Source of the DNA: Clostridia bacterium | GTDB taxonomy: Bacteria > Bacillota > SHA-98 > UBA4971 | Direction: 5' to 3' | NCBI GenBank assembly: GCA_050261175.1 | Contig: JBLNDA010000125.1 | Coordinates: 10,343 to 74,342, forward strand | Length of the DNA: 64,000 bases | Shown here: positions 1-64,000 of the stretch, one piece after another | How the letters are laid out: the number at the start of each line of letters is the position of its first letter | How positions within the stretch are numbered: position 1 is the first letter of the stretch | Program-made: the position numbers and the translations under genes | Notes under the pieces: generated by a model | What the model was told of the DNA's origin: nothing | What the model saw: only the letters and a program-made list of their open reading frames with translations | Databases searched by the model: none

Positions 1-1223
1 TCCCTGGCGCGTGCGGCGGAGAGGCATTTCTCGACGATGGCCCGCGCCGCGGCCGGCTTCTCCTCGAAGAACTCGGCGAGCGCCTCCGCGACTACCGAGT
101 CTACGATGCCCCGGATCTCGGTGTTGCCAAGTTTGGTCTTGGTCTGCCCCTCAAACTGCGGGGCGAGCAGCTTCACGCTGATGACGGCGGTGAGCCCTTC
201 CCTCACGTCGTCACCTGTGAGGTTCTCCTCGTTCTCCTTCAGCATCCCGACTTTCCTGGCGTAGTCATTGATAGTACGCGTGAGGGCCGAGCGAAAGCCG
301 CTGAGGTGCGTGCCGCCCTCGGTAGTGTTGATGAAGTTGGCGAAGGAGAACGTGTTGTCCACGTACCCGTCGTTGTACTGAAAGGAAACCTCCACCGAGG
401 CGTCGCCGACGTCGCGCGACACGTAGAATATGTCGGGATGGATGGGATCCCTGTTCTTGTTCAGGTGCTCGACGAAAGACACGATCCCGCCCTCATACTG
501 GAACTCCACGTTCTTCCCTTCGCGCTCGTCGGCGAGGGTGATCCTCACGCCGCGGCTCAGGAACGCGAGCTCCCGCAGGCGGTGACTGAGCGTGTCGAAG
601 CTGAACTCCGTGGTCTCGAAGATCTTCCGGTCCGGGAGGAACGTTATGGTCGTGCCGGTCACGTCGGCAGTCCCTTTCACCTCGAGGTCTGTCACGGGCT
701 TTCCGCGCTGGTAGCGTTGGCGATGCACTTTGCCTCCCGACCGGACTTCCACCTCGAGCCACTCTGAGAGGGCGTTCACCACGGACACGCCGACCCCGTG
801 CAGGCCGCCAGACACCCGGTACGCGCCGCCTCCGAACTTCCCGCCGGCGTGCAGCATCGTGAGGACGACCTCCACGGCGGGCCTCCCCGTCTTTGGATGG
901 ATGTCAACGGGGATGCCTCTTCCGTTGTCCGCCACGCGCAGCGAGCCGTCCTTCTTGATGGTTACGTCTATGGCGTCGCAGTAGCCAGCGAGAGCCTCGT
1001 CGACGGAGTTGTCCACGACCTCATACGCAAGCTGGTGGAGCCCGCGCGCGCCCGTGCTGCCGATGTACATGCTGGGTCTCTTCCTCACAGCCTCGAGACC
1101 CTCGAGCACCTGGATCTGCTCGGCGCCATACGGCGCCTCGAGAACGGCCTTGTCTAGGCGCGCATTGGGTTGGGACCCATAGCCGGCCTGATTGTTCGAT
1201 GCATTACCGATGACGTTACCCAT
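1..1223 (-). CDS. gyrB: DNA gyrase subunit B, 5' part (about 407 codons; ORF runs off the window start)
   Basis: Own translation of the minus strand from the ATG at 1223 gives MGNVIGN...[47 protein letters not shown]...[15 protein letters not shown]...QTKTKLGN. It is absent from the ORF track because there is no stop inside the window. It sits in the canonical position downstream of recF. Confidence 0.95.
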
Positions 1224-1339
1224 GATACCGCCGCTCTTTCCATGAGAAAGTCGCCAATCTTGGCTGAAGAGTGCGTCTTTCAACCGCCAAGAACCGTGAT
1301 GTTGTCACCACGGTTCCTGGCACGGTGCCCCCTGGGATC

Positions 1340-1367
1340 ATTGTACCAAACTTACGTTTGGAGTCAA
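1340..1367 (-). promoter_or_regulatory. Putative sigma-A-type promoter for gyrB (TTGACT, 16 nt, TGgTACAAT)
   Basis: The minus strand reads TTGACT (1367-1362), a 16-nt spacer, then TACAAT (1345-1340) preceded by TGg (extended -10). It lies about 115 nt upstream of the gyrB ATG. Confidence 0.45.
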
Positions 1368-1395
1368 CCCGCGTTCACGCACCGCATTCATGGTA

Positions 1396-1713
1396 TTATA
1401 CCGCCGGACCCTTGTCAACGACGGGGGCCGGCGCGCCCGCGCCCTGGAGGTCGGTGTGCACGACCTCGAGGCGCCTGCGCAATGTCGCAAGGGATATGGG
1501 GGATAGGTACACAACGGAAGACGTGACAACGACGCACCTGGGCTCTTGCCCGTCACCCAGCCCGTCCACGGAGACGACTCGATGGCTTCGCCCTTCATCC
1601 GTTCGCGACAGGAACTCCGCTGAGAGCGGAGACTTCATCGCGGTCTTCAAGTCGAGCATGGCCACGAGGTCTCGCACAGCTACGCTCACCTGCCCTCCGA
1701 TATGTACGAACAA
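1396..1713 (-). CDS. DUF370 / RemB(YaaB)-like small protein
   Basis: The 105-aa product has the N-terminus MFVHIGGQVSVAVRDLVAMLD, typical of the DUF370 family. It lies between recF and gyrB, as yaaB/remB does in Bacillus. Confidence 0.7.
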   Translation of the reverse strand: MFVHIGGQVSVAVRDLVAMLDLKTAMKSPLSAEFLSRTDEGRSHRVVSVDGLGDGQEPRCVVVTSSVVYLSPISLATLRRRLEVVHTDLQGAGAPAPVVDKGPAV

Positions 1714-1718
1714 CTGTA

Positions 1719-2264
1719 TCAGCTCCTTGTTCGTTCCTGCGCGCTGGATGGCTCGGTCTGCATGGGGCCGGTGCCGTCACCCCGTTCGCCCACGCTCATC
1801 CTGGCGGCCGTCGCAGCCCGGGCGAACGCCGCCCTAACCTCCGGATCAGCGATCGCGGCCGAGAGGGTGTCGATCTCATCCATCTCGCTCCGGCTCAGTC
1901 TTCGCCCCGCGCGCAGGCGGGCCGCGACCCCGTCCCCGACCGGTGCCCCAGCGTGCCTGTCCCTGCTCCCTGGCTTAAGAGATCCCCTGACCTGAAACCG
2001 AACGTCCACGATCGTGCCTTTTCCAAGGTATCTGTTGAGTTTCTTGATGATGTCCGCTTTCAGAAGCGACAGCTCGTTGGCCCAGACCGAGCTCTCTACC
2101 GCCACGAAGAGAACCCCGTCCTTGCACCGGGTTGCCCTGGATGCCCTGGCGGCGGTGGATCCTACGGCCTCAGCCCAGAGATCTACCGCCCGCGCTCTCC
2201 TGGCCCGCCGCAACATCCCGAGCCGCTTGAGTCCTCCATCGAGCGCTTCCCGCAGCCGGACCAC
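1719..2264 (-). CDS. DUF721 (DciA-like) protein
   Basis: The N-terminal half reads ...AVDLWAEAVGSTAARASRATRCKDGVLFVAVESSVWANELSLLKADIIKKLNRYLG, which matches my recollection of DUF721. It is immediately downstream of recF (the recF stop at 2266 is 2 nt away). Confidence 0.6.
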   Translation of the reverse strand: MVRLREALDGGLKRLGMLRRARRARAVDLWAEAVGSTAARASRATRCKDGVLFVAVESSVWANELSLLKADIIKKLNRYLGKGTIVDVRFQVRGSLKPGSRDRHAGAPVGDGVAARLRAGRRLSRSEMDEIDTLSAAIADPEVRAAFARAATAARMSVGERGDGTGPMQTEPSSAQERTRS

Positions 2265-2265
2265 T

Positions 2266-3420
2266 TCAGTTCACCTCTTCCACACGCCCCGCGTTCACCC
2301 GAAAGCGCTTCACAGGGCCGCCCGTCTCGCCGAGCAACCTTTCGTCGGTGGTCGTGATGATGGTCTGCACCCGGTCGTTGAGGTACTCCCAGAGTCGCGC
2401 CCTCTTTCCGGGGTCGAGCTCGCTCGAGACGTCGTCGAGGAGGAGGATTGCATCCTCGCCGACCTCGCTCTTCACGAACTCCAGCTCGCCCAGCCTGAGT
2501 GCGAGGAGGACGGAGCGCTGCTGGCCCTGGGAGCCGAACACCCTCATGTCCACGCCGTCGACGAGGAAGCTGACCTCGTCCCTATGGGGACCGACCAGCG
2601 TCACGCTGCGCATCAGCTCTTCAGGACGGGCCTTCTGGAGTTCGCGCCGGAAGGCTTCTTCCAGCTTCCGCAGCGTCTCGCCGTCGTCGCCCCGCATCGT
2701 GGCGAGTGGTGCCATGCTCGCGTGGAAGGATGGCCTGTATACCATCTCGAAGGCGCCGTCAGGGGATATGTGGCGGTGGGTCACCTTCGCAAGTATGGAC
2801 AGTCTCCTTATGGCCTCCGCCCTCTTGAGCATCACCCGCGCCCCAGCGGCGGCGAGTTGCTCGTCCCATACGTCAAGCGCGCAGTCGCGCCTCGCGGGCG
2901 GCAGAGAGTCGTAACGCGCCTCCTTGAGAAACGCGTTCCTTTGAGCGAGGATCCTCCGGTATGCGGAAAGATGCCTTCGATACGCGTCGCTCACCGCGCC
3001 TATCTCCGTGTCGAGAAAGCGCCGTCGCTCCACGGGGCCGCCTTTTATCATCCGCAGGTCATCGGGGCCGAAAACCACGACGTTGGCGGCGCAAACGTTC
3101 TCGACCGACGCGTCGTGGGGGACTCCGTTGAGCTTCACGGTCTTGCCGGCTTCTCTCGTGCAGCCTACCTCCACGAGGAGCGGCTCTCCGCGACGAATGA
3201 ACCGGCAGGCCGCGTAGAAGCCGCTCTCGCCCCAAGAGATGAGGTCGGCGTCGCGGGAGGTCCGGTAGGACGATCCCGTCCCGCAGAGGTACACAGCCTC
3301 CAAGATGTTCGTCTTGCCCTGGCCGTTGTCACCGGTAATGACGTTTTTCCCGGGGACCGGCTCGAGCTCAGCGGAAGCGTAATTCCTGAAATGCCTGAGC
3401 TTCAACTTCTCAAGCACCAT
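2266..3420 (-). CDS. recF: DNA replication/repair protein RecF
   Basis: MVLEKLKLRHFRNYASAELEPVPGKNVITGDNGQGKTNILEAVY (Walker A) and ...LLLDDVSSELD (Walker B/signature region). The start is taken at the internal Met (3420) rather than the ORF-track start at 3501. It overlaps the yaaA stop. Confidence 0.9.
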   Translation of the reverse strand: MVLEKLKLRHFRNYASAELEPVPGKNVITGDNGQGKTNILEAVYLCGTGSSYRTSRDADLISWGESGFYAACRFIRRGEPLLVEVGCTREAGKTVKLNGVPHDASVENVCAANVVVFGPDDLRMIKGGPVERRRFLDTEIGAVSDAYRRHLSAYRRILAQRNAFLKEARYDSLPPARRDCALDVWDEQLAAAGARVMLKRAEAIRRLSILAKVTHRHISPDGAFEMVYRPSFHASMAPLATMRGDDGETLRKLEEAFRRELQKARPEELMRSVTLVGPHRDEVSFLVDGVDMRVFGSQGQQRSVLLALRLGELEFVKSEVGEDAILLLDDVSSELDPGKRARLWEYLNDRVQTIITTTDERLLGETGGPVKRFRVNAGRVEEVN

Positions 3421-3706
3421 CGCCGGCATCCCCCGCAACCTCGAAGGCCTGACGCGCCCGCTCCCCGGCGCCGGCGCCACCCGCCTCCACCGCGCCCCCA
3501 CTGGGGGTTACGGCCACCACGTCACCGGGACGGAGTTTCCTCCCACGGCGCAGCTCCTGGCGGCCGTTCACGGTGACCCGTCCTTCCTGGACCAACGCCT
3601 TGGCCTGGCCGCCGGTGGGCGCGACGCCGGCCCATTTGAGAAACTGGTCGAGCCTTATCTCCGGGCTCGTGATTGGGACTCTCACGGGCTTGTCGGCGGC
3701 GCTCAT
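3410..3706 (-). CDS. yaaA: S4-domain RNA-binding protein YaaA
   Basis: IRLDQFLKWAGVAPTGGQAKALVQEGRVTVNGRQELRRGRKLRPGDVV is an S4 fold signature. It lies between dnaN and recF as in Bacillus, with an ATGA overlap with the dnaN stop. Confidence 0.8.
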   Translation of the reverse strand: MSAADKPVRVPITSPEIRLDQFLKWAGVAPTGGQAKALVQEGRVTVNGRQELRRGRKLRPGDVVAVTPSGGAVEAGGAGAGERARQAFEVAGDAGDGA

Positions 3707-4899
3707 GAGTTCACCGTCACCGGCATTATGAGGTAGAGGTAGTCCGTGCTTTCGTTTCGAGCTTGTCTCAGCACGACCGGACTCACGGGACCCGTGACTT
3801 CGATGGCAAGCTCGTCGTCGGCCACGGCCCGCAGTGCATCAAGGAGATAACGAGCACGGAGAGCCGTCTCTCCTCTCTCCCCCTCGGTCGCCCCGACCGC
3901 CACTTCCTCGAAGGCCATGCCGACGTCGGGAGCGTTGGCGCTTATGCTGAGGGTATCTGCTCCGTATCCCAGCTTGACCGTGCCGAACTCGTCCTTTCCG
4001 AGGACGGCCACACGCTCGACCGCATCCAGGAGCCTCAGCCTGTCCACGACCATCCGGGTCTTCCAGGCTTTAGGGATCACCCGGTCGTAGTTGGGGAACT
4101 GCCCGTCGATGAGCCGGCTCACGATCGTCGTCTTACGGCATTTGAAAGCCACCTGATTCTGTGAAGCAAAGATCTCGACTTCGCCGCTCTCGTTTTGGAC
4201 TATCCTTCCGACCTCATTCAGCGCCCGCGCGGGGACTATCATTTGTCCCGTACCAGCTTCGCTTGAGGCGGTATTCCCTCCGTCGAGCGTAACCTTGCGG
4301 AGCGCCAGCCTGAACGTGTCAGTGGCGGCCAACCTCGCCTCGTTTCCGCCGAAGGACATGAGAACGCCGGTGAGGAACGGGCGGTTCTCGTCGGTGGCGG
4401 CGGCGAATGCAGTCTGCCTCACGAACTCGGAAAGGTCCTTCCCTTGAACCTTCCACCACACATTTCCTTCCACCTGTGGGAAGAGCGGGAACTCAGCGGC
4501 CTCCATGGAGTTGATACTGTACACCGCCTTCCCGCTCGAAATGGTAGCGACTCGCTTTCCTGGGTCAAACTCGATCCTGACTTCCTTCTCGGGGAGACGC
4601 CTCACTATCTCCCCAAAGTATCGGGCGGGAAGCACCATTGCGGCGTGGCCCGTCGCGCTCACCGGCATGAACGTCTCCACGGACAGCTCGAGGTCGGTTC
4701 CCACCAGGCGAAGGCCTTCAGCTGTGGTCTCGATGAGAATACCCGAGAGGATCGGTAGCGTGGTTCGCGACGACACGGCCCGTTGCACCGTGGCGGCACC
4801 CGTAGCCAAATCGTCCCTCTCACACGAGACTTGAACTGGTGTTTCCACCGGACTCCCCGTTTCCATGCTTGTCTGGCCGAGTGTCTCAAGGCTATCCAT
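3703..4899 (-). CDS. dnaN: DNA polymerase III beta sliding clamp
   Basis: ...TTLPILSGILIETTAEGLRLVGTDLELS...RLIDGQFPNYDRVIP...YLLDAL...MPV. An alternative start is Met12 at 4866. Confidence 0.93.
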   Translation of the reverse strand: MDSLETLGQTSMETGSPVETPVQVSCERDDLATGAATVQRAVSSRTTLPILSGILIETTAEGLRLVGTDLELSVETFMPVSATGHAAMVLPARYFGEIVRRLPEKEVRIEFDPGKRVATISSGKAVYSINSMEAAEFPLFPQVEGNVWWKVQGKDLSEFVRQTAFAAATDENRPFLTGVLMSFGGNEARLAATDTFRLALRKVTLDGGNTASSEAGTGQMIVPARALNEVGRIVQNESGEVEIFASQNQVAFKCRKTTIVSRLIDGQFPNYDRVIPKAWKTRMVVDRLRLLDAVERVAVLGKDEFGTVKLGYGADTLSISANAPDVGMAFEEVAVGATEGERGETALRARYLLDALRAVADDELAIEVTGPVSPVVLRQARNESTDYLYLIMPVTVNS

Positions 4900-5037
4900 G
4901 ATTGTCGAATCCCCCTCTCGCTATTGAAGTCAAAGTCTGAAGTCAAAGTCGAACCGAACTCGAACGCAAGCGCGGTGCCAAGGGCGCTGCTTTGCTGCCT
5001 TTTTGCTGCTTTGATGATGCGTGATCCGTTTGTACGG

Positions 5038-5270
5038 TTGTCCACAGGGCTGTACTCCGGATCGTCTTTGTTAGTACATGTACAGTTCCTTAGTACTAGT
5101 AGTAGGGGCTGTGGATTTGTGGATAAGCCCGGCGGCGCGTTGAGGCGCGCGGCGTTTCGGTGTGGACAAACCTGTGGATTTCGTCACGGCCTGTCCACAG
5201 TATACACAGGCCGAGAGAATTCGACACGTTAGCCACAGGAAATCCACAGGTTATGAAGGGTCTATCCACA
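5038..5270. other. oriC: oriC part 2 (dnaA-dnaN spacer): DnaA-box array plus a candidate unwinding element
   Basis: DnaA boxes (consensus TTATCCACA / TGTGGATAA): 5038-5046 TTgTCCACA; 5110-5118 TGTGGATtt; 5118-5126 TGTGGATAA (perfect); 5161-5169 TGTGGAcAA; 5173-5181 TGTGGATtt. Further boxes: 5191-5199 cTgTCCACA; 5229-5237 TTAgCCACA; 5240-5248 aaATCCACA; 5262-5270 cTATCCACA. The AT-rich stretch 5070-5105 ends in TAGTAGTAG-GGGC directly abutting the tandem boxes at 5110-5126. Confidence 0.85.
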
Positions 5271-5316
5271 GGAAGCGCACAGTGTGCCCTGGCGCGGGCG
5301 CTATAGTGGGCCAAGG

Positions 5317-6669
5317 TCAAGTCATCTCCTTCAACCTGGCGATGATCGTGCGGATAGTGCCTGCAAGGGCCTCGTCCTCTTCCATGTCCGCGCGTATTTT
5401 CGAGCAAGCGTGGAGGACCGTAGTGTGATCCCTGCCTCCGAAGGCGAAGCCGATTGTGGGAAGGGATTCCTCAGTGAGCTCGCGGCACAGGTACATGGCG
5501 ACCTGCCGGGGATACGAGATGGTCCTCGTTCGCTTCTTCGCCTTCATGTCGTCGGTGGGGATCTGGTAGAACTCCGCGACCGCCTGTTGGATGTGGTAAA
5601 TCGAAACCTGTTTCGGCCTTTCGGACGGGATCATGTCTTTCAGACATTCCGCAGCTGTGGCCACGGTGACGGGGCGGTTGTGTATGGAGCAGTGAGCGGC
5701 GACGCGCGTGAGGGCGCCCTCGAGCTCACGGATGTTTGAGCGAATCTGATTCGCGATGTACGCAAGTACCTCGAGGGGCATGTCAAGCTGCTCGAGCTGA
5801 GCCTTCTTCTTGAGGATGGCTATCCGCGTCTCGAGGTCGGGCGCCTGTATATCGGAAATGAGACCCCATTCGAAGCGTGAGCGGAGCCTATCCTCGAGGG
5901 TTGGGATCTCTTTGGGCGGGCGGTCGCTGGATATCACAATCTGCTTGCCCGCCTCATGCAGAGTGTTGAAAGTATGGAAGAACTCCTCTTGGGTACGCTC
6001 CTTTTGCGCCAGGAACTGCACGTCGTCGATGAGCAGGACGTCCACGTTGCGGTATCGCTCCCGGAATTCCACGGTCTTGTCGTCCCTGATCGCGTTGATG
6101 AGGTCGTTCGTGAATCTCTCACAAGGCGCGTACACCACGCGCGTAGACGGGCTGTGCTGAAGGACGAAGTGCCCTATGGCCTGCATCAAGTGGGTCTTCC
6201 CGAGCCCGACGCCTCCATAGATGAAGAGGGGGTTATAGGCCCTGCCGGGAGCCTCGGCGACGGCGAGGCAGGCCGCGTGGGCGAACCTGTTGCTATTTCC
6301 CACCACGAAAGTGTCAAACGTGTACTTGGGGTTCAATCGGGTCGTGTACAGGTCGTCGCCCATGAGAGACCCGGCGTGGGCGGAGTCGTCCGCTTCCAGG
6401 TCGTCCGTCTTCTCCGACGGGACGGAGCAGACGAATGACACGTCCAGGTCCCGCTCCGTGAGGGCCTTGAGAGTCTGCCGGATGGGCTGCCGGTAGTTGT
6501 CGCTGAGGAACTTCCGGCCGATGTCATGGAGGGTCCGTACTACGAGCGTATTCCCGTCGATGGCGATTCCCTGTGTACCCCGCAGCCATGTCTCGAAACT
6601 GGGCTTCGGTATCTGCCCTTGCATCACCTCGAGAACCTTGGCCCAGAGCGTATCCGCACGTTCAAGCAT
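5317..6669 (-). CDS. dnaA: Chromosomal replication initiator protein DnaA
   Basis: 450 aa: ...NPLFIYGGVGLGKTHLMQAIG (Walker A), LLIDDVQFL, and a C-terminal DNA-binding domain ...YPRQVAMYLCRELTEESLPTIGFAFGGRDHTTVLHA. Confidence 0.97.
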   Translation of the reverse strand: MLERADTLWAKVLEVMQGQIPKPSFETWLRGTQGIAIDGNTLVVRTLHDIGRKFLSDNYRQPIRQTLKALTERDLDVSFVCSVPSEKTDDLEADDSAHAGSLMGDDLYTTRLNPKYTFDTFVVGNSNRFAHAACLAVAEAPGRAYNPLFIYGGVGLGKTHLMQAIGHFVLQHSPSTRVVYAPCERFTNDLINAIRDDKTVEFRERYRNVDVLLIDDVQFLAQKERTQEEFFHTFNTLHEAGKQIVISSDRPPKEIPTLEDRLRSRFEWGLISDIQAPDLETRIAILKKKAQLEQLDMPLEVLAYIANQIRSNIRELEGALTRVAAHCSIHNRPVTVATAAECLKDMIPSERPKQVSIYHIQQAVAEFYQIPTDDMKAKKRTRTISYPRQVAMYLCRELTEESLPTIGFAFGGRDHTTVLHACSKIRADMEEDEALAGTIRTIIARLKEMT

Positions 6670-6724
6670 AAGTCATTGACCCCCTGAAAGAAGGCTCAGC
6701 CTCGCCCGTCCGCTCACCGGCAGG

Positions 6725-7675
6725 TCATCTCGCGAGGCGGGCGAGGTAAGTCATGCCCCGCGAAGTGAGGCGCCGTTTGCCGCTCCCGTCGGCCGGCTCG
6801 ACGAGCCCGTACTCCTCGAGGGAGACGAGATCGCGGTAGGCGGTGCTGAGGCTCATGTCGAGCTCCTTCACGATTGTGGACGGCCCCGCCTCACCCTTTT
6901 CGGCGAGCACACGGAACACCTTTCGCTGTCGCTCCGAAAGTATCTCATCCAGCTTTTCAAACAAGCTCTTTTCCTGATCCGTCTGGGTGAAAGAGACCCC
7001 ATCGTCTCCGGCGCCTTTCCAGGGGCCCGGGAAAACCTCCGGATGGGGCCCAGGGAAAGGAGAGGCAGGAGCCCTCTCCCTGCCGGAGGACTTTTCGGAA
7101 ACCTCTGGAGGCGTTTCGGACGACTTGGAAAGCGAGGAAAGCGTGACCACACACCCGCGTTTCAGATTGTCCTCTATGGAAACCGAGCCGCCGATCGCGC
7201 GCATTGAGTCGCGGACGATCGGAAGACCCGAGCCGACCCCACGGATAATCTTCCGCATCTCGGTGGTGGCCGTAGTGAAACCAGGGAGGAATGCCTTCTC
7301 CTTCTCGATTATCCCAGGGCCCTGGTCTGAGACCCTTATAGTATTGCCGTCGGGCAGGATGCTTATGACCGCGTCTTGAAAGTCAGCGTGGAGGAGGTTC
7401 TCGACGATCTCCTTGATAGCGACGTACGGGAGTCGTCCTCCCTTTTCATGAGCGAAGGAGTACGCCTTCGAGGCAATCTCGTTGAGCAGCTCGGCGCAGT
7501 CCCTGCCCCTGACGTCGACGATTCGCGGCACGGTGCTCAGGGAGTCGTACACAGCTATGCGGACCTCGTGCTCTCCCTGTCTTCCACGCTGGGGCGAGTG
7601 ATCGGCGGATGGAGAGGGATGGACGAGGCGGCCGTGGGAGCCTTTTCGAAAGAGACGTGAAAAGACACCTGCCAT
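6725..7675 (-). CDS. GHKL (HATPase_c-like) ATPase fused to a C-terminal winged-helix (MarR/TrmB-like) domain; function unknown
   Basis: N box EIVENLLHA, G1 DQGPGI and G2 GVGSGLPIV are present. A low-complexity linker is followed by LSERQRKVFRVLAEKGEAGPSTIVKELDMSLSTAYRDLVSLEEYGLVEP...RLTSRG. The start is placed at Met113 of ORF 6725..8011, because the upstream 112 codons are translated DnaA boxes. The gap to dnaA is 55 nt. Confidence 0.7.
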   Translation of the reverse strand: MAGVFSRLFRKGSHGRLVHPSPSADHSPQRGRQGEHEVRIAVYDSLSTVPRIVDVRGRDCAELLNEIASKAYSFAHEKGGRLPYVAIKEIVENLLHADFQDAVISILPDGNTIRVSDQGPGIIEKEKAFLPGFTTATTEMRKIIRGVGSGLPIVRDSMRAIGGSVSIEDNLKRGCVVTLSSLSKSSETPPEVSEKSSGRERAPASPFPGPHPEVFPGPWKGAGDDGVSFTQTDQEKSLFEKLDEILSERQRKVFRVLAEKGEAGPSTIVKELDMSLSTAYRDLVSLEEYGLVEPADGSGKRRLTSRGMTYLARLAR

Positions 7676-7704
7676 GCCGTCTACGGCCCGCCTTTCGGTT
7701 GAAG

Positions 7705-7979
7705 TTTTCCACAGGGTTTTCCACAGCTGTGAAAAACTCTGCGGAGAAGGAACGCGCACAGGAAATCCATAGGTTGTCCACAACTTATCCACAAAAGCTG
7801 TGGATAAGATCGGCTGAGTCCAGAGAGGGGTTTCCACCTTTGAAAGGCCGGCTAGCTGGCCGTCCGCGATATCCACAAGTGATTCCGGAAAGGGTCGAAA
7901 GCCTTGTGGCGTCGTGACCCAAAACATCAACAGGTTACCCACAGAGTTATCCACAGGCTGTGAATAAGTCTGTGGGGAA
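7705..7979. other. oriC: oriC part 1: DnaA-box cluster upstream of the GHKL-wHTH/dnaA unit
   Basis: Boxes: 7705-7713 and 7717-7725 TTtTCCACA; 7728-7736 TGTGaAaAA; 7774-7782 TTgTCCACA; 7785-7793 TTATCCACA (perfect); 7799-7807 TGTGGATAA (perfect). Further boxes: 7869-7877 aTATCCACA; 7935-7943 TTAcCCACA; 7947-7955 TTATCCACA (perfect); 7959-7967 TGTGaATAA; 7971-7979 TGTGGggAA. Confidence 0.85.
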
Positions 7980-8057
7980 CTGGGAACTCTATACTTCTGA
8001 CCAGGCTGCATGGAAAGGCTGGAAAACCTCCGAAATCATATTAGCAGAGCTTTTCCA

Positions 8058-8285
8058 GGGTGGCAAGGGGCGGGGCGGTGAGAGGAGGAGGGTGCGGGCA
8101 GGCGAGGGAAAGCGCGGGGGAGCGTGAGAGAGCCGTGGAAGGAAAGTCGCAGGATAGGGGGAACGCGGCGAAAGGGCGGGGCGGAAGATGAAAGGGGAGC
8201 GGAAAGGATCGAGCGGGGCGGAGTGAGAGGGCGGCATGTGGAGGAATCGGGCGAGCGAGCACGGAGGGGCGGGGAATATGGGGCC
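8058..8285 (+). repeat. Polypurine (G/A-rich) tract with a recurring GGGGCGG(G/A)G motif
   Basis: The plus strand is almost entirely G and A for about 230 nt. GGGGCGGGGCGG-like motifs occur near 8066, 8172, 8211 and 8264. The overlapping ORFs (for example 7989..8339 minus, Pro-rich) are compositional artefacts. Confidence 0.6.
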
Positions 8286-8332
8286 GCCTTGGCGGTAGGC
8301 GTGACTCTCGGCTGTTGGGGTACCGGCCGGCC

Positions 8333-8361
8333 TTGACACGCAGGAAGGCGTTGGCTATAAT
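8333..8361 (+). promoter_or_regulatory. Consensus sigma-A promoter for rpmH-rnpA (TTGACA, 17 nt, TATAAT)
   Basis: TTGACA at 8333-8338, a 17-nt spacer, and TATAAT at 8356-8361. It lies about 60 nt upstream of the rpmH ATG. Confidence 0.75.
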
Positions 8362-8419
8362 TTGGCTAGCGTACGGAGTCCGTGGAACGGACGTGGCGCA
8401 GGAGGCACGCGAGAGAGGT

Positions 8420-8554
8420 ATGAAGCGAACTTATCAGCCGAAGGTCAGGCGGCGTAGCAAGGTTCACGGTTTCATGCAGAGAATGGCGACGAGGGGCGGG
8501 CGCCTTGTGCTGAAGAGGAGGCGTGCCAAGGGGAGAAAGCGCCTGTCTGCGTGA
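8420..8554 (+). CDS. rpmH: 50S ribosomal protein L34
   Basis: [44 protein letters not shown] (44 aa). This is an internal start of ORF 8315..8554, with a GAGAGAGG ribosome-binding site (RBS). Confidence 0.97.
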
Positions 8555-8592
8555 ATCGGGAGCGCGGGCCATGAGGCCCGCGGGTGCGATTG

Positions 8593-8946
8593 ATGCCAAG
8601 AAGCGAGCGGCTGCGCAAGAGCAGGGGTTTTACGAGGGTCTTCGAGCACGGAAAGTCCCTTCCGGGCAGGCGGGTTGTGGTGTACTACATGGAGAACGGC
8701 CTGCCGTTCAACCGCGTCGGAGTCGCTGTGAGCAAGCGTCTTGGCGGGGCAGTTGAGCGGAACCGCCTGAAGAGGGTCGTGAAAGAAGCCTATCGGGCGA
8801 GCGAGGCGGCACTTCGAGAGGGCCTGGACCTTGTGCTACTACCCAGGTCGAAAGCGAAGACCGCCTCTTTTCAAGAGGTAAGAGAGGAGCTTCTCGGGCT
8901 TCTTTCAGAATGCGGCGCCTCGCGAAAGGGCGAATGTGAAAAGTGA
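8593..8946 (+). CDS. rnpA: Ribonuclease P protein component
   Basis: [22 protein letters not shown]...[29 protein letters not shown]. The ORF opens at a GTG at 8584; the ATG at 8593 is preferred. Confidence 0.9.
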
Positions 8947-9233
8947 AAGATGTGCGCGGAAAAGGAGGGTCTGCCTGGCGTAGCGCCTGGCGTGCCATGG
9001 GCGAAGGGGCGTCTGCAGCCGTCAGGGACATGGCTCTCCTATGTCTCTGGTTATATAGGAAATGTCTATCTCCGCTCAAGGGCAGGCCCACATGCAGGTT
9101 TTACCCCACGTGCTCGGCGTATGCGTACGACGCCATACGCAAGTATGGCGTGTTCAGGGGCGGTTATCTCGCTGCGAGGCGGATCGTGAAGTGCCATCCA
9201 TTCCATCCCGGAGGGTACGACCCGGTCCCGTAG
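8943..9233 (+). CDS. yidD: Membrane protein insertion efficiency factor YidD
   Basis: [59 protein letters not shown]. The true start is possibly the internal Met19 or Met30. Confidence 0.88.
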
Positions 9234-9245
9234 GCGCGACGGGGA

Positions 9246-9974
9246 TTGAGAAGCGACAGGAGGGTGCTTGTATTGACTCTCACGGGCATTATCAACTCCA
9301 TAGTCCAGTTCCTCCGGGGTGTGACGGGGAGCGACGGGCTCGCGATCATCGTCCTGACTGTTCTGCTGAAGGTGGTCACGTATCCGCTCACAGTCAAGCA
9401 GACGAAGGCCATGGAGGAAATGAAGCTCCTCCAGCCGAAAGTGAAAGAGATTCAGGAGAAGTACAAGTCGCAGCCGGAAGAGATGCAGAAGAGGGTAATG
9501 GAGCTCTACCGGGAGCACAAGGTGAACCCTCTTGGTGGCTGCTGGCCGACCCTGATTCAGCTGCCGATCATATGGGCGCTCTTCACTGCGCTGAGGAACT
9601 ATCCGTTTGAGCAGCGGTTCCTTTGGATGCCGAACCTCGGCAAGCCCGACGTGATACTCGCCGTGCTAGCCGGGGTGGCCACATACCTGCAGTCGGTGAT
9701 GATGAGCACGGACCCGAGCCAGAAGATGATGAACCTCATAATGCCCGCGTTCATCATCTGGATCAGCTTGAGCTTTCCCGCCGGCGTCACGTTGTACTGG
9801 GTGGTCACCACCCTCCTCGCCGCGGTGCAGCAGTGGTGGATGGGAAGGCAGGTGGCGCAGGCAGGGCTTGTCGTTGAGACGGTGACGCGCCCGAGGAAAG
9901 GCAGCGTTCCGAAGGCTGCCGCATCGCAGCCGCAGGATGCAGAGGGGGAGTCCGGGCATGGCGCAAAGCGTTGA
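9246..9974 (+). CDS. yidC: YidC/SpoIIIJ membrane protein insertase
   Basis: ...KQTKAMEEMKLLQPKVKEIQEKYK...MELYREHKVNPLGGCWPTLIQLPIIWALF...AGVTLYWVVTTLL. Confidence 0.92.
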   Translation: MRSDRRVLVLTLTGIINSIVQFLRGVTGSDGLAIIVLTVLLKVVTYPLTVKQTKAMEEMKLLQPKVKEIQEKYKSQPEEMQKRVMELYREHKVNPLGGCWPTLIQLPIIWALFTALRNYPFEQRFLWMPNLGKPDVILAVLAGVATYLQSVMMSTDPSQKMMNLIMPAFIIWISLSFPAGVTLYWVVTTLLAAVQQWWMGRQVAQAGLVVETVTRPRKGSVPKAAASQPQDAEGESGHGAKR

Positions 9975-10635
9975 GAAGACCGGCAAGACGGTTGACGAGG
10001 CGGTCCAGGAAGCCCTCGAGGCGCTGGGACTGACCCGTGACGAAGTGGACGTTGAGGTGCTCGAGGAGCCCGCGAGGGGCATTCTTGGGCTCGTCGGCCA
10101 GAGGCCGGCGCGTGTGAGGGTGACGGCGAAGGCCGATACTACTGTAGTGGACGTGGCGGAGAAGGCCAGGGAGTTCCTGGAGGAATTGTTGGGGCACATG
10201 GGATTCTCCGGTGTCTTGGTGAGCGCCCGGGAAGTCGATGGAATCCTGCGGCTCGAGGTCCAGGGAAAGGGCCTGGGCGGCCTCATCGGGAGACGCGGCG
10301 CCACCCTCGACGCAGTCCAGCACCTTGTGAACCTCGTGGCCGGAAGGTGGATGCGGGTGGTGGGGCGCGGTGCGGGTGACCAGGAGGACCGGTACAGGAT
10401 AATCGTGGATGCCGAGGGTTACCGGGAGAAGAGGACGCGCTCCTTGGAAAGGTTGGCCCTGACAGTGGCCGAGCGCGTGCGCAGGGAGGGCAGAAAGGCC
10501 ACCCTGGAACCCATGAACCCGATGGAGCGGCGAATAGTCCACCTGGCCGTCCAGGGTTGCGAGGGAGTCACATCGTTCAGCGAAGGGGAGGAACCCTACA
10601 GGCGGGTCGTGATCGCTCCTCTAGAAGACAAGTGA
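9958..10635 (+). CDS. jag: Jag/KhpB RNA-binding protein (Jag_N + KH + R3H)
   Basis: MAQSVEKTGKTVDEAVQEALEALGLTRDEVDVEVLEE... and the C-terminal R3H region LEPMNPMERRIVHLAVQ. The start is taken at Met8 of ORF 9937. Confidence 0.88.
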   Translation: MAQSVEKTGKTVDEAVQEALEALGLTRDEVDVEVLEEPARGILGLVGQRPARVRVTAKADTTVVDVAEKAREFLEELLGHMGFSGVLVSAREVDGILRLEVQGKGLGGLIGRRGATLDAVQHLVNLVAGRWMRVVGRGAGDQEDRYRIIVDAEGYREKRTRSLERLALTVAERVRREGRKATLEPMNPMERRIVHLAVQGCEGVTSFSEGEEPYRRVVIAPLEDK

Positions 10636-10811
10636 TTGAGAGGGACTGAAAGGCGGCGCCCCTAGGGAGCGGGATGCGGGATGTACGTATGGCAGTGACC
10701 TCCCGTTGAGCCGGAGACCTGGCAGGGGTGGGACCCGAGGAACGGGGGAAGGGTCAAGAGAGCGCCTCCAGCGGCCGGATCCGGCATCGCGGAGGAGGGC
10801 GGGGCTTGAGC

Positions 10812-10840
10812 AATGCGTGTCTTCGAGGCACGCATTTTGA
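10812..10840 (+). terminator. Putative intrinsic terminator after jag
   Basis: The stem AATGCGTG (10812-10819) pairs with CACGCATT (10829-10836), with a 9-nt loop, followed by TTGAGTT. Confidence 0.45.
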
Positions 10841-10921
10841 GTTGATGGGGTTGCGTGAGGGGGTCGCGTGACGCACCCTCGGGTCACGCTCCTCCGGCGG
10901 CGAGGAGGGGAGAGACTCTCG

Positions 10922-12322
10922 ATGGAAGGACGCGGGATCGTGGAGAACGAAACGATAGCGGCGATTTCGACGCCCCTCGGTGAAGGGGGGATAGGGATCG
11001 TCCGCATCAGCGGTCCGGACGCCCTCAAGATCGCGTCCAGGCTTTTCCGCGACCCATCGGGGAAGCGACACCGCGCGCTCAGGCCGTGGGGCCTGAGATA
11101 CGGGGTCGTGGTCGATCCCGAGACTGGCGAGGAGATAGATGAGGCGCTCGCGAGCGCGATGCCGGCCCCTCACAGCTTCACTCGCGAGGATGTGGTTGAG
11201 TTCAGCTGCCACGGCGGAGTGGGCCCTTTGTCGCGGGTGCTGGAAGCGGTGCTGAGGTGCGGGGCGCGCCTCGCGCAGCCCGGGGAGTTTACGAGACGGG
11301 CGTTCCTTGCCGGGAGGATCGACCTTGCCCAAGCGGAGGCGATCATCGAGCTTGTGCGGGCCAGGACAGACTCCGCTCGGAGGTTGGCGCTGGCGAACTT
11401 AAGAGGCGGCCTCTCCGCAGCGGTGGTGTCCATTCGCGATGACGTCGTGATGCTTCTGGCGGAACTCGAGGCGGCCGTGGACTTCCCCGAGGACGAAGTG
11501 GACGAGCCGGACCGGGCCACGGTCATTTTCCGGGCGCGCGAGACAGCCTCGAAACTGCGTGGCCTCGCGGAGAGGGCGCGACGCGGCCGCGTGTACCGGG
11601 ACGGCGTGACAGTGGTCATCGTGGGGCGACCGAACGTGGGCAAGTCCAGCTTGCTGAACGCTCTGCTCGGCCGGTCGAGAGCGATCGTAACGGAAATCCC
11701 CGGCACGACCCGCGACGCAGTGGAGGACTGGACGAACATGCGCGGTATCCCCGTGAGACTAGTAGACACGGCGGGGCTTCGCGAGACGGATGACCCGGTG
11801 GAGCGGCTCGGGGTGGAGCGGACACTGGAACGGCTCGAGGAGGCGGATTTGACGATTGTGGTGATCGACGGGAGCGAGCCGCTCTCAGATGGAGACGTGA
11901 GCGTGCTCAGAAGCGCCTGCGGAAAAGGAGGCGCGGTCGTCCTAAACAAGGGCGATCTCCCGCAGAGGGTGTCGGAGAGCGATGTCGCTCCGCACGCGGC
12001 TGGGATGCCCGTCGTCCGTGTGAGCGCGAAAGAAGGCTCCGGCGTGGAGTCCCTCGAAGACACCATCTTCGGGCTCGCCGTGGGCAAGGCCGCCGGGGTG
12101 AGCGAAGGGATGGTCATGGCGACTGCCCGCCAGCAAGAGGCTCTGGAGCGCGCGGCGGCCGCTCTGGACGAGGTGGAGCGGGGGCTGGGGGCAGGAACGC
12201 CCCTTGACCCCGCGGTGATAGACATCCGGGAGGCGCTGTTCTGGCTGGACCAGATCACAGGACGCTCGGCGTCCGATGACGTGTTGGACAAGATCTTCTC
12301 CGAGTTTTGTATCGGAAAGTGA
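10922..12322 (+). CDS. mnmE: tRNA modification GTPase MnmE
   Basis: ETIAAISTPLGEGGIGIVRISG...GRPNVGKSSLLNAL...TEIPGTTRD...DTAGLRE... ending in the C-terminal FCIGK. The start is Met19 of ORF 10868. Confidence 0.93.
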   Translation: MEGRGIVENETIAAISTPLGEGGIGIVRISGPDALKIASRLFRDPSGKRHRALRPWGLRYGVVVDPETGEEIDEALASAMPAPHSFTREDVVEFSCHGGVGPLSRVLEAVLRCGARLAQPGEFTRRAFLAGRIDLAQAEAIIELVRARTDSARRLALANLRGGLSAAVVSIRDDVVMLLAELEAAVDFPEDEVDEPDRATVIFRARETASKLRGLAERARRGRVYRDGVTVVIVGRPNVGKSSLLNALLGRSRAIVTEIPGTTRDAVEDWTNMRGIPVRLVDTAGLRETDDPVERLGVERTLERLEEADLTIVVIDGSEPLSDGDVSVLRSACGKGGAVVLNKGDLPQRVSESDVAPHAAGMPVVRVSAKEGSGVESLEDTIFGLAVGKAAGVSEGMVMATARQQEALERAAAALDEVERGLGAGTPLDPAVIDIREALFWLDQITGRSASDDVLDKIFSEFCIGK

Positions 12323-12396
12323 GACGCGACCCGGCGCGCACCCGGGGTGGGGTGGGTTCTGCGGGGGCGGTTCGAAGGGAGGTGTCGGCAGAGGTG

Positions 12397-14295
12397 ATGA
12401 AAGGTCATGACGCGGACGTCATCGTAGTCGGGGGAGGCCATGCCGGGTGTGAAGCCGCGCTGGCATGCGCGAGAATGGGCGCGAGCGTGCTTCTGCTGAC
12501 GCTCGGGTGGGACGCCGTGGCCGCCATGCCGTGCAACCCCTCAATCGGGGGACCGGGGAAGGCCCAGCTCGTGCGGGAGATAGACGCGCTCGGCGGGGAG
12601 ATGGCGCGGAACATCGACGCCACCTATCTGCAGATGAGGCTGCTCAACGTAGGGAAGGGACCGGCGGTGCGTTCCTTGCGGGCGCAGGCTGACAAGGCCG
12701 CCTACGGGGCGAGGATGCGCGAGGTTCTCTTGGGGCAGCGGAACCTTGCCGTGGAGGTGGCGCACGTCGTGGGGATCGAGGTAGCCCAGGACGGGTCGGC
12801 CGCGGGCGTCGTGACACAGGAGCGCGGCGCCGTGCGCGCCGCGGTGGTCATCGTGGCTACAGGGACGTACCTCGGCGGGACCGTTCATGTGGGGGACCGG
12901 TCCTGGGCCTCGGGACCTTACGGGCAGCCTGCCGCGGAGGAGCTCGGACGTTCGTTGGCGGGACTCGGCCTGCGGCTCGCGAGGTTCAAGACGGGCACGT
13001 CTCCAAGGGTCCGAAAGGGCAGTGTCGACGTGAGCAAGATGCAAGAACAGCGGGGGGAGGTCCTGCCCTTCGGCTTCTCGTTCGAGACGGGGGGCACTCG
13101 TGCGGACCAGGAGCTCTGCTGGCTGACGTACACTACGCCTCGGACGCATGAGATAATCCGCGCGAACCTGGGCAGGGCCCCGCTGTACACGGGGGCCATC
13201 ACCGGGCGCGGACCCCGCTACTGCCCGTCCATCGAGACGAAGGTGGTGGAGTTTCCGGCGCGGGAGAGACACCAAGTGTTCCTGGAGCCTGAGACCAGGG
13301 ACGGGGAGGTCATGTACCTCGGAGGGCTGTCGACGAGTCTGCCGGCGGACGTCCAGGAGGAAATGGTCCACAGCGTACCAGGGCTGGAGGAAGCGCAGAT
13401 AGTCCGCCCGGGGTACGCCATAGAGTATGACTGCCTCGTGCCGACAGAGCTCTTTCCGTCTCTCGAGACCAAGAGAGTCCCGGGACTCTTTGCGGCCGGG
13501 CAGATAAACGGGACGTCGGGCTATGAGGAAGCGGCGAGCCAGGGGCTCGTGGCCGGGATCAACGCCGTTCTGAAGATCCGGGGGAGAGAACCGCTCGTGC
13601 TGGAGAGGTCGGAAGCGTACATCGGCGTGCTCATCGACGACCTGGTGACGAAAGGAACGTGCGAGCCGTACCGAATGATGACTTCGCGCGCGGAGCACCG
13701 GCTCACCCTGAGACAGGACAACGCCGATCTGAGGCTCACCGAAAAGGGACACGAGCTTGGGCTGGTGAGTGAGGAGAGGTACGAGAGATTCCTCGTGAGG
13801 CGGCGGCTCATCCAGGACGAGATCGCGCGATTGACGAGGACGGTTGTTCCGGGAGACGCCGAGACGGGACGCTTGCTGGCCGCCATCGGGACGGCTCCGC
13901 TGCAGTCCGAGACTTCGCTCGGGGATTTGCTGGCAAGGCCCGAGGTGACGTACGAGAGTCTGGGAGCGGTCGACCCGGGGCGGCCTACCTTACCGCGGGA
14001 CGTGGTTCAGGTTGTGGAGGTGGAGCTGAAGTACGCCGGTTATATAGTGAAGCAGAGAAGCCAGATAGAGCGCGCGAGGCGCTTGGAGGCGCGGCTCCTG
14101 CCTCCGCACGTGGATTACGGGTCTGTGGCGGGGCTTTCACGGGAGGCGCGGGAGAAGCTCTCCGACATCCGCCCCAGGTCGATAGGGCAGGCTGCGCGGA
14201 TAGCCGGAGTGTCGCCCGCGGACGTGATGGCGCTCATCGCCTATGTCGACTCCGGACGCCATCGATCGCCGCTCGATCGTGTCCGCGACGCGTAG
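12397..14295 (+). CDS. mnmG: tRNA uridine 5-carboxymethylaminomethyl modification enzyme MnmG (GidA)
   Basis: MKGHDADVIVVGGGHAGCEAALA...MPCNPSIGGPGKAQLVREIDALGG...FAAGQINGTSGYEEAA. The start is Met31 of ORF 12307. Confidence 0.95.
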   Translation: MKGHDADVIVVGGGHAGCEAALACARMGASVLLLTLGWDAVAAMPCNPSIGGPGKAQLVREIDALGGEMARNIDATYLQMRLLNVGKGPAVRSLRAQADKAAYGARMREVLLGQRNLAVEVAHVVGIEVAQDGSAAGVVTQERGAVRAAVVIVATGTYLGGTVHVGDRSWASGPYGQPAAEELGRSLAGLGLRLARFKTGTSPRVRKGSVDVSKMQEQRGEVLPFGFSFETGGTRADQELCWLTYTTPRTHEIIRANLGRAPLYTGAITGRGPRYCPSIETKVVEFPARERHQVFLEPETRDGEVMYLGGLSTSLPADVQEEMVHSVPGLEEAQIVRPGYAIEYDCLVPTELFPSLETKRVPGLFAAGQINGTSGYEEAASQGLVAGINAVLKIRGREPLVLERSEAYIGVLIDDLVTKGTCEPYRMMTSRAEHRLTLRQDNADLRLTEKGHELGLVSEERYERFLVRRRLIQDEIARLTRTVVPGDAETGRLLAAIGTAPLQSETSLGDLLARPEVTYESLGAVDPGRPTLPRDVVQVVEVELKYAGYIVKQRSQIERARRLEARLLPPHVDYGSVAGLSREAREKLSDIRPRSIGQAARIAGVSPADVMALIAYVDSGRHRSPLDRVRDA

Positions 14296-14376
14296 CGGGC
14301 GCGTAGCATCAGGGGCCTCGGCCTCCGGGAAGGTGTCCCGGAGAGGTTGCGGCGGGAAGCGAGACCGCGATCGCGT

Positions 14377-15126
14377 ATGGGGGGTGCGGCGTTGGGCGTC
14401 ATGGAGGTACTGGAGCACGGAGCGGAGGAGCTCGGAATAGAGCTTGGCGCGGAGGCGGTCGTCCTCTTCGATCGCTATTACCGGGAGTTGACCGAGTGGA
14501 ACCGGCGAATCAACCTTACTTCCATCGAGGGCGAGGAGGAGGTCGCAATCAAGCATTTCCTCGACTCTCTCACGTGTCTTCTGGCGGTTGACCTCCGGGA
14601 AGGCTCCAGTGTAGTTGACGTGGGGAGCGGCGCGGGATTCCCTGGTGTGGCGCTCAAGGTGGCTCGACCGGGGATCCGGCTTACGCTGGTGGAGGCGTCT
14701 GGGAAGAAAGCGGGGTTTCTGAGGGAGATCGTGGGCGTGCTGGACCTCGAGGACGTGGAGGTATTGTGGGACCGCGCGGAGCGTGTGGGCCGGATGGCGG
14801 GCCACCGGGAATCGTACGACGTGGCTACTGCAAGGGGCGTCGCGGAGATGGCGGCCTTGGTGGAGGTGTGTCTCCCGCTGGTGAGGGTGGGTGGGGTGTT
14901 CGTCGCCCAGAAGGGGCCCGACGTCAGCGAAGAGATGGCAGGCGCGCTGGCGGCCGTGGAGGCCATGGGAGGGCGGGTTGAGCGGCTCATCCCTGTGGCG
15001 CTTCCCTTTGGCTGCGGGGGGAGAACGCTTTTGGTGATAAGAAAGGAGTCGCCGACGCCTGAGGAATACCCGAGGCGGCCGGGGATTCCGGAGAAAAGGC
15101 CGATCAAGGGGCGGGCGGGCTCGTGA
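14377..15126 (+). CDS. rsmG: 16S rRNA (guanine527-N7)-methyltransferase RsmG (GidB)
   Basis: ...LTEWNRRINLTSI...HFLDSL...VVDVGSGAGFPGVALKV... The start is uncertain (14347, 14377 or 14401). Confidence 0.9.
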   Translation: MGGAALGVMEVLEHGAEELGIELGAEAVVLFDRYYRELTEWNRRINLTSIEGEEEVAIKHFLDSLTCLLAVDLREGSSVVDVGSGAGFPGVALKVARPGIRLTLVEASGKKAGFLREIVGVLDLEDVEVLWDRAERVGRMAGHRESYDVATARGVAEMAALVEVCLPLVRVGGVFVAQKGPDVSEEMAGALAAVEAMGGRVERLIPVALPFGCGGRTLLVIRKESPTPEEYPRRPGIPEKRPIKGRAGS

Positions 15127-15313
15127 ACGGGCCGGGTCATGATTGCGGGAAGGGGTCGCGGATGGAGATGGGCGGCGCACACAGGAATGATGTGCGCCGC
15201 TTGCGCTCTTGGCAGGCGGTCCGGCGGGAGTTTCTTGCTGGGTGGATGGGGAGGATCTGGGTCTTTGGTGCCGAAGTACTATGCTACGCTTTCGGGGAAG
15301 AGGCGGCTCGGCG

Positions 15314-16213
15314 ATGAAGGACGAACTTGCGCGCCTGATGGGCCTGCGTAGGAAAGGCGAGGCAGGCGCGAAGGAAACCGTAAAGGAAATAGCGTTGAGC
15401 CTCATCAGATCCAACCCATACCAGCCGAGGGAGGCGTTCGACGATGAAAGCCTTCAGGAGTTGGCTGACTCCATTAAAGAGCACGGCTTGATTCAGCCCG
15501 TGATCGTACGGCAAGTTGGGGACCAGTATGAGATCATCGCGGGGGAGAGACGCCTCCGGGCGTGCCGGATGGCAGGGCTCCAGAGCGTGCCAGCGATCAT
15601 TCGGGACATGTCGCCCGGCGAGAGCGCTGAGGTGTCGCTCGTTGAGAACCTCCAGCGCAAGGACCTGAACGTTTTGGAGGAGGCAGCGGGCTATCAGAGG
15701 CTGCTTGGTGAGTTTGGGCTGACGCAGCAGGAGCTTGCGAAGCGCGTGGGGAAGAACCAGTCCACCATCGCGAACAAGCTCAGGCTGTTGAAGCTTCCTC
15801 AGGCGGTGCTCGACGCGCTGGGGCGCGAGATCATATCCGAGCGGCACGCGAGGGCGCTGCTGAGACTGCCCTCGGAGCAGGATCAACTGGCGGTGCTGCG
15901 GCGGATACAAGCTCAGGGGCTGACGGTAGGGCAGACGGAGGCGCTCATCGACGAGAGGCTCAAAGAGATCCGCCGGAAGCACGTGAGGCGGAAGGTGCGC
16001 GGCCAGGAGGCGGGGGCTGTTCGCGCCTTTAAGGATATCAGGGTTTTCCTGAACTCCGTGAGGGATGTGGTAAGACAACTGAAGGCGACGGGCGTGAAAG
16101 TCGGCTTCGAGGAAAGGGACGACGGAGACGTCCTCGAGCTGAGGATACGGATCGCCAGATCGGTACAGGATGACGGCGACCAGTCTCAGGGGCCCAAAGC
16201 GGCTGAGGGCTAA
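15314..16213 (+). CDS. noc: ParB-family nucleoid occlusion protein Noc-like
   Basis: MKDELARLMGLRRKGE... (a Noc-like N-terminal amphipathic segment), then IRSNPYQPREAFDDESLQELADSIKEHGLIQPVIVRQ...IIAGERRLRA...QSTIANKLRLLKLP. It lies between rsmG and soj, and a perfect NBS palindrome is present at 18544. Confidence 0.8.
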   Translation: MKDELARLMGLRRKGEAGAKETVKEIALSLIRSNPYQPREAFDDESLQELADSIKEHGLIQPVIVRQVGDQYEIIAGERRLRACRMAGLQSVPAIIRDMSPGESAEVSLVENLQRKDLNVLEEAAGYQRLLGEFGLTQQELAKRVGKNQSTIANKLRLLKLPQAVLDALGREIISERHARALLRLPSEQDQLAVLRRIQAQGLTVGQTEALIDERLKEIRRKHVRRKVRGQEAGAVRAFKDIRVFLNSVRDVVRQLKATGVKVGFEERDDGDVLELRIRIARSVQDDGDQSQGPKAAEG

Positions 16214-16338
16214 AGGATGAAGGGCGGCTTGGCGGCCATCTCCTCTCCTCCCTTAAGGGCGCAGGCCCGCGCGCGGTCGAGGGAGTGGCATGCAGACCGC
16301 CGAGTGAAGGCTTTACGGCATAACATCTGCGGGGGCGT

Positions 16339-17106
16339 GTGATGATGGGTAAGGTAATGGCTGTGGTGAACCAGAAAGGCGGGGTCGGAAAGAGCACGAC
16401 GGCGGTGAATCTGAGCGCCTGCATCGCCGTGCAGGGAGTGCCCGTCCTTCTCGTGGATGTTGACCCGCAGGGGAACGCCAGCAGCGGGGTGGGGGTTGAC
16501 AAGGGCTCTACGAAACGCTGCGTGTATGACGCTATCATCAACGACCAGCCGCTGGCAAGCCTGATCCTCGAAACTGCGATCCCGGCCCTGAAGGTGGTGC
16601 CGGCCAGCATCCAGCTGGCCGGGGCGGAGATCGAGCTTGTCTCCACGATGTCGCGGGAGGTCAGGCTGCGCAGGGCTCTCGACAGTGTGCGCGACAGGTA
16701 CGATTACATCATAATCGACTGCCCTCCCTCACTCGGTCTCCTGACGCTCAACGCTCTCACGGCGGCGGACTCCGTCATAGTGCCGATTCAGTGCGAGTAC
16801 TATGCGCTCGAAGGACTGAGCCAGCTGCTGAACACGATTCAACTGGTGCAGAAACACCTAAATCCCGGGTTGAGAATCGAGGGCGTGGTGCTCACCATGT
16901 ACGACCCGCGGACGAACCTGTCTCAGCAGGTGATAGATGAAGTGAGGCATTTCTTCAGAGAGAAAGTGTACGCGACGGTGATTCCGAGGAACATTCGCCT
17001 CAGCGAGGCACCCAGCTACGGGCAGCCAATCATCTTGTATGACGACAGATCGAAGGGCGCAGAAGCGTACAGACAACTGGCGAAGGAAGTGATGGCCAGT
17101 GCCTAG
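16339..17106 (+). CDS. soj: Chromosome partitioning ATPase ParA/Soj
   Basis: VMAVVNQKGGVGKSTTAVNLSA (deviant Walker A)...IIIDCPPSLG... Confidence 0.95.
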   Translation: MMMGKVMAVVNQKGGVGKSTTAVNLSACIAVQGVPVLLVDVDPQGNASSGVGVDKGSTKRCVYDAIINDQPLASLILETAIPALKVVPASIQLAGAEIELVSTMSREVRLRRALDSVRDRYDYIIIDCPPSLGLLTLNALTAADSVIVPIQCEYYALEGLSQLLNTIQLVQKHLNPGLRIEGVVLTMYDPRTNLSQQVIDEVRHFFREKVYATVIPRNIRLSEAPSYGQPIILYDDRSKGAEAYRQLAKEVMASA

Positions 17107-17947
17107 GAAAGGGCTGGGTAAGGGGCTCAGCGCGCTTATACCAGACGTGCGTCCAGAGGACGCTGAGAGGGTTCAGGAACTGCCGATCGATCAGATCCGG
17201 CCCAACCCGTACCAGCCGAGGAAGCGGTTTGACGACGCGAAGCTAGCAGAGCTGGCGGAGTCCATCAAAGCCCACGGGATCGTGCAGCCGCTGGTAGTGC
17301 GGAGAGCCGGCGAAGAATATGAACTCGTGGTAGGGCAACGGCGTCTGCTGGCGGCGCGTATGGCTGGGCTCGCGGAGGTCCCGGTGGTCGTGAGCGACCT
17401 GGGGGACGCCGAGATGATCCAGGTCGCGCTCATCGAGAACCTGCAGCGGGAGGACCTAAATCCCATCGAGGAGGCAGAGTCCTATCGAAGGCTGGTGGAG
17501 GAGTTCTCCATGAGCCAGGAAGAGCTGGCGAGGGTGCTGGGACGGAGCAGACCGTCGATAGCGAATACCTTGCGGCTCTTGAATCTGCAGCCAGAGGTGC
17601 AGGAGGCTGTTTCACGTGGAACAATCTCCATGGGGCACGCCAGGGCGCTGCTGGCGATTCAGGAGCCCGCGCTGCAGGTGGAGGCGTGCAGGCACGTGAT
17701 CGAGAGGGAGTTGTCTGTGCGCGAGACGGAAGATCTCGTGCGGCGGGTACTTGCGTCCGGGCGGGTCGCGGGCGAGGAAACGAAGGAAGAGAAGTCAAAG
17801 GACCCAGAGATCGCTTCGCTGGAAGAGAAGCTGAGGCGCGTATTCGGCACGCAGGTAAGGATCATTCCCGGGAAGAAGAAAGGAAAGATCGAGATAGAAT
17901 ACTACAACGATGACGACCTGGAACGGATACTCGCCCTCGTGCTTTGA
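17099..17947 (+). CDS. spo0J: Chromosome partitioning protein ParB/Spo0J
   Basis: IDQIRPNPYQPRKRFDDAKLAELAESIKAHGIVQPLVVRR...LVVGQRRLLAA...RPSIANTLRLLNL. The GTG start overlaps the soj stop. The gene contains an internal parS site. Confidence 0.93.
   Translation: MPRKGLGKGLSALIPDVRPEDAERVQELPIDQIRPNPYQPRKRFDDAKLAELAESIKAHGIVQPLVVRRAGEEYELVVGQRRLLAARMAGLAEVPVVVSDLGDAEMIQVALIENLQREDLNPIEEAESYRRLVEEFSMSQEELARVLGRSRPSIANTLRLLNLQPEVQEAVSRGTISMGHARALLAIQEPALQVEACRHVIERELSVRETEDLVRRVLASGRVAGEETKEEKSKDPEIASLEEKLRRVFGTQVRIIPGKKKGKIEIEYYNDDDLERILALVL
17608..17623. promoter_or_regulatory. parS: parS site inside spo0J (TGTTTCACGTGGAACA)
   Basis: 15 of 16 positions match the Bacillus-type parS TGTTNCACGTGAAACA. 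An intragenic parS in spo0J is the classical arrangement. Confidence 0.8.
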
Positions 17948-18016
17948 GGCGGCAGGACCTCTTGGGTGCCTCGGGCCAGGAGGCGAAGGGGCAGGAACAC
18001 GCGAGACTGAAGAAAG

Positions 18017-18064
18017 GCCAGGCGCGCCTTTGCATCGGGCGCGCCTGGCTCTCTTGTCTTTTCC
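18017..18064 (+). terminator. Intrinsic terminator of the soj-spo0J unit
   Basis: GCCAGGCGCGCC (18017-18028) pairs with GGCGCGCCTGGC (18038-18049), giving a 12-bp GC stem with a 9-nt loop. It is followed by TCTCTTGTCTTTTCC. Confidence 0.75.
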
Positions 18065-18316
18065 TTGATGCGCATGGATGCGGATGAGGCGCAGGGGGGG
18101 CGCGGGGAGGGGCGGCGACGCCTGATTCTGCGAGGCCCGATCCGGGAAGGCGGCGGATGCCTCTGCGTTCCGCCGTCCTGGTGCCTCTGGAGAGGTCGCG
18201 ATAGGAACGGGCGAACACGTGTTCCATTGTCGTGGCCCGCGTAGGCCCAGTGGGCATCGGGGAGGCTTGGAAACCGGCTACGAAGGCCGGCAGGCGGTTG
18301 CTCCGTTGCCCCTAGG

Positions 18317-18332
18317 TGTTCCACGTGGAACA
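18317..18332. promoter_or_regulatory. parS: Perfectly palindromic parS-like site (TGTTCCACGTGGAACA)
   Basis: A 16-bp perfect palindrome in the 730-bp spo0J-DUF4446 spacer. Confidence 0.75.
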
Positions 18333-18543
18333 CTTCCCCTCTCACCCGCCTGCCGCTGCCTCCAGTGCGCCCAGCTACGGCTGGGTGCGGGGCGGGGACG
18401 CCCGCGCCCCGTGCCGGCCCACGGGCATGGATCGGGAATGGGCTGACGGAAGCACCGGCTCACGGTCTTCCTCCGTCCGGCGGGCGGTCCTGGGAGAGAC
18501 GCCTCGCCGGGAAGTGATCGAACAGCCGCCCCGGTATCTGGCT

Positions 18544-18557
18544 ATTTCCCGGGAAAT
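18544..18557. promoter_or_regulatory. Noc-binding-site-like palindrome (ATTTCCCGGGAAAT)
   Basis: It is identical to the B. subtilis NBS consensus as I recall it. The palindrome extends to 18 bp (CTATTTCCCGGGAAATAG, 18542-18559). Confidence 0.65.
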
Positions 18558-18677
18558 AGGACCCCGACCGGTGCGAGCACTCGAAGAGAGCACAGTCTCG
18601 TGTCTCTGCCCAGCATGGAGCAGGAAAGGCCCTCTGCCTGTCGAATGTAGAGAACCGGGTTGAGAGGAGGCGAATGC

Positions 18678-19190
18678 GTGGAAATCGTTTCTCGTCTTCA
18701 GGATGTGATCGGCGCCCACCTCGAAGCGGTGGCGCTCGTCGTTGTCGTCCTTCTCGGAGTGGGGACGGTGCTGCTAGCGGTCCTCGACTGGCGGCTCGGG
18801 AGGCTTCTCCGACGATATCAGGCGCTCGTTCGAGGGGCGGCTGGCGGAAGTCTCGAGGGGGTGATAGAGGACTGCGTGAGACGCATAGGCGAACTCGAAG
18901 CAGAACTCGAGGGCCTCAAGGGGTTCGTCGAGGATATGCACCTTGAGTCCAGACGGCACGTGCAGGGCCTGGGGGTTGTAAGGTTCAATGCCTTTCAGGA
19001 CACGGGTGGGGACCAAAGCTTTGCCTTGGCCCTCCTGGACGGCTCCGGAGACGGCGTCGTTGTGAGCAGTCTGTACGGTCGCAACGAGTCCCGCGTATAC
19101 GCCAAGCCAGTCGAGCAAGGCTCTTCTCGCTACACGCTGACCGCCGAGGAGCAGGAGGCCGTCGACCAGGCCCTCCGTCGTCGGCGCTAA
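18678..19190 (+). CDS. DUF4446 family membrane-anchored protein
   Basis: An N-terminal transmembrane (TM) segment, a coiled segment, then GVVRFNAFQDTGGDQSFALALLDGSGDGVVVSSLYGRNESRVYAKPV. The GTG at 18678 is preceded by GAGGAGG. It is in the conserved position after spo0J. Confidence 0.7.
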   Translation: MEIVSRLQDVIGAHLEAVALVVVVLLGVGTVLLAVLDWRLGRLLRRYQALVRGAAGGSLEGVIEDCVRRIGELEAELEGLKGFVEDMHLESRRHVQGLGVVRFNAFQDTGGDQSFALALLDGSGDGVVVSSLYGRNESRVYAKPVEQGSSRYTLTAEEQEAVDQALRRRR

Positions 19191-19612
19191 GGTAGAGGCT
19201 TCCGGAACGCTCCGCTCCGGGGCGCCGGCTGCGCCCGGGGTGGCGAGCTTTGGGCGGCGCTAGCACGCGGCTGCGGCTCGTGTCCCGCTGCCGGTGTGTG
19301 CGCCGCTCATCCGTGGGCGGTGCATATAAAGGCCCTCACCGAAGCACACTTATTTGTACGCGGGGCGCGCAAAAATCCTGGCGCATATTTGACGACCGAA
19401 GCAGGAAATCGGGCAGCGACGTCGAAGTTTCAACCTGCTTTCTGGGTCGCTCTGTGAGTTCTGGTGAATGCTCCCTGCTCGATCATATTTCCGGCAGTTT
19501 TTCATATACTTCTTAGTGGACCAGCCTTTGTTCCGGCGTCGCGGAAGAAGGCGCCTACCCAGCATCCGGCGGCAGAGTGACGGGCGAGACTATCCTTCGG
19601 AAGGGGCGAACC

Positions 19613-20623
19613 ATGATGTGGCGCAGACTGCTCAGGCGCAAGTTTGCGAGACGCCGCCGAAGCGCGCTCACGATCATGGCGATACCTACCACACACGGCA
19701 CCGTCAGGAGCATAAGCATCCCGCTCCTCATGGTCTATGCCGGGTCGGGGGTGGCGGTAGCCGTTGTGGCTTTTCTGGTTCTGTCCTACTTCGGCATGAC
19801 CGCGACGGTCGCCCGGTTCTACCACCAACAGGTCGTCAAGGACGCCCACATCGAGGAACTAACAAAGGAAAACGCGGAGCTCGAGCGCGTCAACGCCGCC
19901 AACAAGAAGCAGCTCGAAGGCTTCGCCAAGAGGACGGCCGAACTCGAGGAGGAACTTGCCCGCCTGGACGCCCTCAGCAAAGAGATCATGGGCATTATCA
20001 AGGGTAAGAAAGTGTCCTCTGCTCCCGTGTCCCTGGCGAGCCGGGGAGACTATGAGCGTGGTGCGCTCCCCGGGGCGGAGCGCGGCGCGGAGAGCGCGGC
20101 GGAGCCGGTCGCGGAGGATGGTGCGCTCGCCGTCCAAACGGAGTCGCGCCTGGACGAACTCGTCCGCGCTGCCGACGACATGGCCACCAGCTTCTCATCC
20201 CTACGCCGTTCCGCCATATCGTACCGGGACAGGCTTGACCACACACCCAGCGGCTGGCCCGCAAGGGGCCGGGTGACTTCGAGCTTCGGCAGGCGACGCC
20301 ATCCGGTCACAGGCCGCATCCAAGCGCACGACGGCATTGACATTTCGGCGCCCACGGGAACGCCCATCCGGGCGACCGCGGACGGGACCGTTCGTTTCAG
20401 CGGCACGCAGGCAGGATACGGCCGGATGCTGATCATAGACCACGGTCACGGGCTTCAGACAGTATACGCTCACAACTCGCGCAACGCGGTCCGGGTAGGG
20501 CAGCGGGTCAAGCGCGGACAGATCATAGCATACGTTGGCAGTACCGGGACGAGCACGGGTCCGCATGTCCACTACGAGGTGCGAGCCTCCGGCAAGCCCG
20601 TGAATCCCCGGAACTACACGTGA
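19613..20623 (+). CDS. M23 family metallopeptidase with N-terminal TM segment and coiled coil
   Basis: HPVTGRIQAHDGIDISAPTGTPIRATADGTV...GYGRMLIIDHGHGLQTVYAHNS...GSTGTSTGPHVHYEVR. The ORF opens at 19577; the ATG at 19613 has the better RBS. Confidence 0.88.
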   Translation: MMWRRLLRRKFARRRRSALTIMAIPTTHGTVRSISIPLLMVYAGSGVAVAVVAFLVLSYFGMTATVARFYHQQVVKDAHIEELTKENAELERVNAANKKQLEGFAKRTAELEEELARLDALSKEIMGIIKGKKVSSAPVSLASRGDYERGALPGAERGAESAAEPVAEDGALAVQTESRLDELVRAADDMATSFSSLRRSAISYRDRLDHTPSGWPARGRVTSSFGRRRHPVTGRIQAHDGIDISAPTGTPIRATADGTVRFSGTQAGYGRMLIIDHGHGLQTVYAHNSRNAVRVGQRVKRGQIIAYVGSTGTSTGPHVHYEVRASGKPVNPRNYT

Positions 20624-20811
20624 GGCAGCGTCCCCGGCGGCCCGCACGCGCGCAGGCGCAGCATCCCCACGGCAGCCGCGCCACACGAACGTCGGGCGGC
20701 CGGCCGAACCCCACTCCCGGCACCCGCGCCCACGCGGCCTTGACGGCAAGATCCCGGACCCCTGCGTGAAGGTGAGCTGCCCGGTTTCACGACTTCAAGG
20801 GAGGGAAACCC

Positions 20812-21252
20812 GTGATGTTTGGTAAGCGTGCTGCTGAGCCGCAGCAACCACGGAAGGTGGATACCATCATCGGAAAGGACACCCGAATCAGCGGTCGGAT
20901 CCAGGCGGCAGGCACAATACGCATCGATGGCTCTGTTGACGGCGAGATAGAAGCTGATGGGGATGTCGTCATAGGTGAGCCCGGTCGACTCGTTGCGTCG
21001 ATTCACGCGCGCAGCGTCACGGTGGCAGGTGAGATCCAGGGGAACATCCACGCGGAGGGAAGGTTGGAGTTGCTTCCCACGGGCAAACTTTATGGAGACG
21101 TGAAGACCGCGGTCCTGGCCATAGAGGACGGGGCCATCTTCAAAGGCGCGTGCGAGATGACCGACGCCGCGGCGCAGGGCAGGCTGCTCCCTGGGAAAGT
21201 CGCCCCGCCCGAGCTTCCCGAGGGTGGAACATCGGAGGACGGCTCAGCATGA
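20812..21252 (+). CDS. Bactofilin (polymer-forming cytoskeletal protein, DUF583)
   Basis: TIIGKDTRISGRIQAAGTIRIDGSVDGEIEADGDVVIGEPGRLVASIHARSVTVAGEIQGNIHAEGRLELLPTGKLYGDV shows the typical beta-helical repeat pattern. Confidence 0.85.
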   Translation: MMFGKRAAEPQQPRKVDTIIGKDTRISGRIQAAGTIRIDGSVDGEIEADGDVVIGEPGRLVASIHARSVTVAGEIQGNIHAEGRLELLPTGKLYGDVKTAVLAIEDGAIFKGACEMTDAAAQGRLLPGKVAPPELPEGGTSEDGSA

Positions 21253-21956
21253 CCTTCCGAGACCGCACCCATGCCGGGCAGCTCCTTGCCAAGAAGCTTG
21301 AACGATACGCAGGCACCAATGCGCTCGTGTTGGCGCTGCCCAGAGGCGGCGTGCCGGTGGGAGCTGAAATAGCCCGCGCCCTCTCGGCTGACCTGGACAT
21401 AGTCATACCCAGGAAAATCCCGGCGCCCGGAGACCCCGAGCTCGCCATCGGCGCCGTGTCAAGCCACGGCGTTCTTCTCAACGAAGACCTCGTTCGCAAC
21501 CTTTCCGTCTCAAGCGAATACATACGTGAGGCAGTTGCCAAGGAAAAGGCGGAGATCGAGCGCCGGTCACGCTTGTACCGCGGAGCGGAGCCGGCGCCGA
21601 CCATCGAAGGCAGGACGGTCATCATCGTGGACGATGGCGTCGCCACCGGTTATACGATGCTCGCTGCGCTGCGCGGCGCGAGGAGCCAGGACCCGAAGCG
21701 GCTCGTGGCTGCGGTGCCGGTTGCACCTCCGGATTCTGTTCCGACGCTCGAGGCGGAAGCGGACGAAGTCGTCGTGCTCAGCACGCCCGTCCTGTTCTTC
21801 GCTGTCGGGCAGTTCTATGAAGACTTCTCACAGGTGTCAGACGAAGAGGTGCAGGACATTCTCGCGCGAGCCCGCCGCCGTCGCGGCGCGCCGCAATCCT
21901 CCACTGACGACTCCTCCCGAGGCAAAGAGAATACTCCGAAGCAGAGCGAGAGATGA
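21249..21956 (+). CDS. Phosphoribosyltransferase-family protein
   Basis: MTFRDRTHAGQLLAKKL...VLALPRGGVPVGAEIA...RTVIIVDDGVATGYTMLAAL (PRPP-binding loop). Its ATG overlaps the bactofilin stop (ATGA). Confidence 0.75.
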   Translation: MTFRDRTHAGQLLAKKLERYAGTNALVLALPRGGVPVGAEIARALSADLDIVIPRKIPAPGDPELAIGAVSSHGVLLNEDLVRNLSVSSEYIREAVAKEKAEIERRSRLYRGAEPAPTIEGRTVIIVDDGVATGYTMLAALRGARSQDPKRLVAAVPVAPPDSVPTLEAEADEVVVLSTPVLFFAVGQFYEDFSQVSDEEVQDILARARRRRGAPQSSTDDSSRGKENTPKQSER

Positions 21957-21957
21957 T

Positions 21958-22224
21958 ATGACCCGAGGTGAGCTTGAGATGAAAGGGATCATAGCAGTCT
22001 CCGACGCTCTGCCGGACTACCGTGAGATGCTCGAAGAGGAAGGCTACCAGGTGGTAAGCCTCGAGGAAGGGCTGGACATCGCTGACGCGGTCCTCGTCAG
22101 CGGCATGGACATGGACCACTCGGGCGTATCAGCCATTGACACCGAAGCACCCGTGCTGGACGTCACCGGAAAGCGCCCGGACGAAGTGCTGCGGGCGCTC
22201 GAGCAGCGCCTGGAACTCATCTGA
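21958..22224 (+). CDS. ykuS: YkuS / UPF0180 family small protein
   Basis: MKGIIAVSDALPDYREMLEEEGYQVVSLEEGLDIADAVLVSGMDMD... Only the last roughly 85 codons of ORF 21526..22224 are credible. The alternative start is at 21979. Confidence 0.65.
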   Translation: MTRGELEMKGIIAVSDALPDYREMLEEEGYQVVSLEEGLDIADAVLVSGMDMDHSGVSAIDTEAPVLDVTGKRPDEVLRALEQRLELI

Positions 22225-22245
22225 CCGGCCGAACCACCCATGACC

Positions 22246-22944
22246 TCAGCTGCGCGGATCCCACCTGGCCGCCGCGACCCGCTGGCCAGTCTCGCAGCCC
22301 ACGGAGGCATCCACGAAGTCCCGTGCGGCCGACGCAAGCGCCGCCCCTATGATGTCGGCCATTCTCATCACCAGGCATAGCCTTGTGTTTTGGAGGACCA
22401 TGTACTCCATGTACCCTCCCACGTTTACGATGCCGGTGACATGGGCATGCCCGACCTGGGGCAGGTTCTTGCTCACACCGGTGCCCGGCCGGAGGGGCCC
22501 CCTGTTCGCCGTGATCGTCCCCACGTTTTCCAGCCTTCCGAGGCAAGCGTCCACCGCGACGATGTACGGGCTCCTGAACATCGAGTGGGCGCGGTCGATA
22601 GCGACCTGCAAGTTGGCCGCGTGAACGGGGTCATCGAGCGTACCCCACACACGGCAGCTGTCGATGCCCAGGCTGACCAGACGCGTGCCTGTCAGGGGCC
22701 CGAGCGAGTCACCGGTTGATCGGTCCGTGCCGATGCAGAAGAATAGAAGCGGCCTGCGCGCCGGGTCGGACAGGTCCCGGGACATCAGAGACCGAAGCGA
22801 GTTGGCGAGGACCGTTGTCGCGACCGGGTCGTCCACGTGAGCCCGACACACAGTGTCCCGGCTGCTGCCCAAGAACGTCAAAGGAGCGCCCTCCCCTTGC
22901 AGTCGTCCCTCCGAGGTGCAGGAATCCGGAGGAGAGAACGTCAT
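22246..22944 (-). CDS. yyaC: Sporulation protein YyaC (GPR-like peptidase fold)
   Basis: LLFFCIGTDRSTGDSLGPLTGTRLV...AVDACLG...VGTITA...GVSKNLPQVGHAHVTGIVNVGG. The start is uncertain; a TTG near 22872 with a GGGGAGGG RBS is possible. Confidence 0.8.
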   Translation of the reverse strand: MTFSPPDSCTSEGRLQGEGAPLTFLGSSRDTVCRAHVDDPVATTVLANSLRSLMSRDLSDPARRPLLFFCIGTDRSTGDSLGPLTGTRLVSLGIDSCRVWGTLDDPVHAANLQVAIDRAHSMFRSPYIVAVDACLGRLENVGTITANRGPLRPGTGVSKNLPQVGHAHVTGIVNVGGYMEYMVLQNTRLCLVMRMADIIGAALASAARDFVDASVGCETGQRVAAARWDPRS

Positions 22945-23167
22945 TTGCAGTATATGACCGGCGCACCGCCCGTATTCCTGTCCGCTCGTGTCCGCCGGTC
23001 TGGGCTAGTGTCTGGAGAAGGCCTTCGGAGAGGAACAGGGAGCGGTCACCCTCGGTGGCGCCTCAACCGGCGGACGTGCCGGTGAGGCCCACTGTCCCAC
23101 TGGTGATGAGGGAAGGTGCGCTAAGTATGAGGTCACTAGTTCTCTTTGGTCTTGCGAGGTCTTGAGT

Positions 23168-23275
23168 TGCCGGTGACTGCACGAGGGGTGTCGAAATCCG
23201 GCCACCGGGCAGACGGGCCGGATTTTGGCGAAGCGCGCCCCGCTTGGGGCGCCGTCCCCGAGTGCAACACCGGCA
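23168..23275. repeat. Structured inverted-repeat element, copy 1 (108 nt)
   Basis: The termini TGCCGGTG and CACCGGCA pair. Inner helices are TGCAC/GTGCA, GGGG/CCCC flanking tandem G-A pairs, GAAATCCGGCC/GGCCGGATTTT, and GCGCCCC-GCTT-GGGGCGC. The element shares the block TTGGCGAAGCGCGCC with copy 2. Confidence 0.6.
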
Positions 23276-23345
23276 GCCCAGCTCCGCGCGTGCGCTCTCT
23301 GGAATCGGCGACTATCTATGGCGATCTGCTTGGTAGTTGCTGGGC

Positions 23346-23456
23346 TGCCGGTGATTGCACGAGCGGTGCCGAGATCCGGACACCGGCCTGACAGGCCGGC
23401 TCTTGGCGAAGCGCGCCGCGCCGTGCGGGCCCCCGTGCCCAAGTGCGACACCGGCA
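23346..23456. repeat. Structured inverted-repeat element, copy 2 (111 nt)
   Basis: It has the same termini (TGCCGGTG...CACCGGCA) and the helix TGCAC/GTGCG. The helix GAGATCCGG/CCGGCTCTT shows compensatory changes relative to copy 1. The TTGGCGAAGCGCGCC block is identical. Confidence 0.6.
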
Positions 23457-23652
23457 CCCCCAGAGGCCGGGAGCATTCCTTCACCCTCGCTTCCCGGGCA
23501 GCGATACGGCACCGGAGTGCTGCGCCCGCTCTTGACTTGAATAGGAATTACGGTGTGAGCACGTGCGCCAGGAAACATCGAGAGCAGCTCCGGAAAGAGC
23601 GGCACGGCGCCGCGCCCGTCGGGGGCGCGAGCGACGCGAGGGAGGTGGAGCC

Positions 23653-24744
23653 GTGAGACGTGGCGGCGGACGCGGCACGGAGATCAAGCTGGCAGCCACT
23701 TACCTCGGGACGGTGGTGGGCGCCGGTTTCGCCTCCGGCCAGGAGCACCTGCATTTCTTCGCGGCGTTCTCCTCCGGAGGCGACCTCGGCGTCATGCTGG
23801 CTGGCCTCCTCTTCATCATCTTTGGGGTGCTCCTCGCTGACCTTGCGTCAAGGCACGCTACCTCGTCACCAGAGGACCTCCTCGTCTTCGTCGGGGGGAC
23901 GGCGCTCGTGAGAGCGCTGGATTGGCTACTCACAGTGTTTACGTTCTGTTCGCTGTGCATCATGCTCGCAGGAAGCGGCGCGCTCTTCAGGGAGCACGCG
24001 GGCGTTAGTTCTAACCTGGGGACGGCCCTCACGGCCGCGGTGACATTGATGGCCTCCGCCAAGGGGGTGTCGGGCCTGCTCTCCATCAATACACTGTCGG
24101 CTCCGGTACTGCTCGGTGCGCCCGTGGCAGTCGCCGCCGCCTCGCTCATCTTGGCCCGCCGCGGAGTCCTTCCACCATCCCCCGTCCCTAGCCCGCAAAC
24201 GTTTACCGGCAACGTCCTCCTCCCAGCGTGGCCGGTTGCAAGCGTCCTCTATGTTTCATACAACCTCCTGCTCGTCGTCGCTGCCTTCGCCTCCATGGGA
24301 GAGGAGCTCGACGACGCGAGAACCGCCCGACGCGGCGCAGCGCTCGGGGGAGCCGCCCTCTCAGTGTTCCTGGCAGCCATCCACCTCACCCTCGAGCTCC
24401 ACGGAGACGAGGTTTGGCGGACCGAGGTGCCCATGCTGCTCGCCGCTTCCCGCCTCGGAGCGGGCCTCAGGCTTGCGTACTCAGCCGCGCTCTGGGTCGC
24501 CATGGTCACCACCGCCGTCGCGGGGTGCTTCGCCATGTCCCGCAGACTCGAGAAGTGGGTTCGCCTGCCCCAGCGCACGCTCGCCGTCCCCGTGACCCTG
24601 GCAGCCGCCCTACTTGCTCAGGTCGGTTTTGCCAGCCTGGTCGGCCGGATCTACCCCGTGTTCGGCTACCTCGGGCTTCCGCTGGTCCTCGGCCTCGCCG
24701 CGGCGTATGCCAGAGACCGGCTCACCATTACCATTCTGAGATGA
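23653..24744 (+). CDS. YkvI-like polytopic membrane protein (putative transporter)
   Basis: EIKLAATYLGTVVGAGFASGQEHLHFF resembles the B. subtilis YkvI N-terminus, and there are about 10 predicted TM segments. The GTG at 23653 is preceded by GGAGGTGG. The ORF-track start at 23563 adds an Arg-rich artefact. Confidence 0.65.
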   Translation: MRRGGGRGTEIKLAATYLGTVVGAGFASGQEHLHFFAAFSSGGDLGVMLAGLLFIIFGVLLADLASRHATSSPEDLLVFVGGTALVRALDWLLTVFTFCSLCIMLAGSGALFREHAGVSSNLGTALTAAVTLMASAKGVSGLLSINTLSAPVLLGAPVAVAAASLILARRGVLPPSPVPSPQTFTGNVLLPAWPVASVLYVSYNLLLVVAAFASMGEELDDARTARRGAALGGAALSVFLAAIHLTLELHGDEVWRTEVPMLLAASRLGAGLRLAYSAALWVAMVTTAVAGCFAMSRRLEKWVRLPQRTLAVPVTLAAALLAQVGFASLVGRIYPVFGYLGLPLVLGLAAAYARDRLTITILR

Positions 24745-24843
24745 TCCCCAACCGAATCAGAATGCGCCCCGAGTCGCCGCGCTCAAGGCATCGCCTCGTC
24801 CGGTCGGGCGAGACAGCGGGTTGACTTCTGATCTATAATTGCC

Positions 24844-25563
24844 ATGGAGGACGCCATGGACGACGCAGGAGGGCCGTCGCGGCAGACGGGTACCGGTGTC
24901 GTGGAGGGGGTGCGGTCGGTGCAGGGACGCATGGGGCAACCCTCGAGGTCGGAGGCTCCCGGAGAGGTGCGCGATTCTGCGGACGGCCCGGGGGCTGCGG
25001 GCACGGCGAGCCGGGGCCTCGGCGAGGGGTCGCGCGCCCGCGGCGGCGGTAGCGCGGAGGAGCGAATGAGAACAGGCTGCGAGCTTCTCCGTAAGGGAAG
25101 ACTGGACGAGGCGCAGGCGGAGTTCGAGGCGGCCATAGCTCTCGACCCTCGGAGCGCAGAGGCCCAGAACAAGCTCGGGGTCGTCCTGGCTCACAAGGGC
25201 AAGCTGGACGACGCCAGGATGAGGTTTGAGAAGGCCCTCGCTGTTGATCCCCGGTGCGCCGCTGCGATGAGCAACCTCGGGAACACATACAAAGAGAACG
25301 ACATGCTTGACAAGGCCGTGGAATTCTATAAGATGGCCTTGTCGGTCGACCCCGACTACGCCACGGCCCATCACAACCTTGGGGTCGTTTACAGGCAGAT
25401 GGGGATGATCGACCGGGCAGTCGCAAATTTCAAGCAGGCGCACAGGCTTCAATTGCGCGCCGCGGGCAGGGAGAGCCGGGCGGCGACCCGGGCCAGCCGG
25501 TATCTGTGGCCTCTGATCGCAGCGGCTCTCGTCTTGACTTGCGTTCTCGTGTTCAGGAAATGA
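24844..25563 (+). CDS. TPR-repeat protein with C-terminal TM anchor
   Basis: There are about four TPR units (EAQNKLGVVLAHKGKLDDARMRFEKALAVDP..., SNLGNTYKENDMLDKAVEFYKMALSVDP..., HHNLGVVYRQMGMIDRAV) and a hydrophobic tail YLWPLIAAALVLTCVLVF. Confidence 0.7.
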   Translation: MEDAMDDAGGPSRQTGTGVVEGVRSVQGRMGQPSRSEAPGEVRDSADGPGAAGTASRGLGEGSRARGGGSAEERMRTGCELLRKGRLDEAQAEFEAAIALDPRSAEAQNKLGVVLAHKGKLDDARMRFEKALAVDPRCAAAMSNLGNTYKENDMLDKAVEFYKMALSVDPDYATAHHNLGVVYRQMGMIDRAVANFKQAHRLQLRAAGRESRAATRASRYLWPLIAAALVLTCVLVFRK

Positions 25564-25632
25564 CGTGCCTTCCCGGGCTGACGCTTTGATCCAGGCCTGA
25601 TCCCGGCGCCGGCCCGAACAGGGGATGATGAT

Positions 25633-27069
25633 GTGGCTGTGCGGACCCAGATATCAAGGCGGGGGCGCAGACCTGCCCACGCCGCAGCCGTTGTCGCGGC
25701 GGCGGTAGTCCTTGTTGCGGCGACCCTGCTCGCAGGGGCAGGGGCGGCCCACGCTCGCGCCTTGGCGGCTTCCTCCATCGCTGAAGGGGTACGCGTGGCC
25801 GATGTTCCGCTGGGCGGCCTCACGCGCGAGGAGGCGACGCGCGTCTTGACCAGCTTCGTGTCCGAGGTCGTCATGCTGCCGATTACGCTTCTCTGGGAGG
25901 ACGAATCGTGGCAGCTCGAGCCCTCCGACATGGGTGTCGAGGCGGACATATCGACGACCGTGGATCGGGCCATGGCCGTCGGACGAACCGGCTCTTGGCT
26001 GGCGAGATGGAGGGAGAGGAGAGCTGTTGCCGCCTCCGGCCGCGAGATCCCGCTGGTTATCACGGTCGACGAGTACCTCTTCAGGGACATTCTGTTTGAG
26101 CTCGCCGCCGAGATCGACATCCCTGCGGAGAACGCGGGTTTCTCTATAGCTCCCGATGACACTGTCAAGATCCGGCCCGCCGTCGTCGGCCGGCGGCTCG
26201 ATACCAGCGGGCTAGGCGCTGCCATCAAGAAGGGGCTCCTTCAGCGGGAGGAGCGGGTAGTGCGTTTGAACGTGCAGCCGGTCATGCCCCAGGTCACCAC
26301 CGAGCAGCTTGAGGCAATGCGAATCAAGAGGCGTATCGGCGCTTACACCACGAGATTCGCCCCGGACGCCGAGGCGAGGGCGCACAACATCCGCTCTGCG
26401 GCCCAGGCGATCAACGGGGTGCTGGTGGCTCCCGGCGAGGTGTTCTCGTTCAACGCGGCTGTGGGTCCGCGCAGCAAGGAGACGGGCTACCTCGAGGCCC
26501 CGGTGGTGGTCGAAGACGAGCTGGTCCCCGGAGTGGGCGGAGGCATATGCCAGGTCTCGTCCACGCTCTATAACGCCGTACTTCTCGCCGGCCTGGAGAT
26601 CGTGGCGCGCGCGAATCATTCAGTCGCCCCGGCGTACGTGCCGGTCGGACGCGATGCCACCGTCGCTTACGACTACATCGATTTCCGGTTCAGGAACGAC
26701 GGGCCGGGCCACGTGATGATGACGTCCCAAGTCGGGAAGGACTCCGTTACCGTGAAGATATACGGGGACGCGGCTCCCGACCGAGAGGTTATCATCCGCA
26801 CGGAGGTCGAGGAGAAGATTCCCCCGGGCGTCGTCAGGAAAGAAGATCTATCCCTTGCGCCAGGCCAGGAGGCCGTGGACGACGAGGGAACATGGGGCTA
26901 CGTTGTAAGCGTATACCGAATCATCAAGATAGGCGGCGTGGAGAAGAGCAAGGAGCTTGTCTCGCGTGACCGCTACCGACCCAGGGCTAGGCGCGTCCTG
27001 GTTGGTGCGGGGGCGCCCCGGGCGCCTGACCGGGAAACCGCCGCCACCAGCCGAGAACCGAATCACTGA
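25633..27069 (+). CDS. VanW-family protein
   Basis: An N-terminal TM segment, then ...NIRSAAQAINGVLVAPGEVFSFNAAVGPRSKETGYLEAPVV...GGGICQVSSTLYNAVLLAGLEIVARANHS...YDYIDFRFRND. Confidence 0.8.
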   Translation: MAVRTQISRRGRRPAHAAAVVAAAVVLVAATLLAGAGAAHARALAASSIAEGVRVADVPLGGLTREEATRVLTSFVSEVVMLPITLLWEDESWQLEPSDMGVEADISTTVDRAMAVGRTGSWLARWRERRAVAASGREIPLVITVDEYLFRDILFELAAEIDIPAENAGFSIAPDDTVKIRPAVVGRRLDTSGLGAAIKKGLLQREERVVRLNVQPVMPQVTTEQLEAMRIKRRIGAYTTRFAPDAEARAHNIRSAAQAINGVLVAPGEVFSFNAAVGPRSKETGYLEAPVVVEDELVPGVGGGICQVSSTLYNAVLLAGLEIVARANHSVAPAYVPVGRDATVAYDYIDFRFRNDGPGHVMMTSQVGKDSVTVKIYGDAAPDREVIIRTEVEEKIPPGVVRKEDLSLAPGQEAVDDEGTWGYVVSVYRIIKIGGVEKSKELVSRDRYRPRARRVLVGAGAPRAPDRETAATSREPNH

Positions 27070-27140
27070 ACCCGCATGGGACCGGCGCAGGCCCGGCCCC
27101 TGGCGGGGAGGGCGGTGCTCCGGCGGCTGGAGGTGGAAGC

Positions 27141-27386
27141 TTGAGCGAAGGCAGGTTTGACCCGGAGCTTGTCAGGGCTTTCAAATTCTACGGCACCATC
27201 AGCTTCAACATCGCAGGGTCGATGGCTCTGGGGTTTGCCGCAGGCTACGCACTCGACGCCAAGCTGGGGACACGCCCGTGCCTGGCCGTCACGGGGTTCC
27301 TCCTTGGCGCCCTCGCGGGGTTCTGGGGCGTTTACAAACTTGTTATGTCCGAGTTCCACGACAGACCGCCGAAGCCCAAATCATGA
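27141..27386 (+). CDS. atpZ: AtpZ/AtpI-family small membrane protein (ATP synthase gene 1)
   Basis: 81 aa with two TM segments (YGTISFNIAGSMALGFAAGYALD...LAVTGFLLGALAGFWGVY). It is the first gene of the atp operon. Confidence 0.7.
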   Translation: MSEGRFDPELVRAFKFYGTISFNIAGSMALGFAAGYALDAKLGTRPCLAVTGFLLGALAGFWGVYKLVMSEFHDRPPKPKS

Positions 27387-27730
27387 AGTCCGCTGAAGGG
27401 GGACACTTCTGCATGGCAGCAGGGTTACTCGCGGGCGCCCTCCTCGGGGCGCTTGATCTTTTCACGATGGTCCGAATGGCAAGCAAGGCGGCTGCGCTCA
27501 GCCCGGCCCGAGCGTCCACGCTCGTGCGGTGGACGGCCCTCGGTCGCATGGTCCTCATCTTCCTGGTGCTGGCGCTGGGTGCGATGGTCCTGAACCAGCC
27601 GGCCTTCCTGTGCCTGGCAGCGAGCTACATCGGCGTCCGTCTCTGCGGGCTTCTCGTGGTGACCGGGAGGCATCCAGGCGCCCGGGCCCGGCGAGGCCGC
27701 AGCCTGCCTTCCGACAGCCGGGCCGGGTGA
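27383..27730 (+). CDS. atpI: ATP synthase protein I
   Basis: A hydrophobic protein of about 115 aa between atpZ and atpB. The ATG at 27383 overlaps the atpZ stop. The ORF-track start at 27278 is upstream of this. Confidence 0.55.
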   Translation: MKSAEGGHFCMAAGLLAGALLGALDLFTMVRMASKAAALSPARASTLVRWTALGRMVLIFLVLALGAMVLNQPAFLCLAASYIGVRLCGLLVVTGRHPGARARRGRSLPSDSRAG

Positions 27731-27752
27731 CGCCGGGACAGTCTGACGGGCC

Positions 27753-28451
27753 GTGCTTGGCGGCCTAATCGGGGGAGAGGACATGACACACGCTTCGAGT
27801 GAGATCGGCGCGCACCTCGTGCTGCGCTTAGGCATGTTCACGTGTCACCTGGACACCATCATCATGACCTGGATCGTCATGGCCTTGCTCGTGGTGGTGG
27901 CCGTTGTCGCGGGGAGGAGGATGAAAGACGTCCCCGGCGGGCTCCAGAACATGGTGGAGTACGGCGTGGAGGCTTTGTGGGGCCTTGTCGCCGACAACGT
28001 ACCGCCGAGGGCGCGGGGGTGTTTCCCCGTCATCGCGACGCTGTTCCTGTTCATCCTGGCGTCCAACCTCATAGGAGTGGTGCCCGGGATGAAGTCGCCG
28101 ACAGCGGACATCAACGTGACGCTCGCGCTCGCCGCGGTGGTGCTGGGGCTCACGATCTATGCAGGGGCGTCGGTCAAGGGTGTACGGGGGTACATCGTGG
28201 GGTTCGTGAAGCCGAACCCGTTGTTCCTTCCGTTGAACCTGATCGAGCTCTGCACGCGAGCCATCACGCTGGCCCTGCGTCTGTTCGGGAACATCTTCGC
28301 CGGCGACGTGCTCGTCATAATCCTGGGGAAACTCGTCGCGTACGCCGTCCCCGCGGTCGGCCAGGCATTCCACGTGTTTGTGGGAGTGCTCCAGGCGTAT
28401 CTCTTCGTCATGCTGTCCATCGCCTACGTGACAGTGGCGGCGGAGGACTAG
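27753..28451 (+). CDS. atpB: F0F1 ATP synthase subunit a
   Basis: ...LFLFILASNLIGVVPGMKSPTADINVTLALA...ITLALRLFGNIFAGDVLV...VLQAYLFVMLSIAYV. An alternative ATG is at 27783. Confidence 0.93.
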   Translation: MLGGLIGGEDMTHASSEIGAHLVLRLGMFTCHLDTIIMTWIVMALLVVVAVVAGRRMKDVPGGLQNMVEYGVEALWGLVADNVPPRARGCFPVIATLFLFILASNLIGVVPGMKSPTADINVTLALAAVVLGLTIYAGASVKGVRGYIVGFVKPNPLFLPLNLIELCTRAITLALRLFGNIFAGDVLVIILGKLVAYAVPAVGQAFHVFVGVLQAYLFVMLSIAYVTVAAED

Positions 28452-28759
28452 CCACGTGAGGCTTCCGGGGCCCGCTTCGCCTGGCCGGGTCCGGGCGTGA
28501 GCCGTACCGATGGGCCTGGCGGGGCTGCCGCCGGGCCGCGGCCTACGGGCTCTCGGCGTGAGGGCTTTCCGGATCGCGGGGGCTGGCCTCCGAGCCACGG
28601 GGCCCGCCGACCGCACGAGGGCCCGGCGGTGAGCCGGTGGGCCTGGTGAGGACGGCGACACTCAAGGAAAGGTGGAAGATCGCGGGCTCGAGGGAAGCCC
28701 GCATCGGTGTCTGAATCGGCACTCGAGCAAAAAGCGTCAAGCAAGGGAGAGGAATCACC

Positions 28760-29014
28760 ATGACAGAAGTCATGCTTCTGAAGCTCGTTTCGGTAGCTGC
28801 CATTTGCATCATCGTGTGCGTCGCGGCGCTGGTGGCAGGGCTCGGCGACGCCCATGTGGCCGGGAAGGCCGTGGACGGCATAGCGCGCCAGCCGGAAGCC
28901 AAAGCCTCCATCTTCTCGACGATGCTCATAGGCATAGGCCTGGTCGAGGCGACACCCATCATAGCGTTGGTGGTAGCGCTCATCCTCCTTTATGCCAACC
29001 CGTTCATGGGCTGA
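28760..29014 (+). CDS. atpE: F0F1 ATP synthase subunit c
   Basis: [52 protein letters not shown], with a GGGAGAGG RBS. Confidence 0.95.
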
Positions 29015-29137
29015 CCACGAGGTGGGCGTGGTGAGCCTGACCACGGGCGACCTGGCGGCGCTCGGCGGCTCCCTGGTCGGGGGCGGTCCGACCGACGTCC
29101 GGGCGCCCGACGGAGGCATTCCGAGGAGGGATGAACC

Positions 29138-29641
29138 TTGATCCAGATCGATATGACCTTTTTCGCAAGCATACTGAACTTCCTTCTGCTCACTGCGCTC
29201 CTTACGTTCTTCCTGTACAGGCCGGTCCGGAAATTCATGATGGACCGCCAGGACCGCATAAAGCGATCCCTCGAGGAGGCGGCGCAGAGCCGCGCCGAGA
29301 GCGCGAAAATGAAGCAGGAGTACGAGTCGCGCCTCGCCCAGGCGAGCCGCGAGGCGCAGGATATCATCGAGAAGGCCGTGGTGCAGGGGGAGCGGGCGCA
29401 GGCCGAGATCCTAGAGGCGGCGCGCAAAGAGGCCAAGGCCATTCTCGAGCAGGCGAGGATCGAGGCGGCCCGCGAGCGGCAGGCGGCGTTCGAGGCTCTG
29501 CGGGATGACATTGTGGATCTCGTCATATCCACCGCGAGCGTGGTCGCCGGGAAGAAGATCGATTCTTCCGACGACGAAGCCGTCGTGAAGCGCCTCCTAG
29601 AAGAGGGCTGGCTCGCCAGCGTTGGGGAGCGGAGACTATGA
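29138..29641 (+). CDS. atpF: F0F1 ATP synthase subunit b
   Basis: An N-terminal TM segment ([27 protein letters not shown]) followed by a long charged helix. It has a TTG start with a GAGGAGGG RBS. Confidence 0.9.
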
Positions 29642-31459
29642 AAGCTATCAGGAAGAAGGCACAGCCGCCGGTCGAAAGGCCTCTGCGCGTCATCGTGAGA
29701 ACCGCGAGGCCTCTCTCCCCGGAACTCGGGGAGCGTATCCGCGCCCACCTGTCAGAGGCCCTGAGACGTCCCGTGGCCCTCTCCTTCGAGCACGATCCCT
29801 CCCTGCTGGGCGGGATTGCGTTTCAGCTGGGCAACACGGTGGTGGACGCGAGCACGAGTCGAGGCCTGGAAGAGCTCAGGGCGAAACTCGCCGAGCACCT
29901 TCGCGTGGCGGTCCCGGTTCCGCCGCCGGAGACTCCCGCCGGCCGCGCCGACCTGCCGCGCGAGGCGCTCAGGTCCGCCATACGCCTGGTCGAGAGCCAG
30001 ACGCCGCTTCCAGTCGTGGAAGAAGTTGGTACCGTCATCGTCGTGGGCGACGGTGTCGCGAGAGTGAGCGGACTTCCGTCGGCCATGGCCGGGGAGCTCG
30101 TGGCCTTCGACGGAGGCGGCGAGGGAATGGTGCTCGACCTGGATGTGGATGCGGTGGGGTGCATCATCTTTAGCGGCGGGGAGAGGATCGTCGAGGGGAC
30201 CGTCGTCCGGTGCACGGGGAGGGTGGCGGACGTGCCTGTGGGGGAAGAGCTGCTCGGGCGCGTGGTGAACCCCCTCGGCGAGCCTCTGGACGGCAAGGGG
30301 CCCATCCTCGCCCGCGCGAGGCGTAACATCGAGGGCCAGGCGCCCGGCATCGCGGATCGAGAACCCGTGAGTGTGCCGCTGCAAACGGGCATTCTCGCCG
30401 TTGACGCCATGGTGCCCATCGGGCGGGGGCAGCGCGAGCTCATCATCGGCGACCGGCAAACGGGCAAGACATCCATAGCGGTGGACGCCATAATCAGTCA
30501 GAGGGGCTCCGGGGTGCTCTGTGTGTACGTGGCCATAGGCCAAAAGGCCTCCAGCATAGCGCAGACCGTCGGCGTGCTCGAGGAGCACGGAGCCCTTCCG
30601 TATACCGTTGTCGTCGCCGCGTCCGCAAGCGACCCCGCGCCGCTTCAGTACATCGCCCCGTACGCGGGCTGCTCCATGGCGGAGCACTTCATGTACAGCG
30701 GCAGGGACGTGCTCATCGTCTACGACGATCTCTCGAAGCACGCGGCCGCACACAGGGAAGTCGCCCTCCTGCTTCGCAGGCCCCCCGGCCGGGAAGCCTA
30801 CCCGGGGGACGTCTTCTACATCCACGGCCGCCTGCTCGAGCGGGCGGCGAAGCTGTCGAAGGAGCGCGGCGGAGGTTCCATGACCGCGCTGCCTATCGTG
30901 GAGACGCTGGCCGGAGACGTGTCGGCATACATCCCGACCAATACCATCTCCATCACGGACGGCCAGATCTACCTCGAGAGCGACCTATTCTTCTCCGGCG
31001 TCCGGCCCGCGGTGAACGTGGGGCTTTCCGTGTCGCGCGTCGGCGGTGACGCGCAGCTGCCTGCGATGCGGGAACTCTCATCCCACCTGCGCCTTGATCT
31101 TGCGCAGTACCGCGAGCTCTCCGCCTTCGCCCAGTTCGGGGCGGACCTCGACAAAGCCACTCAGGCACAGCTTCACCGGGGTGAGCGGATATTGGAGGTC
31201 CTCAAACAATCGAACCACGAGGTTCTCGCCGTCGAGGAGGAGATCGTCATGCTCTTCGCGCTTTCCGGAGAGTGGCTCGACGACGTCCCCGTGGACCAGG
31301 CGAGGTGGTTTGTGAGGGAGTTCCTCGTGCACATCAAGGAAGCGTATCCGTCCCTCATGCGCCGGATACGCGAGACCGGGCGCATCGACGAAGTGAGACG
31401 GGACCTCGGGCGCGCGCTGGGCACGTTCAAGTCGGATTTCGCGGGGGTGATGGGGCGCC

Positions 31460-31476
<17 letters not shown>
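29638..31476 (+). CDS. atpA: ATP synthase delta (C-terminal domain only) fused in frame to the alpha subunit
   Basis: Residues 1-88 resemble the OSCP/delta C-terminus ([65 protein letters not shown]). A Pro-rich linker ([11 protein letters not shown]) follows, then a full alpha subunit: [19 protein letters not shown]...[15 protein letters not shown]...[23 protein letters not shown]. There is no stop codon between the two parts. The ATG overlaps the atpF stop. Confidence 0.85.
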
Positions 31477-34073
<2,597 letters not shown>

Positions 34074-34076
34074 GCC

Positions 34077-34532
34077 GTGTCCAAGACAATGCGGCTTGAG
34101 GTTGTGACGCCCGACAGACTCGAGTTCTCGGGCGACGTGGAATCGATCATAGCTCCAACCGTATCAGGGTACATCGGGATCCTTCCCGGCCACATACCCT
34201 TGATAGCGAGGCTCGCGGTGGGAGTGCTCACGGTACGAATGGGAGCCTCCCGGCTCACCCTGGCCGTGAGTGAAGGATACATGGAAGTCTCGCCGCGCAA
34301 GGTCATCGTCCTCGCGGAAGCCGCGGAGATGCCGGGAGAGATCGATGTGGAGCGGGCGCTCGCGGCCAAACGCCGGGCCGAGGAGATTCTCGCCACGAGC
34401 AAGGAACACTTGGTGTTGGCACGCGCCCGGGCGTCGCTGCAGAAGGCCATCAACCGCCTCAAGGTGGCGAAATACAAGAACGGAAGCGGAAAGGGATCTC
34501 CATCCGCGCCGGAGAAAATAGCAGGAGAATAG
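34077..34532 (+). CDS. atpC: F0F1 ATP synthase subunit epsilon
   Basis: MRLEVVTPDRLEFSGDVESIIAPTVSGYIGILPGHIPLIARL... The alternative ATG is at 34089. Confidence 0.9.
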   Translation: MSKTMRLEVVTPDRLEFSGDVESIIAPTVSGYIGILPGHIPLIARLAVGVLTVRMGASRLTLAVSEGYMEVSPRKVIVLAEAAEMPGEIDVERALAAKRRAEEILATSKEHLVLARARASLQKAINRLKVAKYKNGSGKGSPSAPEKIAGE

Positions 34533-34559
34533 AAGCGGGGCAGAGGAGGGGTCGGGAGG

Positions 34560-35678
34560 ATGAGGATAGACCCGTTCTCCATCGAAAGATGGTTTGGCCG
34601 CTATGAGTTCACGGCCAGGTACAACATAGCCGAAAGCTCCATCGAGCCTTTCACCCTGACGGAACTCGTAGAGCTCTGCGGGACCGACGTTCTGCGCGGA
34701 GACCGTCCCGTCAGCCTGGGGTACACAGACAGCCGCGGCATTCCGGAACTGCGGGAGGAGATCGCCAAGATGTACCCCGGCCGCGGCCCGCAAAACGTGC
34801 TTGTGACCACGGGCGCCATCGAGGCGAACTTCCTCGTCTTTGCCGCATTGCTGGGACCAGGCGACATCGTGATCTCGGAGTTCCCGGCCTACCAGCAACT
34901 GTACGAGGTCCCCCGGTCCCAGGGAGCGGACGTCAAGTTGTGGAGCCTCGACGAGGCAAAGAGCTTCAGGCCCGACATCTCGGAGCTTGAAGACCTGGTG
35001 AAACAAGGCGCGAAGATGATCGTGATCAACCATCCCCACAACCCGACAGGGGCACCCATAGACGCGGGCAGCATGGCCGCGGTTTGCGACATCGCCGAGC
35101 AGCGCGAGGCGGTGCTCCTGTCCGACGAGGTCTACAGGGGGCTGTCCCTTTCAGACGGCGTCGCGTCGCCGTCGGCCCAGAGATTCTCTGACGATGCGGT
35201 GAGCGTCGGGAGCCTGTCGAAAGCGTACGGGCTTTCCGGCCTCCGTATCGGGTGGATAGTTGGTCCCGAAGAGATAATAGAGAAGTGCTGGGCACTCCGC
35301 GACTATACGTCCATATGCCCCGCAGGGCCGTCGCAGCTTCTGGCACTCGCGGCGCTTCGCAGCGCCGACAAAGTGCTCGCCCGAAGCCGGTCCATCGCGC
35401 GCAGGAATTTCGCTGTGCTCGATGAGTGGGTCCGAGCGAATTCAGCGCTCGTCAGGTACGTCCCGCCGAGGGAGGGTGTGGTCGCGTTCGTCAAGTACGC
35501 CGCCGCTGTGCCGTCTCTCGAGATAGCCACGGAACTGGTGACCGAGGACGGGGTCCTGGTGGTGCCGGGATCGTGCTTCGAGATGGAGGGATATCTCAGG
35601 GTCGGGTTCGGCGGGGACACGGGCGTGCTGGAAACCGGACTCGACCTGCTGTCGAAGAGGCTCGCGTCTCGGACATGA
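34560..35678 (+). CDS. Class I/II PLP-dependent aminotransferase
   Basis: ...VINHPHNPTG...SLSKAYGLSGLRIGW (PLP lysine)...RVGFG. Confidence 0.85.
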   Translation: MRIDPFSIERWFGRYEFTARYNIAESSIEPFTLTELVELCGTDVLRGDRPVSLGYTDSRGIPELREEIAKMYPGRGPQNVLVTTGAIEANFLVFAALLGPGDIVISEFPAYQQLYEVPRSQGADVKLWSLDEAKSFRPDISELEDLVKQGAKMIVINHPHNPTGAPIDAGSMAAVCDIAEQREAVLLSDEVYRGLSLSDGVASPSAQRFSDDAVSVGSLSKAYGLSGLRIGWIVGPEEIIEKCWALRDYTSICPAGPSQLLALAALRSADKVLARSRSIARRNFAVLDEWVRANSALVRYVPPREGVVAFVKYAAAVPSLEIATELVTEDGVLVVPGSCFEMEGYLRVGFGGDTGVLETGLDLLSKRLASRT

Positions 35679-35778
35679 TCACCTCTGCCGACATCACGCG
35701 CCTTCGTTGCTATGTGAAGGGGGCCAAGGTATAATACTAGAAGAAGCAGGCACGAGCGCCCAAGAAGAGGAGTTGCCG

Positions 35779-36546
35779 ATGGAGAAAGGCAAGTTCATCG
35801 TCATCGAGGGGATAGATGGCTCCGGTGTCACTACCGAGGCCGTGAAACTGAAAGAGTACATAGCGACAAAGCTCAACCTCCCAGTCCACCTCACCAAGGA
35901 GCCCACAGACGGTCCGGTGGGCGGGCTCATCCGGACGATCCTCGCCAAGAGGGTCGGCGCTCCGTCTCACAACGGGAAGTTCGAGAGCATCGACCCGAGG
36001 TGCTTGGCGCTCCTATTCGCCGCGGACCGCGTAGACCACCTCGAGGTTGACATCCGGCCCAAGCTGGAGGGCGGCGTAGTCGTCATCTGCGACCGTTACG
36101 TCCTCTCCTCCCTCGCCTACCAGTCGCTCAACGTGGACAGGCGTTGGCTTGAACAGATCAACTCCAAGACCATCGTCCCCGATCTCACGGTCTACCTGCA
36201 GGTTCCGCCGCTCGTGGCGGAGCGGAGACGAAACCAGGCAAGATGGCACGTGGAGCTGTACGAGGAGACGCCGAAGCTCGAGAAGGTAGCCGAGCACTAC
36301 CTCGAGGCCATCAGCGAGCTGCGCCGGCGCGGAGAGAGAGTGGAGATCGTCGACGGCAACAGGCCCATGCGCGAGGTGCACCGCGACATCGTGGCGCTGG
36401 TGAAACCGCTTCTAACAACCAAAGCGGGGTCGGCGCGCAAGAAACGTCAGCCGCCCACCGGCGGGCTGCGGCTGGATATGCCGCTTTCAGACGACGACGG
36501 GCCCGAGACGATGGGGGTAGATGCGAAGGAGGCCGTGGTGCGATGA
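35779..36546 (+). CDS. tmk: dTMP kinase-like protein with a C-terminal tail
   Basis: MEKGKFIVIEGIDGSGVTTEAVKL (P-loop)...TKEPTDGPVGGLIR...CDRYVLSSLAYQS. The start is Met25 of ORF 35707, with an AGAGGAG RBS. Confidence 0.8.
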   Translation: MEKGKFIVIEGIDGSGVTTEAVKLKEYIATKLNLPVHLTKEPTDGPVGGLIRTILAKRVGAPSHNGKFESIDPRCLALLFAADRVDHLEVDIRPKLEGGVVVICDRYVLSSLAYQSLNVDRRWLEQINSKTIVPDLTVYLQVPPLVAERRRNQARWHVELYEETPKLEKVAEHYLEAISELRRRGERVEIVDGNRPMREVHRDIVALVKPLLTTKAGSARKKRQPPTGGLRLDMPLSDDDGPETMGVDAKEAVVR

Positions 36547-36845
36547 TCGGTTTCCACCACGAGAAGATCGAGGTGACGCGGTCCGGGGAAAGCCTCGACC
36601 CGGTCAGCCTCAAGTGGAGGGACAAGGAATACAAGATCACGGAGATCAAGAAGATCTGGGAGGACGCCGCGTTCGCCGCGCCCGCGTCGGGCCGCGGCCG
36701 CTCCAAGAGCTGGTGGGACCAGCACGGCAGGCGGTTCTATCGCATCGCGGTTGACAGCGGCCAGACGCTGGACATCTACTTCGATCCAAGGAAGGAAGAG
36801 TGGTACCTGAGCAAGAGCTGGGGCCGGCCCACAGAGGAGACGTAG
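36543..36845 (+). CDS. Hypothetical 100-aa Trp/Lys-rich protein, translationally coupled to tmk
   Basis: MIGFHHEKIEVTRSGESLDPVSLKWRDKEYKITEIKKIWEDAAF...WWDQHGRRFYRIAVDSGQTLDIYFDPRKEEWYLSKSWG. There is an ATGA overlap with the tmk stop. Composition is unlike the Arg/Pro-rich spurious ORFs. I do not confidently recognise a family. Confidence 0.55.
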   Translation: MIGFHHEKIEVTRSGESLDPVSLKWRDKEYKITEIKKIWEDAAFAAPASGRGRSKSWWDQHGRRFYRIAVDSGQTLDIYFDPRKEEWYLSKSWGRPTEET

Positions 36846-36847
36846 AC

Positions 36848-38140
36848 GTGCGCGGCACCTTGTCCCTGGCTTTGTCTTCATACACGCGTAAAGTTCGCCT
36901 GTTCTCGAGTAACGCGAGGCTCTTCCTTTTAGGCAGCGCGCTGGCCTCGGTGCAGTCAGGTATCTTCCAGGTCGTCCTCGCGCTCTATGTCGTCGCTCTC
37001 GGCCATGCCCGCGATTTCCTGGGCGTCATGACAGGGTTCGCCGCTCTCGTCACGGGCATCGCAAGCCTTCCCGCCGCGGCGGTTGCTCGCGCAACCGGCC
37101 ACCGTAAGGCTCTTCTTGTCGGGACAGGCATAGCGGCGCTCGGGGCCGCTGGCGTCTCGCTTTCCTCCACGCGGACCTCCCTTCTGCTCTTCCAGGCGTG
37201 TCTTGGTGCAGGCACCGCCTTTGCCTCCGTGAGCACTGCTCCGTTTCTGGCCGAAAACAGCGGCGACGACGAGCGGGCGTATCTCTTCGGCGTCAACAGC
37301 ACTATGCTCCTGGCCGTGGCGGTGGTGGGGAACTCTCTTGGAGGCGTGTTGCCGGGCGCTTTCGTCGCGCTCGTGCCGGGCTTGTCTCTGTCGCGAGCGG
37401 CGGCGTTCCGTGCGACGATGATAGTGGGAGCCGCCTTCCTCGCGGGGTCCGCCGTGCCGTTGATTGCGCTGAAGGAAGGGAGCTCTCCCGGGATCCGTGA
37501 GGGAGCGTCTCACCTCGCGGAGTGCGCCGGCCGGCCCGCGAGGAAGCACTTCCTCCTCGTGTGGCGGTTCGTTGCGACGTCCGGCGTGATGTCGCTTGGC
37601 GCGGGGATAATGGTGCCCTTCCTCGCGGTGTTCCTCGCCGACAGGGGTGCGAGCTCTTCGATGATAGGGCTCGTGTTCGCAGGATCGATGGTCATGACGA
37701 TGGCGGGAACTCTCCTTGCGCCGGTTCTGGCTGAACGCTGGGGGAAAGTGAAGACTGTCGCTTTCACGCAACTCGCGTCGGTGCCGTTCCTCGTCGGGAT
37801 GGCGCTTGCCGGCGACATCGCGTGGATCGTCCCGGCGATGCTCGTGCGGTCGGCGCTCATGAACATGGCCGGGCCCGTGGACGGCAGCTTCAGCATGGAG
37901 GTGGTTGCTCCCGAAGACCGGGCCCTTCTGAGCAGTCTCCGGGGCATGGCCTGGAACCTCGCCTGGGCCGGAGGGAGCGTGGCCGGAGGGATCATGAGCG
38001 AGCGCTTCGGATACACCGTGCCTTTTCTGACGACAGCGGGCTTGTACCTTGCATCGGCCGTCATGTACGTGCTATTCTTTTCTAAACTGGAGTTGCGCCG
38101 GTCCGGTGTGGCAAGGAGCTACCTCCTTGATGGCCGGTGA
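36848..38140 (+). CDS. MFS transporter
   Basis: About 12 hydrophobic segments. The GTG at 36848 is preceded by GAGGAG and lies directly after the stop of the preceding small ORF. Confidence 0.75.
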   Translation: MRGTLSLALSSYTRKVRLFSSNARLFLLGSALASVQSGIFQVVLALYVVALGHARDFLGVMTGFAALVTGIASLPAAAVARATGHRKALLVGTGIAALGAAGVSLSSTRTSLLLFQACLGAGTAFASVSTAPFLAENSGDDERAYLFGVNSTMLLAVAVVGNSLGGVLPGAFVALVPGLSLSRAAAFRATMIVGAAFLAGSAVPLIALKEGSSPGIREGASHLAECAGRPARKHFLLVWRFVATSGVMSLGAGIMVPFLAVFLADRGASSSMIGLVFAGSMVMTMAGTLLAPVLAERWGKVKTVAFTQLASVPFLVGMALAGDIAWIVPAMLVRSALMNMAGPVDGSFSMEVVAPEDRALLSSLRGMAWNLAWAGGSVAGGIMSERFGYTVPFLTTAGLYLASAVMYVLFFSKLELRRSGVARSYLLDGR

Positions 38141-38301
38141 ACCGCCTTGCCGGGTGGTCAGCTGTGTCCGGGTCCCGACCCTGCGGGAGCCGTGACGCGG
38201 AGCTCCCCGGGAGGACTCAGACTCAGTCTGGGCGGCGGGGGCCTGAGGCGGCCGGCCGGGGCGGCGCGGCGTGGGAGGAGAACCTGGTGGCTGGGGAGCC
38301 G

Positions 38302-39024
38302 ATGATCAGAGTGGTCGGCCTGAACAAGCACTTCGGCCGGCTGCACGTGCTTCGCGATGTGAACTTCCAGGTGGTGAAGGGGGAGGTTGTCGTCATCCTC
38401 GGCCGCAGCGGGTCGGGGAAAAGCACGCTCCTCCGGTGCCTGAACTACCTTGAGCCGCCTGACAGCGGGGAGGTATGGGTCGACGGCGAGCTCATAGACC
38501 CGCGCAGGACCAACCTCCAAGCCCTCCGCGAGGAGATGGGCTTCGTTTTCCAGCATTTCAACCTCTTTCCGCATCTCACGACCCTCGACAACGTCACCCT
38601 CGCGCTGCGCATAGTGAAGAAGATGCCGGAGGCCCGCGCCAGGGAGATCGGTATGGGGATGCTCGGGAAGGTCGGGCTCGAGGCGAAAGCCGACGCTTAC
38701 CCAGACCAGCTCTCGGGCGGACAGCAACAGCGCGTGGCGATAGCGCGGTCCATGGCCATGAACCCTAAGGTGATGCTCTTCGACGAGCCGACGTCGGCCC
38801 TGGACCCTGAGCTGATAGGGGAAGTACTCGCCGCCATGGAGGATCTGGCGAAGGCCGGCATGACGATGATCGTCGTGACGCACGAGATGGGGTTCGCCAG
38901 ACGAGTCGCGCAGAGGGCGCTCTTCATGCACGAGGGGTCGTTCATAGAGGAAGGGACCCCGGCCGAGCTGTTCGAAAGCCCGAAGACGCCCGAGGCGAGG
39001 ACGTTCATCAAGTCGATCCTCTGA
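38302..39024 (+). CDS. Polar-amino-acid-type ABC transporter ATP-binding protein (orphan)
   Basis: MIRVVGLNKHFGRLHVLRDVNFQVVKGEVVVILGRSGSGKSTLLRCLN...LSGGQQQRVAIARSMAMNPKVMLFDEPTSALDPE...MIVVTHEMGFA. No permease or binding-protein gene is adjacent. Confidence 0.88.
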   Translation: MIRVVGLNKHFGRLHVLRDVNFQVVKGEVVVILGRSGSGKSTLLRCLNYLEPPDSGEVWVDGELIDPRRTNLQALREEMGFVFQHFNLFPHLTTLDNVTLALRIVKKMPEARAREIGMGMLGKVGLEAKADAYPDQLSGGQQQRVAIARSMAMNPKVMLFDEPTSALDPELIGEVLAAMEDLAKAGMTMIVVTHEMGFARRVAQRALFMHEGSFIEEGTPAELFESPKTPEARTFIKSIL

Positions 39025-39323
39025 GTCTCCGACCTCTCCATCCAGCGTTTCCGTGAAGGGCGCCCACGACGACGCCCGGCGACCGGCGAGGGCGCTCCAA
39101 ACGGGCTCCAAACGGCCTGTTTTCGGAAGGCGGTGCAGACGGGGGGGCGGGCGGCAGGAGATCGGTGCGCGGAGATCGCGGTGTGCCATGGAATGGCAGG
39201 AACATCGTGGGCACCGGGGGCCGGCACGGAGGACCCGTGAGGCCGGTTCCGCCCGGAGAGCCACGCTCTGTAGGCTGGCTGCAGGCTGAGGGAAAACCGG
39301 TGGTCGAAGGAGGTTGCGTGATC

Positions 39324-40391
39324 ATGCGAGAAGCGGTTAACCTGATGAGCGACACGGTCACCCTTCCGACGCAAGAGATGCTTCAGGCTATGGCGACGGC
39401 GCCCCTCGGGGATGACGTGACGCGCGAGGACCCAACGGTGAACCGGCTGGAGGCGCTTGCCGCCGAAAGGCTCGGGAAAGAGGCGGGTCTTTTCGTGGCC
39501 AGCGGGACCATGGGTAATCTGGTCGCGGTGCTCGCGCACACCCAGCGCGGGGATGAGGTCATCATGGAGTCGGAATGCCACATGTACTACTACGAGGTCG
39601 GCGGCCTGGCCGCGGTCGCGGGCGTCATGCCACGGCTCGTCCCAGGCAGGCACGGAGTGCTCGATCCGGATGACGTGGCCGCTGCGATAAGAGGCGCCAA
39701 CATCCACTACCCCACGCCGCGCCTGGTCGCTGTGGAGAACACTCACAATCGAGGGGGCGGCACGGTCACCCCCCTCAACGTCATGGTCGCCATCTGCAAC
39801 ATCGCGCGGTCAAGAGGTCTTGCCACCCACCTGGACGGCGCCAGGATTTTCAACGCCGCCATCGCGCTGGGGGTGGACGCGCGCGAGATCGCCCGGCCGT
39901 TCGACTCGGTCATGTTCTGCCTCTCGAAGGGCCTTTCCGCGCCGGTCGGCTCGGTTCTCGTGGGAAACCGGGACTTCATCGAGCGGGCGCGAAAGTGTCG
40001 CAAGCTGGTCGGGGGCGGCATGCGCCAGGCGGGCGTCATTGCCGCCGCAGGCATAGTCGCGCTGGAGAAAATGGTGGACCGGCTGAGGGAGGATCATCAG
40101 AACGCCCGCTTGTTGGGGGAGGGGCTTGCGGACATCCCCGGAATCGGCGTTGACCTGGAGACCGTCCAGACCAACATGGTCTACTTCGACGTAGCCGGCC
40201 TCGGCCTCGATACCCGGTCCTTCCTCAAGGAACTCGCTGAATACAACGTCAGGGCCTCGGAGCGTCCTCCGACAGGCGTCAGGATGGTCACTCACAGGCA
40301 TATTTCCCGGGAAAACATCCTCTATGTGCTCGACGTCATCAGAGAGATCTCCACGCGCCATCTCAAATCGGACTCTCGTTTACCGTCCTGA
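39324..40391 (+). CDS. ltaE: Low-specificity L-threonine aldolase
   Basis: LMSDTVTLPTQEMLQAMATAPLGDDVTREDPTVNRLEALAAERLGKEAGLFVASGTMGNLVAVLAHT...FCLSKGLSAPVGS (PLP lysine). Confidence 0.85.
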   Translation: MREAVNLMSDTVTLPTQEMLQAMATAPLGDDVTREDPTVNRLEALAAERLGKEAGLFVASGTMGNLVAVLAHTQRGDEVIMESECHMYYYEVGGLAAVAGVMPRLVPGRHGVLDPDDVAAAIRGANIHYPTPRLVAVENTHNRGGGTVTPLNVMVAICNIARSRGLATHLDGARIFNAAIALGVDAREIARPFDSVMFCLSKGLSAPVGSVLVGNRDFIERARKCRKLVGGGMRQAGVIAAAGIVALEKMVDRLREDHQNARLLGEGLADIPGIGVDLETVQTNMVYFDVAGLGLDTRSFLKELAEYNVRASERPPTGVRMVTHRHISRENILYVLDVIREISTRHLKSDSRLPS

Positions 40392-40614
40392 TGAGGCCCT
40401 TCCCGTGGGCTTACAGTGTGCGGCTCATCACCGCGGTGTTTTCGGGAAGGACCGGCGGGAGGCGATAGGCCTACCGCCGGTCACCGTACATCCCCGAATC
40501 GCCGGCCTCCGCGAGCACATCCCGCCGCCCACGCACGGCGGCAGTCGCGGGTAGGCTAGTGCCGCGTGCACCACCGGGCCACTCCGGACGAGGCCCGGGC
40601 GCGGTCCGCTTGGC

Positions 40615-42063
40615 TCAATAGGCCTTTGCAAGATACACCCAGAGGTCTGTCTCGGACCCGCAGCGAATGCATCTCCCGGAGCCGGCTCGTGAGTCCAGCG
40701 GGATGCACCTGATGCTGGCGCCGGTTTCCTCCTTGATGGCGGCCTCGCATTCCTGATGGCCGCACCAGGGCGCGTACACGAAACCCCTCTGCGTCTCCAT
40801 GACCCTCTTGAACTCGTCGTAGTCCTCGAGGCGATGGGTGTTCTGGTCCATGAACCGCTTCGCCCGTTCGTACAGTCCCTTCTGGACAGAGGCCAGCAAG
40901 TCCTCGACGGCCCGTTCGAGGCAATCCATGCTTGCGGTCATCTTCTCCCCGGTGTCGCGCCTCACGAGCACCACGTGCCCCGCTTTGATGTCGCGCGGCC
41001 CGATCTCCAGTCTGACCGGGACCCCTTTGAGCTCCCACTCATTGAACTTCCAGCCGGGCGAGAACTCCTCGCGGGCGTCCACATCCACCCTGCACACCTT
41101 CGCGAGGCGCGCCTCGATGTCGTGGGCCGCGGCGAGCACCGTTTCCCGCGCCGCGGGCGGCATGATGGGCACGATGACCACCTGTGTGGGCGCGACCCGC
41201 GGCGGAAGGGCAAGACCGCGTTCGTCCCCGTGGACCATGATGATTCCGCCGATGAGCCTCGTCGAGACGCCCCAGGAGGTCTGCCAGACGTGCTTGAGCT
41301 GATCGTCCTGGTCCAGGAAGGTGATGTCGAAGACTTTCGCGAAGTTCTGGCCCAGGTTGTGCGAGGTGCCCGCCTGAAGCGCCCTCCCGTCGGTCATGAG
41401 CGCCTCCACGGAGTAGGTCCTTACCGCCCCCGCGAACTTCTCCTTTTCAGTCTTTCTGCCCGCGATCACCGGAATGGCCAGGTCATCCGTGAGAAAGCTG
41501 CGGTAGACCTCGAGCATCTTGATGGTCTCTTCCTCAGCTTCCTCGGCGGTACGATGGCAGGTATGCCCTTCCTGCCAGAGGAATTCCGACGTCCGGAGGA
41601 ACAAACGTGTGGTCTTCTCCCACCTGACGACGTTCGCCCACTGGTTGATGAGGACGGGCAGATCGCGCCAGGACTTAATCCATTTCGAGTACATGTACCC
41701 GATGACCGTCTCCGACGTCGGCCTCACGACGAGGGGTTCGGCAAGGTCTTCGCTGCCCGCCCGCGTCACCCAGGCTACCTCCGGGGCGAAGCCCTCCACG
41801 TGTTGCGCCTCCCGGCGCAGAAAGCTCTCGGGGATGAAGAGGGGGAAGTACGCGTTCTTGTGTCCCGTCGCCTTGATGCGGGCGTCGAGGCGCGCCTGCA
41901 TGTTCTCCCAAAGCGTGTACCCATATGGCCGTATGACCATGCAGCCACGCACGGGAGCGTAGTCCGCTAGTTCGCTCTTGAGGATTACGTCGGTGTACCA
42001 TTGCGAGAAGTCTTCCGCCTTGGACGCTATGTGCTCAACGAAACCCTCCTGCTTCTCCATCAT
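40615..42063 (-). CDS. proS: Proline--tRNA ligase (archaeal/eukaryote-like type)
   Basis: MMEKQEGFVEHIASKAEDFSQWYTDVILKSELADYAPVRGCMVIRPYGYTLWE...FRTSEFLWQEGHT...WCGHQECEAAIKEETGASIRCIP. Confidence 0.93.
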   Translation of the reverse strand: MMEKQEGFVEHIASKAEDFSQWYTDVILKSELADYAPVRGCMVIRPYGYTLWENMQARLDARIKATGHKNAYFPLFIPESFLRREAQHVEGFAPEVAWVTRAGSEDLAEPLVVRPTSETVIGYMYSKWIKSWRDLPVLINQWANVVRWEKTTRLFLRTSEFLWQEGHTCHRTAEEAEEETIKMLEVYRSFLTDDLAIPVIAGRKTEKEKFAGAVRTYSVEALMTDGRALQAGTSHNLGQNFAKVFDITFLDQDDQLKHVWQTSWGVSTRLIGGIIMVHGDERGLALPPRVAPTQVVIVPIMPPAARETVLAAAHDIEARLAKVCRVDVDAREEFSPGWKFNEWELKGVPVRLEIGPRDIKAGHVVLVRRDTGEKMTASMDCLERAVEDLLASVQKGLYERAKRFMDQNTHRLEDYDEFKRVMETQRGFVYAPWCGHQECEAAIKEETGASIRCIPLDSRAGSGRCIRCGSETDLWVYLAKAY

Positions 42064-42254
42064 TCCATCCGGCGCCCGTTCAGATCCTTGCCCGCACGAC
42101 CGTCCGACGCGGGATGGAAGACCGTGCGATTCCTATGACGGCAAAGGACCTCAGCGCCATCCACCCTCCTTCGTAGCGTAATGGTATGACCTCTTACGGT
42201 CTAGCCCTCATCGTCTCCCGCGGGCGTCCGTCCACGCCTCGAAGCAGGACTGCG

Positions 42255-42592
42255 GACAACAGTAAGGCCTTCGCCCTTGTCGAGGGCGAAGGCCTGGACC
42301 TCCGCGGTGCCACCCCGCTTGGCGCTGCGCTGCCACGTACGGCAACACAGCCGCCCGCTCACCCCTGCGCCGCGTCGCCGCGCAGTGCGCCGGCGCAGGC
42401 TTCCCGCTAACGGTGGGACTCCGTCGAACTCGTCGTTCGCGGCTCCAGGGTGGGATGCCATCGACCCGTGCGGCAAGCCTCTCAGCTGTTGGCTTGCTCT
42501 CTTGACGCCGTGGTTCGCGGCGGCCCCTTCATCACCATTGTCGGGCGAAATTCGGATGTCTCAACTATAGCATACCCGCCAGACAAAGGCAA
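42255..42592 (-). promoter_or_regulatory. T-box leader of proS, with promoter and terminator/antiterminator
   Basis: On the minus strand: -35 TTGCCT (42592-42587), a 17-nt spacer, and -10 TATAGT (42569-42564). The T-box core is GGGGTGGCACCGCGGA (reverse complement of 42301-42316). It is followed immediately by a 13-bp terminator stem (42265-42277 pairing with 42283-42295). AGAGA and GCUGAGA stem-I-like motifs lie upstream. Confidence 0.8.
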
Positions 42593-42680
42593 CACGCGGG
42601 CGGCTCCGACCGGGTCACACGCCGCTGGCGCGACCCACCACAGGGCGTCAGCGCCCCCATGGCCCCCGGCCCCGCGGGCC

Positions 42681-42785
42681 GGCGCAGGTGGGCGCAGGTG
42701 GGGCGGCCGGCGGGTGTGAGCGGCGGGTGTGAGCGGTGGGCGTGAGCGCCGGGCGTGGCCCGCGGGCGATGGGCGTGAGCGACCT
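42681..42785. repeat. GC-rich degenerate tandem repeats (10-mer x2, 13-mer x about 6)
   Basis: GGCGCAGGTG occurs twice (42681-42700). CGGCGGGTGTGAG occurs twice exactly (42708-42733), followed by decayed units CGGTGGGCGTGAG, CGCCGGGCGTGGC, CCGCGGGCGATGG and GCGTGAGCG. Confidence 0.8.
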
Positions 42786-43133
42786 CGCGCAGGGCACCCC
42801 GTCCAAGGAGAAAAGGAGCGCAAGGCAAGCAGGTAAACCGGCGTCTACCGTAGAAAAGCTACTCTCACGACAGCGAGCCGCGGCGACCCGGATGAGGGGG
42901 CGGCTCGTGTCCGCAGCGCACCGGGGCTCTGGCCCGTCGGCGCACCGAACCCTACGAACGCGCATGAATACGCGCGACGGAGATGAAACGGAGGACGAGC
43001 GCACCCCGGCCGGCGGCCGAGCGGGGCACGAAGCCGCTCCACGCCCACCCGCCGCCGGAAGGCTGCCGCCGGCTCAAAGAAAAAGAGGGCACCCGGGCAA
43101 GCGGGCTTGTAAGGGGAGAGGAGGAGGCTGTCA

Positions 43134-44339
43134 ATGATCGCGGGACACGTGTGTTACGGCATGGGTTTCTTCACCATCGCTCCTCTCGGCATCGCGCTGG
43201 TCGCGCTGGTTGCGTTGTCTTCATGCCCGGCACTGGCCGCTCCCGTGAGCGATACGATCAAGCATTCCCTCGAGTCCGATTTCGCCGGCGCTCAGTGCGT
43301 AGGTGTGGCGTGGCGCGCGGACGCGCGTTCGGCGGCTCCGAGCGAGGGGGCTCGCGGAGCCAGCGGGTGGACTGGAGGCCTGGCCCTCGAAAAAGGGCCC
43401 GGAGGGTACGCCGCAACGGGCACGGTGACCTCGAGACCTCTCCGGACGGCGTTCGCCTTCAACAACGTGGTTCCCTCGTGGAACATTACAGCTCCGGAGG
43501 GAACGGGGGCGGTCATCGAGGTGCGCGCGGGCTTTGACGACTCCCGCTGGACGAGCTGGTACGAGATAGCGCGTTGGGGAAAACTGCGATCCCCCGGCGC
43601 GCCCGGGCTCAAGAAAGACGCCTCGGGTTTCGTGAACGAGGATACGCTCGAATTGAGTTCGAAAGCCTCCGTCCTTCAGTACCGCATCACCCTTGTCTCC
43701 GAGAATCGTGACGCCACCCCTGTGTTGAGGCTGGTAGCCCTGTGCTACGCGGACACCACGAACGAGGCGGCGGTGCCCGCGTTCGCCCCGCCCTCCGACC
43801 CGGCGCAGGCCCCGTGGGTGAGGGATCTCCCGGTGCCGTTCAGGTCGCAGCGGAGCGAAGGCCCCTCGATCGCGGGGCGCATATGCTCTCCCACGTGCGT
43901 GGCGATGGCTCTGGAATACCACGGGGTCTCCGTCCCCACGGGTACCGTGGCCGCGCAGGCTTACGACAGCCTGAACTCCATCTACGGCAACTGGCCGTTC
44001 AACACGGCCGCGGCTGCCCTTTACGGCTTCGAAGCATATGTGACGCGCTTTCCCGGGTTCGAGCCGGTGCAGGCAGAGATAGCGGCCGGCCGCCCGGTCA
44101 TCATCTCCATAAGGTTCGGACCGGGGCAGCTGAAGGGCGGGCCGCTTACGAGCACGTCCGGCCACCTCATTTTGGTGAGGGGCTTTACCAAAGATGGGGA
44201 CGTGATCGTGAACGACCCGGCGGGCAGGACGGAGGCGGAGGGACACGTAGTATACAAGAGAGAAGAGCTCCTCCGGGCGTGGAGGAACGGGGTCGCCTAC
44301 ATCATCCGGCCCCTCGCGATCCGGCCCCTCGCGCCGTGA
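43134..44339 (+). CDS. Secreted peptidase C39-like (papain-fold) domain protein
   Basis: A signal/TM segment (FFTIAPLGIALVALVALSSCPALA), an N-terminal beta-rich domain, then ...GRICSPTCVAMALEYHGV...TSGHLILVRGFTKDGDVIVNDP (Cys/His pair). Confidence 0.65.
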   Translation: MIAGHVCYGMGFFTIAPLGIALVALVALSSCPALAAPVSDTIKHSLESDFAGAQCVGVAWRADARSAAPSEGARGASGWTGGLALEKGPGGYAATGTVTSRPLRTAFAFNNVVPSWNITAPEGTGAVIEVRAGFDDSRWTSWYEIARWGKLRSPGAPGLKKDASGFVNEDTLELSSKASVLQYRITLVSENRDATPVLRLVALCYADTTNEAAVPAFAPPSDPAQAPWVRDLPVPFRSQRSEGPSIAGRICSPTCVAMALEYHGVSVPTGTVAAQAYDSLNSIYGNWPFNTAAAALYGFEAYVTRFPGFEPVQAEIAAGRPVIISIRFGPGQLKGGPLTSTSGHLILVRGFTKDGDVIVNDPAGRTEAEGHVVYKREELLRAWRNGVAYIIRPLAIRPLAP

Positions 44340-44489
44340 GGCCGATTGGGCGTCTCGAAGACCGCCGCTGCCGATAGGCGCGAGCCGGTCGGGGCCCTGC
44401 TTCCATTCGACGCACCACCTCCCTGGGTTGGATCGCGGCAGCGACAGGAGCAATGGGACGGAGCAGAAGACAGCAGGAGGTAACCAAGA

Positions 44490-45176
44490 TTGACCGGGAC
44501 CGCAATAAACGTCGCGACTGTACTAGCGGGCACCGCGCTCGGGCTCGCATTGAGAAAGAGGACACCGGACAGGATATCTCACACGGTTGTGCAGAGTATA
44601 GGTATCTTCACCCTTTTCATCGGGATGAGCATGGCCTTGGGGACCAAGAATGTGCTCGTGGCCCTCTTCAGCATGGCCATCGGTTCCGCCGTCGGGACCG
44701 CCGTGGACATCGAAGGGTGGCTGGAGCGGACCGCGTCTAGAGTGGAGGCCCGCTTCGCCCGTGGCGAGAGCGGCGCGCTCGCAAGAGGGTTTATCGCGGC
44801 GAGCCTCCTTTTCTGTGTCGGTCCCATGGCCATCCTAGGGTCGATTCAGGACGGCCTAACGGGGGATTACCGCATCCTGGTGACAAAGGCGATAATGGAT
44901 GGGTTCTGTTCCGTCGCCTTCGCCGCCACCCTCGGCGTAGGAGTCGCGCTGTCCGCGGGGGCGATCCTCGTGTACCAGGGCGCGCTGACCCTTGCGGCCA
45001 CGAGCATCAAAGTGTTCCTCAGCGACGCGGCCGTCCGGGAGATGACGGCGGTGGGCGGCTTGCTGATCGTCGGAATCGGCGTGGACATGTTGGGTGTCAA
45101 GAAGATCCATGTGGCGAACATGCTGCCTGCCATCGCGGTCGCGCTGATCCTGGCGCGGCTCGCGTTCAAGGCATGA
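44490..45176 (+). CDS. DUF554-family membrane protein
   Basis: MTGTAINVATVLAGTALGLALRKRTPDRISHTVVQSIGIFTLFIGMSMAL...GSIQDGLTGDYRILVTKAIMDGF. TTG start with an AGGAGG RBS. Confidence 0.75.
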   Translation: MTGTAINVATVLAGTALGLALRKRTPDRISHTVVQSIGIFTLFIGMSMALGTKNVLVALFSMAIGSAVGTAVDIEGWLERTASRVEARFARGESGALARGFIAASLLFCVGPMAILGSIQDGLTGDYRILVTKAIMDGFCSVAFAATLGVGVALSAGAILVYQGALTLAATSIKVFLSDAAVREMTAVGGLLIVGIGVDMLGVKKIHVANMLPAIAVALILARLAFKA

Positions 45177-45326
45177 GAAGGCATGAGGATCACAAGGACC
45201 CTGCCGGGAGTCCCGGCCAGCCGCCCGGGGCGGGCGTGCCGCGGCCTGCCCGGTGCCCGGTGGACGCGGTGTGCCTGGTCAGGGGACGCCGATATTCGAT
45301 ATCTGTTCGAGTGTCCGGGAGTCGGC

Positions 45327-45902
45327 ATGTTGCTGGAGGTGGTCGAAGTGACATGGGCCAAAGCTGGTCCGGAGAATACCCTCGAGACCTTGAGGATCGC
45401 CGTCGAGGCTGCAAGACGCGAGAGCATACGCTATCTAGTGATCGCGTCGAGTTCCGGGACGACCGCGAGAAAGGCCCTCGAGATCGGCGCTACGGATCTC
45501 TCGATTATATGCGTCACGCATCACGTGGGCTTCAGCGGTCCAGGCGTAGACGAGATGCCGCCTGAAGTGAGGCAAGACCTCACCTCGCGCGGGGTGAAGG
45601 TCCTCACCACCACGCACGCGCTCGCGGGAGTGGACCGCTCGTTCAGGTTGAAGTTCGGGGGCGTGTACCCGCCTGAGATAATCGCGGCGGCCCTCAGGAT
45701 GCTGGGCCAGGGGCTCAAAGTGTGTGTGGAGATCTCCATCATGGCCCTGGACGCAGGGCTCGTGCCTTACGGCGAGCGGGTGGTGGCCGTCGGCGGGACG
45801 AGCACAGGAGCCGACACCGCGGCGATCATCGTGCCTGAGCATTCAAACAATCTATTCGGTCTCAGGGTTGAGGAGATCCTCTGCAAGCCCAGAGCCTGGT
45901 AG
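45327..45902 (+). CDS. Pyruvate kinase C-terminal (alpha/beta) domain-like protein
   Basis: WAKAGPENTLETLRIAVEAARRESIRYLVIASSSGTTARKALE...GQGLKVCVEISIMALDAGLV...VVAVGGTSTGADTAAII. The start is Met49 of ORF 45183. Confidence 0.6.
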   Translation: MLLEVVEVTWAKAGPENTLETLRIAVEAARRESIRYLVIASSSGTTARKALEIGATDLSIICVTHHVGFSGPGVDEMPPEVRQDLTSRGVKVLTTTHALAGVDRSFRLKFGGVYPPEIIAAALRMLGQGLKVCVEISIMALDAGLVPYGERVVAVGGTSTGADTAAIIVPEHSNNLFGLRVEEILCKPRAW

Positions 45903-45985
45903 CATGGGACCCGGGCCGCGCGGCCTGGGACGTCCGAGCCGAGCCCGCGCAGGGCTTCACAAGGCCGCACGCTTGGAGCGAGAGG

Positions 45986-46072
45986 TCACACCCGGCGCCT
46001 CACCACAAGGATGCAGGTTTTCTTGCGCCACTTGAAGAGGGGGCCGACGATCCTTTCGAGCAGGCGATACAC
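45986..46072 (-). CDS. Candidate 28-codon small ORF (VYRLLERIVGPLFKWRKKTCILVVRRRV)
   Basis: The minus strand carries AAAGGAGGA, 6 nt after the full motif (7 nt after the GGAGG core), then GTG. This is the strongest Shine-Dalgarno (SD) match in this spacer. No family is recognised, and it is nested in the longer ORF 45986..46222. Confidence 0.25.
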   Translation of the reverse strand: MYRLLERIVGPLFKWRKKTCILVVRRRV

Positions 46073-46239
46073 CGGGGATCCTCCTTTTGTCACGCGACTC
46101 CGTAATTCCGTACCATCATAATATCGCCCCGGCACTTGAAGTGTGCTGGCGCGGGAGGTAAAATGTTGCCGTCGCAAGCGCGGCGACATCAGGCTTTCGC
46201 CATGTCGTAGGACGCAAGTCACGCGGGGAGGGTCAGTGA

Positions 46240-47292
46240 GTGCCTGAGCTGAGGCTTGACCCTGTGACGGGGCGGTGGGTGCTAGTAGCCACCGAGCGTG
46301 CCAAGAGACCGAAGGACTTCACCCATGAGGACATCGCGGTGGGTAAGGTCCGCCCCGAGAGAAGCGATACGTGCCCGTTCTGCCCTGGCAACGAGGCGCA
46401 GACCCCGCCGGAGATCTTTTCCTTCCGGCATGACGGTACGCGACCGGACCAGGAGGGCTGGTGGGTGAGGGGCGTGCCGAACAAGTACCCCGCCCTCACA
46501 TGGAAGCCTACGGTTCAAGCCTCGACGTCGGGCGTCTTCAGCGTGAGGCCCGCCACAGGGGCGCATGAGGTGATCATCGAGTCCCCCGTCCACAATGCCA
46601 GCCCGGCGACCATGTCGCATGACCAGATGGCGGAGGTCATACGGGCGTACTGCCATCGTTATCGGGCTCTCGCCGCGGCTCCTGACATCAGGTACATCCT
46701 CGTTTTCAGGAACCATGGAAGGGACGCCGGAGCGTCACTGGAACACCCCCATTCCCAGATCGCGGCGGTGCCGCTGGTGCCGCCTGTCGTCCTCGAGGAA
46801 CTTGCCGGTGCAAGGCATCACCACGAGTCGACGGGCCGGTGCGTTTTCTGCGACATGGTACGCCAGGAGCTCGAAGCCGGTGTCAGGGTCGTGGTTGAGA
46901 CGCCCGAGTTCATCGCGCTGGAGCCGTATGCCTCGAAGATGCCCTTCGAGACGTGGGTGCTGCCCAAAGCGCACTCCCCGTCCTTCCAGAACCTCGATCC
47001 ATTGAGCTACCGCGAGCTGGGCCGGGTCCTCGTGGACGTGCTCGGCGCGGTCGGCACGGGGCTGCAGGACCCGCCATACAACTATATCCTTCACACTGCG
47101 CCGCCTCGCGAGCAGTGTGAAGGGTTCTATCATTGGCACATCGAGATCTTCCCGAAGCTGACGGTGGCGGCGGGGTTCGAGTTCGGGATGGGCATGTACA
47201 TCAATGTGACCACGCCGGAGAGTGCGGCAGAGTTCCTCAGAAATCACGTTCCGGGCGGGCCGTCGGGAAGGAATTCCGGGGTTCAGAGCTAA
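46240..47292 (+). CDS. GalT-family (HIT superfamily) hexose-1-phosphate nucleotidyltransferase / ADP-glucose phosphorylase-like protein
   Basis: MPELRLDPVTGRWVLVATERAKRP...CPFCPGNE...VPNKYPAL...HEVIIESPVH...GASLEHPHSQI (HxHxQ)... Confidence 0.8.
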   Translation: MPELRLDPVTGRWVLVATERAKRPKDFTHEDIAVGKVRPERSDTCPFCPGNEAQTPPEIFSFRHDGTRPDQEGWWVRGVPNKYPALTWKPTVQASTSGVFSVRPATGAHEVIIESPVHNASPATMSHDQMAEVIRAYCHRYRALAAAPDIRYILVFRNHGRDAGASLEHPHSQIAAVPLVPPVVLEELAGARHHHESTGRCVFCDMVRQELEAGVRVVVETPEFIALEPYASKMPFETWVLPKAHSPSFQNLDPLSYRELGRVLVDVLGAVGTGLQDPPYNYILHTAPPREQCEGFYHWHIEIFPKLTVAAGFEFGMGMYINVTTPESAAEFLRNHVPGGPSGRNSGVQS

Positions 47293-47349
47293 TATAGATA
47301 GGTACGGAAGGTACAGGAAGAGAATAGCGAACAGAATAGCGGCCGGATG

Positions 47350-47637
47350 AAGACGGAGGGAGATGCTCCGCGACCGCGGGCGACCCCGCTGACACAGCGG
47401 GCGCAGAGGCGGCGCGTGAGAGCCGAAGGAGCAAGACGCACGTTTGCCACGCGCGCGTCCAAACTCTCAGGCAAAAGCACCTTCGCTGACGGCACTCTGG
47501 AGAGGCGCCTCCGTTGCTCCCATATGCGTACGTAACTTGTATGGGACGAGCCGATGTACGCCGGAGGTGCCGCCGACGGGGTAACCTACCCGCCCTGGGC
47601 AGTTGGCGGGGGAATCTCTCAGGCGTCAGGACAGAGA
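47350..47637 (+). promoter_or_regulatory. Tandem glycine riboswitch (two aptamers)
   Basis: Aptamer 1: ...GGAGGGAGA...AGCCGAAGGAGCAA...ACTCTCAGGCAAAAGCAC. Aptamer 2: CTCTGGAGAG...GCCGCCGACGGGGTAA...ATCTCTCAGGCGTCAGGACAGAG. It lies directly upstream of gcvT. Confidence 0.85.
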
Positions 47638-47669
47638 AACGGGCAACGCGTTTGCCCGTTTTGCGTTTT
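47638..47669 (+). terminator. Riboswitch expression-platform terminator
   Basis: AACGGGCAA (47638-47646) pairs with TTGCCCGTT (47652-47660), followed by TTGCGTTTT. Confidence 0.7.
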
Positions 47670-47743
47670 CCAGGGCCCGGCGGAGGGGTGGATGTCCGGG
47701 CCCCGGAGCGGTGAGCAAGAAAGAAACGCGGGAGGTGAGCGAG

Positions 47744-48859
47744 GTGGGTTCAGACGACGCCCAGTTGAAGAAGACACCGTTTCACGATGTGCACGTGCGC
47801 CACGGTGCGCGAATGATCGAGTTCGGCGGCTGGCACATGCCCGTCCATTACCGGGGAATACTCGAGGAACACAGGAATGTCAGGGAGAAGGTGGGGCTGT
47901 TCGACCTGTCTCACATGGGTGAAATCGAGGTGAGCGGCCCAGACGCGCTGGCTCTTGTCCAGAAGGTTACCACGAACGACGCGTCCCGGCTCGAGGTCGG
48001 CCAGGTGCAGTACTCGGTCATGTGCTACCCTGACGGCGGTGCTGTGGACGACATCCTCGTTTGCAGGATGGAAGATCGTTATTACCTGGTGGTAAATGCT
48101 TCCAATGCGTCGAAAGATCTGGATTGGCTGAAGTCTCACGCCGCAGGGAACGTCGCAGTCACGGACCTCTCGGCGGAAACCGCGCTCCTCGCGATTCAGG
48201 GGCCTGACTCCGCGGCGGTGCTGGCGGAGCTTACTCGTGTGCCGCTGGACGAGCTTTACTACTACCACTTCACGCAAGGCGAGGTCGCCGGGGTGAACTG
48301 CATCATCTCGCGTACGGGGTACACGGGAGAAGACGGATTCGAGTTGTTCTTCAGCCCCTGCTACGCACAACACATGTGGGATGCCCTCATGGAAGCGGGG
48401 CGGAAGTTCGACATTGAGCCTGTCGGCCTCGGAGCGCGGGACACACTGAGGCTCGAGATGGGTTACGCGCTGTACGGCCACGAACTAGATCCCGGCACCA
48501 ACCCGCTGGAAGCGGGGCTCGGATGGGTCGTGGCCATGGACAAGGCGGGGTTCATCGGGAGGGACGCGCTCGCGGCGGCAAAGGCCAGGGGGCTCTCCCG
48601 GCGCCTCACAGGTTTCAAACTGCTGGAGAGGGGCGTGCCGAGGGCACACTGTGAGGTGGCGAAGGACGGCAAGGTCGTGGGCGAAACCACGAGCGGATCG
48701 CTCTCACCCTCCCTGGGCGTGGGCATAGGGATGTGCTTCGTGCCGCCCGAAATGGCGAAGCCTGGAACGCGCTTCGACGTTGTGATCCGGGGCAAAGGGG
48801 TCCCCGCCGAAGCTGTCAGGCCCCCCTTCGTAAGGCCGCGCGTTCGCAAGGCGAAGTAA
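47744..48859 (+). CDS. gcvT: Glycine cleavage system aminomethyltransferase T
   Basis: LKKTPFHDVHVRHGARMIEFGGWHMPVHY...FDLSHMGEIEVSG...ISRTGYTGEDGFELF. The GTG at 47744 follows GGAGG. The ORF-track start at 47603 lies inside the riboswitch. Confidence 0.93.
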   Translation: MGSDDAQLKKTPFHDVHVRHGARMIEFGGWHMPVHYRGILEEHRNVREKVGLFDLSHMGEIEVSGPDALALVQKVTTNDASRLEVGQVQYSVMCYPDGGAVDDILVCRMEDRYYLVVNASNASKDLDWLKSHAAGNVAVTDLSAETALLAIQGPDSAAVLAELTRVPLDELYYYHFTQGEVAGVNCIISRTGYTGEDGFELFFSPCYAQHMWDALMEAGRKFDIEPVGLGARDTLRLEMGYALYGHELDPGTNPLEAGLGWVVAMDKAGFIGRDALAAAKARGLSRRLTGFKLLERGVPRAHCEVAKDGKVVGETTSGSLSPSLGVGIGMCFVPPEMAKPGTRFDVVIRGKGVPAEAVRPPFVRPRVRKAK

Positions 48860-48927
48860 GCCCGGGAGCGGGTCGCCGCCAGCGGCTACGGACGGCGGCG
48901 GCAAGGCGGGCATGCGCGGACTTGATG

Positions 48928-48943
48928 TGTTTCACGTGGAACG
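48928..48943. promoter_or_regulatory. parS: parS-like site in the gcvT-gcvH spacer (TGTTTCACGTGGAACG)
   Basis: 15 of 16 positions are identical to the parS inside spo0J (17608-17623). Confidence 0.55.
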
Positions 48944-49072
48944 AAAATACATTCCTGGGCGGCGCTGTCCAGCCAAGTGCGCAGACGGCCTCTCCCCGCC
49001 GCCGGCGAGGGAGACATGTCACAGGGAGGAAACAGACAAGCAACCGGCGATTTCGGAAGGAGGATGAGAAGG

Positions 49073-49465
49073 ATGTATCCCCAGGACCTGAAGTACACCG
49101 AAAAGCACGAGTGGGTTCGGGTGGAGGGTCGCCTTGCGACCGTGGGTATCACCTCCTATGCCCAGGAGCAGCTGGGCGCGATCGTGGGAGTCGGACTCCC
49201 GGAAGAGGGGGCTGTGGTGAAGCAGCGCACCCCGCTGGCGGACCTCGACTCGATGAAGACCGCCGATCAGGTGTTCGCCCCCGTGAGCGGCAAGGTTTCC
49301 AAGGTCAACCGGGCGCTGGAGGAGCACCCTGAGCGCATCAACGACGATCCCTACGGGGATGGGTGGGTGGCGGTCATCGAGATGGACGATCTGAGCGAGC
49401 TGGACGGCCTCATGAGCGCCGCGGAGTACGAAGCCTTCGTTGCCGAGGAGGCGAGCAAAGGATGA
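49073..49465 (+). CDS. gcvH: Glycine cleavage system H protein
   Basis: MYPQDLKYTEKHEWVRVEG...VGITSYAQEQLGAIV...LDSMKTADQVFAPVSGKV (lipoyl-Lys motif)...DPYGDGW. Confidence 0.93.
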   Translation: MYPQDLKYTEKHEWVRVEGRLATVGITSYAQEQLGAIVGVGLPEEGAVVKQRTPLADLDSMKTADQVFAPVSGKVSKVNRALEEHPERINDDPYGDGWVAVIEMDDLSELDGLMSAAEYEAFVAEEASKG

Positions 49466-50802
49466 ACTACGTGCCCCACACCGACCGGGACCGTAGTGAA
49501 ATGCTCGCGCAGATCGGAGTCTCTAGCGTGGATGAGCTCTTCTCGGACATCCCGCGGGAGGTGAGACTCGGGAGAGACCTCCACCTGCCGAAAGCCATGT
49601 CCGAGTATGAACTTGCACGTCACATGGCGGCCCTTGCCGGCAAGAACACGACAACGGACGAGCTGGTGTCGTTCCTCGGAGCCGGGTCATACGACCATTT
49701 CGTGCCCAGCGTCGTGAGGCACATCGTCTCGCGCTCCGAGTTCTACACCGCTTACACTCCCTATCAAGCAGAGATAAGCCAAGGGATGCTCCAGGCCATC
49801 TTCGAGTACCAGACGCTCATGTGCCAGCTCACCGCGATGGACGTGAGCAACGCGTCTCTCTATGACGGGGCGACGGCGGTCGCGGAGGCGGCGGCGATGG
49901 CGTGCCGCCAAACCCGCCGTCAGCAGGTGGTGACCTCCGTCGCGGTGCACCCGGAGTACCGAGCCACGCTCAAGACCTACACCAGGAACCTGGGCATCGA
50001 CGTGGCAGAGGCCGGGATGCGCGACGGCTCCACCGATCTCGAGGAACTCGAGCGGCTCGTGTCTTCCACGACCGCTTGCGTGGTCCTGCAGAGCCCGAAC
50101 TTCCTCGGCTCGGTGGAGGCAATGGCCGCGGCCGCGGAGATCGCCCACAGGCACGGGGCGCTGTTCGTGGCGTGCGTCGACCCGATCTCCCTCGGCATCC
50201 TCGCCCCTCCCGGGGAATACGGGGCTGACATCGCCGTCGGCGAAGGCCAGGGGCTCGGCAGCGCGATGAGCTTCGGCGGACCGTATCTTGGGTTTCTCAC
50301 CTGCCGCCAGGAACTCATCAGGAACATGCCGGGACGCGTCGCGGGCGAGACCCGGGATTCCCAGGGGCGGCGGGGCTATATTCTGACTCTCCAGGCCAGG
50401 GAGCAGCATATCAGGAGGGAACGGGCGACGTCCAACATCTGTTCCAACGAGGCCCTCTCGGCCCTCGCCGCGGCGGTGTACCTCTCGTGGCTCGGGAAGG
50501 ACGGCACAAGAGAGGTCGCCGACCTCTGCCTGCAAAAGGCGCACTACGCCTTCGACAGGATCACAGCGATTCCCGGGTTCGCGCCGGCAAGCCCGGCTCC
50601 GTTCTTCAAGGAGTTCGCGGTGCGGATGCCGGTTCCGCCGGAGCAGGCGAACGCCGCCCTTCTGCGCTCGCGCGTCCTCGGCGGGCTGCCGCTCGGCCGG
50701 TACTACCCGGACCTTCACGATGTCATGCTCATCGCCGTGACGGAGAAGCGCACGAAAGATGAGATCGACTCACTCTGCCGCGCACTGGAGGGATTGACAT
50801 GA
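49462..50802 (+). CDS. gcvPA: Glycine dehydrogenase (decarboxylating) subunit 1
   Basis: [20 protein letters not shown]...[15 protein letters not shown]...[25 protein letters not shown] overlap with gcvH. Confidence 0.92.
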
Positions 50803-52274
50803 CCATGCCGCTCATCTTCGAACGGAGCGAGGCCGGCAGGAAAGCATACTCGTTGCCTCAGTGCGACGTCCCCCGGAAGGATCCCGCCGGGGTTCTCCCC
50901 GACTGGGCGCTCCGCAAGAGCGCCGCTTCCTTGCCGGAGGTAAGCGAAGTCGACCTCGTGCGCCACTATACGAACCTTTCCAAGCGCAACCACGGTGTTG
51001 ACGTGGGGTTCTATCCGCTCGGCTCGTGCACGATGAAGTACAACCCCAAGGTCAACGAGGACGCCGCGGCCCTTCCGGGGTTCACCAACCTCCACCCTTA
51101 CCAGCCGGAGGAGCTCGTCCAGGGGGCCCTTGAGCTCATGTACGAGCTCGCGCGGTATCTGTGCGAGATCGGAGGCATGGACGAAGCCACGCTCCAGCCG
51201 GCAGCGGGTGCTCACGGCGAACTCACGGGGCTCATGATCATCAAGGCGTACCACGAGAGCCGCGGGGATGGCGCGAAGCGCACGAAGGTGATAGTCCCCG
51301 ACTCCGCGCACGGCACGAACCCTGCGAGCGCCGCGTTCTGCGGGTACCAAGTGGTCGAGGTGAAGTCGGACGAGCGCGGAGGAGTGGACCTGGATTCGTT
51401 GCGGGCGGTGATGTCCGACGAAGCTGCCGCTCTCATGCTCACGAACCCCAACACCCTCGGTCTCTTCGACGAGAACATCGTGGAGATCGCGAAGATCGTG
51501 CACGATGCGGGCGGCCTTCTCTACTATGACGGGGCCAACATGAACGCCATCATGGGCATCGCGCGGCCCGGAGACATGGGGTTCGACGTGCTCCACTTCA
51601 ACCTCCACAAGACGTTCTCCACGCCCCACGGTGGCGGGGGACCGGGGTCAGGCCCGGTGGCGGTGAAGAAGGCGCTCGCCCCCTTCCTGCCCGTCCCGGT
51701 GGTGGAGAAGAGGGACGGCAAGTTCGTTCTCGACTACGACAGGCCCCGGTCCATCGGGAAGGTCAAGGCCTTCTATGGGAACTTCAACGTCATGGTGAAA
51801 GCCTACGCATACATTAGAGCGCTTGGCGCAGAGGGCTTGCGTGAGGCGAGCGAGAACGCGGTCCTCAACGCGAACTACCTCATGAGGAGACTTGCGCCCT
51901 ACTACCACCTGCCGTATGATCGACACTGCAAGCACGAATTCGTTCTCTCAGCGGCGTATCAGCTGGCGGCCGGGGTTCACACCGCGGACATAGCCAAGAT
52001 GCTCTTGGACTACGGGTTCCACGCGCCGACTGTCTACTTCCCGCTCATCGTGAAGGAAGCCATCATGGTGGAACCCACCGAGACGGAGTCCAAGGACACG
52101 CTGGACTCGTTCGTGAACGCCATGACAGAGATTGCGAAGCTTGCGGAGAAGGATCCGGAAACCTTGCACTCAGCACCGCACAAGATGGTGGTCGGAAGGC
52201 TTGACGATGTCACCGCGGCGCGCAGGCCCGTGCTGCGCTGGAGACCGCACGACCAAGGGGAGCCGCAGGAGTAA
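50799..52274 (+). CDS. gcvPB: Glycine dehydrogenase (decarboxylating) subunit 2
   Basis: [17 protein letters not shown]...[10 protein letters not shown]...[18 protein letters not shown] (PLP lysine). ATGA overlap with gcvPA. Confidence 0.93.
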
Positions 52275-52389
52275 GGAGGCGCCGCCGGTTCACAAGAGCG
52301 GGCCGGGTGAAGGCTCAGAAAACCAGCCATCACCCAATCGCCGGAAGACAGACGAGGACGCCCGCCTGCCCACACCAGTTGCGTGGGAG

Positions 52390-53310
52390 ATGGCGGAAAC
52401 ATGGACAGGAATGAGGCACTTGAGAAGAGAACACGACCCGGCCTCGCCTTCGCTCGAGGCGCTTCTGGACAGGGCGTGGGACCTCAGACGGTCGGCTTTC
52501 GGGCAGGAGATAGAGTGGGTGAACCCGGTGCGAACCGCCGTGCTGAGCGTCACCGGGGGCGCGTGCGAACTGGGGTGCGCCCACTGCGGCGGCCACTACC
52601 TGAAGCACATGCTCCCCATCGGGAGGTGGCGGGAGCTCGTGTCCGCGGAGCGAGTCTCGAGCTGCCTGGTGAGCGGGGGCTGCGACAGGCGAGGCAGAGT
52701 ACCGGTGACGGCGCACATCGATACCATCAGGGAGCTCGGCGCGAGTTGCAGGCTCAACCTCCACCTCGGACTCGCGCACGAGGAGGACGTGGTAGAGCTT
52801 GCCCCGCTCAGCCCAGTGGTATCGTTCGATCTTGTGGCGGATGACGCGACGATCCAAGAGGTGTACGGCCTCGACGCGTCGGCGGGGGACTTTCTTTCAA
52901 CCTACGCCATGTTGCGGCGCCACGTGCGGGTGGTGCCGCACATCTGCATCGGGCTCCGGGGCGGTGAGCCTTCGGGCGAGGTCGAAGCGCTCCGCGCTCT
53001 CGCGCGTCTCGGCGTGGAGGCCATTATATTCATCGTCTTCACTCCCACCCCAGGGACGTCGTACGAGTCCCACGAGCCGCCTGACCCCGAGTTTGCCGCG
53101 AGGGTCATGGCCCAAGCCCGGGTTATGTTCCCCGCGACGCCCATATACCTGGGATGCATGCGCCCGAGGGGCAGCTACCGCGACATCCTCGACAAGCTTG
53201 CGGTTCGCGCGGGCGTCAACAGGATAGTGGCACCGTCCCCGGCGGCGAGGGAGGTAGCGGAGGCGCTCGGGCTTTCCGCAGGGTGGCGAGAGGAGTGCTG
53301 CGCGTTTTGA
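52390..53310 (+). CDS. Radical SAM protein, LipS1/LipS2-type candidate (first of pair)
   Basis: CELGCAHC (CX3CX2C) in ...LSVTGGACELGCAHCGGHYL, with further conserved Cys residues (CLVSGGC, GCMRPRG) and a C-terminal ...REECCAF. The start is placed at the ATG at 52390; the ORF-track start at 52132 overlaps gcvPB. Confidence 0.6.
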   Translation: MAETWTGMRHLRREHDPASPSLEALLDRAWDLRRSAFGQEIEWVNPVRTAVLSVTGGACELGCAHCGGHYLKHMLPIGRWRELVSAERVSSCLVSGGCDRRGRVPVTAHIDTIRELGASCRLNLHLGLAHEEDVVELAPLSPVVSFDLVADDATIQEVYGLDASAGDFLSTYAMLRRHVRVVPHICIGLRGGEPSGEVEALRALARLGVEAIIFIVFTPTPGTSYESHEPPDPEFAARVMAQARVMFPATPIYLGCMRPRGSYRDILDKLAVRAGVNRIVAPSPAAREVAEALGLSAGWREECCAF

Positions 53311-54299
53311 ACGACAAGATCAGGGTGTCAACGGGGAGCGCCGCAGTGCTGGGCCTTCTCAACGCCCGTCTCGACGATGCGCCTACCACGGTGTACCTCT
53401 TGACAGGCGGCCGGTGCGCCGCGGACTGCGCTTTCTGCCCCCAGGCGAGGACGAGCGCCTCCCCGGACGGCCTCCTGTCACGGGTTGTCTGGCCCGAGTT
53501 CGAGGTGGGGCGGGTCCTTGAAGCGCTTGAAGCGCTTGCCGCCCGGCGTCTATCCACCTTGAAGCGCGTGTGCGTCCAGGTTACGCGCACTCCCGGAGCC
53601 CGGCGCATGCTTCGACGGCTCATCCCTGCTCTCGACGCCGTCCGCCGCGACGGAGACGGGCGGTTCCGGATATCCATTTCCCATCACCCATCCGCCGTGG
53701 ACGAGGTGGAGGAAGTGCTGGCTCTTGGAGCGGACGCGATCGGGATCGCCCTGGACGCGGCTTGTGCGGATATTCACTCGAGGACCAAGCCGGGGTCGTG
53801 GCAGGGGACGGTCTTTCTGCTCGAGGAGGCCGCGCGCCTCTTCCCGGGAAGGATCAGCACTCACCTCATCGTGGGCCTGGGCGAAACCGAGGAGGACCTT
53901 GTGCGTGTGATGCGGCGCCTCGCGGACAGCGGCATCACCATCGGCCTTTTCGCGTTCACTCCGGTGAGGGGCACGGCGATGGAGGGAGTTCCGCAGCCTC
54001 CCATCGACACCTACCGCCGCGTGCAGCTGGCCCGGCACATCATTGTGAACAGGCTCTGGGACGCAGAGGAGTTCACCTTCAGCAACGGGCGGATCGCCGG
54101 CTTCGGCGTGAACCGCGAGAGGCTGCTCGAGATCGCCCTCACAGGCACGCCGTTCGAGACATCGGGCTGTCCCGGTTGCAACAGGCCGTACTACAACGAA
54201 CGGCCGGGTGGCACGATGTACAACTACCCCAGGCCGCTCACCCGTGCTGAGGCAGAGAGAGCGCTGCGCGAGGCGGGGTTGTCGAAAGACTGTCTTTGA
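53295..54299 (+). CDS. Radical SAM protein, LipS1/LipS2-type candidate (second of pair)
   Basis: LLTGGRCAADCAFCPQ (CX3CX2C) and a C-terminal ...FETSGCPGCNRPYYNERPGG. The start is uncertain (GTG 53295 or TTG 53307). It overlaps the preceding stop at 53310. Confidence 0.6.
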   Translation: MLRVLNDKIRVSTGSAAVLGLLNARLDDAPTTVYLLTGGRCAADCAFCPQARTSASPDGLLSRVVWPEFEVGRVLEALEALAARRLSTLKRVCVQVTRTPGARRMLRRLIPALDAVRRDGDGRFRISISHHPSAVDEVEEVLALGADAIGIALDAACADIHSRTKPGSWQGTVFLLEEAARLFPGRISTHLIVGLGETEEDLVRVMRRLADSGITIGLFAFTPVRGTAMEGVPQPPIDTYRRVQLARHIIVNRLWDAEEFTFSNGRIAGFGVNRERLLEIALTGTPFETSGCPGCNRPYYNERPGGTMYNYPRPLTRAEAERALREAGLSKDCL

Positions 54300-54320
54300 T
54301 GAAGGATTTGATGAGGGGCT

Positions 54321-55208
54321 GTGAGGGATCGCAGAATGCACTGGAGGCTCCTTCGTACGGGACACAAGTACGGAGCATGGAACATGGCTGTGGACGAGGC
54401 GGTGATGGTCCACGTGGCGAAGGGCCTCTCCCCGCCCACCTTCAGGCTCTTCGAGTGGGATCCTCCGAGCCTCTCCCTCGGCCGCGTGCAGTCCTTCGAA
54501 AGAGACGTTGACGCTGAAGCGTGCGAGAGCCTCGGAGTCGACGTGGTGCGCCGGCCAACGGGAGGCAGGGCTGTGCTGCACGATGTCGAAGTCACGTACA
54601 GTCTCATCATGAGCGAAGAAGACCCCGCGCTTCCGCGGGACATGGGGGCGTCGTTCAGCCTCGCGACGCAGGGGATCATAAGGGGTCTGCGACTTCTCGG
54701 GGTCGAAGCGCAGATTCGCGGGCGCGACGAAAACGACAAGCCGGGCCGGACCGCCGCCTCGGGAGCGGGTGATGACGCAGCCGGAGCCCTACGCACAGGG
54801 GCGTGTTTCGACTCGCCGTCCTGGTACGAGGTGGTCTCCGGCGGACGGAAACTGGTGGGCAGCGCCCAGGCGCGGCTCATGGGCGTGTTTCTCCAGCACG
54901 GGTCCATTCTCATCGAACTCGACGCCGACAAGCTCTGCAGGCTCCTGAAGTTCGCCTCAGACGAGGAAAGGGCCGCAGCCGTGAACCACCTCCGGTCCCA
55001 TGCGACCTCGATCTCTGAGATCCTGGGCCGCCCGGTGGGTTTCCGAGAGGTCGAAGACGCGATCATCGCGGGGATGAGCTCTCACATCGCCCCGATTGAG
55101 CTGGTGGAGGGGGAGATCTCCGGGGATGAGCTTGCCCTGGCAAGCACCCTTATTTCCCGGAAATACGGGTCGTCGTCGTGGACGTTGCACCGCAGGGCGG
55201 AGGTCTAG
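54321..55208 (+). CDS. LipM/LplA-family octanoyl/lipoyl transferase (BPL_LplA_LipB domain)
   Basis: GAWNMAVDEAVMVHVAKGLSPPTFRLFEWDPPSLSLGRVQS...VDVVRRPTGGRAVLHDVEVTYSLIM...KLVGSAQARLMGVFLQHGSILI. Confidence 0.8.
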   Translation: MRDRRMHWRLLRTGHKYGAWNMAVDEAVMVHVAKGLSPPTFRLFEWDPPSLSLGRVQSFERDVDAEACESLGVDVVRRPTGGRAVLHDVEVTYSLIMSEEDPALPRDMGASFSLATQGIIRGLRLLGVEAQIRGRDENDKPGRTAASGAGDDAAGALRTGACFDSPSWYEVVSGGRKLVGSAQARLMGVFLQHGSILIELDADKLCRLLKFASDEERAAAVNHLRSHATSISEILGRPVGFREVEDAIIAGMSSHIAPIELVEGEISGDELALASTLISRKYGSSSWTLHRRAEV

Positions 55209-55350
55209 GAGGCGGAGGCTGGACCGGGGGGCCGGGGAATGAAGAGCTTCCCTGGCTCGAGGTTGGCTCAAAGCTGGGTCAAGGCTGGGTCCTGGGTCGG
55301 GATATGGAGTCTTGTGGCTGGTCTGCGGACCGGGATAGGAGGCCTGTGAA

Positions 55351-56724
55351 ATGGTTTCGAGAACGGCTTCGGGTGAGAGTCGGACATCCGTTGGGAGAGA
55401 CGGTCTGCGCCGTGACGCCCTCGGGATCCTCAACGAGGCCCTCGTCGCGGTCGACCCTTACGAGGCTGTGAAGAGCCACATTCACCGGAAGGGCGACACC
55501 TTGGAAGTGGGCGGGAGATCGTACGACCTCGCACGGATCGAGCGTATCTTCGTGGTGGGCGCCGGGAAGGCAAGCGCGCGAATGGCCCTCGCCGTGGAGG
55601 AGGTCTTGGAGGACCGTGTCACGGCGGGTCTCGTAAACGTCAAGTACGGCCACGCGGAGACTCTGAAGAAGGTCCGCGTCCGGGAAGCGGCACACCCTGT
55701 GCCCGACGCCGCGGGCCTCGAGGGCGCACGCGAGATGCTCGACCTCGCGCGCGAGGCCGGAGTAAACGACCTCGTGATCTGCCTGATCTCAGGTGGTGGC
55801 TCGAGCCTCATGCCGCTTCCCGCCCCAGGCATCGAGCTTTTGGACAAGCAAGGGACGACGCAGGCCTTGCTGAGCTGCGGCGCCACGATTCACGAGATGA
55901 ACGCGGTCAGGAAACACATCTCCCTGGTAAAAGGGGGCGGTTTGGCCCGGGCCGCCGCACCTGCCCAGGTGGTTTCGCTCATCCTTTCCGACGTCATCGG
56001 GGACGATCTCGACGTCATCGCGTCAGGCCCAACCGTGCCGGATACGAGCACGTTCTCCGGGGCCTGGGAGGTCCTCGAGCGCCACGGAGTACTGGATCGC
56101 ATCCCCGGCGCCGTGAGGCGCCGTCTCGAGGCGGGCGCGCGGGGCGAGGTTCCCGAGACGCCGAAGCCGGGAGATCCTCTCTTCAGGAACGTAGCCAACA
56201 TCATCGTTGCGAGCAACGCCATAGCAGTTGACGCCGCGGCGCGGGCTGCGGAAGAGCTGGGGTACCATCCCCTTGTGCTGTCGTCGTGCATACAGGGGGA
56301 AGCAAGGGAGGTCGGGCGCGTGATGGCCGCGATCGCGCGCGAGGTCTCGACGAGCGACCGGCCTGTGGCGAAACCCGCCTGTGTGCTCGCCGGTGGTGAA
56401 ACCACCGTGACGCTCCGGGGGACGGGGCTTGGTGGGCGGAATCAGGAGCTTGCCCTGGCGGCCGCCCTCGATATCGAGGGCCTGCCGGACGTGCTCGTGC
56501 TGGCTGCGGGCACCGACGGGACCGACGGCCCGACTGACGCGGCGGGCGCCATGGCGTTCGGCGACACCGTGACACGGGCGCGTGAGGCGGGGATGTCTCC
56601 CCGCGCCTATCTGGAGAACAATGACTCGTACCGCTTCTTCAAAGCTTTGGGGGACCTCGTTGTAACAGGTCCTACGCGCACCAACGTGATGGATCTTCTG
56701 CTCATCCTGGCTGGACCTAAGTGA
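55351..56724 (+). CDS. Glycerate 2-kinase / hydroxypyruvate reductase family (DUF4147 + MOFRL)
   Basis: ...FVVGAGKASARMALAVEEVL...LISGGGSSLMPLP...LSDVIGDDLDVIASGPT...LAGGETTVTLRGTGLGGRNQELALAAAL...TDGTDGPTDAAGA. Confidence 0.85.
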   Translation: MVSRTASGESRTSVGRDGLRRDALGILNEALVAVDPYEAVKSHIHRKGDTLEVGGRSYDLARIERIFVVGAGKASARMALAVEEVLEDRVTAGLVNVKYGHAETLKKVRVREAAHPVPDAAGLEGAREMLDLAREAGVNDLVICLISGGGSSLMPLPAPGIELLDKQGTTQALLSCGATIHEMNAVRKHISLVKGGGLARAAAPAQVVSLILSDVIGDDLDVIASGPTVPDTSTFSGAWEVLERHGVLDRIPGAVRRRLEAGARGEVPETPKPGDPLFRNVANIIVASNAIAVDAAARAAEELGYHPLVLSSCIQGEAREVGRVMAAIAREVSTSDRPVAKPACVLAGGETTVTLRGTGLGGRNQELALAAALDIEGLPDVLVLAAGTDGTDGPTDAAGAMAFGDTVTRAREAGMSPRAYLENNDSYRFFKALGDLVVTGPTRTNVMDLLLILAGPK

Positions 56725-56754
56725 GGGTGCGCTAGTTCTTGTCCTCTTCCAGCA

Positions 56755-56804
56755 GTTGCTGGGTTGCCGGTGTTGCACTCTTTCTTTGGGTCACCGGCAA
56801 CCCC
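56755..56804. repeat. Mini-copy of the 23.2-kb structured element (termini only)
   Basis: GTTGCTGGGTTGCCGGTGTTGCAC...CACCGGCAACCCC matches the 5' end (AGTTGCTGGGCTGCCGGTGATTGCAC) and the 3' end (CACCGGCACCCCC) of copy 2. It has a 9-bp stem TTGCCGGTG/CACCGGCAA with a 19-nt loop, and lies between convergent genes. Confidence 0.55.
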
Positions 56805-56861
56805 TCCCAAGAGTCAGGAGGATTCTTGCATCCTCACTTAGCTGGGCGCGGCGCGGCGGAA

Positions 56862-57560
56862 CTACCCGGAGATCATGGCTATCCCCGCTGACGCAAAGTA
56901 GACCGCGAGGGCCACAAGGAAGCCTCCGCAGACGAGGAGCACGCCCCTGTACACGCGATCGCTAATTAGCCTCCTTCCGGTCACGATGATAAGGGAAACC
57001 AGGAGGTACCACGCGAAGTCGGAGCAGATGTGGCCCAGGTAGAAAGCGCCCGAGGCCGCGATCCCGCGCTGAAGGGCGAGTCCGACCGACGTTGCTCCGA
57101 TAGTGGCCCACCAGAGGGTCCAGTAAGGATTCGAGACCGTGGCAAACCCACCGGCCGCAAGGGAGCCCATGCGCGCGCGGGCCGTTGCTGACTCCAGGGC
57201 ACTGCCAGGACGAGAGCCACCGTTATCCGGGCCTGGGCGGTGCCCGTCGATAGCCGGAATCGCGGCGCCACCGTGCCACGCGGTCCTGATGATGCCGAAG
57301 GCCATCCACGCCAGCATTGCGCTCCCGGCAAGGCCGATGGTGCCGGCGACCGGCCGCCGGGCGAGGATGTCGCCGAGCCCGAAGGCGAACCCCGCAACAA
57401 CAAGGAGCTCGAGGATAGCGTGGCCGGTCACCGCGAGCACGCCGCCTGCAAGCCCCCGCCTGGATGTTTCGCTGATGTTCACTACAAGCAGGCTCCCGGG
57501 CATCATTGCCCCGGAGAGTCCAAGAACGAAAGCGCTTGCGAATATAGTCGCGAGGTTCAT
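56862..57560 (-). CDS. LysE/RhtB-family amino-acid exporter
   Basis: MNLATIFASAFVLGLSGAMMPGSLLVVNISETSRRG..., with about six TM segments. Confidence 0.75.
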   Translation of the reverse strand: MNLATIFASAFVLGLSGAMMPGSLLVVNISETSRRGLAGGVLAVTGHAILELLVVAGFAFGLGDILARRPVAGTIGLAGSAMLAWMAFGIIRTAWHGGAAIPAIDGHRPGPDNGGSRPGSALESATARARMGSLAAGGFATVSNPYWTLWWATIGATSVGLALQRGIAASGAFYLGHICSDFAWYLLVSLIIVTGRRLISDRVYRGVLLVCGGFLVALAVYFASAGIAMISG

Positions 57561-57758
57561 GCTCTCACCACCGGTTGTGCAGGTTGTCGTTCTACATTCA
57601 CCATCCAGGCGACGATCCCTTCAGATGTCCTTCAGATGGTCAAGTAGCACCGTAGCGTCCCACCGACCAAGGCTCGACGATGTCTGCGGGCCGCCCGAGG
57701 GTGGCGGGGTGCCAAACCGCGCGCCCGGGAACCGCGGGCCTGGCCCATACATCCCCTT

Positions 57759-57822
57759 TTAACCCACGTGTTACAATCTTTAACACCGGCGTTATACGCG
57801 CCTAAACAGGTTATGCCATAAT
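57759..57822 (+). promoter_or_regulatory. Pho-box array plus -10 element upstream of pstS
   Basis: Direct TTAACA-like hexamers occur at about 11-bp phasing: TTAACC 57759, GTTACA 57770, TTAACA 57780, TTATAC 57792 and TAAACA 57803. CATAAT follows at 57817-57822. This is the Bacillus PhoP-type architecture. Confidence 0.6.
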
Positions 57823-58092
57823 GAGGTTGGCCGAGGGCAGCCGAACGCAACAGGGGCTTCTGCCCGCGGGAGAACGGGCGGAGGCTCACAGACAAAGCCG
57901 GGCAGGCGACATAACGAAAGCGGCGGGCCACGCCAAGCGCCCTGCAGGTGAGTTCCGAACGGTTCGCACTTGAGCCCGGCGACGCGGATGAAGGTTTCGG
58001 GCCCCGAACGGCGGGCGGAAGCTCCTGATGACATACCCCGGCTGCAGTCGGACCACAAGCTCTCGAAAGCTAGGCAAGGAGGTTAACAGGGC

Positions 58093-58935
58093 ATGAAGTC
58101 TGCGCTAAAGAAGGTTGCTCTCATCCTCTCCCTCACGCTGGTCATAGGCCTGGGTGCTGGCCTGGTCCAGGCGAGGGAGCAGATCACGCTTCAGGGCTCC
58201 ACGACGGTTCTTCCCATCGCCCAGAGGGCTGCGGAGCTTTTCATGGCGAAGAACCCCGAGGTGTCCATCTCCGTGAGAGGCGGCGGTTCCGGCAACGGCA
58301 TAGCGGCCCTCATCGACAACGCCGTCCAGATCGCGAACGCGTCCCGATTCATCAAGTTTGACGAGGTCAAGAAAGCTGTTTCAAACGGCGTCTACCCGGT
58401 CCCCCACAGGATCGCCCTCGACGGGATAGCCGTCGTCGTAAACCCCAAGAATTCCGTGAACAAGCTCACCATTGCGCAGCTCAGGAAGATCTACACCGGC
58501 GAGATCACCAACTGGAAAGAGGTTGGCGGGCCCGACATGAAGATCGTGGTCATCTCCCGCGACACGAGCTCCGGCACGTATGAGGTGTTCGAGGAACTGG
58601 TGCTGCAGGGCGCGAAGGTCGTCGCAAGCGCTCTGCTGCAGTCCTCCAACGGAGCCGTGTCTGACGTGGTGTCCAGGACCCCCGGCGCGGTCGGCTACGT
58701 CGGGCTCGGGTACCTGTCAGACAAGCTGAAAGTTGTCAAGATCGGCACCACTGGGAAGGCCTACATCGAGCCGTCCCTGGCAACGGTGCAGGCGGGTCAG
58801 TACCCGATAGCGAGAAACCTCTACATGTTCACTAACGGCTGGCCGACCGGCGATGCGGCGAGGTTCATAAACTTCATCCTGAGCGCCGAGGGCCAGAAGA
58901 TCGTCAAGGAAGAGGGTTTCGTCCCGCTCTATTAG
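58093..58935 (+). CDS. pstS: Phosphate ABC transporter substrate-binding protein
   Basis: A signal peptide, then ITLQGSTTVLPIAQRAAELF...SVRGGGSGNGIAAL...ISRDTSSGTYEVFEE... Confidence 0.92.
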   Translation: MKSALKKVALILSLTLVIGLGAGLVQAREQITLQGSTTVLPIAQRAAELFMAKNPEVSISVRGGGSGNGIAALIDNAVQIANASRFIKFDEVKKAVSNGVYPVPHRIALDGIAVVVNPKNSVNKLTIAQLRKIYTGEITNWKEVGGPDMKIVVISRDTSSGTYEVFEELVLQGAKVVASALLQSSNGAVSDVVSRTPGAVGYVGLGYLSDKLKVVKIGTTGKAYIEPSLATVQAGQYPIARNLYMFTNGWPTGDAARFINFILSAEGQKIVKEEGFVPLY

Positions 58936-59041
58936 GTCTATCAGGATCGATAGGATAAACAACCGACCGTCAAACCCGCAACTTCGACCCACTGGGCAGG
59001 GGCCGGAGACGCTCCTGCCTTCTCCCCGTTGCGCAGGGGGC

Positions 59042-59950
59042 ATGAAAGCGGGAGGGATATGCTTGCGAAGCCGGATACGCGAGAATCTCATACGGGTCGT
59101 TCTTACGGTGGTCGCATTTTCGTCGCTGGTGTTTCTCGTTGGCATCGTGCTCGTGCTCTTCAAAGAAGGCTTGCCCATATTCCGGAAGACAGGCCTCGCC
59201 CATTTCATCTTCGGGCGCGATTGGTACCCTACCTATGACCCGCCCTCGTTCGGGATACTCCCGCTCATGGCCGCGTCGTTCCTCGTCACGGTGGGTGCCA
59301 TGGTTATCGCCATACCCATCGGCGTGGCTTCGGCCATCACCATCTCGCAGATCCTTCCCGGACGCGTCCGCGGGATAGTCAAGCCTGTGGTGGAGCTTCT
59401 GGCAGGCGTGCCGTCCGTGGTGTACGGCCTCTTCGGGATGCAGATCATGGCGCCCCTGGTGATGAACGTGTTCGGGCTTCCCACAGGCCTTACGGCGCTT
59501 ACAGCTTCCATCATCCTCGGGATCATGGCGCTCCCGACGGTTGTCAGCATCGCGGAGGACGCTCTCTCCGCCGTGCCCGGGACCTACCGGGAGGCTTCGT
59601 ACGCGCTTGGGGCCACCAGTTGGGAAACCATAAGCCGGGTCCTGGTTCCGGCGGCCTCGTCTGGCATAGTGACGGCGAGTTTGCTCGGCATGGGCCGTGC
59701 AATAGGGGAAACCATGACCGTGCTTATGGTGGCTGGCGGAGCGGCGGTGGTGCCCACTTCGTTCCTGCAGCCTGTTCGACCCATGACCGCGACGATCGCT
59801 GCAGAGATGGGCGAGGCGCCAGTTGGCGGCAGCCACTATCATGCCCTCTTCGCCATCGCGATCGTGCTTTTCGTGGTGACTCTCGCATTCAACATGGTGG
59901 CCGACGGTTTTACCAGACGGTTCCAGAGGAAGGTGGCGGGCGGACGATGA
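59042..59950 (+). CDS. pstC: Phosphate ABC transporter permease PstC
   Basis: ...FGILPLMAASFLVTVGAMVIAIPIGV...PTVVSIAEDALSAVPGTYREASYALGATSWETI... Confidence 0.92.
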   Translation: MKAGGICLRSRIRENLIRVVLTVVAFSSLVFLVGIVLVLFKEGLPIFRKTGLAHFIFGRDWYPTYDPPSFGILPLMAASFLVTVGAMVIAIPIGVASAITISQILPGRVRGIVKPVVELLAGVPSVVYGLFGMQIMAPLVMNVFGLPTGLTALTASIILGIMALPTVVSIAEDALSAVPGTYREASYALGATSWETISRVLVPAASSGIVTASLLGMGRAIGETMTVLMVAGGAAVVPTSFLQPVRPMTATIAAEMGEAPVGGSHYHALFAIAIVLFVVTLAFNMVADGFTRRFQRKVAGGR

Positions 59951-60909
59951 GACGCGGGGAGGACCGAGTGATAACGGGAGGAAGCGTAGTTCCGAGCGGG
60001 ACGACGGCGTCGGCGGCGCCGGTGGGGGCGCGGCCCGCTGAGGCCGAGGCAAGGGTTCGCAGGCAACGGCGGCAACGCCGCCAGGCCGGCATGTTCGCGC
60101 TCATGATCGCGGCCCTTGTTATCGCGCTGGGCTTTCTGGCACTCCTGGTGGGATTTGTAGCGGCGCAAGGCATTCGCGTCATAAACTGGGAATTCATCAC
60201 GCAGATGCCACGGAACGCTATGACCGAGGGCGGCATTCTCCCCGCGATCCTGGGGACCTTCTATCTGGTCGTCGGCGCCATGGTGATAGCGACGCCGCTC
60301 GGCGTCGGGTCGGCAGTTTTTCTCACTGAGTATGCCAGGCAGGGTCCGGTGGTGCGGGCCATCAGGATCGGCGTGAACAACCTTGCGGGGGTTCCATCGG
60401 TGGTTTTCGGTCTGTTTGGCCTCGCGGTGTTCGTGAAGATATTCGGGTTCGGGGTGTCCGTCCTCTCGGGCGCACTGACCCTGGGGATCGTGGTGCTGCC
60501 CACCATCATCCGGGCATCCGAGGAGGCGATTCTGGCGGTCCCGGTGTCGTACCGCGAGGCGTCGCTTGCTCTGGGCGCCACGAAGTGGCAGACGGTGCGC
60601 TATGCCGTGCTGCCATCGGCCATGCCCGGCATCCTGACAGGGTGCATCCTCGGGGTCGGAAGGGTGGCCGGCGAGACGGCGCCTATCATGTTCACAGCGG
60701 CGACGTTCTTCACGGCACGGCTGCCGGAGTCCATCTTCGAGGAGGTCCAGGCGCTGCCATATCACATCTATGCCCTTGTTACGGAGGGCACACACCCGGA
60801 GGCCCAGGTCCCGATCGCCTTCGGGACCGGGCTGGTGCTCCTGGCCCTTGTCCTTGGCGTGGACCTCGCCGCGATAATCCTGAGGTCGCGGTATGAGAAG
60901 ACACGCTGA
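59947..60909 (+). CDS. pstA: Phosphate ABC transporter permease PstA
   Basis: ...[35 protein letters not shown]...[33 protein letters not shown]... The ATG at 59947 overlaps the pstC stop. The ORF-track start at 59620 is upstream of this. Confidence 0.92.
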
Positions 60910-60970
60910 GGCCGCCGAGGACCGGCCGGGTCACGCTCGACGCCACGATACCGGGAGGGGAGCGGTGCGG

Positions 60971-61396
60971 ATGACAGAGAAGAACAAGAAGAAGGTGCTG
61001 TTTCTTTGTACAGGCAACTCGTGCCGGAGCCAAATGGCCGAGGGGTTTGTCCGCGCGCTGGGCGGCGAAGGTTGGGAGGCGTATAGCGCCGGGCTAGACC
61101 CCCAGGGTGTGAATCCCAATGCCGTAAAGGTCATGTCGGAGGCCGGGATCGATATGTCACGGCAGACGTCAAAGCCGATAGACCCGGCCGTTCTTGAAAA
61201 CATTGATCTCATCGTGACGCTGTGCGGCAGCGCTGACGAGAAATGCCCGGCGGTCCCAGCCCGCGTCAGGCGCGAGCACTGGCCGCTTGAAGACCCGGCC
61301 AAGGCCACCGGTTCGCCCGACGAGGTCCTGGAGGTTTTCAGGCGGGTCCGCGACGAGATCCGCCGTCGCGTTGAGGGACTCGTAGGTCAGAACTGA
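60971..61396 (+). CDS. arsC: Thioredoxin-coupled arsenate reductase (LMW-PTPase family)
   Basis: [20 protein letters not shown] (CX5R P-loop) and [11 protein letters not shown] (the second Cys pair, as in Bacillus/Staphylococcus ArsC). Confidence 0.8.
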
Positions 61397-61496
61397 AGAC
61401 GGTGCGCCGCGTCGCCCCGTAATGCGCATATTGTAGCAGGATATGGTTACTCTATGGTTAGCATCAAGCCAATCTCAGCGCAGGGGGTGAAAGCAA

Positions 61497-61832
61497 GTGG
61501 GCGACTGGCTGCGCCACATCGTAAGGTTCGTTGTGTCGGCTCTGGTGCTCATGTTCATCGGGCTCATAGTGCCGGGCTTCAGCACCCTGAGCTTCGTGAA
61601 TGCCCTGATCGCAGCGGCGGTCATAACGGGCCTCGGATACATCATCGAGGCTGCCGTTGGAAGAAGCGTTTCTCCGTTCGGTCGCGGGGTAGTCGGGTTC
61701 CTCGTGTCAGCCGCGGTGATCTATGTCTCTCAGTTCGTTGTCCCGGCGATGCGCGTGACCGTCCTCGGTGCCCTGATATCGGCGTTCATCATAGGGCTCG
61801 TGGACACGTTCATACCGACCACTCTCAGATAG
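61497..61832 (+). CDS. Small multi-TM membrane protein (YndM/DUF2512- or YvlD-like)
   Basis: 111 aa with 3-4 hydrophobic helices (VRFVVSALVLMFIGLIVPGF..., ALIAAAVITGLGYII..., VVGFLVSAAVIYV..., VLGALISAFIIGLV). The GTG start follows GGGGGTGA. Confidence 0.5.
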   Translation: MGDWLRHIVRFVVSALVLMFIGLIVPGFSTLSFVNALIAAAVITGLGYIIEAAVGRSVSPFGRGVVGFLVSAAVIYVSQFVVPAMRVTVLGALISAFIIGLVDTFIPTTLR

Positions 61833-62196
61833 TCTCGTTCGGAGCCGACAGATTGCATACACAGATTGCATACAGAGTGATGCCTGCGGCCAGCAGCCTC
61901 GGCGCGAGTTCCCCGCCCGTCTTGGACGGGGATTTTCGCTTATGGCGGCGTCACCCCGCTCCTCGGCGCCACGGGACCCGTCTCCCCGCGCGCACGCACG
62001 GCCCACCCGTCAAGCTCGTCAATCCAGCCATCGAGGAATCCCGGGGAACCGTGGGTCCGCGCTTCACACGAGCATCGTCCAATGCGCGCTCTTGCCCGGT
62101 TGTGGTGGCGGTTGCCGCGTGGCGGGAGGATATCCCCGCACCGCCGGCGAAACATCATGTTAGCGATGCAGCAAGTGCTGCAATGGAGGCAAAGAC

Positions 62197-63117
62197 GTGA
62201 GTAGCTTGGTTGATACCGTTGCTCCCGCGTTTTTGGGCGGTGTGCCCATCGACAAACTCGTCGACCTGGCGCTCGGCGCCGGCGGAACCATCGTCCGTGT
62301 CGTACTCACGCTGGCGGTGGCTTTCTTGCTCGTAAAGGCTTCGAGCGCGCTGGTCGACAAGCTCATAACGCAACGCACGACCGAGGCCCGGAGGCTCATG
62401 GACGAACGCAAGGCCAGGACTCTCCGGTCCCTGCTCAAGAGCCTTCTGCGGTACGCCATATACGTCTTCGCGGGCATATCCATCCTCGGCGAGCTCGGCG
62501 TGGATACCACGAGCCTCTTGGCCGGCGCGGGGCTGGCCGGCCTGGCCCTCGGCTTCGGCGCTCAGAACCTCGTCCGCGACGTGATCAACGGGTTCTTCAT
62601 CCTGTTCGAAGACCAGTTCGCCGTTGGGGACTATGTCACCGTCGCCGACTCAGAGGGGATCGTGGAGTCCGTAGGCCTCCGCACTACAAGCATCCGTGCC
62701 TTCAGCGGGGCGCTTCAAATCGTCCCCAACGGGCAGATCTCGAAGGTCGTGAACCACATGGGCAGCGCGATGCGCGTCCTCTTCAGCGTCACCGTGGACT
62801 ACCGTACTGACGTAAACCGGGCCATCGAGGTGCTCGCCCGCGACTTCGAGAAGGCGAAGACGGAGATCCCCAACATCGTTGACGGCCCCACGGTGCTCGG
62901 CGTGAACGGCCTCGGCGACTACGGGGTCGAGCTGCTCATCATAGCCAAGGCAAAACCCATGGAGCAGTGGCAGGTCGAGCGAGATCTCAGGAAGCGCGTC
63001 AAGGAGACCTTCGATCGAGAAGGCATCGCCCTCTCCTCTCCCAGCATGCGAGTGTATCTGGAAACGACTGGCGCGGCGCCCGGAGCACCGCGCGCTCAGG
63101 GCGCGGCGGGCACATGA
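62197..63117 (+). CDS. mscS: Small-conductance mechanosensitive channel (MscS family)
   Basis: ...LLAGAGLAGLALGFGAQNLVRDVINGFFILFEDQFAVGDYVTV...GIVESVGLRTTSIRAF...VPNGQI. Confidence 0.88.
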   Translation: MSSLVDTVAPAFLGGVPIDKLVDLALGAGGTIVRVVLTLAVAFLLVKASSALVDKLITQRTTEARRLMDERKARTLRSLLKSLLRYAIYVFAGISILGELGVDTTSLLAGAGLAGLALGFGAQNLVRDVINGFFILFEDQFAVGDYVTVADSEGIVESVGLRTTSIRAFSGALQIVPNGQISKVVNHMGSAMRVLFSVTVDYRTDVNRAIEVLARDFEKAKTEIPNIVDGPTVLGVNGLGDYGVELLIIAKAKPMEQWQVERDLRKRVKETFDREGIALSSPSMRVYLETTGAAPGAPRAQGAAGT

Positions 63118-63211
63118 GCCCCTTCGCTGACGTGCTGGCTTGAGCGTGCGCAAGGTTCTGCGGTCAGGGTTGTGGGAGAGGGGCGGTGATGGGCGGAGGA
63201 GGAGGGAGCCC

Positions 63212-63415
63212 TTGAAGTTCTACATAGGAGACGTGGTCCGGCTGAAGAAGGAGCACCCGTGCGGATCCTACGAATGGGAAGTTATGCGAGTGGGCGCCGA
63301 CTTCCGCATCAAGTGCCTCGGGTGCGGCCGCGTGGTGATGCTCAGCCGGCCCAGATTCGAGAAGAGCGTAAAGCAGATAGTGTCGCGCCCAGGAGGCGAG
63401 GAGGGCGAGGCGTGA
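63212..63415 (+). CDS. DUF951-family small protein
   Basis: LKFYIGDVVRLKKEHPCGSYEWEVMRVGADFRIKCLGCGRVVMLSRPRFEKSVKQIV. The TTG at 63212 follows GGAGGAGGAGGG (the ORF opens at 63140). It lies next to ychF, as in Bacillus. Confidence 0.7.
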   Translation: MKFYIGDVVRLKKEHPCGSYEWEVMRVGADFRIKCLGCGRVVMLSRPRFEKSVKQIVSRPGGEEGEA

Positions 63416-64000
63416 TGGTCCGCATCGGCATCGTGGGGCTCCCCAACGCAGGCAAGTCCACGCTCTTCAATGCCCTCACCCGGGGCGCGGCTGAGGTGGC
63501 AAGCTATCCGTTCACAACCATCGACCCCAACGTCGGGGTGGTTCCGGTCCCGGACCCGAGGCTCGATGCCATCGCCAGGATTACGAGACCCGAGAGAGTG
63601 ACGGCGGCTTCCGTGGAATTCGTGGATATCGCGGGCCTTGTGAAGGGGGCGAGCCGCGGCGAAGGCCTTGGGAACCGCTTCCTCGGGCACATCCGCGAGG
63701 TGGATGCCATCTCGCACGTGGTGAGGTGCTTTGAGGACTCCGACGTGCCTCACGTGTCGGGGAGGCTTGACCCTGTGAGCGACGTGGAGACGGTGGAGCT
63801 CGAGCTCATCCTGGCCGACCTCGAGACGGTCGAGAAACGCCGTGAGAAGGCCGCGAGGATGCAGAAGGGCGGGAACAGGCAGTACGAGGAGGAGACTGCC
63901 CTCATGGATAGGCTCAGGGGTGAGCTGGAGCTGGGCAGGCCCGCAAGGTTGATCCCCATGTCCTCCGGGGAGAGGGTGGCCGTTTCGGATCTCTTTCTCC
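63415..64000 (+). CDS. ychF: Ribosome-binding ATPase YchF, 5' part (runs off the window end)
   Basis: Own translation from the ATG at 63415: MVRIGIVGLPNAGKSTLFNALTRGAAEVASYPFTTIDPNVGVVPVPD...VEFVDIAGLVKGASRGEGLGNRFLGHIREVDAISHVVRCF. It is absent from the ORF track because there is no stop inside the window. Confidence 0.93.
   Translation, partial: MVRIGIVGLPNAGKSTLFNALTRGAAEVASYPFTTIDPNVGVVPVPDPRLDAIARITRPERVTAASVEFVDIAGLVKGASRGEGLGNRFLGHIREVDAISHVVRCFEDSDVPHVSGRLDPVSDVETVELELILADLETVEKRREKAARMQKGGNRQYEEETALMDRLRGELELGRPARLIPMSSGERVAVSDLFL

What the first reader, a model, noticed from the sequence alone, without database searches (positions are those of the whole stretch)
6725..7980. A GHKL-ATPase/winged-helix fusion gene occupies the slot between the oriC DnaA-box cluster and dnaA
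Seen: the DnaA-box cluster (7705-7979; three perfect TTATCCACA boxes plus at least 8 near-matches) is followed within 30 nt by the ATG (7675) of a 317-codon gene, not by dnaA. dnaA itself starts only 55 nt after that gene's stop, on the same strand, with no terminator that I can see. The protein has N, G1 and G2 ATP-lid motifs of the histidine-kinase/SpoIIAB/MutL-type GHKL fold (EIVENLLHA, DQGPGI, GVGSGLP). It has no DHp/phospho-acceptor domain, and it ends in a MarR/TrmB-like wHTH. Established knowledge: in Bacillus-type origins the box cluster directly precedes dnaA and autoregulates it. Inference: this gene is probably co-transcribed with dnaA from the DnaA-controlled promoter. It could be an ATP-dependent DNA-binding regulator of initiation or of dnaA expression. 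I do not know of a described initiation factor with this architecture.
Basis: partly seen in the sequence, partly recalled or inferred. Interest (0 to 1): 0.7.

Follow-up and report, generated by a model that had tools for sequence, protein, structure and literature searches.

The report
Unstudied ATP-binding gene fused to dnaA operon
Directly in front of dnaA, the master gene for starting chromosome replication, sits a gene for an undescribed protein with an ATP-binding domain and a DNA-binding domain. The same gene pair is found in about 90 genomes and metagenome contigs from several bacterial phyla, including cultured human-gut species, so the protein is a strong candidate for an unrecognised regulator of replication start.

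Summary
Window 6725-7675 (-) encodes a 316-aa protein with a histidine-kinase-type GHKL ATP-binding domain (Pfam HATPase_c, E 5e-11), a disordered linker and a C-terminal winged helix (wHTH). It lies 29 nt after a 12-box DnaA-box cluster and 55 nt before dnaA, on the same strand. No convincing terminator or promoter lies between the two genes.

In all 89 informative loci the homologue sits 10-150 nt upstream of dnaA on the same strand. These loci come from Bacillota, Actinomycetota, Armatimonadota and other lineages, and include isolates of Arabiibacter massiliensis and Rubneribacter badeniensis. The pair stays together even where dnaN and rpmH have been rearranged around it.

The family is well delimited: about 380 clusters at 50% identity, against a generic kinase background. 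Its ATP-site residues are invariant. It has no curated family model, no close solved structure and no plasmid or phage copies. Six full-text literature searches found no description of it.

Best reading: it is the first gene of the dnaA operon and encodes a nucleotide-dependent DNA-binding regulator acting on dnaA expression and/or oriC. The function is inferred, not shown. Kinase, origin-tether and ordinary transcription-factor readings remain open.

The parts
6725..7675 (-). GHKL-wHTH gene (316 aa plus stop), first gene of the putative dnaA operon
   Evidence: ORF and translation. Pfam HATPase_c plus wHTH. Start codon supported by conserved homologue N-termini.
7640..7675 (-). N-terminal short motif MAGVFSRLFRKG (residues 1-12): cationic amphipathic peptide
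   Evidence: Conserved as M-x2-3-(L/F)-F-S-R-L-F-(R/G)-K in the Bacillota clade. Hydrophobic moment 0.85 and net charge +3. Followed by a variable, low-confidence linker, residues 10-32. Other subfamilies carry different N-terminal motifs.
7133..7570 (-). GHKL (Bergerat-fold) ATP-binding domain, residues 36-181
   Evidence: AF2 domain model: pLDDT 83.6, pTM 0.82. Foldseek: DIP2311 (3lmm) TM 0.70-0.72 and histidine-kinase CA domains. Invariant E89, E92, N93, H96, D117-x-G-x-G, G146-x-G-x-G-L-P.
6989..7132 (-). Disordered, length-variable linker (residues 182-229)
   Evidence: pLDDT below 50. Linker length differs by more than 100 residues among homologues. No extra Pfam domain in the longest members.
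6728..6988 (-). C-terminal winged helix-turn-helix (residues 230-316)
   Evidence: Pfam TrmB, HTH_20, HTH_IclR and HVO_A0261_N hits at residues 246-315. pLDDT about 90. Invariant S275, S277, T278, R281 in the recognition helix and G299, K300, R301 in the wing.
7705..7979 (.). Upstream DnaA-box cluster: 3 perfect, 6 one-mismatch and 3 two-mismatch boxes, in the leader of the gene
   Evidence: The same position is box-rich in 68 related loci (6.0 boxes per kb, against 0.3-0.45 in coding sequence).
8038..8066 (-). Promoter-like site TTGCCA-17-(TGc)TAATAT, upstream of the box cluster
   Evidence: Consensus scan. The -35 TTG and -10 TAATAT are invariant or nearly so in 10 related loci (alignment A2, columns 65-98).
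6670..6724 (-). 55-nt gap between the gene and dnaA, carrying the dnaA ribosome-binding site (AGGGGG)
   Evidence: Sequence. No promoter-like or terminator-like site. Hairpin not significant or conserved. TTCAGGGGGTA conserved in relatives.
5317..6669 (-). dnaA (450 aa)
   Evidence: ORF. 96% identical to the DnaA of L001, and DnaA homologues were found downstream of the GHKL gene in all informative loci.
5038..5270 (.). Second DnaA-box cluster in the dnaA-dnaN gap. It includes a box-box-GC-(TAC TAC TAG TAC TAA) unwinding-type module at about 5060-5126.
   Evidence: Related loci have 6.3 boxes per kb in this gap. The comparison with the B. subtilis basal unwinding system is from my own knowledge.
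3703..4899 (-). dnaN
   Evidence: ORF. Homologues downstream of dnaA in related loci.
8420..8554 (+). rpmH (ribosomal protein L34), divergent neighbour, with a perfect sigma-70-like promoter at 8333-8361
   Evidence: ORF translation [12 protein letters not shown].... Promoter scan 12/12.

Best explanation
The gene is the promoter-proximal cistron of a two-gene (or longer) dnaA operon. A conserved promoter at about 8066-8038 probably drives it. The transcript would have to cross a roughly 355-nt leader that carries 12 DnaA boxes, so DnaA occupancy would control the GHKL gene and dnaA together.

Its product has three parts: a short N-terminal peptide motif; a catalytically intact-looking histidine-kinase-type GHKL ATP-binding domain; and a wHTH joined to it by a long flexible linker.

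The most likely mode of action is a nucleotide-dependent switch. ATP binding or turnover in the GHKL domain would change the self-association or conformation of the protein, and thereby how the wHTH engages DNA in the origin region (the dnaA promoter/leader and/or the two box clusters flanking dnaA). This would tune dnaA expression and/or origin firing.

Shown: domain architecture, an intact ATP site, gene position, universal linkage to dnaA, and box clusters upstream but never between the two genes. Inferred: co-transcription, that the DNA target lies at the origin, and any effect on initiation.
For: Architecture: HATPase_c plus wHTH. AF2 models. Foldseek hits to histidine-kinase CA domains and to the GHKL-wHTH part of 3lmm.

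Intact ATP site: E89, E92, N93, H96, D117xGxG and G146xGxGLP are invariant across 25 and 36 diverse sequences.

Operon position: 55-nt gap, same strand, no promoter or terminator hit, and a conserved dnaA ribosome-binding site.

Linkage: 77 of 77 informative genome loci plus 12 of 12 informative loci of divergent members have the gene 10-150 nt upstream of dnaA. In L084/L085 dnaN is divergent and rpmH lies downstream of dnaA, yet the pair is kept. The linkage is therefore to dnaA itself, not to the neighbourhood.

DnaA boxes: 6.0 per kb upstream of the gene, 0 in the gene-dnaA gaps, 6.3 per kb in dnaA-dnaN gaps.

Conserved promoter upstream of the boxes.

Chromosomal core gene: no plasmid or phage copies.

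A discrete family: 380 clusters at E<=1e-30 and 544 at 1e-10, before the generic kinase background of 8920 at 1e-3. The architecture is constant even in the longest members.
Against: There are no expression, binding or phenotype data.

K-mer enrichment in 68 upstream regions recovered only DnaA-box variants and no separate operator for the wHTH.

The wHTH recognition helix is not conserved across all subfamilies, so there is no single universal DNA target.

Histidine-kinase-type CA domains, unlike GyrB, MutL or MORC domains, are not known to dimerise on ATP binding (own knowledge), and no transducer domain is present.

An internal promoter for dnaA inside the 3' end of the gene cannot be excluded by a consensus scan.
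Confidence: 0.55

Rival explanations
1. A protein kinase or partner-switching factor of the SpoIIAB/RsbW/PDK type. The GHKL domain would phosphorylate or sequester a protein (DnaA itself or another initiation factor) on Ser/Thr. The wHTH would only bring it to the origin.
For: The GHKL domain is stand-alone, about 150 aa, and has no DHp domain. An invariant Glu lies four residues before the Mg-binding Asn (E89/N93). That position holds the catalytic base in SpoIIAB and in PDK/BCK Ser kinases, but is usually Asn in histidine kinases (own knowledge). There are weak profile hits to BCKDK and to spIIAB. Some JGI records name members 'anti-sigma regulatory factor (Ser/Thr protein kinase)'. Expression coupled with DnaA would suit a regulator that acts on DnaA.
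Against: There is no hit to HATPase_c_2. The TIGR01925 score is 15 against a cut-off of 135. No STAS or sigma-factor gene lies nearby in any locus. The same Glu is also the catalytic base of the GHKL ATPases, so it does not discriminate. No substrate has been identified.
Confidence: 0.15
2. An origin-positioning or tethering factor that follows Noc/MinD/RicO logic. The wHTH would bind origin-proximal DNA. The N-terminal amphipathic peptide would bind the membrane. ATP-dependent self-association would set avidity, anchoring or organising the origin region rather than regulating dnaA.
For: The window protein starts with MAGVFSRLFRKG, which has hydrophobic moment 0.85 and charge +3 and is separated from the core by a disordered linker. 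The motif is conserved throughout the Bacillota clade, and some members read MSWFKRLFGG. A 10-residue N-terminal amphipathic helix is Noc's membrane anchor and is gated by CTP (bioRxiv 10.1101/2021.02.11.430593). RicO bridges origin DNA and the membrane through an amphipathic helix (bioRxiv 10.64898/2026.03.06.710092).
Against: The motif is not universal. About a quarter of family N-termini are acidic, for example MAHAFYPFVEN in an Actinomycetota clade, and Coriobacteriia members have a different motif. Mean amphipathicity across the family is only modestly above shuffled controls (0.54 against 0.46). A segregation factor has no obvious need to sit in the dnaA operon. AF2 does not predict a helix there.
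Confidence: 0.12
3. An ordinary one-component transcription factor whose regulon lies elsewhere. Its place in front of dnaA would only give it origin-proximal gene dosage and growth-rate-coupled, DnaA-controlled expression.
For: The wHTH is of the TrmB/IclR/ArsR/MarR type typical of metabolic regulators. No operator distinct from the DnaA boxes was found in the upstream regions. Recognition helices diverge between subfamilies.
Against: Linkage was strict in 89 of 89 informative loci across phyla, and was kept through a local rearrangement. This is far beyond what dosage advantages give other regulators. No copy was found anywhere else, and there are no plasmid or phage copies. No neighbouring metabolic genes co-vary with it.
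Confidence: 0.1
4. Not a real or functional gene: a chance ORF, a decayed insertion or a mobile-element remnant between the boxes and dnaA.
For: None beyond the odd location. The public annotation of the identical protein has a wrong, over-long start.
Against: There are 1826 and 4091 significant homologues in two searches. ATP-site and wHTH residues are invariant. The AF2 domain models are confident. The gene is present in isolates. It is absent from plasmids and phages.
Confidence: 0.01

Closest known systems
Catalytic (CA) domains of two-component histidine kinases (e.g. WalK/YycG 3sl2, CpxA 4biz, HK853)
   Same: Bergerat ATP-binding fold with an N box (Asn93), G1 (DQGPGI), an F-box-like FLPGF and G2 (GVGSGLP). 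These are the best sequence hits in Pfam and PDB and the top Foldseek E-values.
   Different: No DHp/HisKA domain or phospho-acceptor His, no sensor or transmembrane part, and no cognate response regulator. Glu instead of Asn four residues before the Mg-binding Asn. Fused to a wHTH. The structural superposition is only moderate (TM 0.40-0.51).
DIP2311 of Corynebacterium diphtheriae (PDB 3lmm), a structural-genomics protein of unknown function. From memory, it belongs to the AlbA_2 / HATPase_c_4 / wHTH 'Schlafen-like predicted regulators'.
   Same: Best structural match to the GHKL domain (TM 0.70-0.72, rmsd 3.4-3.9 A over about 162 columns). It is also the only PDB entry whose match spans both the GHKL part and the following wHTH (298-317 aligned columns).
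   Different: 13-17% identity. No Pfam HATPase_c_4 or AlbA_2 hit in the window protein. DIP2311 is 477-556 residues long in the chains matched, with a large extra N-terminal part. No dnaA linkage is known for it, and its function is also unknown.
SpoIIAB / RsbW anti-sigma factor Ser kinases, and mitochondrial PDK/BCK kinases
   Same: GHKL domain used without a DHp domain. Catalytic-type Glu four residues before the Asn (own knowledge). Weak profile hits.
   Different: No STAS or sigma partner genes, a score far below the family cut-offs, and a DNA-binding domain attached.
Regulators that bind oriC or the dnaA promoter (Spo0A, MtrA, CtrA, HP1021, ArcA) and DnaA regulators (YabA, SirA, Soj, Hda, DiaA/HobA)
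   Same: Expected site of action, and the logic of an HTH/wHTH protein whose activity is set by a nucleotide- or phosphoryl-dependent switch at the origin (own knowledge; reviews PMC5295017 and PMC8203912 were listed).
   Different: No sequence or domain relationship to any of them. None of them is a GHKL protein, and as far as I know none is encoded as the first cistron of the dnaA operon across phyla.
Noc (CTP-gated N-terminal amphipathic helix plus HTH) and RicO (origin-membrane anchor)
   Same: The combination of a nucleotide-binding module, a DNA-binding domain and, in the window's clade, a terminal cationic amphipathic peptide.
   Different: Unrelated folds (ParB/CTPase against GHKL). 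The amphipathic motif is clade-specific here. Membrane binding is untested.
DciA / Rv0004 (DUF721): a precedent for a replication factor found through dnaA-locus synteny
   Same: A conserved gene of unknown function in the dnaA-dnaN-recF cluster that turned out to be an essential replication protein (PMC5720831, abstract seen). A DUF721-sized ORF follows recF in the Actinomycetota loci here.
   Different: A different protein, in a different position (after recF rather than before dnaA), with a different function (helicase operation).

Membership tests
Two-component sensor histidine kinase | DHp/HisKA dimerisation domain with a phospho-acceptor histidine, N-terminal to the CA domain | tested here: not met
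   No HisKA or HisKA_3 hit at E<=1. Only about 50 residues (two strands and one helix) precede the N-box helix in the AF2 models.
Two-component sensor histidine kinase | CA domain with N, G1, F and G2 boxes | tested here: met
   HATPase_c E 5.1e-11, 43.4 bits against a cut-off of 26.4. Motifs are invariant in the family.
Two-component sensor histidine kinase | Cognate response-regulator gene or receiver domain | tested here: not met
   No receiver domain in the protein. None among the called neighbours in loci L081-L092.
SpoIIAB/RsbW-type anti-sigma Ser kinase (HATPase_c_2, TIGR01925) | Match to the family model above its cut-off | tested here: not met
   TIGR01925 scores 15.4 bits against a cut-off of 135. 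There is no PF13581 hit.
SpoIIAB/RsbW-type anti-sigma Ser kinase (HATPase_c_2, TIGR01925) | Adjacent STAS anti-anti-sigma and sigma-factor genes | tested here: not met
   Neighbours are rpmH/rnpA/yidC/jag and dnaA/dnaN/recF in all loci.
SpoIIAB/RsbW-type anti-sigma Ser kinase (HATPase_c_2, TIGR01925) | Ser/Thr phosphotransfer to a partner protein | not testable with these tools
   Needs a biochemical assay.
GHKL ATPases of the GyrB/MutL/Hsp90/MORC type | Motif I E-x3-N, motif II D-x-G-x-G, motif III G-x-x-G-x-G | tested here: met
   E89-x3-N93, D117-Q-G-P-G and G146-V-G-S-G are invariant. A weak MutL hit covers motifs I-II.
GHKL ATPases of the GyrB/MutL/Hsp90/MORC type | Transducer (S5 domain 2-like) domain that supplies a Lys to the gamma-phosphate | tested here: not met
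   The GHKL domain ends at about residue 181 and is followed by a disordered linker. No further Pfam domain was found, even in the longest members.
GHKL ATPases of the GyrB/MutL/Hsp90/MORC type | ATP-driven N-terminal dimerisation | not testable with these tools
   Only monomer prediction was available.
AlbA_2 / HATPase_c_4 / wHTH proteins (DIP2311-like) | N-terminal AlbA_2 domain and a sequence match to HATPase_c_4 | tested here: not met
   No such Pfam hits at E<=1. The similarity is structural only (TM 0.70-0.72, 13-17% identity).
MarR/TrmB/IclR/ArsR wHTH transcription factors | Winged helix-turn-helix DNA-binding domain | tested here: met
   TrmB 29.3 bits (cut-off 25.6), HTH_20 28.7 (27) and HTH_IclR 27.7 (22) at residues 246-298. 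AF2 pLDDT is about 90.
MarR/TrmB/IclR/ArsR wHTH transcription factors | The family-specific effector or dimerisation domain (e.g. IclR C-terminal, TrmB C-terminal) | tested here: not met
   The wHTH is the last domain, and the only other domain is HATPase_c.
Known DnaA/oriC regulators (YabA, SirA, Soj/ParA, Hda, DiaA, HobA, SeqA, DnaD/DnaB) | Sequence membership in the respective family | tested here: not met
   None appears among the Pfam or NCBIfam hits at E<=1.
The new family itself (dnaA-linked GHKL-wHTH) | HATPase_c plus a C-terminal wHTH, encoded no more than about 150 nt upstream of dnaA on the same strand | tested here: met
   Window. 89 of 89 informative related loci.

The most novel reading that the evidence does not exclude
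This is a previously unrecognised, phylum-spanning component of bacterial replication-initiation control. A GHKL ATP-switch protein would be made in fixed proportion to DnaA from the same DnaA-controlled transcript, and would act directly at the origin. For example, ATP-dependent self-association could bridge or occlude the two DnaA-box clusters that flank dnaA. In the Bacillota clade it could tether the origin to the membrane through its N-terminal amphipathic peptide. Either way, origin firing would be coupled to the cell's nucleotide or energy state. It would be the first GHKL-type initiation regulator, and the first regulator hard-wired into the dnaA operon in Coriobacteriia, many uncultured Bacillota and Armatimonadota, lineages in which I know of no described DnaA regulator.
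Probability: 0.3. Interest if true: 0.85.

Novelty: new variant of a known kind. Interest (0 to 1): 0.72.

Why it matters
Control of DnaA and oriC is understood in detail only in E. coli, B. subtilis and Caulobacter, and their regulators (Hda, SeqA, DiaA, YabA, SirA, Soj) are not conserved across bacteria. How most phyla time initiation is an open question.

A gene that never leaves dnaA's side across at least three phyla is one of the strongest genomic signals of a shared function. The DciA/Rv0004 precedent (PMC5720831) shows that such dnaA-locus orphans can turn out to be core replication factors.

Because the family occurs in cultured human-gut Eggerthellaceae (Arabiibacter, Rubneribacter, Gordonibacter), the hypothesis can be tested directly by depletion, marker-frequency analysis, ChIP-seq and ATPase or kinase assays. 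Its ATP pocket is of a type that is druggable in other proteins (GyrB, Hsp90; own knowledge).

It also corrects an annotation. Public records start the protein 112 codons too early, reading through the DnaA boxes.

Tried and rejected
(1) Curated families. NCBIfam gave only sub-threshold kinase and Csa3-HTH hits. Pfam gave nothing beyond the generic HATPase_c and wHTH models. I rejected 'member of a characterised family'.

(2) PDB by sequence. No relative was closer than generic histidine-kinase CA domains at E about 1e-6.

(3) Literature. Six full-text searches found no description. RicO is a different protein.

(4) A separate operator for the wHTH. K-mer enrichment over 68 upstream regions returned only DnaA-box variants (TTTTCCACA, TTTTCAACA, TTTTTCACA) and promoter hexamers. 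Short palindromes in the leader alignment (e.g. TTCCGGAA) are too short and too clade-specific to call.

(5) A terminator or attenuator between the gene and dnaA. The hairpin across the stop codon has z = -0.93 and is not conserved.

(6) The N-terminal motif as a beta-clamp-binding motif (QL[SD]LF; consensus from memory). Only the final L-F matches and there is no Gln, so I rejected it as unsupported.

(7) The N-terminal motif as a universal membrane anchor. I rejected it as universal because about a quarter of the N-termini are acidic. I keep it as a clade-specific possibility.

(8) Mobile-element origin. There are no tblastn hits in 72,556 plasmids or 50,697 phages.

(9) A structured RNA in the leader. 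There is no Rfam hit at the locus.

(10) Domain fusions that might give 'Rosetta-stone' clues to function. The ten longest members carry no additional domain.

Not done: homodimer or DnaA-complex structure prediction (the tool is monomer-only); a second genome-collection scan (cap reached), so the lower-scoring 207 of the 287 confirmed genome hits were not inspected.
Full report
WHAT IS THERE. On the - strand of the window the gene order is: a promoter-like site (8066-8038); a DnaA-box cluster (7979-7705); a 316-codon gene (7675-6725); dnaA (6669-5317); a second DnaA-box cluster (5270-5038); dnaN (4899-3703); a small S4-like ORF; and recF. On the + strand, rpmH, rnpA, yidC, jag and mnmE run divergently from 8420 onward. 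This is the classical Bacillus-type origin region with one extra gene between the upstream box cluster and dnaA.

There are three perfect TTATCCACA boxes, six with one mismatch and three with two mismatches in 7705-7979. At up to one mismatch the whole window has 15 boxes against 3.7 expected, and no shuffle out of 100 reaches 15. Fourteen of the 15 lie in the two clusters flanking dnaA. The last box ends 29 nt before the ATG at 7675. The stop codon is 55 nt before the dnaA ATG.

The mechanical ORF, and the public annotation of the identical protein (P0001, 428 aa), start at ATG 8011. The N-termini of the homologues align at M-x3-F-S-R-L-F, and the extra 112 codons are the box cluster itself. 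ATG 7675 is therefore the true start.

THE PROTEIN. Pfam finds HATPase_c at residues 85-179 (E 5e-11, above the gathering score). It finds several wHTH families (TrmB, HTH_20, IclR, HVO_A0261_N) at residues 246-315, and no DHp/HisKA domain. NCBIfam has no model for it; all its hits are far below their cut-offs.

The full-length AlphaFold2 model has four parts:
- an unstructured N-terminus (residues 1-32);
- a compact alpha/beta GHKL domain (36-181), whose ATP lid (120-148) has low confidence;
- a disordered linker (182-229);
- a confident wHTH (230-315).

A domain-only model built from 36 diverse sequences reaches pLDDT 83.6 and pTM 0.82. By Foldseek E-value, histidine-kinase CA domains rank first. 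By superposition the best match is the structural-genomics protein DIP2311 (PDB 3lmm; TM 0.70-0.72, rmsd 3.4-3.9 A), against TM 0.40-0.51 for the kinases. DIP2311 is also the only PDB entry whose match spans both the GHKL domain and the following wHTH. Its function is unknown, and the similarity is not detectable by sequence (13-17% identity, no HATPase_c_4 hit).

The nucleotide-site residues are invariant in alignments of 25 and 36 diverse members: E89, E92, N93, H96, D117-x-G-x-G and G146-x-G-x-G-L-P. So are an N-terminal strand motif (A41, Y43, D44, P50) and the FLPGFTTA lid segment. The Glu four residues before the Mg-binding Asn is the position of the catalytic base in GHKL ATPases and in the SpoIIAB and PDK Ser kinases, whereas histidine kinases usually have Asn there (own knowledge). 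The site therefore looks catalytically competent, but this does not say whether the protein is an ATPase or a kinase. There is no transducer domain and no other domain, even in the longest family members; only the linkers grow.

THE FAMILY AND ITS GENOMIC CONTEXT. The protein has 1826 significant homologues in the 5.8-billion-protein collection. A profile search of 1.84 billion cluster representatives gives 380 clusters at E<=1e-30 and 544 at 1e-10, before the generic kinase background appears (8920 at 1e-3). This is a discrete family.

A scan of one genome per GTDB species confirmed 287 loci and returned the best 80. I located DnaA, DnaN, RecF, L34, RnpA, YidC, Jag and MnmE in them by tblastn. 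In all 77 loci where the contig continues beyond the gene, dnaA follows directly on the same strand. L34 lies upstream and divergent wherever the contig allows. The gaps to dnaA are 18-150 nt and contain no DnaA box at all. In contrast, the rpmH-to-gene spacer has 6.0 boxes per kb and the dnaA-dnaN spacer 6.3 per kb, against 0.3-0.45 per kb in coding sequence.

The record titles place these loci in Bacillota, Actinomycetota (including Coriobacteriia and Humimicrobiia), Armatimonadota and several candidate lineages.

Because that set is biased towards good matches, I also looked up eight further members. Five were divergent ones from the bottom of the representative list, with other wHTH recognition helices and other N-terminal motifs. 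All eight sit directly upstream of dnaA, with gaps of 10-135 nt.

Two observations are especially telling. First, in L084/L085 (one from a Hadza gut metagenome) the neighbourhood is rearranged: dnaN is divergent upstream and rpmH-rnpA-yidD lie downstream of dnaA, yet the GHKL-dnaA pair is intact. The linkage is therefore to dnaA itself. Second, the family is present with the same synteny in isolates, namely the 3.38-Mb genome record of Arabiibacter massiliensis (LT827021.1) and Rubneribacter badeniensis. It is also named in Gordonibacter records. There is no copy in 72,556 plasmids or 50,697 phage genomes.

EXPRESSION SIGNALS. The only sigma-70-like site on the - strand between rpmH and dnaA is TTGCCA-17-TAATAT, with an upstream TG, at 8066-8038. 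Its -35 TTG and -10 TAATAT are invariant or nearly invariant in ten related loci that are otherwise only 75% identical in this spacer. A transcript from there would carry a leader of about 355 nt containing all twelve boxes. This arrangement would let DnaA control the GHKL gene and dnaA together.

The 55-nt gap before dnaA carries a conserved ribosome-binding site (TTCAGGGGGTA) and no terminator-like site. A hairpin that spans the stop codon is no better than shuffled sequence (z = -0.93) and is not conserved. Co-transcription is therefore well supported by sequence, but it is still an inference.

The dnaA-dnaN spacer contains TTATCCACA-a-ATCCACA-GCCCC followed by TAC TAC TAG TAC TAA. From my knowledge of the B. 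subtilis basal unwinding system, this is the box/DnaA-trio layout of the unwinding site. The cluster in front of the GHKL gene would then be the promoter-side half of a bipartite origin.

HOW IT MOST LIKELY WORKS. The parts that are shown are: an intact ATP site; a flexible tether to a wHTH; a position as first cistron of the dnaA operon behind DnaA boxes; and universal linkage to dnaA. I take this to be a nucleotide-dependent DNA-binding regulator that acts in the origin region on dnaA expression and/or origin firing (confidence 0.55).

Which nucleotide-dependent step is used cannot be decided here. It could be dimerisation, a conformational change or phosphotransfer.

The rivals are as follows.
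- A SpoIIAB/PDK-like protein kinase or partner switch acting on DnaA or another initiation protein (0.15). The catalytic-type Glu and the lack of a DHp domain favour it. The lack of family membership and of partner genes counts against it.
- A Noc/RicO-like origin tether (0.12). The cationic amphipathic N-terminus of the window's clade favours it (MAGVFSRLFRKG, hydrophobic moment 0.85), as do the Noc and RicO precedents. It is weakened because other subfamilies carry acidic or different N-terminal motifs.
- An ordinary transcription factor that merely profits from the location (0.10).
- 'Not a real gene', which the conservation data exclude.

I could not find an operator distinct from the DnaA boxes. 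K-mer enrichment gave only box variants. A recurrent module, TTTT(T/C)CACA-n2-TGTGGAAAA-n3-TGTGGA(A/T)AAC, lies upstream of the gene in many phyla. It could be a DnaA site, the wHTH site or both.

COMPARISON WITH WHAT IS KNOWN. By fold and motifs the ATP-binding domain belongs to the GHKL superfamily and is closest in sequence to histidine-kinase CA domains. The protein nevertheless fails the defining tests for three families:
- a histidine kinase (no DHp/His, no response regulator);
- a SpoIIAB-type kinase (far below the model cut-off, no STAS or sigma partners);
- a GyrB/MutL/MORC-type ATPase (no transducer domain).

It is not related to any known DnaA or oriC regulator. Functionally, the nearest analogues are the HTH/wHTH regulators that bind origins under the control of a GHKL kinase (Spo0A, MtrA, CtrA, HP1021; own knowledge). 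Here a kinase-like module and the DNA-binding output are in one polypeptide encoded with dnaA.

I therefore rate it as a new variant of a known kind, namely nucleotide- or phospho-switch regulators at the origin. It would move to 'categorically new' if it proves to act directly on initiation. Six full-text searches found no description of the family or of the synteny. That search does not cover most subscription journals.

VERDICT. The function remains inferred. The finding is interesting mainly because of the invariant, phylum-spanning coupling to dnaA and because cultured gut Eggerthellaceae make it testable.

Noticed in passing
window 8050-8300: A tract of about 250 nt that is purine-rich on the + strand and pyrimidine-rich on the - strand (GC skew +0.5 to +0.6, AT skew +0.35 to +0.7). 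It lies between the divergent rpmH promoter-like site (8333-8361, 12/12 consensus) and the GHKL-dnaA promoter-like site (8066-8038). It is partly conserved in L001-L003. Its function is unknown; it could be an H-DNA-prone spacer or an insulator.
   Followed up: partly
window 5060-5126 (- strand): TTATCCACA-a-ATCCACA-GCCCC-TAC TAC TAG TAC TAA in the dnaA-dnaN gap. This is the layout of a Bacillus-type basal unwinding system (two boxes, a GC clamp, DnaA-trio-like repeats), so DNA opening probably happens downstream of dnaA rather than in the cluster the finding refers to.
   Followed up: partly
window 7676-8011 (- strand); proteins P0001 and P0005: Public annotations of the identical protein (428 aa, 'MAG: ATP-binding protein [Clostridia bacterium]') and of a 77%-identical one start 112 codons too early and translate the DnaA-box cluster. 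The conserved N-terminus shows that the start is ATG 7675.
   Followed up: yes
window 7705-7736, and the same position in L001-L014, L026, L058, L064, L068, L076: A recurrent three-box module, TTTT(T/C)CACA-n2-TGTGGAAAA-n3-TGTGGA(A/T)AAC, lies upstream of the GHKL gene across phyla. TTTTCCACA occurs in 45 of 68 upstream regions, more often than the perfect box (42 of 68). It could be a DnaA site, the wHTH operator or both.
   Followed up: partly
window 6670-6700 (- strand); L001-L003 junctions: The dnaA ribosome-binding site AGGGGGT can pair with GCCTTCT just upstream (GCCUUCU-UUC-AGGGGGU). The pairing is conserved in the closest relatives, and it is a possible RBS-sequestering hairpin or translational-coupling element between the two genes.
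   Followed up: no
family-wide: proteins P0195-P0262 and others: N-terminal short motifs are subfamily-specific: MxxLFSRLFRK (Bacillota), MQDFFLRLIAK (Armatimonadota-like short forms), MAHAFYPFVEN (an Actinomycetota clade), and FDYxxV next to strand 1 (Coriobacteriia). Each is separated from the core by a disordered stretch. This pattern is typical of partner-binding linear motifs.
   Followed up: partly
L084 and L085 (Hadza gut and another metagenome): An unusual origin-region layout in a Coriobacteriia-like lineage: dnaN is divergent upstream of the GHKL-dnaA pair, and rpmH-rnpA-yidD lie downstream of dnaA on the same strand.
   Followed up: no
window 47487-47644 (+): Glycine riboswitch aptamer (Rfam RF00504, 45.6 bits, above the gathering score). 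This is the only Rfam hit in the window.
   Followed up: no
window 7671-7687 (- strand): A small hairpin, GCCGT-AGA-CGGC, immediately before and overlapping the start codon of the GHKL gene. The scan flagged it as terminator-like. The nearest Shine-Dalgarno-like GAAAGG is 15 nt upstream of the ATG, an unusually long spacing, and is invariant in ten relatives.
   Followed up: no

Follow-up and report, generated by a model that had tools for sequence, protein, structure and literature searches.

The two roughly 110-nt units at positions 23168–23275 and 23346–23456 of the window (the whole 64,000-nt stretch of DNA analyzed here) very probably make up the centers of two side-by-side copies of a MITE, a non-autonomous DNA transposon. 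The MITE family is new, and the kind of element that it represents is already well known. The window belongs to a 2.78-Mb draft genome of 133 contigs from an uncultured biogas-reactor bacterium. A full element measures ~199 nt (type A) or ~216 nt (type B), and a short form measures 123–125 nt. Full elements consist of a left arm of ~42–50 nt, a core of 108 nt, and a right arm of ~49–58 nt, and their outer terminal inverted repeat begins AGT(G/A).... The element is non-coding: no consistent open reading frame is present in type A, type B, or short-form elements.

Architecture of the element

Element boundaries were defined by aligning copies together with 400 nt of flanking sequence. In these alignments the similarity stops sharply at CTAAGT...ACTTAG, beyond which the DNA is unique. 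Type A elements (199 nt, at least 13 copies) have the form CTAAGTGGGGGTGCAGAAATGCTTCCGACTATTGGCAGGGGT-[core]-ACCCGGCAACTACTGGCAATGGGGCAAGGACTAACGCACCCTCACTTAG, and their termini, CTAAGTG(G/A)GGGTGC and GCACCC(T/C)CACTTAG, form a 14-nt inverted repeat. Type B elements (~216 nt) have the form CTAAGTATGAGGTCATTAG...-[core]-...GGCGATTACTTATGGCGATCTACTTAG, with termini CTAAGTA... and ...TACTTAG. In a third arrangement, type A', to which the second copy in the window belongs, the core is inverted relative to type-A arms. The sequence AGTGAGGGTGC is the end of one arm type of the genus's MITE.

The paired units in the window form a composite at positions 23121–23494, in which a near-complete type-B element is fused to a truncated, decaying A' element; all parts are given here on the forward strand. 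The composite opens with a left arm of type bL at 23121–23167, which begins C-TA-AGTATGAGGTC, carries the duplicated TA at 23122–23123, and aligns with the left arms of other type-B copies in the genome (C12:30910, C4:973, C57:8414, and C62:6568). The sequence just outside the CTAAGT of this arm is unique, and the same arm is found in congeners and in the sister genus g3. Core copy 1 follows at 23168–23275 as an intact 108-nt three-way junction scoring 105.5 bits in nhmmer. The adjoining right arm, of type bR, occupies 23276–23331 and aligns with other bR arms as far as ...GGCGATCTGCTT, the consensus end being GGCGATCTACTTAG. It lacks the final bases of the ACTTAG terminus, and the type-B element is otherwise complete; the second element is joined at this point.

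The second element begins with a left-arm remnant, GGTAGTTGCTGGGC, at 23332–23345. The first ~33 nt of this arm are gone, and the remnant matches the inner end of other A' left arms, ...CCAGTAGTTGCCGGGT (C19:1274, C76:4622, L139:1935, L044, and L106). Core copy 2 (23346–23456; nhmmer, 74.8 bits) is diverged and partly decayed, with a 3-nt insertion in hairpin P5. The right arm of the A' element, at 23457–23494, is the reverse complement of arm aL and aligns with ACCCCTCCCAAAAGTCGGGAGCATTTCTGCACCCTCACTTAG of other A' copies, and its terminus is degenerate, reading CACCCTCGCTTCC and not CACCCTCACTTAG.

The first-pass annotation drew the unit boundaries too narrowly, as each unit is the core of a longer element. 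It correctly placed both units between TGCCGGTG and CACCGGCA, and the block TTGGCGAAGCGCGCC common to the two copies and the GCCCAGC...GCTGGGC closure of the linker are present as it described. The linker closure is an outward extension of the closing stem of each core, and it takes the form GGGT/ACCC in the family consensus. The two copies are 81% identical in BLAST (E 1.5e-23), and the units with short flanks have 88% identical columns in a MAFFT alignment.

The forward strand of copy 1 folds with −76.8 kcal/mol (z −6.8) and the reverse strand with −67.7 kcal/mol. The forward-strand fold is composed of a closing stem, P1 (TGCCGGTG/CACCGGCA), a second helix, P2 (TGCAC/GTGCA), a GA/GA internal loop, a third helix, P3 (GGGG/CCCC), and two hairpins, P4 and P5. 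Copy 2 retains P1 and P2, its inner hairpins have decayed, and its fold is weak, with z −3.1 on the forward strand and −2.0 on the reverse strand. The earlier proposal that both copies share one architecture therefore holds in full for copy 1 and for the outer helices only in copy 2. The long-hairpin helix drawn for copy 2, GAGATCCGG/CCGGCTCTT, includes one compensated pair along with one T-C mismatch.

A third member of the family lies elsewhere in the window. The "mini-copy" that had been pointed out at 56755 is a short form of 125 nt, spanning 56717–56841 on the forward strand and bounded by CTAAGTG...CACTTAG. Both arms and the P1 stem are present, and the interior of the core is replaced by ~10 nt.

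Copy number, distribution, and genomic context

The 108-nt core is found in 44 copies in this genome by BLAST and in 58 by nhmmer profile, on both strands. Several copies are located at or near contig ends (C13:158, C106:206, C115:39, C37:214, and C12:1–83), which is the appearance of a repeat that breaks assemblies. All eight other species of the genus are positive, with 70–330 first-look candidates per genome and one species with few. Outside the genus, the sister genera g2 and g3 of the same family contain core matches of 72–95% identity, with type-B-like arms also present in g3, and a second family, f2, contains full-length cores of ~72% identity. Across the class, 18 of 22 genomes are positive, and the 19 genomes sampled from other families of the phylum gave no match except one marginal. 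Plasmid and phage collections likewise gave no match to the repeat.

An exact core 21-mer, searched among 185,579 species genomes, is found only in MAGs named "Bacillota bacterium" and in one labeled Betaproteobacteria. The latter, "Betaproteobacteria bacterium MAG135" (JBLNCC01; loci L041, L048, L049, L058, L061, and others), carries many copies of the repeat. Its label is probably wrong, and the repeat is otherwise Bacillota-specific. Among the 21-mer-positive MAGs, AS02xzSISU_21 is a biogas-reactor organism with 32% abundance on an Avicel/cellulose-fed reactor (PMC7038595).

Most copies are intergenic. Gene calls from a codon-usage caller trained on this genome (2151 genes, 82% of the sequence) place 50 of the 58 copies between genes, and the remaining eight "genic" copies are at ORF edges. 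A pooled set, which takes in 8-kb loci from congeners, has 115 placeable copies; 107 of these are intergenic, and 53 further copies lie at sequence edges. The pooled copies occupy 66 tandem, 25 divergent, and 16 convergent spacers, a split roughly proportional to the intergenic length available in each class (186, 61, and 37 kb, respectively). Within tandem spacers, the orientation of the core with respect to transcription is evenly divided in this genome (15:15). The pooled ratio of 41:25 in favor of co-orientation is not significant and possibly counts orthologous insertions more than once.

The spacer between yyaC and the membrane-protein gene

The gene to the left of the composite is yyaC, as first annotated (TIGR02841, 196.8 bits; DUF1256). 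The gene to the right (23653–24744) encodes a multi-pass membrane protein with no Pfam or NCBIfam match at the usual thresholds, which leaves its initial "YkvI-like" label unconfirmed. Congeners share its GTG start at 23653, preceded by GGAGGTGG. The two divergently oriented genes are syntenic in all nine species of the genus, with spacers of 293–708 nt. Five of the nine spacers are element-free (G004, G007, G008, G002, and G003), the G006 spacer holds a short chimeric form (aL arm, deleted core, and bR arm), and the G001 and G005 spacers hold a C-type element. The occurrence of element-free or differently occupied orthologous spacers indicates that this spacer is a repeatedly struck landing site rather than the seat of a conserved regulator. 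In G005 (L207), the C-type element holds another family element within its own core, an instance of nesting within the family.

The blocks of this spacer that are conserved between species, at ~22940–22990 beside yyaC and ~23514–23562 beside the membrane-protein gene, both fall outside the elements. The block at 23514–23562 (...AGTGCTG...TTGACTTGAATAGGAATTACGGTGTGAGC), which precedes the membrane-protein gene, is retained by six or more congeners in a spacer that otherwise varies, and is a candidate promoter, operator, or leader of that gene. The block at 22940–22990, by the yyaC start (CATTTGCAGTATATGA...GTATTCCTGTCC), is conserved in all nine species and contains, on the yyaC strand, the sequence CATATACT, which we take to resemble a forespore-type −10 box. 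A scan of 22900–23700 found no promoter-like or terminator-like sites. The insertions separate the conserved upstream blocks without interrupting them, so any effect on expression of the flanking genes would be incidental, and this locus most probably serves no dedicated regulatory function.

A cmscan search of the whole window at gathering scores gives no Rfam match at the units, and a search of 22900–23750 with E up to 10 gives chance-level matches only (mir-3188, P37, and snoU82P). The sole Rfam match in the window is a glycine riboswitch aptamer (RF00504) at 47487–47644, with 45.6 bits. A hammerhead or other small ribozyme at the junction was considered and rejected, as the lengths and sequences of the joiners are unfit and the Rfam models gave no match.

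Target site and likely mobilization

Empty sites were found by joining the flanks of congener elements and then searching this genome and other loci. Three clean orthologous pairs of filled and empty sites were recovered (L047:2730–2927 versus C101, L097:7369–7565 versus L121, and L054:6067–6265 versus C125). In all three pairs, C-TA-G at the empty site corresponds to C-TA-[AGT...ACT]-TA-G at the filled one, and complete elements all read C-TA-AGT...ACT-TA-G. The element thus duplicates the TA within CTAG. TA duplication is an established hallmark of the IS630/Tc1-mariner superfamily (PMC2170065, PMC2229807). Insertion into CTAG with duplication of the central TA would correspond to the DDE chemistry of this superfamily, which makes it most likely that the copies are cut and pasted in trans by an IS630/Tc1-mariner-type transposase. 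Duplication of a 2-bp TA is also attributed to some other transposon groups, among them the IS427 group of the IS5 family.

The draft assembly of this genome (G000) contains no match to DDE_3 (PF13358) and no intact IS630-family element. DDE_3 fragments are present in 4 of 18 genomes of the family, all four from congeners, and lack the MITE's ends. The assemblies searched are draft MAGs, which are prone to losing multi-copy insertion sequences. TIR-like words that do not adjoin a core proved to be only decayed remnants and tiny palindromes, none of them beside a transposase ORF.

An IS630-family gene (DDE_3) is present in other genomes of the same class, namely G019 (E 5e-33), G020 (E 1e-31), and G021 (E 4e-16), in which the left end of the element and the 5' coding region are conserved as one unit. 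In G020, which is also a MITE carrier, the IS630-family element is ~1.14 kb long and reads C-TA-AGTTAGTGTCC...GTGCATTAACT-TA-G. The loci of this element are L217:1501–2643 (G020:C12, ~149737–150880), L208/L216 (G019:C21), and L218 (G021:C36). The reading frame of the G020 copy appears interrupted, with an open frame of 206 aa.

Beyond the shared CTAAGT, a likeness to MITE arm Y of family f2 is seen at the left end of the IS630-family element, with z 3.1–4.6 and 1–6 of 500 shuffles scoring as well, and only by end-anchored alignment with a shuffle control. Apart from the terminal CTAAGT, the genus's own arms (aL, aR, and bR) share nothing significant with the ends of that element, and BLAST-short comparison of all arm types with the IS630 loci gave nothing significant. 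As a kind of partner for the genus's MITE, an IS630-type transposase is well supported.

A covarying three-way junction in the core

The core is the one unusual feature of the element. The first-pass proposal that the units diverge in sequence with pairing preserved receives strong support at the level of the family, and its suggestion of selection on the pairing is supported at that level. In a set of 58 diverse copies, 91.5% of cells pair, compared with 31–48% when the partners are slid. Both sides change in 25 of 41 pairs, and the observed values were never attained in 500 shuffles. RNAalifold, as an independent check, returns 29 of the pairs, and 21 of these show compensatory changes. The cores of the two families differ at ~28% of positions and keep the same drawing: P1 is unchanged, the GA/GA step and GGGG/CCCC are retained, and P2 differs by two double changes (TGCAC/GTGCA versus TGCGT/ACGCA). 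P4 and P5 are rewritten with their pairing kept, P4 being AAAATCCGGCC/GGCCGGATTTT in one family and TGAAATTTGGC/GCCAAATTTCA in the other.

Among 100 young copies, only the P4 loop and the P4/P5 joiner vary to any extent (17% divergence), with the stems, the GA loop, and the other joiners at 1–4% divergence. The hits in these copies comprise 87 G.T, 63 A.C, and 62 other mismatches, with only 6 compensated pairs. The young copies are losing their pairing one uncompensated substitution at a time, the course that neutral decay would take once an element has inserted, and selection therefore acts on the propagating lineages and not on each inserted copy. The ratio of G.T to A.C is 69:93 in the broad set and 87:63 in the young set. 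These counts favor no consistent strand, so an RNA reading gains neither support nor exclusion from them.

The core may be kept for the help that it gives the element, for instance as a stable hairpin or cruciform joining the two ends or as a recombination-prone palindrome. A service to the host seems less likely.

Modularity and short forms

At least five arm pairs (a, b, c, d, and the X/Y pair of family f2) enclose the same core. Chimeric arm combinations also occur (bL with aR, aL with cR, and aL on both sides), and the core is present in both orientations relative to the arms in family f1 as well as in family f2. Both the inversion and the swapping of arms are most simply explained by recombination or template switching inside P1, a perfect 12-bp palindrome, GGGTTGCCGGTG. 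Short forms of 122–125 nt recur at different loci in congeners, where they keep the arms and P1 around an interior of ~10 nt. Their recurrence indicates that spreading does not strictly require the core interior.

Also observed was another MITE family, unrelated to the first and ~108 nt long, whose inverted repeats read GAGACTGTTGA.... Its copies are located at L044:6862–6969, L066:2143–2250, L085:2002–2109, and L072:6975–7083, with a weak copy in this genome at C76 ~8123. It is repeatedly nested in the outer inverted repeat of the first family, by GCAC, with a 4–6-bp duplication such as CTGCAC, and is also found near the right end of the IS630-family element in G019.

Alternative explanations

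The regulatory function first suggested for the units, that of a tandem riboswitch or dedicated cis-regulatory leader for the membrane-protein gene or yyaC, has next to no probability. The position in a 5' spacer, the tandem arrangement, and the stable fold would all suit such a function. However, dozens of copies in varied contexts and orientations refute it, and the BLASTN count (44 matches, or 58 by profile, on both strands) marks a repeat and goes against a regulator. The 58 copies are in unrelated contexts, with no constant position or orientation 5' of one gene class and no orthologous conservation. Five of nine congeners have an element-free orthologous spacer and others contain different members of the family, the conserved blocks adjoining the genes fall outside the elements, and Rfam has no match. 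It is also very improbable that the element is a REP/BIME-type or IS200/IS605-derived palindrome moved single-stranded by a Y1 (RAYT/TnpA) transposase. Its highly structured palindromic units, its intergenic sites, and a mosaic modular organization reminiscent of BIMEs recall such elements, but it has long terminal inverted repeats and a TA target duplication, whereas Y1 elements make no duplication. In addition, the Y1 transposase (Y1_Tnp, PF01797) is missing here and in 8 of the 9 genus genomes, all of them repeat-positive. The TA duplication, together with the absence of Y1, rules out a REP-type mechanism. The first-pass suggestion of a REP/MITE-like genomic repeat consequently stands for its MITE half, given the copies, terminal inverted repeats, and TA duplication, and falls for its REP half, given the same duplication and the scarcity of Y1.

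Two further readings concern the core and its relation to the arms. The core could be a separate mobile or recombining cassette within several unrelated short MITEs, with the long forms nested, a reading that is compatible with the MITE explanation and that we regard as unlikely. The cassette would be delimited by the core's own inverted repeat, GGGTTGCCGGTG, or by the inner TTGCAC-NN-GGGG. One core shared by at least five different arm pairs, the chimeric arm combinations, and the use of both orientations relative to the arms in both families would all fit nesting, as would the existence of short forms with arms and no core interior and the conservation of the core, but not the arms, across genera. 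Yet no target duplication surrounds the core, and GGGT/ACCC is an inverted and not a direct repeat. The short forms have P1 and part of P2 and look like deletion derivatives, armless cores are rare and resemble truncations, and recombination or template switching in the 12-bp P1 palindrome can explain both the inversion and the arm shuffling. It is quite improbable that the core is instead a functional structured RNA carried by the transposon, for example an mRNA-stabilizing or processing element, a bidirectional attenuator, or a small RNA, in which case copies such as the pair before the membrane-protein gene would modulate neighboring genes. The strong covariation and the conserved unpaired nucleotides (the GA/GA loop and a CGT joiner) in two families at ~72% identity are consistent with an RNA, as are the 9 kcal/mol by which the forward strand of copy 1 folds better than the reverse strand, the GA/GA loop that becomes TC/TC on the opposite strand, and the weak pooled excess of co-oriented copies (41:25). 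Transcripts of Neisseria MITEs are moreover known to affect adjacent mRNAs (PMC2229807). Against an RNA stand the 15:15 orientation in this genome and the lack of significance of the pooled ratio, the absence of consistent strand bias in G.T versus A.C (69:93 and 87:63), the uncompensated decay of individual copies, the lack of any terminator-like or promoter-like site in the region, the lack of an Rfam match, and the presence of the core in both orientations relative to the arms.

Relation to known elements

The MITE described here has several counterparts among known bacterial repeats. RUP of S. pneumoniae is a non-coding element of 107 bp with terminal inverted repeats, TA insertion, and ~100 intergenic copies, and its mobilization in trans by an IS630-family transposase (IS630-Spn1) has been proposed (PMC2229807). 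The present element is likewise small and non-coding, with terminal inverted repeats, TA insertion, and intergenic copies. It differs from RUP in its unrelated sequence and its length, which is twice that of RUP, and its transposase partner is not in the same assembly. Further differences are the conserved three-way junction of its core, the exchangeability of its arms, and its strict CTAG context.

The Correia elements of Neisseria (NEMIS, CREE) carry a terminal TA with target duplication, are present in hundreds of intergenic copies, and give rise to strongly folding transcripts; they fall into two size classes of 107 and 155 bp, which differ by an internal segment of ~50 bp (PMC2229807). 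The long (199–216 nt) and short (~123 nt) forms of the present element parallel these two classes. The sequence and host phylum are unrelated, and the internal module of the present element is a covarying three-way junction that occurs in either orientation. Features particular to Correia elements are an IHF site, promoters, and cleavage by RNase III.

In the IS630/ISY100 group, TA is duplicated at insertion, and ISY100 transposes in vitro (PMC2170065). The present element shares the TA duplication, and the ~1.14-kb DDE_3 element found in the same class has matching C-TA-AGT...ACT-TA-G ends. IS630 itself targets CTAG. Unlike these insertion sequences, the present element encodes nothing, and its arms are not demonstrably derived from the IS630 element of G019, G020, and G021, with the exception of arm Y of family f2. 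BIMEs (mosaic REP elements of E. coli) and pneumococcal BOX elements are likewise assembled from modules whose combination and orientation vary, and in this respect the present element resembles them. However, BIME and BOX elements are not known to duplicate TA, and REPs depend on RAYT transposases, whereas the termini and target duplication of the present element are of the cut-and-paste DDE type.

Implications

For annotation, the units should be masked as repeats and not called riboswitch candidates in this lineage, which consists of uncultured Bacillota from biogas reactors and in which such repeats break assemblies. The conservation of the core far exceeds the apparent need for mobility, as short forms without the interior also spread, and a purely selfish account leaves the core unexplained. 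We see a small chance that the core is a selected nucleic-acid device, kept by the transposon family since before the two families diverged. Such a device may consist of the three-way junction with its tandem G-A/A-G step and conserved joiner nucleotides. It may work at the DNA level, with a cruciform or single-strand structure increasing transposition or bringing about programmed inversion and the exchange of arms, or it may act as an RNA on neighboring transcripts. If this were true, the core would be a new structured module spread by MITEs.

The family is well suited to studying the use of internal structure to a cut-and-paste MITE and the ways in which MITEs recombine. Its long and short forms, its interchangeable arms, and a covarying core that occurs in either orientation, with dozens of copies (58 cores in this genome) to several hundred candidate matches per genome, amount to a natural experiment on both questions.

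What the first reader, a model, noticed from the sequence alone, without database searches (positions are those of the whole stretch)
29638..31476. The ATP synthase delta subunit is reduced to its C-terminal domain and fused in frame to alpha
Seen: one uninterrupted 612-codon ORF starts with an ATG overlapping the atpF stop. Its first roughly 88 residues look like the C-terminal domain of delta/OSCP (...[64 protein letters not shown]). A Pro-rich linker ([13 protein letters not shown]) then leads into a complete alpha subunit beginning at the usual N-terminal helix ([14 protein letters not shown]...[19 protein letters not shown]). There is no stop codon, no obvious SD and no ATG at the junction. 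There is also no room for the delta N-terminal domain of about 100 residues anywhere between atpF and atpA. Established knowledge: the delta N-domain normally clamps the alpha N-terminal helices, and the delta C-domain binds the b dimer. Mycobacteria fuse b with delta, but I am not aware of a described delta(CTD)-alpha fusion. Inference: the covalent link may replace the alphaN-deltaN contact. That raises a stoichiometry puzzle, with three tethered delta-CTDs for one peripheral stalk, unless an internal start (for example the GTG at 29905) also yields free alpha.
Basis: partly seen in the sequence, partly recalled or inferred. Interest (0 to 1): 0.6.

Follow-up and report, generated by a model that had tools for sequence, protein, structure and literature searches.

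The report
Natural delta(C-domain)-alpha fused ATP synthase subunit
The ATP synthase alpha gene here really does carry the stalk-binding half of subunit delta fused to its front; engineers built the same design in 2025 and got an enzyme with up to three side stalks and about twice as many protons per ATP, but the fusion had already been noted in other bacteria.

Summary
ORF 29638-31476 (612 aa) has three parts. The delta/OSCP C-terminal domain alone occupies aa 17-88. A disordered Pro-rich linker occupies aa 89-105. A complete F-type alpha follows.

It is not an assembly error. The same fusion, in a syntenic atpZ-I-a-c-b-[deltaC-alpha]-gamma-beta-epsilon operon, occurs in all 9 species of the genus. 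It also occurs in two other families of this uncultured Bacillota class and in at least four further families of the phylum. In four genomes, one of them a closed 2.88-Mb genome, it is the only F-type alpha and no separate delta exists.

The delta part is under purifying selection (dN/dS 0.15-0.20). The linker in this genus is nearly neutral (about 0.9).

The best PDB match by both sequence and fold is 9JC1, the engineered Bacillus PS3 deltaDeltaN-alpha fusion. That enzyme assembles up to three b2 stalks and three a subunits and has H+/ATP 5.8.

The same paper already names natural fusions (Acidaminococcus fermentans), and a 2026 preprint notes them. This is therefore a new member of a known but untested kind.

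New here: the genome also holds a complete canonical F1Fo with full-length delta and a Na+-motif c subunit. The fused enzyme has an H+-type c subunit.

The parts
27141..27386 (+). atpZ-like small membrane protein, the first gene of the operon
   Evidence: Pfam PF09527 ATPase_gene1, E 9e-15. The same gene sits at the same place in relative L005/L006.
27383..27730 (+). atpI-like hydrophobic protein. The start is inferred as the ATG that overlaps the atpZ stop.
   Evidence: Weak PF03899 ATP-synt_I match, E 0.0019, below the cut-off. A 110-aa ORF without a Pfam hit occupies the same slot in L005.
27753..28451 (+). atpB, Fo subunit a (exact start uncertain)
   Evidence: PF00119, E 7e-50.
28760..29014 (+). 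atpE, subunit c, with an H+-type ion site (…[10 protein letters not shown]…[12 protein letters not shown]…; no Q / ES-T / Y Na+ signature)
   Evidence: PF00137, E 5e-15. The ion assignment rests on the published Na+ signature, recalled from knowledge.
29138..29641 (+). atpF, subunit b, 167 aa and a separate gene. Its stop overlaps the fusion's ATG.
   Evidence: PF00430, E 1.7e-26. Sequence.
29638..29685 (+). Basic N-terminal tail of the fusion, aa 1-16 ([16 protein letters not shown])
   Evidence: Conserved within the genus. AlphaFold pLDDT is below 50 for aa 1-12.
29686..29901 (+). Delta/OSCP C-terminal domain, aa 17-88 (beta-alpha-beta-beta-beta-alpha)
   Evidence: PF00213 positions 104-172 of 172. 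NCBIfam delta models match only their C-terminal third. AlphaFold gives E16-22, H28-42, E46-52, E60-64, E67-70 and H73-91 with pLDDT 66-83. dN/dS is 0.196.
29902..29952 (+). Pro/Ala-rich flexible linker, aa 89-105
   Evidence: pLDDT is below 50 for aa 93-105. Length and sequence vary between relatives while the frame is kept. dN/dS is about 0.9 within the genus.
29953..30012 (+). Alpha N-terminal helix, aa 106-125. This is the element that contacts delta and b in known structures.
   Evidence: Helix 106-119 in the model. It aligns to the alpha N-terminus of 9JC1 chain I and to PS3 alpha residues of about 18 onwards.
30013..31476 (+). Alpha core: crown beta-barrel, nucleotide-binding domain and C-terminal helical domain
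   Evidence: PF02874, PF00006 and PF00306. TIGR00962, 727 bits. dN/dS is 0.063.
31460..32365 (+). atpG, gamma
   Evidence: PF00231, E 4e-87.
32556..34073 (+). atpD, beta (505 aa), with a Gly/Ser/Ala-rich insert of about 35-40 aa in the crown barrel
   Evidence: PF00006 and a split PF02874 match. Alignment of beta N-termini.
34077..34532 (+). atpC, epsilon, with both the beta-sandwich and the C-terminal helical domain
   Evidence: PF02823 and PF00401.

Best explanation
Shown: ORF 29638-31476 is a genuine, selected gene (atpH'A) of a complete F1Fo operon. It encodes alpha with the C-terminal, b-binding domain of delta tethered to its N-terminal helix by a flexible linker of about 15-25 residues. 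The delta N-terminal domain, which in ordinary enzymes caps the alpha3beta3 crown and breaks its threefold symmetry, is absent from the operon. Inferred: the protein is made as one chain of about 66 kDa, so every F1 head carries three stalk-docking sites. The covalent tether replaces the lost deltaN-alphaN clamp. Nothing then limits the stator to one stalk, so the enzyme most likely binds more than one b2 stalk, each bringing its own a subunit. The engineered Bacillus PS3 deltaDeltaN-alpha enzyme does this, with up to 3 stalks and 3 a subunits. That would raise the H+/ATP ratio and allow ATP synthesis (or pumping) at a low proton-motive force. This suits the energy-poor anaerobic digester habitat from which these genomes come. 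In this genus the fused, apparently H+-coupled enzyme coexists with a canonical enzyme that has a full-length delta and an apparently Na+-coupled c subunit, which suggests two differently geared machines.
For: Architecture.

Conservation: four further protein clusters of 611-619 aa, all with PF00213 plus the alpha domains. A syntenic operon occurs in three independent assemblies. All 9 species of the genus, families f2 and f3 of the class, and f18, f21, f45 and f88 of the phylum carry a CTD-only OSCP match inside a 590-660-aa open frame.

The fusion is the sole F-type alpha, with no separate delta, in G018, G020, G036 and the closed genome G039. The enzyme must therefore work without any delta N-domain.

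Selection: dN/dS of the delta part is 0.15-0.20 in three independent species pairs. The linker is about 0.9 in the window's genus, and in-frame indels occur only in the linker. Translational coupling to atpF (4-14-nt overlaps) is kept in most lineages.

No SD-backed internal start exists in the window or its genus.

Structure: the model shows the delta C-domain fold, a disordered linker and the alpha N-helix. The three best fold matches in the PDB are chains I, K and J of 9JC1, with 593-594 aligned columns against at most 515 for any plain alpha. 9JC1_I is also the best sequence match of the first 180 aa, collinear over 19-178, and matches 19-601 of the whole protein.

Function of that design: up to three stalks and three a subunits, H+/ATP 5.8 against 3.0, and equilibrium pmf halved (PMC12229609). 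A natural two-stalk, two-a F1Fo exists in Chloroflexus (PMC12002316).
Against: Translation as one uncleaved chain and the number of stalks are therefore inferences. In the engineered enzyme three-stalk particles were rare and the average was two. A natural b/a expression ratio or c-ring geometry could still limit the enzyme to one stalk. The natural linker is longer and Pro-rich rather than GGSGG. Genus g4 has an AGGAGG plus ATG inside the linker region, so free alpha may be made in some lineages. A later check of a related finding of this scan priced the multi-stalk claim for another fusion family at only 17/100.
Confidence: 0.5

Rival explanations
1. The fusion is real and translated as one chain, but the enzyme still has a single peripheral stalk. 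One of the three tethered delta C-domains binds b2 and the other two stay idle on the crown. The fusion then only serves as a tether that compensates for the lost delta N-domain.
For: The operon has one a and one b gene in the canonical order, and nothing points to higher a/b dosage. In the engineered enzyme stalk occupancy was incomplete, and fully three-stalked particles were rare. The long flexible linker would tolerate unbound domains.
Against: The engineered enzyme with the same architecture spontaneously took on about two stalks and about two a subunits on average without any change in gene dosage. According to that study the delta N-domain is what limits the stalk number to one, and it is absent here.
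Confidence: 0.3
2. The ORF is expressed as two products. Internal initiation or proteolysis in the linker would yield free alpha plus a small free delta C-domain, or a mixture of fused and free alpha. The head would then carry fewer than three docking sites.
For: The linker is disordered and evolves nearly neutrally. In genus g4 an AGGAGG precedes in-frame ATGs at codons 94/96 (duplex -10 to -11 kcal/mol).
Against: In the window and its genus no in-frame start with an SD lies between the delta domain and the alpha helix. GTG codon 90 gives -2.2 kcal/mol, and L005 has only an SD-less ATG at codon 117. The frame is maintained across variable linkers in every lineage, which separate expression would not require. 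The engineers expected a free deltaDeltaN to bind F1 poorly.
Confidence: 0.1
3. In this genus the fused alpha works together with the full-length delta (or other subunits) of the second operon, giving hybrid enzymes with one canonical stalk.
For: A full-length delta and a second complete F1Fo gene set exist on contig C20 of the same genome.
Against: Four relatives carry the fusion as their only F-type alpha and have no other delta. The two alphas are old paralogues that lie on separate branches, about 65% identical. The two c subunits have different ion-site signatures.
Confidence: 0.05
4. Assembly or sequencing artefact: a missed stop or frameshift joins a short atpH to atpA.
For: The genome is a draft MAG, 86% complete in 133 contigs, and reads could not be inspected.
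Against: The same continuous frame occurs in more than 20 species genomes and in independent ENA, NCBI and Logan assemblies. Linker indels always preserve the frame, and the delta part is under purifying selection.
Confidence: 0.01

Closest known systems
Engineered deltaDeltaN-alpha fused FoF1 of Bacillus PS3 (Ueno et al., Nat Commun 2025, PMC12229609; PDB 9JC1)
   Same: The domain order is identical: delta residues ~105-178, a short linker, then full alpha from its N-terminal helix, with no delta N-domain. It is the best PDB match of the window protein by sequence and by fold. b, a and c are separate genes.
   Different: The window protein is natural and selected. Its linker is 15-25 residues and Pro/Ala-rich instead of GGSGG. 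It has an extra basic 16-residue N-terminal tail. Epsilon keeps its C-terminal domain. Stalk number and H+/ATP ratio are unmeasured.
Natural deltaDeltaN-alpha fusions named in print: Acidaminococcus fermentans, UniProt G4Q3K6 and A0A1I2C5T3 (PMC12229609, Discussion). Delta-alpha fusions are also noted in Mulkidjanian et al., bioRxiv 10.64898/2026.10.01.756066.
   Same: Same kind of gene: the delta N-domain is missing and the delta C-part is fused to the N-terminus of alpha within the atp operon. Multiple stalks are predicted but untested.
   Different: The lineage differs: an uncultured class of Bacillota from anaerobic digesters rather than cultured Negativicutes. I did not compare the sequences directly. 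Here the fusion operon coexists with a canonical operon that has a full-length delta.
Two-stalk F1Fo of Chloroflexus aurantiacus (Zhang et al., PNAS 2025, PMC12002316)
   Same: It is a natural F-type enzyme in which a reduced delta N-domain lets more than one delta C-domain/b2 stalk and more than one a subunit bind.
   Different: Delta there is a separate protein. It keeps a shortened N-domain that dimerises on the crown, giving exactly two stalks. There is no fusion to alpha.
N-ATPase subunit b with a delta-like C-terminus (TIGR03321)
   Same: There is no delta N-domain, and the delta C-domain-like module is covalently attached to a neighbouring stator subunit. TIGR03321 matches aa 15-83 of the window protein (E 4e-8).
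   Different: The module is fused to b, not to alpha. The N-ATPase gene order (beta-epsilon-Q-R-a-c-b-alpha-gamma) is not found here. The alternate-alpha model TIGR03324 scores below its cut-off (625 against 750.5).
Mycobacterial b-delta fusion (PDB 7JG5 chain d)
   Same: Delta is covalently joined to another stator subunit.
   Different: In mycobacteria a full delta is fused to b and the enzyme has a single stalk. Here b is a separate 167-aa protein.

Membership tests
F-type ATP synthase subunit alpha (TIGR00962 / PF02874+PF00006+PF00306) | Full-length match above the curated cut-off, with all three alpha domains in order | tested here: met
   TIGR00962 scores 727 bits against 484.45. All three Pfam domains are above their cut-offs.
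ATP synthase delta / OSCP (PF00213) | C-terminal alpha/beta domain that binds the b dimer | tested here: met
   Profile positions 104-172 match at 43.4 bits against 22.3. The modelled fold is beta-alpha-beta-beta-beta-alpha.
ATP synthase delta / OSCP (PF00213) | N-terminal helical bundle that caps the crown and binds the alpha N-termini | tested here: not met
   No match to profile positions 1-103. There is no coding room, because atpF and the fusion overlap by 4 nt.
Natural deltaDeltaN-alpha fusion (as defined in PMC12229609) | The delta and alpha reading frames are fused in the atp operon | tested here: met
   A single 612-codon ORF, conserved in more than 20 genomes.
Natural deltaDeltaN-alpha fusion (as defined in PMC12229609) | The delta N-terminal domain is missing | tested here: met
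   The protein is collinear with 9JC1 chain I over 19-601 / 7-576.
Multi-stalk F1Fo ATP synthase | More than one b2 peripheral stalk and more than one a subunit per complex, with a raised ion/ATP ratio | not testable with these tools
   This needs subunit stoichiometry, cryo-EM or pmf-equilibrium measurements. It is known only by analogy to 9JC1.
N-ATPase (alternate F1Fo) | Alternate alpha (TIGR03324) above its cut-off, the atpDCQRBEFAG gene order, and b carrying the delta-like tail | tested here: not met
   TIGR03324 scores 625 against 750.5. The gene order is Z-I-a-c-b-(deltaC-alpha)-gamma-beta-epsilon. b is 167 aa with PF00430 only.
Mycobacterial-type b-delta fusion | b and delta in one polypeptide | tested here: not met
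   atpF ends with its own stop at 29641.

The most novel reading that the evidence does not exclude
This uncultured digester-dwelling class would run two differently geared F-type ATP synthases side by side. One would be a threefold-symmetric, H+-coupled enzyme with two or three b2 stalks and two or three a subunits, with an ion/ATP ratio roughly two to three times that of the c-ring alone, for life at very low proton-motive force. The other would be a canonical single-stalk, Na+-coupled enzyme. In sister lineages the multi-stalk enzyme would be the only F-type ATP synthase.
Probability: 0.3. Interest if true: 0.75.

Novelty: new member of a known kind. Interest (0 to 1): 0.5.

Why it matters
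The number of peripheral stalks and a subunits sets, together with c-ring size, the ion/ATP ratio. That ratio is one of the basic parameters of bioenergetics. Until 2025 it was thought to be fixed at one stalk in all F-type enzymes. An engineered deltaDeltaN-alpha fusion showed that the ratio can be doubled, and the authors asked whether nature does the same.

This window adds a well-conserved natural lineage with that design. It also offers two useful contrasts. One is a canonical paralogous enzyme in the same cell, which is a built-in comparison. The other is relatives in which the fused enzyme is the sole F-type ATP synthase, which shows it is sufficient. The operon is small (about 7.4 kb) and could be expressed in E. 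coli DK8 exactly as the engineered one was. That makes the question of whether natural multi-stalk F1Fo exists, and what it is for, directly testable.

Tried and rejected
(1) The exhaustive profile search of 1.84 billion cluster representatives with aa 1-130 returned only ordinary deltas, b-delta fusions and short fragments. The fused proteins are hidden inside alpha clusters at 50% identity, so this search was uninformative for the census.

With full-length fusions it saturated on ordinary alphas. tblastn also joined adjacent delta and alpha genes, so its 'residues matched 20-601' was misleading. I re-derived ORFs myself. That turned up four other fused forms by chance.

(3) I first read G009 (same family) as a 'split' version with a free 90-aa delta C-domain plus alpha. 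This is an artefact. A 100-N scaffold gap covers the b C-terminus and the delta N-domain, and its alpha is the orthologue of the canonical C20 alpha.

(4) Genus g3 showed an OSCP N-domain-only ORF, which might have been the missing delta half. Those genomes have no F-type alpha at all, and the ORF is not near any atp gene.

(5) Internal start at GTG 29905: it has no SD and is not conserved.

(6) N-ATPase membership was rejected.

(8) The search for cultured carriers close to this clade found only MAG proteins labelled 'Firmicutes/Bacillota bacterium'.

(9) One Pfam call failed on a bad reference and was repeated.
Full report
**1. Observation**

The window holds a complete F-type ATP synthase operon on the + strand.

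| Gene | Coordinates | Note |
|---|---|---|
| atpZ-like | 27141-27386 | PF09527 |
| atpI-like | about 27383-27730 | weak PF03899 |
| a | 27753-28451 | |
| c | 28760-29014 | |
| b | 29138-29641 | |
| flagged ORF | 29638-31476 | |
| gamma | 31460-32365 | |
| beta | 32556-34073 | |
| epsilon | 34077-34532 | |

The flagged ORF is one uninterrupted frame of 612 codons, and its ATG overlaps the atpF stop (…CTATGA…).

- Pfam places the OSCP/delta model on aa 17-84, but only profile positions 104-172 of 172 (43.4 bits, cut-off 22.3). The three alpha domains follow.
- NCBIfam's atpA equivalog scores 727 bits (cut-off 484). Every delta model matches only with its C-terminal third.
- The junction contains no stop and no ATG. 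Its only in-frame start codon is GTG at codon 90, which has no Shine-Dalgarno sequence (-2.2 kcal/mol against -8 to -13 for the genuine starts of the operon).

**2. It is real, conserved and selected**

- A word-indexed search scored on aa 1-130 alone found four further protein clusters of 611-619 aa. They are 61-71% identical in that region, all have OSCP plus alpha domains, and all come from 'Firmicutes/Bacillota bacterium' MAGs.
- One of these clusters is encoded in three independent assemblies: an ENA biogas-fermenter metagenome, NCBI GCA_012842395.1, and a Logan assembly. The operon and its flanks are syntenic in all three (VanW-like gene upstream; aminotransferase and thymidylate kinase downstream).
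- In whole genomes, all 9 species of the genus carry a CTD-only OSCP match inside an open frame of 630-655 aa.
- The class has only 22 species genomes. Families f2 (G018, G020) and f3 (G019, G021) also have the fusion.
- Further away in the phylum the same architecture occurs in families f18, f21, f45 and f88. That is roughly 15 of 251 sampled genomes.
- Alignments show a conserved delta C-domain and alpha N-helix. Between them lies a linker that varies in length and sequence but never breaks the frame.
- In three independent species pairs dN/dS of the delta part is 0.15-0.20. The alpha core gives 0.04-0.06 in the two pairs where dS could be estimated. The linker is about 0.9 within the window's genus.
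- The 4-14-nt overlap with atpF, which implies translational coupling, is kept in most lineages.

**3. Is a normal delta needed?**

The window's own genome has a second OSCP match on contig C20. It is full length (positions 6-172) and lies in a second gene set c-b-delta-alpha-gamma-beta-epsilon, with its a gene 16 kb upstream.

G018, G020, G036 and G039 have exactly one F-type alpha, the fused one, and no other delta. G039 is a closed 2.88-Mb genome scored 100% complete. The fused enzyme therefore functions without any delta N-domain.

On an alpha tree the fused alphas of the class form one starred clade, and those of family f21 form another. Holding the two together is not rejected and even gives a better likelihood (p-AU 0.66). 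Adding the G036 and 'Geddesella' fusions lowers the likelihood by 52 units (p-AU 0.087). The canonical C20 alpha lies on a separate branch. The two enzymes are therefore old paralogues, not recent duplicates.

**4. Structure**

An AlphaFold2 model (31-sequence alignment, mean pLDDT 72.7) gives the following for the N-terminus:

- beta-alpha-beta-beta-beta-alpha over aa 16-91, with pLDDT 66-83;
- a disordered stretch over aa 93-105;
- a helix over aa 106-119, followed by the alpha crown barrel.

This is the four-strand, two-helix delta C-domain described for solved enzymes.

The three best Foldseek hits in the PDB are chains I, K and J of 9JC1, with 593-594 aligned columns and TM 0.72-0.76. Every ordinary alpha chain aligns over at most 515 columns. 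By sequence, 9JC1_I is the best match of the first 180 residues (E 2.3e-15, one collinear stretch 19-178 against 7-154). It also matches 19-601 of the whole protein.

**5. What 9JC1 is, and how the window enzyme most likely works**

Ueno et al. (Nat Commun 2025, PMC12229609) deleted the delta N-domain (residues 2-104) of Bacillus PS3. They fused delta 105-178 through a short linker to the alpha N-terminus. They did so because a free truncated delta was expected to bind F1 poorly.

- The enzyme took up on average about two, and at most three, b2 stalks, each with its own a subunit.
- Its H+/ATP ratio was 5.8 against 3.0 for wild type.
- The equilibrium pmf was halved.
- The authors conclude that the delta N-domain is what restricts F1Fo to one stalk.

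By analogy, and this step is inferred rather than shown, the window enzyme is most likely a multi-stalk, high-ratio ATP synthase suited to low proton-motive force. That fits the anaerobic digester origin of these MAGs. A natural two-stalk, two-a enzyme has been solved for Chloroflexus aurantiacus. There a shortened, dimerising delta N-domain gives the same relaxation (PMC12002316).

The main rival is that only one stalk binds and two delta domains stay idle. Expression as two products is a minor rival for this genus, which has no SD-backed internal start. It is more plausible in genus g4, which has AGGAGG plus ATG at codons 94/96.

**6. Novelty**

- The Discussion of PMC12229609 reports that the Acidaminococcus fermentans atp operon has a delta-alpha gene fusion lacking the delta N-domain. 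It calls a multi-stalk structure 'highly likely' and names two more UniProt entries.
- A bioRxiv preprint of October 2026 (Mulkidjanian et al.) notes fusions of delta, or of only its C-terminal part, to alpha. It links short deltas to multiple stalks.
- No paper in the held library reports a biochemical or structural study of a natural fusion enzyme.
- Earlier notes of this scan describe the same design in several other lineages.

This is therefore a new member of a known, experimentally untested kind.

What this case adds:

- (a) A distinct, well-sampled lineage with clear selection on the delta part.
- (b) Genomes where the fused enzyme is the only F-type ATP synthase.
- (c) Coexistence in one genome with a canonical paralogous enzyme.
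- (d) Different ion-site signatures. The c subunit of the fused operon lacks the Q / E-S/T / Y sodium signature (…[10 protein letters not shown]…[10 protein letters not shown]…). The c subunit of the canonical operon has it (…GVGQGFAAGK…AETTGIYALV…). The signature is recalled from published work on Na+ F-ATPases, so the assignment is an inference.

**7. Corrections to my own intermediate readings**

- A seemingly 'split' relative (G009: 90-aa delta C-domain plus separate alpha) is a scaffold-gap artefact. It belongs to the canonical paralogue.
- The delta N-domain-only ORFs of genus g3 sit in genomes without any F-type alpha.

**8. Verdict**

| Question | Verdict |
|---|---|
| Observation | Confirmed |
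| Mechanism | Tethered stalk-docking domains on all three alphas; multi-stalk assembly is the most likely but untested consequence |
| Probability that the fusion is a real, selected single gene | About 0.97 |
| Probability of more than one stalk in the working enzyme | About 0.5 |

Noticed in passing
Own genome contig C20 (L016 4990-10872; a gene at G000:C20:5048-5629, L102): There is a second, canonical F1Fo gene set (c-b-delta-alpha-gamma-beta-epsilon). Its a gene lies 16 kb upstream. Its c subunit carries the Na+-binding signature (GVGQG…AETTGIY). Its delta (226-aa ORF) has a Pro/Ala/Gly/Ser-rich C-terminal tail of about 50 aa. Its epsilon is only 91 aa and lacks the C-terminal helical domain.
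   Followed up: partly
window 32655-32774: Beta carries a Gly/Ser/Ala-rich insert of about 35-40 aa in the crown beta-barrel, next to where the delta domains would sit. The insert is present in the fused operons of genera g1 and g4. It is absent from those of G019, G021, G039 and G036, so it is not strictly linked to the fusion.
   Followed up: partly
window 28452-28759 and 32366-32555: The operon has unusually long intergenic spacers: 308 nt between atpB and atpE, and 190 nt between atpG and atpD. The other gene junctions overlap or nearly abut.
   Followed up: no
L012 6204-6587 (G010) and 7 other genomes of genus g3: There is an orphan 113-127-aa ORF matching only the N-terminal domain of OSCP (positions 6-97, E about 1e-12 to 1e-13). 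The genomes (GC about 42%) have no F-type alpha at all, and the ORF is not next to any atp gene. Its function is unknown.
   Followed up: partly
L064 1991-4258; L086 2210-4258; L037 1883-4414; L073 2384-4183: Other fused forms turned up by chance among alpha loci. L064 (Clostridiales MAG RUG282) is a b + delta C-domain + alpha triple fusion of 755 aa. L086 (Lachnospiraceae MAG) is a full-length delta-alpha fusion of 682 aa. L037 (Actinomycetota MAG) is an 843-aa ORF with about 100 aa, then full delta, then alpha. L073 ('Candidatus Geddesella stercoravicola') is a second delta C-domain-alpha fusion of 599 aa.
   Followed up: partly
G082:C205:1826-2377; G068:C36:17748-18533; G196:C9:26333-26803: Further variants occur in the phylum. 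G082 has two tandem delta C-domains in a 711-aa frame ahead of alpha. G068 has a delta followed by an extra C-domain in a 299-aa frame. G196 has a full-length delta in a 678-aa frame, apparently fused to alpha.
   Followed up: no
L010 about codons 92-96 of 5197-7029(-); L013 about codon 96 of 2577-4409(+): In genus g4 the linker region contains AGGAGG/AAGAGG followed by in-frame ATGs (…ARRMEMAMAGRE…), with anti-SD duplex energy of -8.5 to -11 kcal/mol. Free alpha might be co-produced there by internal initiation.
   Followed up: no
L008 8546-8809(-) and L009 5731-5943(+): The c subunits of the fused operons of G039 (…GLGQG…IESLTIY…) and G036 (…TESSSIY…) carry Na+-type residues. Those of the window's class do not. 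The fusion design is therefore not tied to one coupling ion.
   Followed up: no
L011 about 7240-7360 (G009:C4): A 100-N scaffold gap inside the b-delta region makes delta look like a 90-aa C-domain-only gene. This is a trap for automated censuses of 'short delta' genes.
   Followed up: yes
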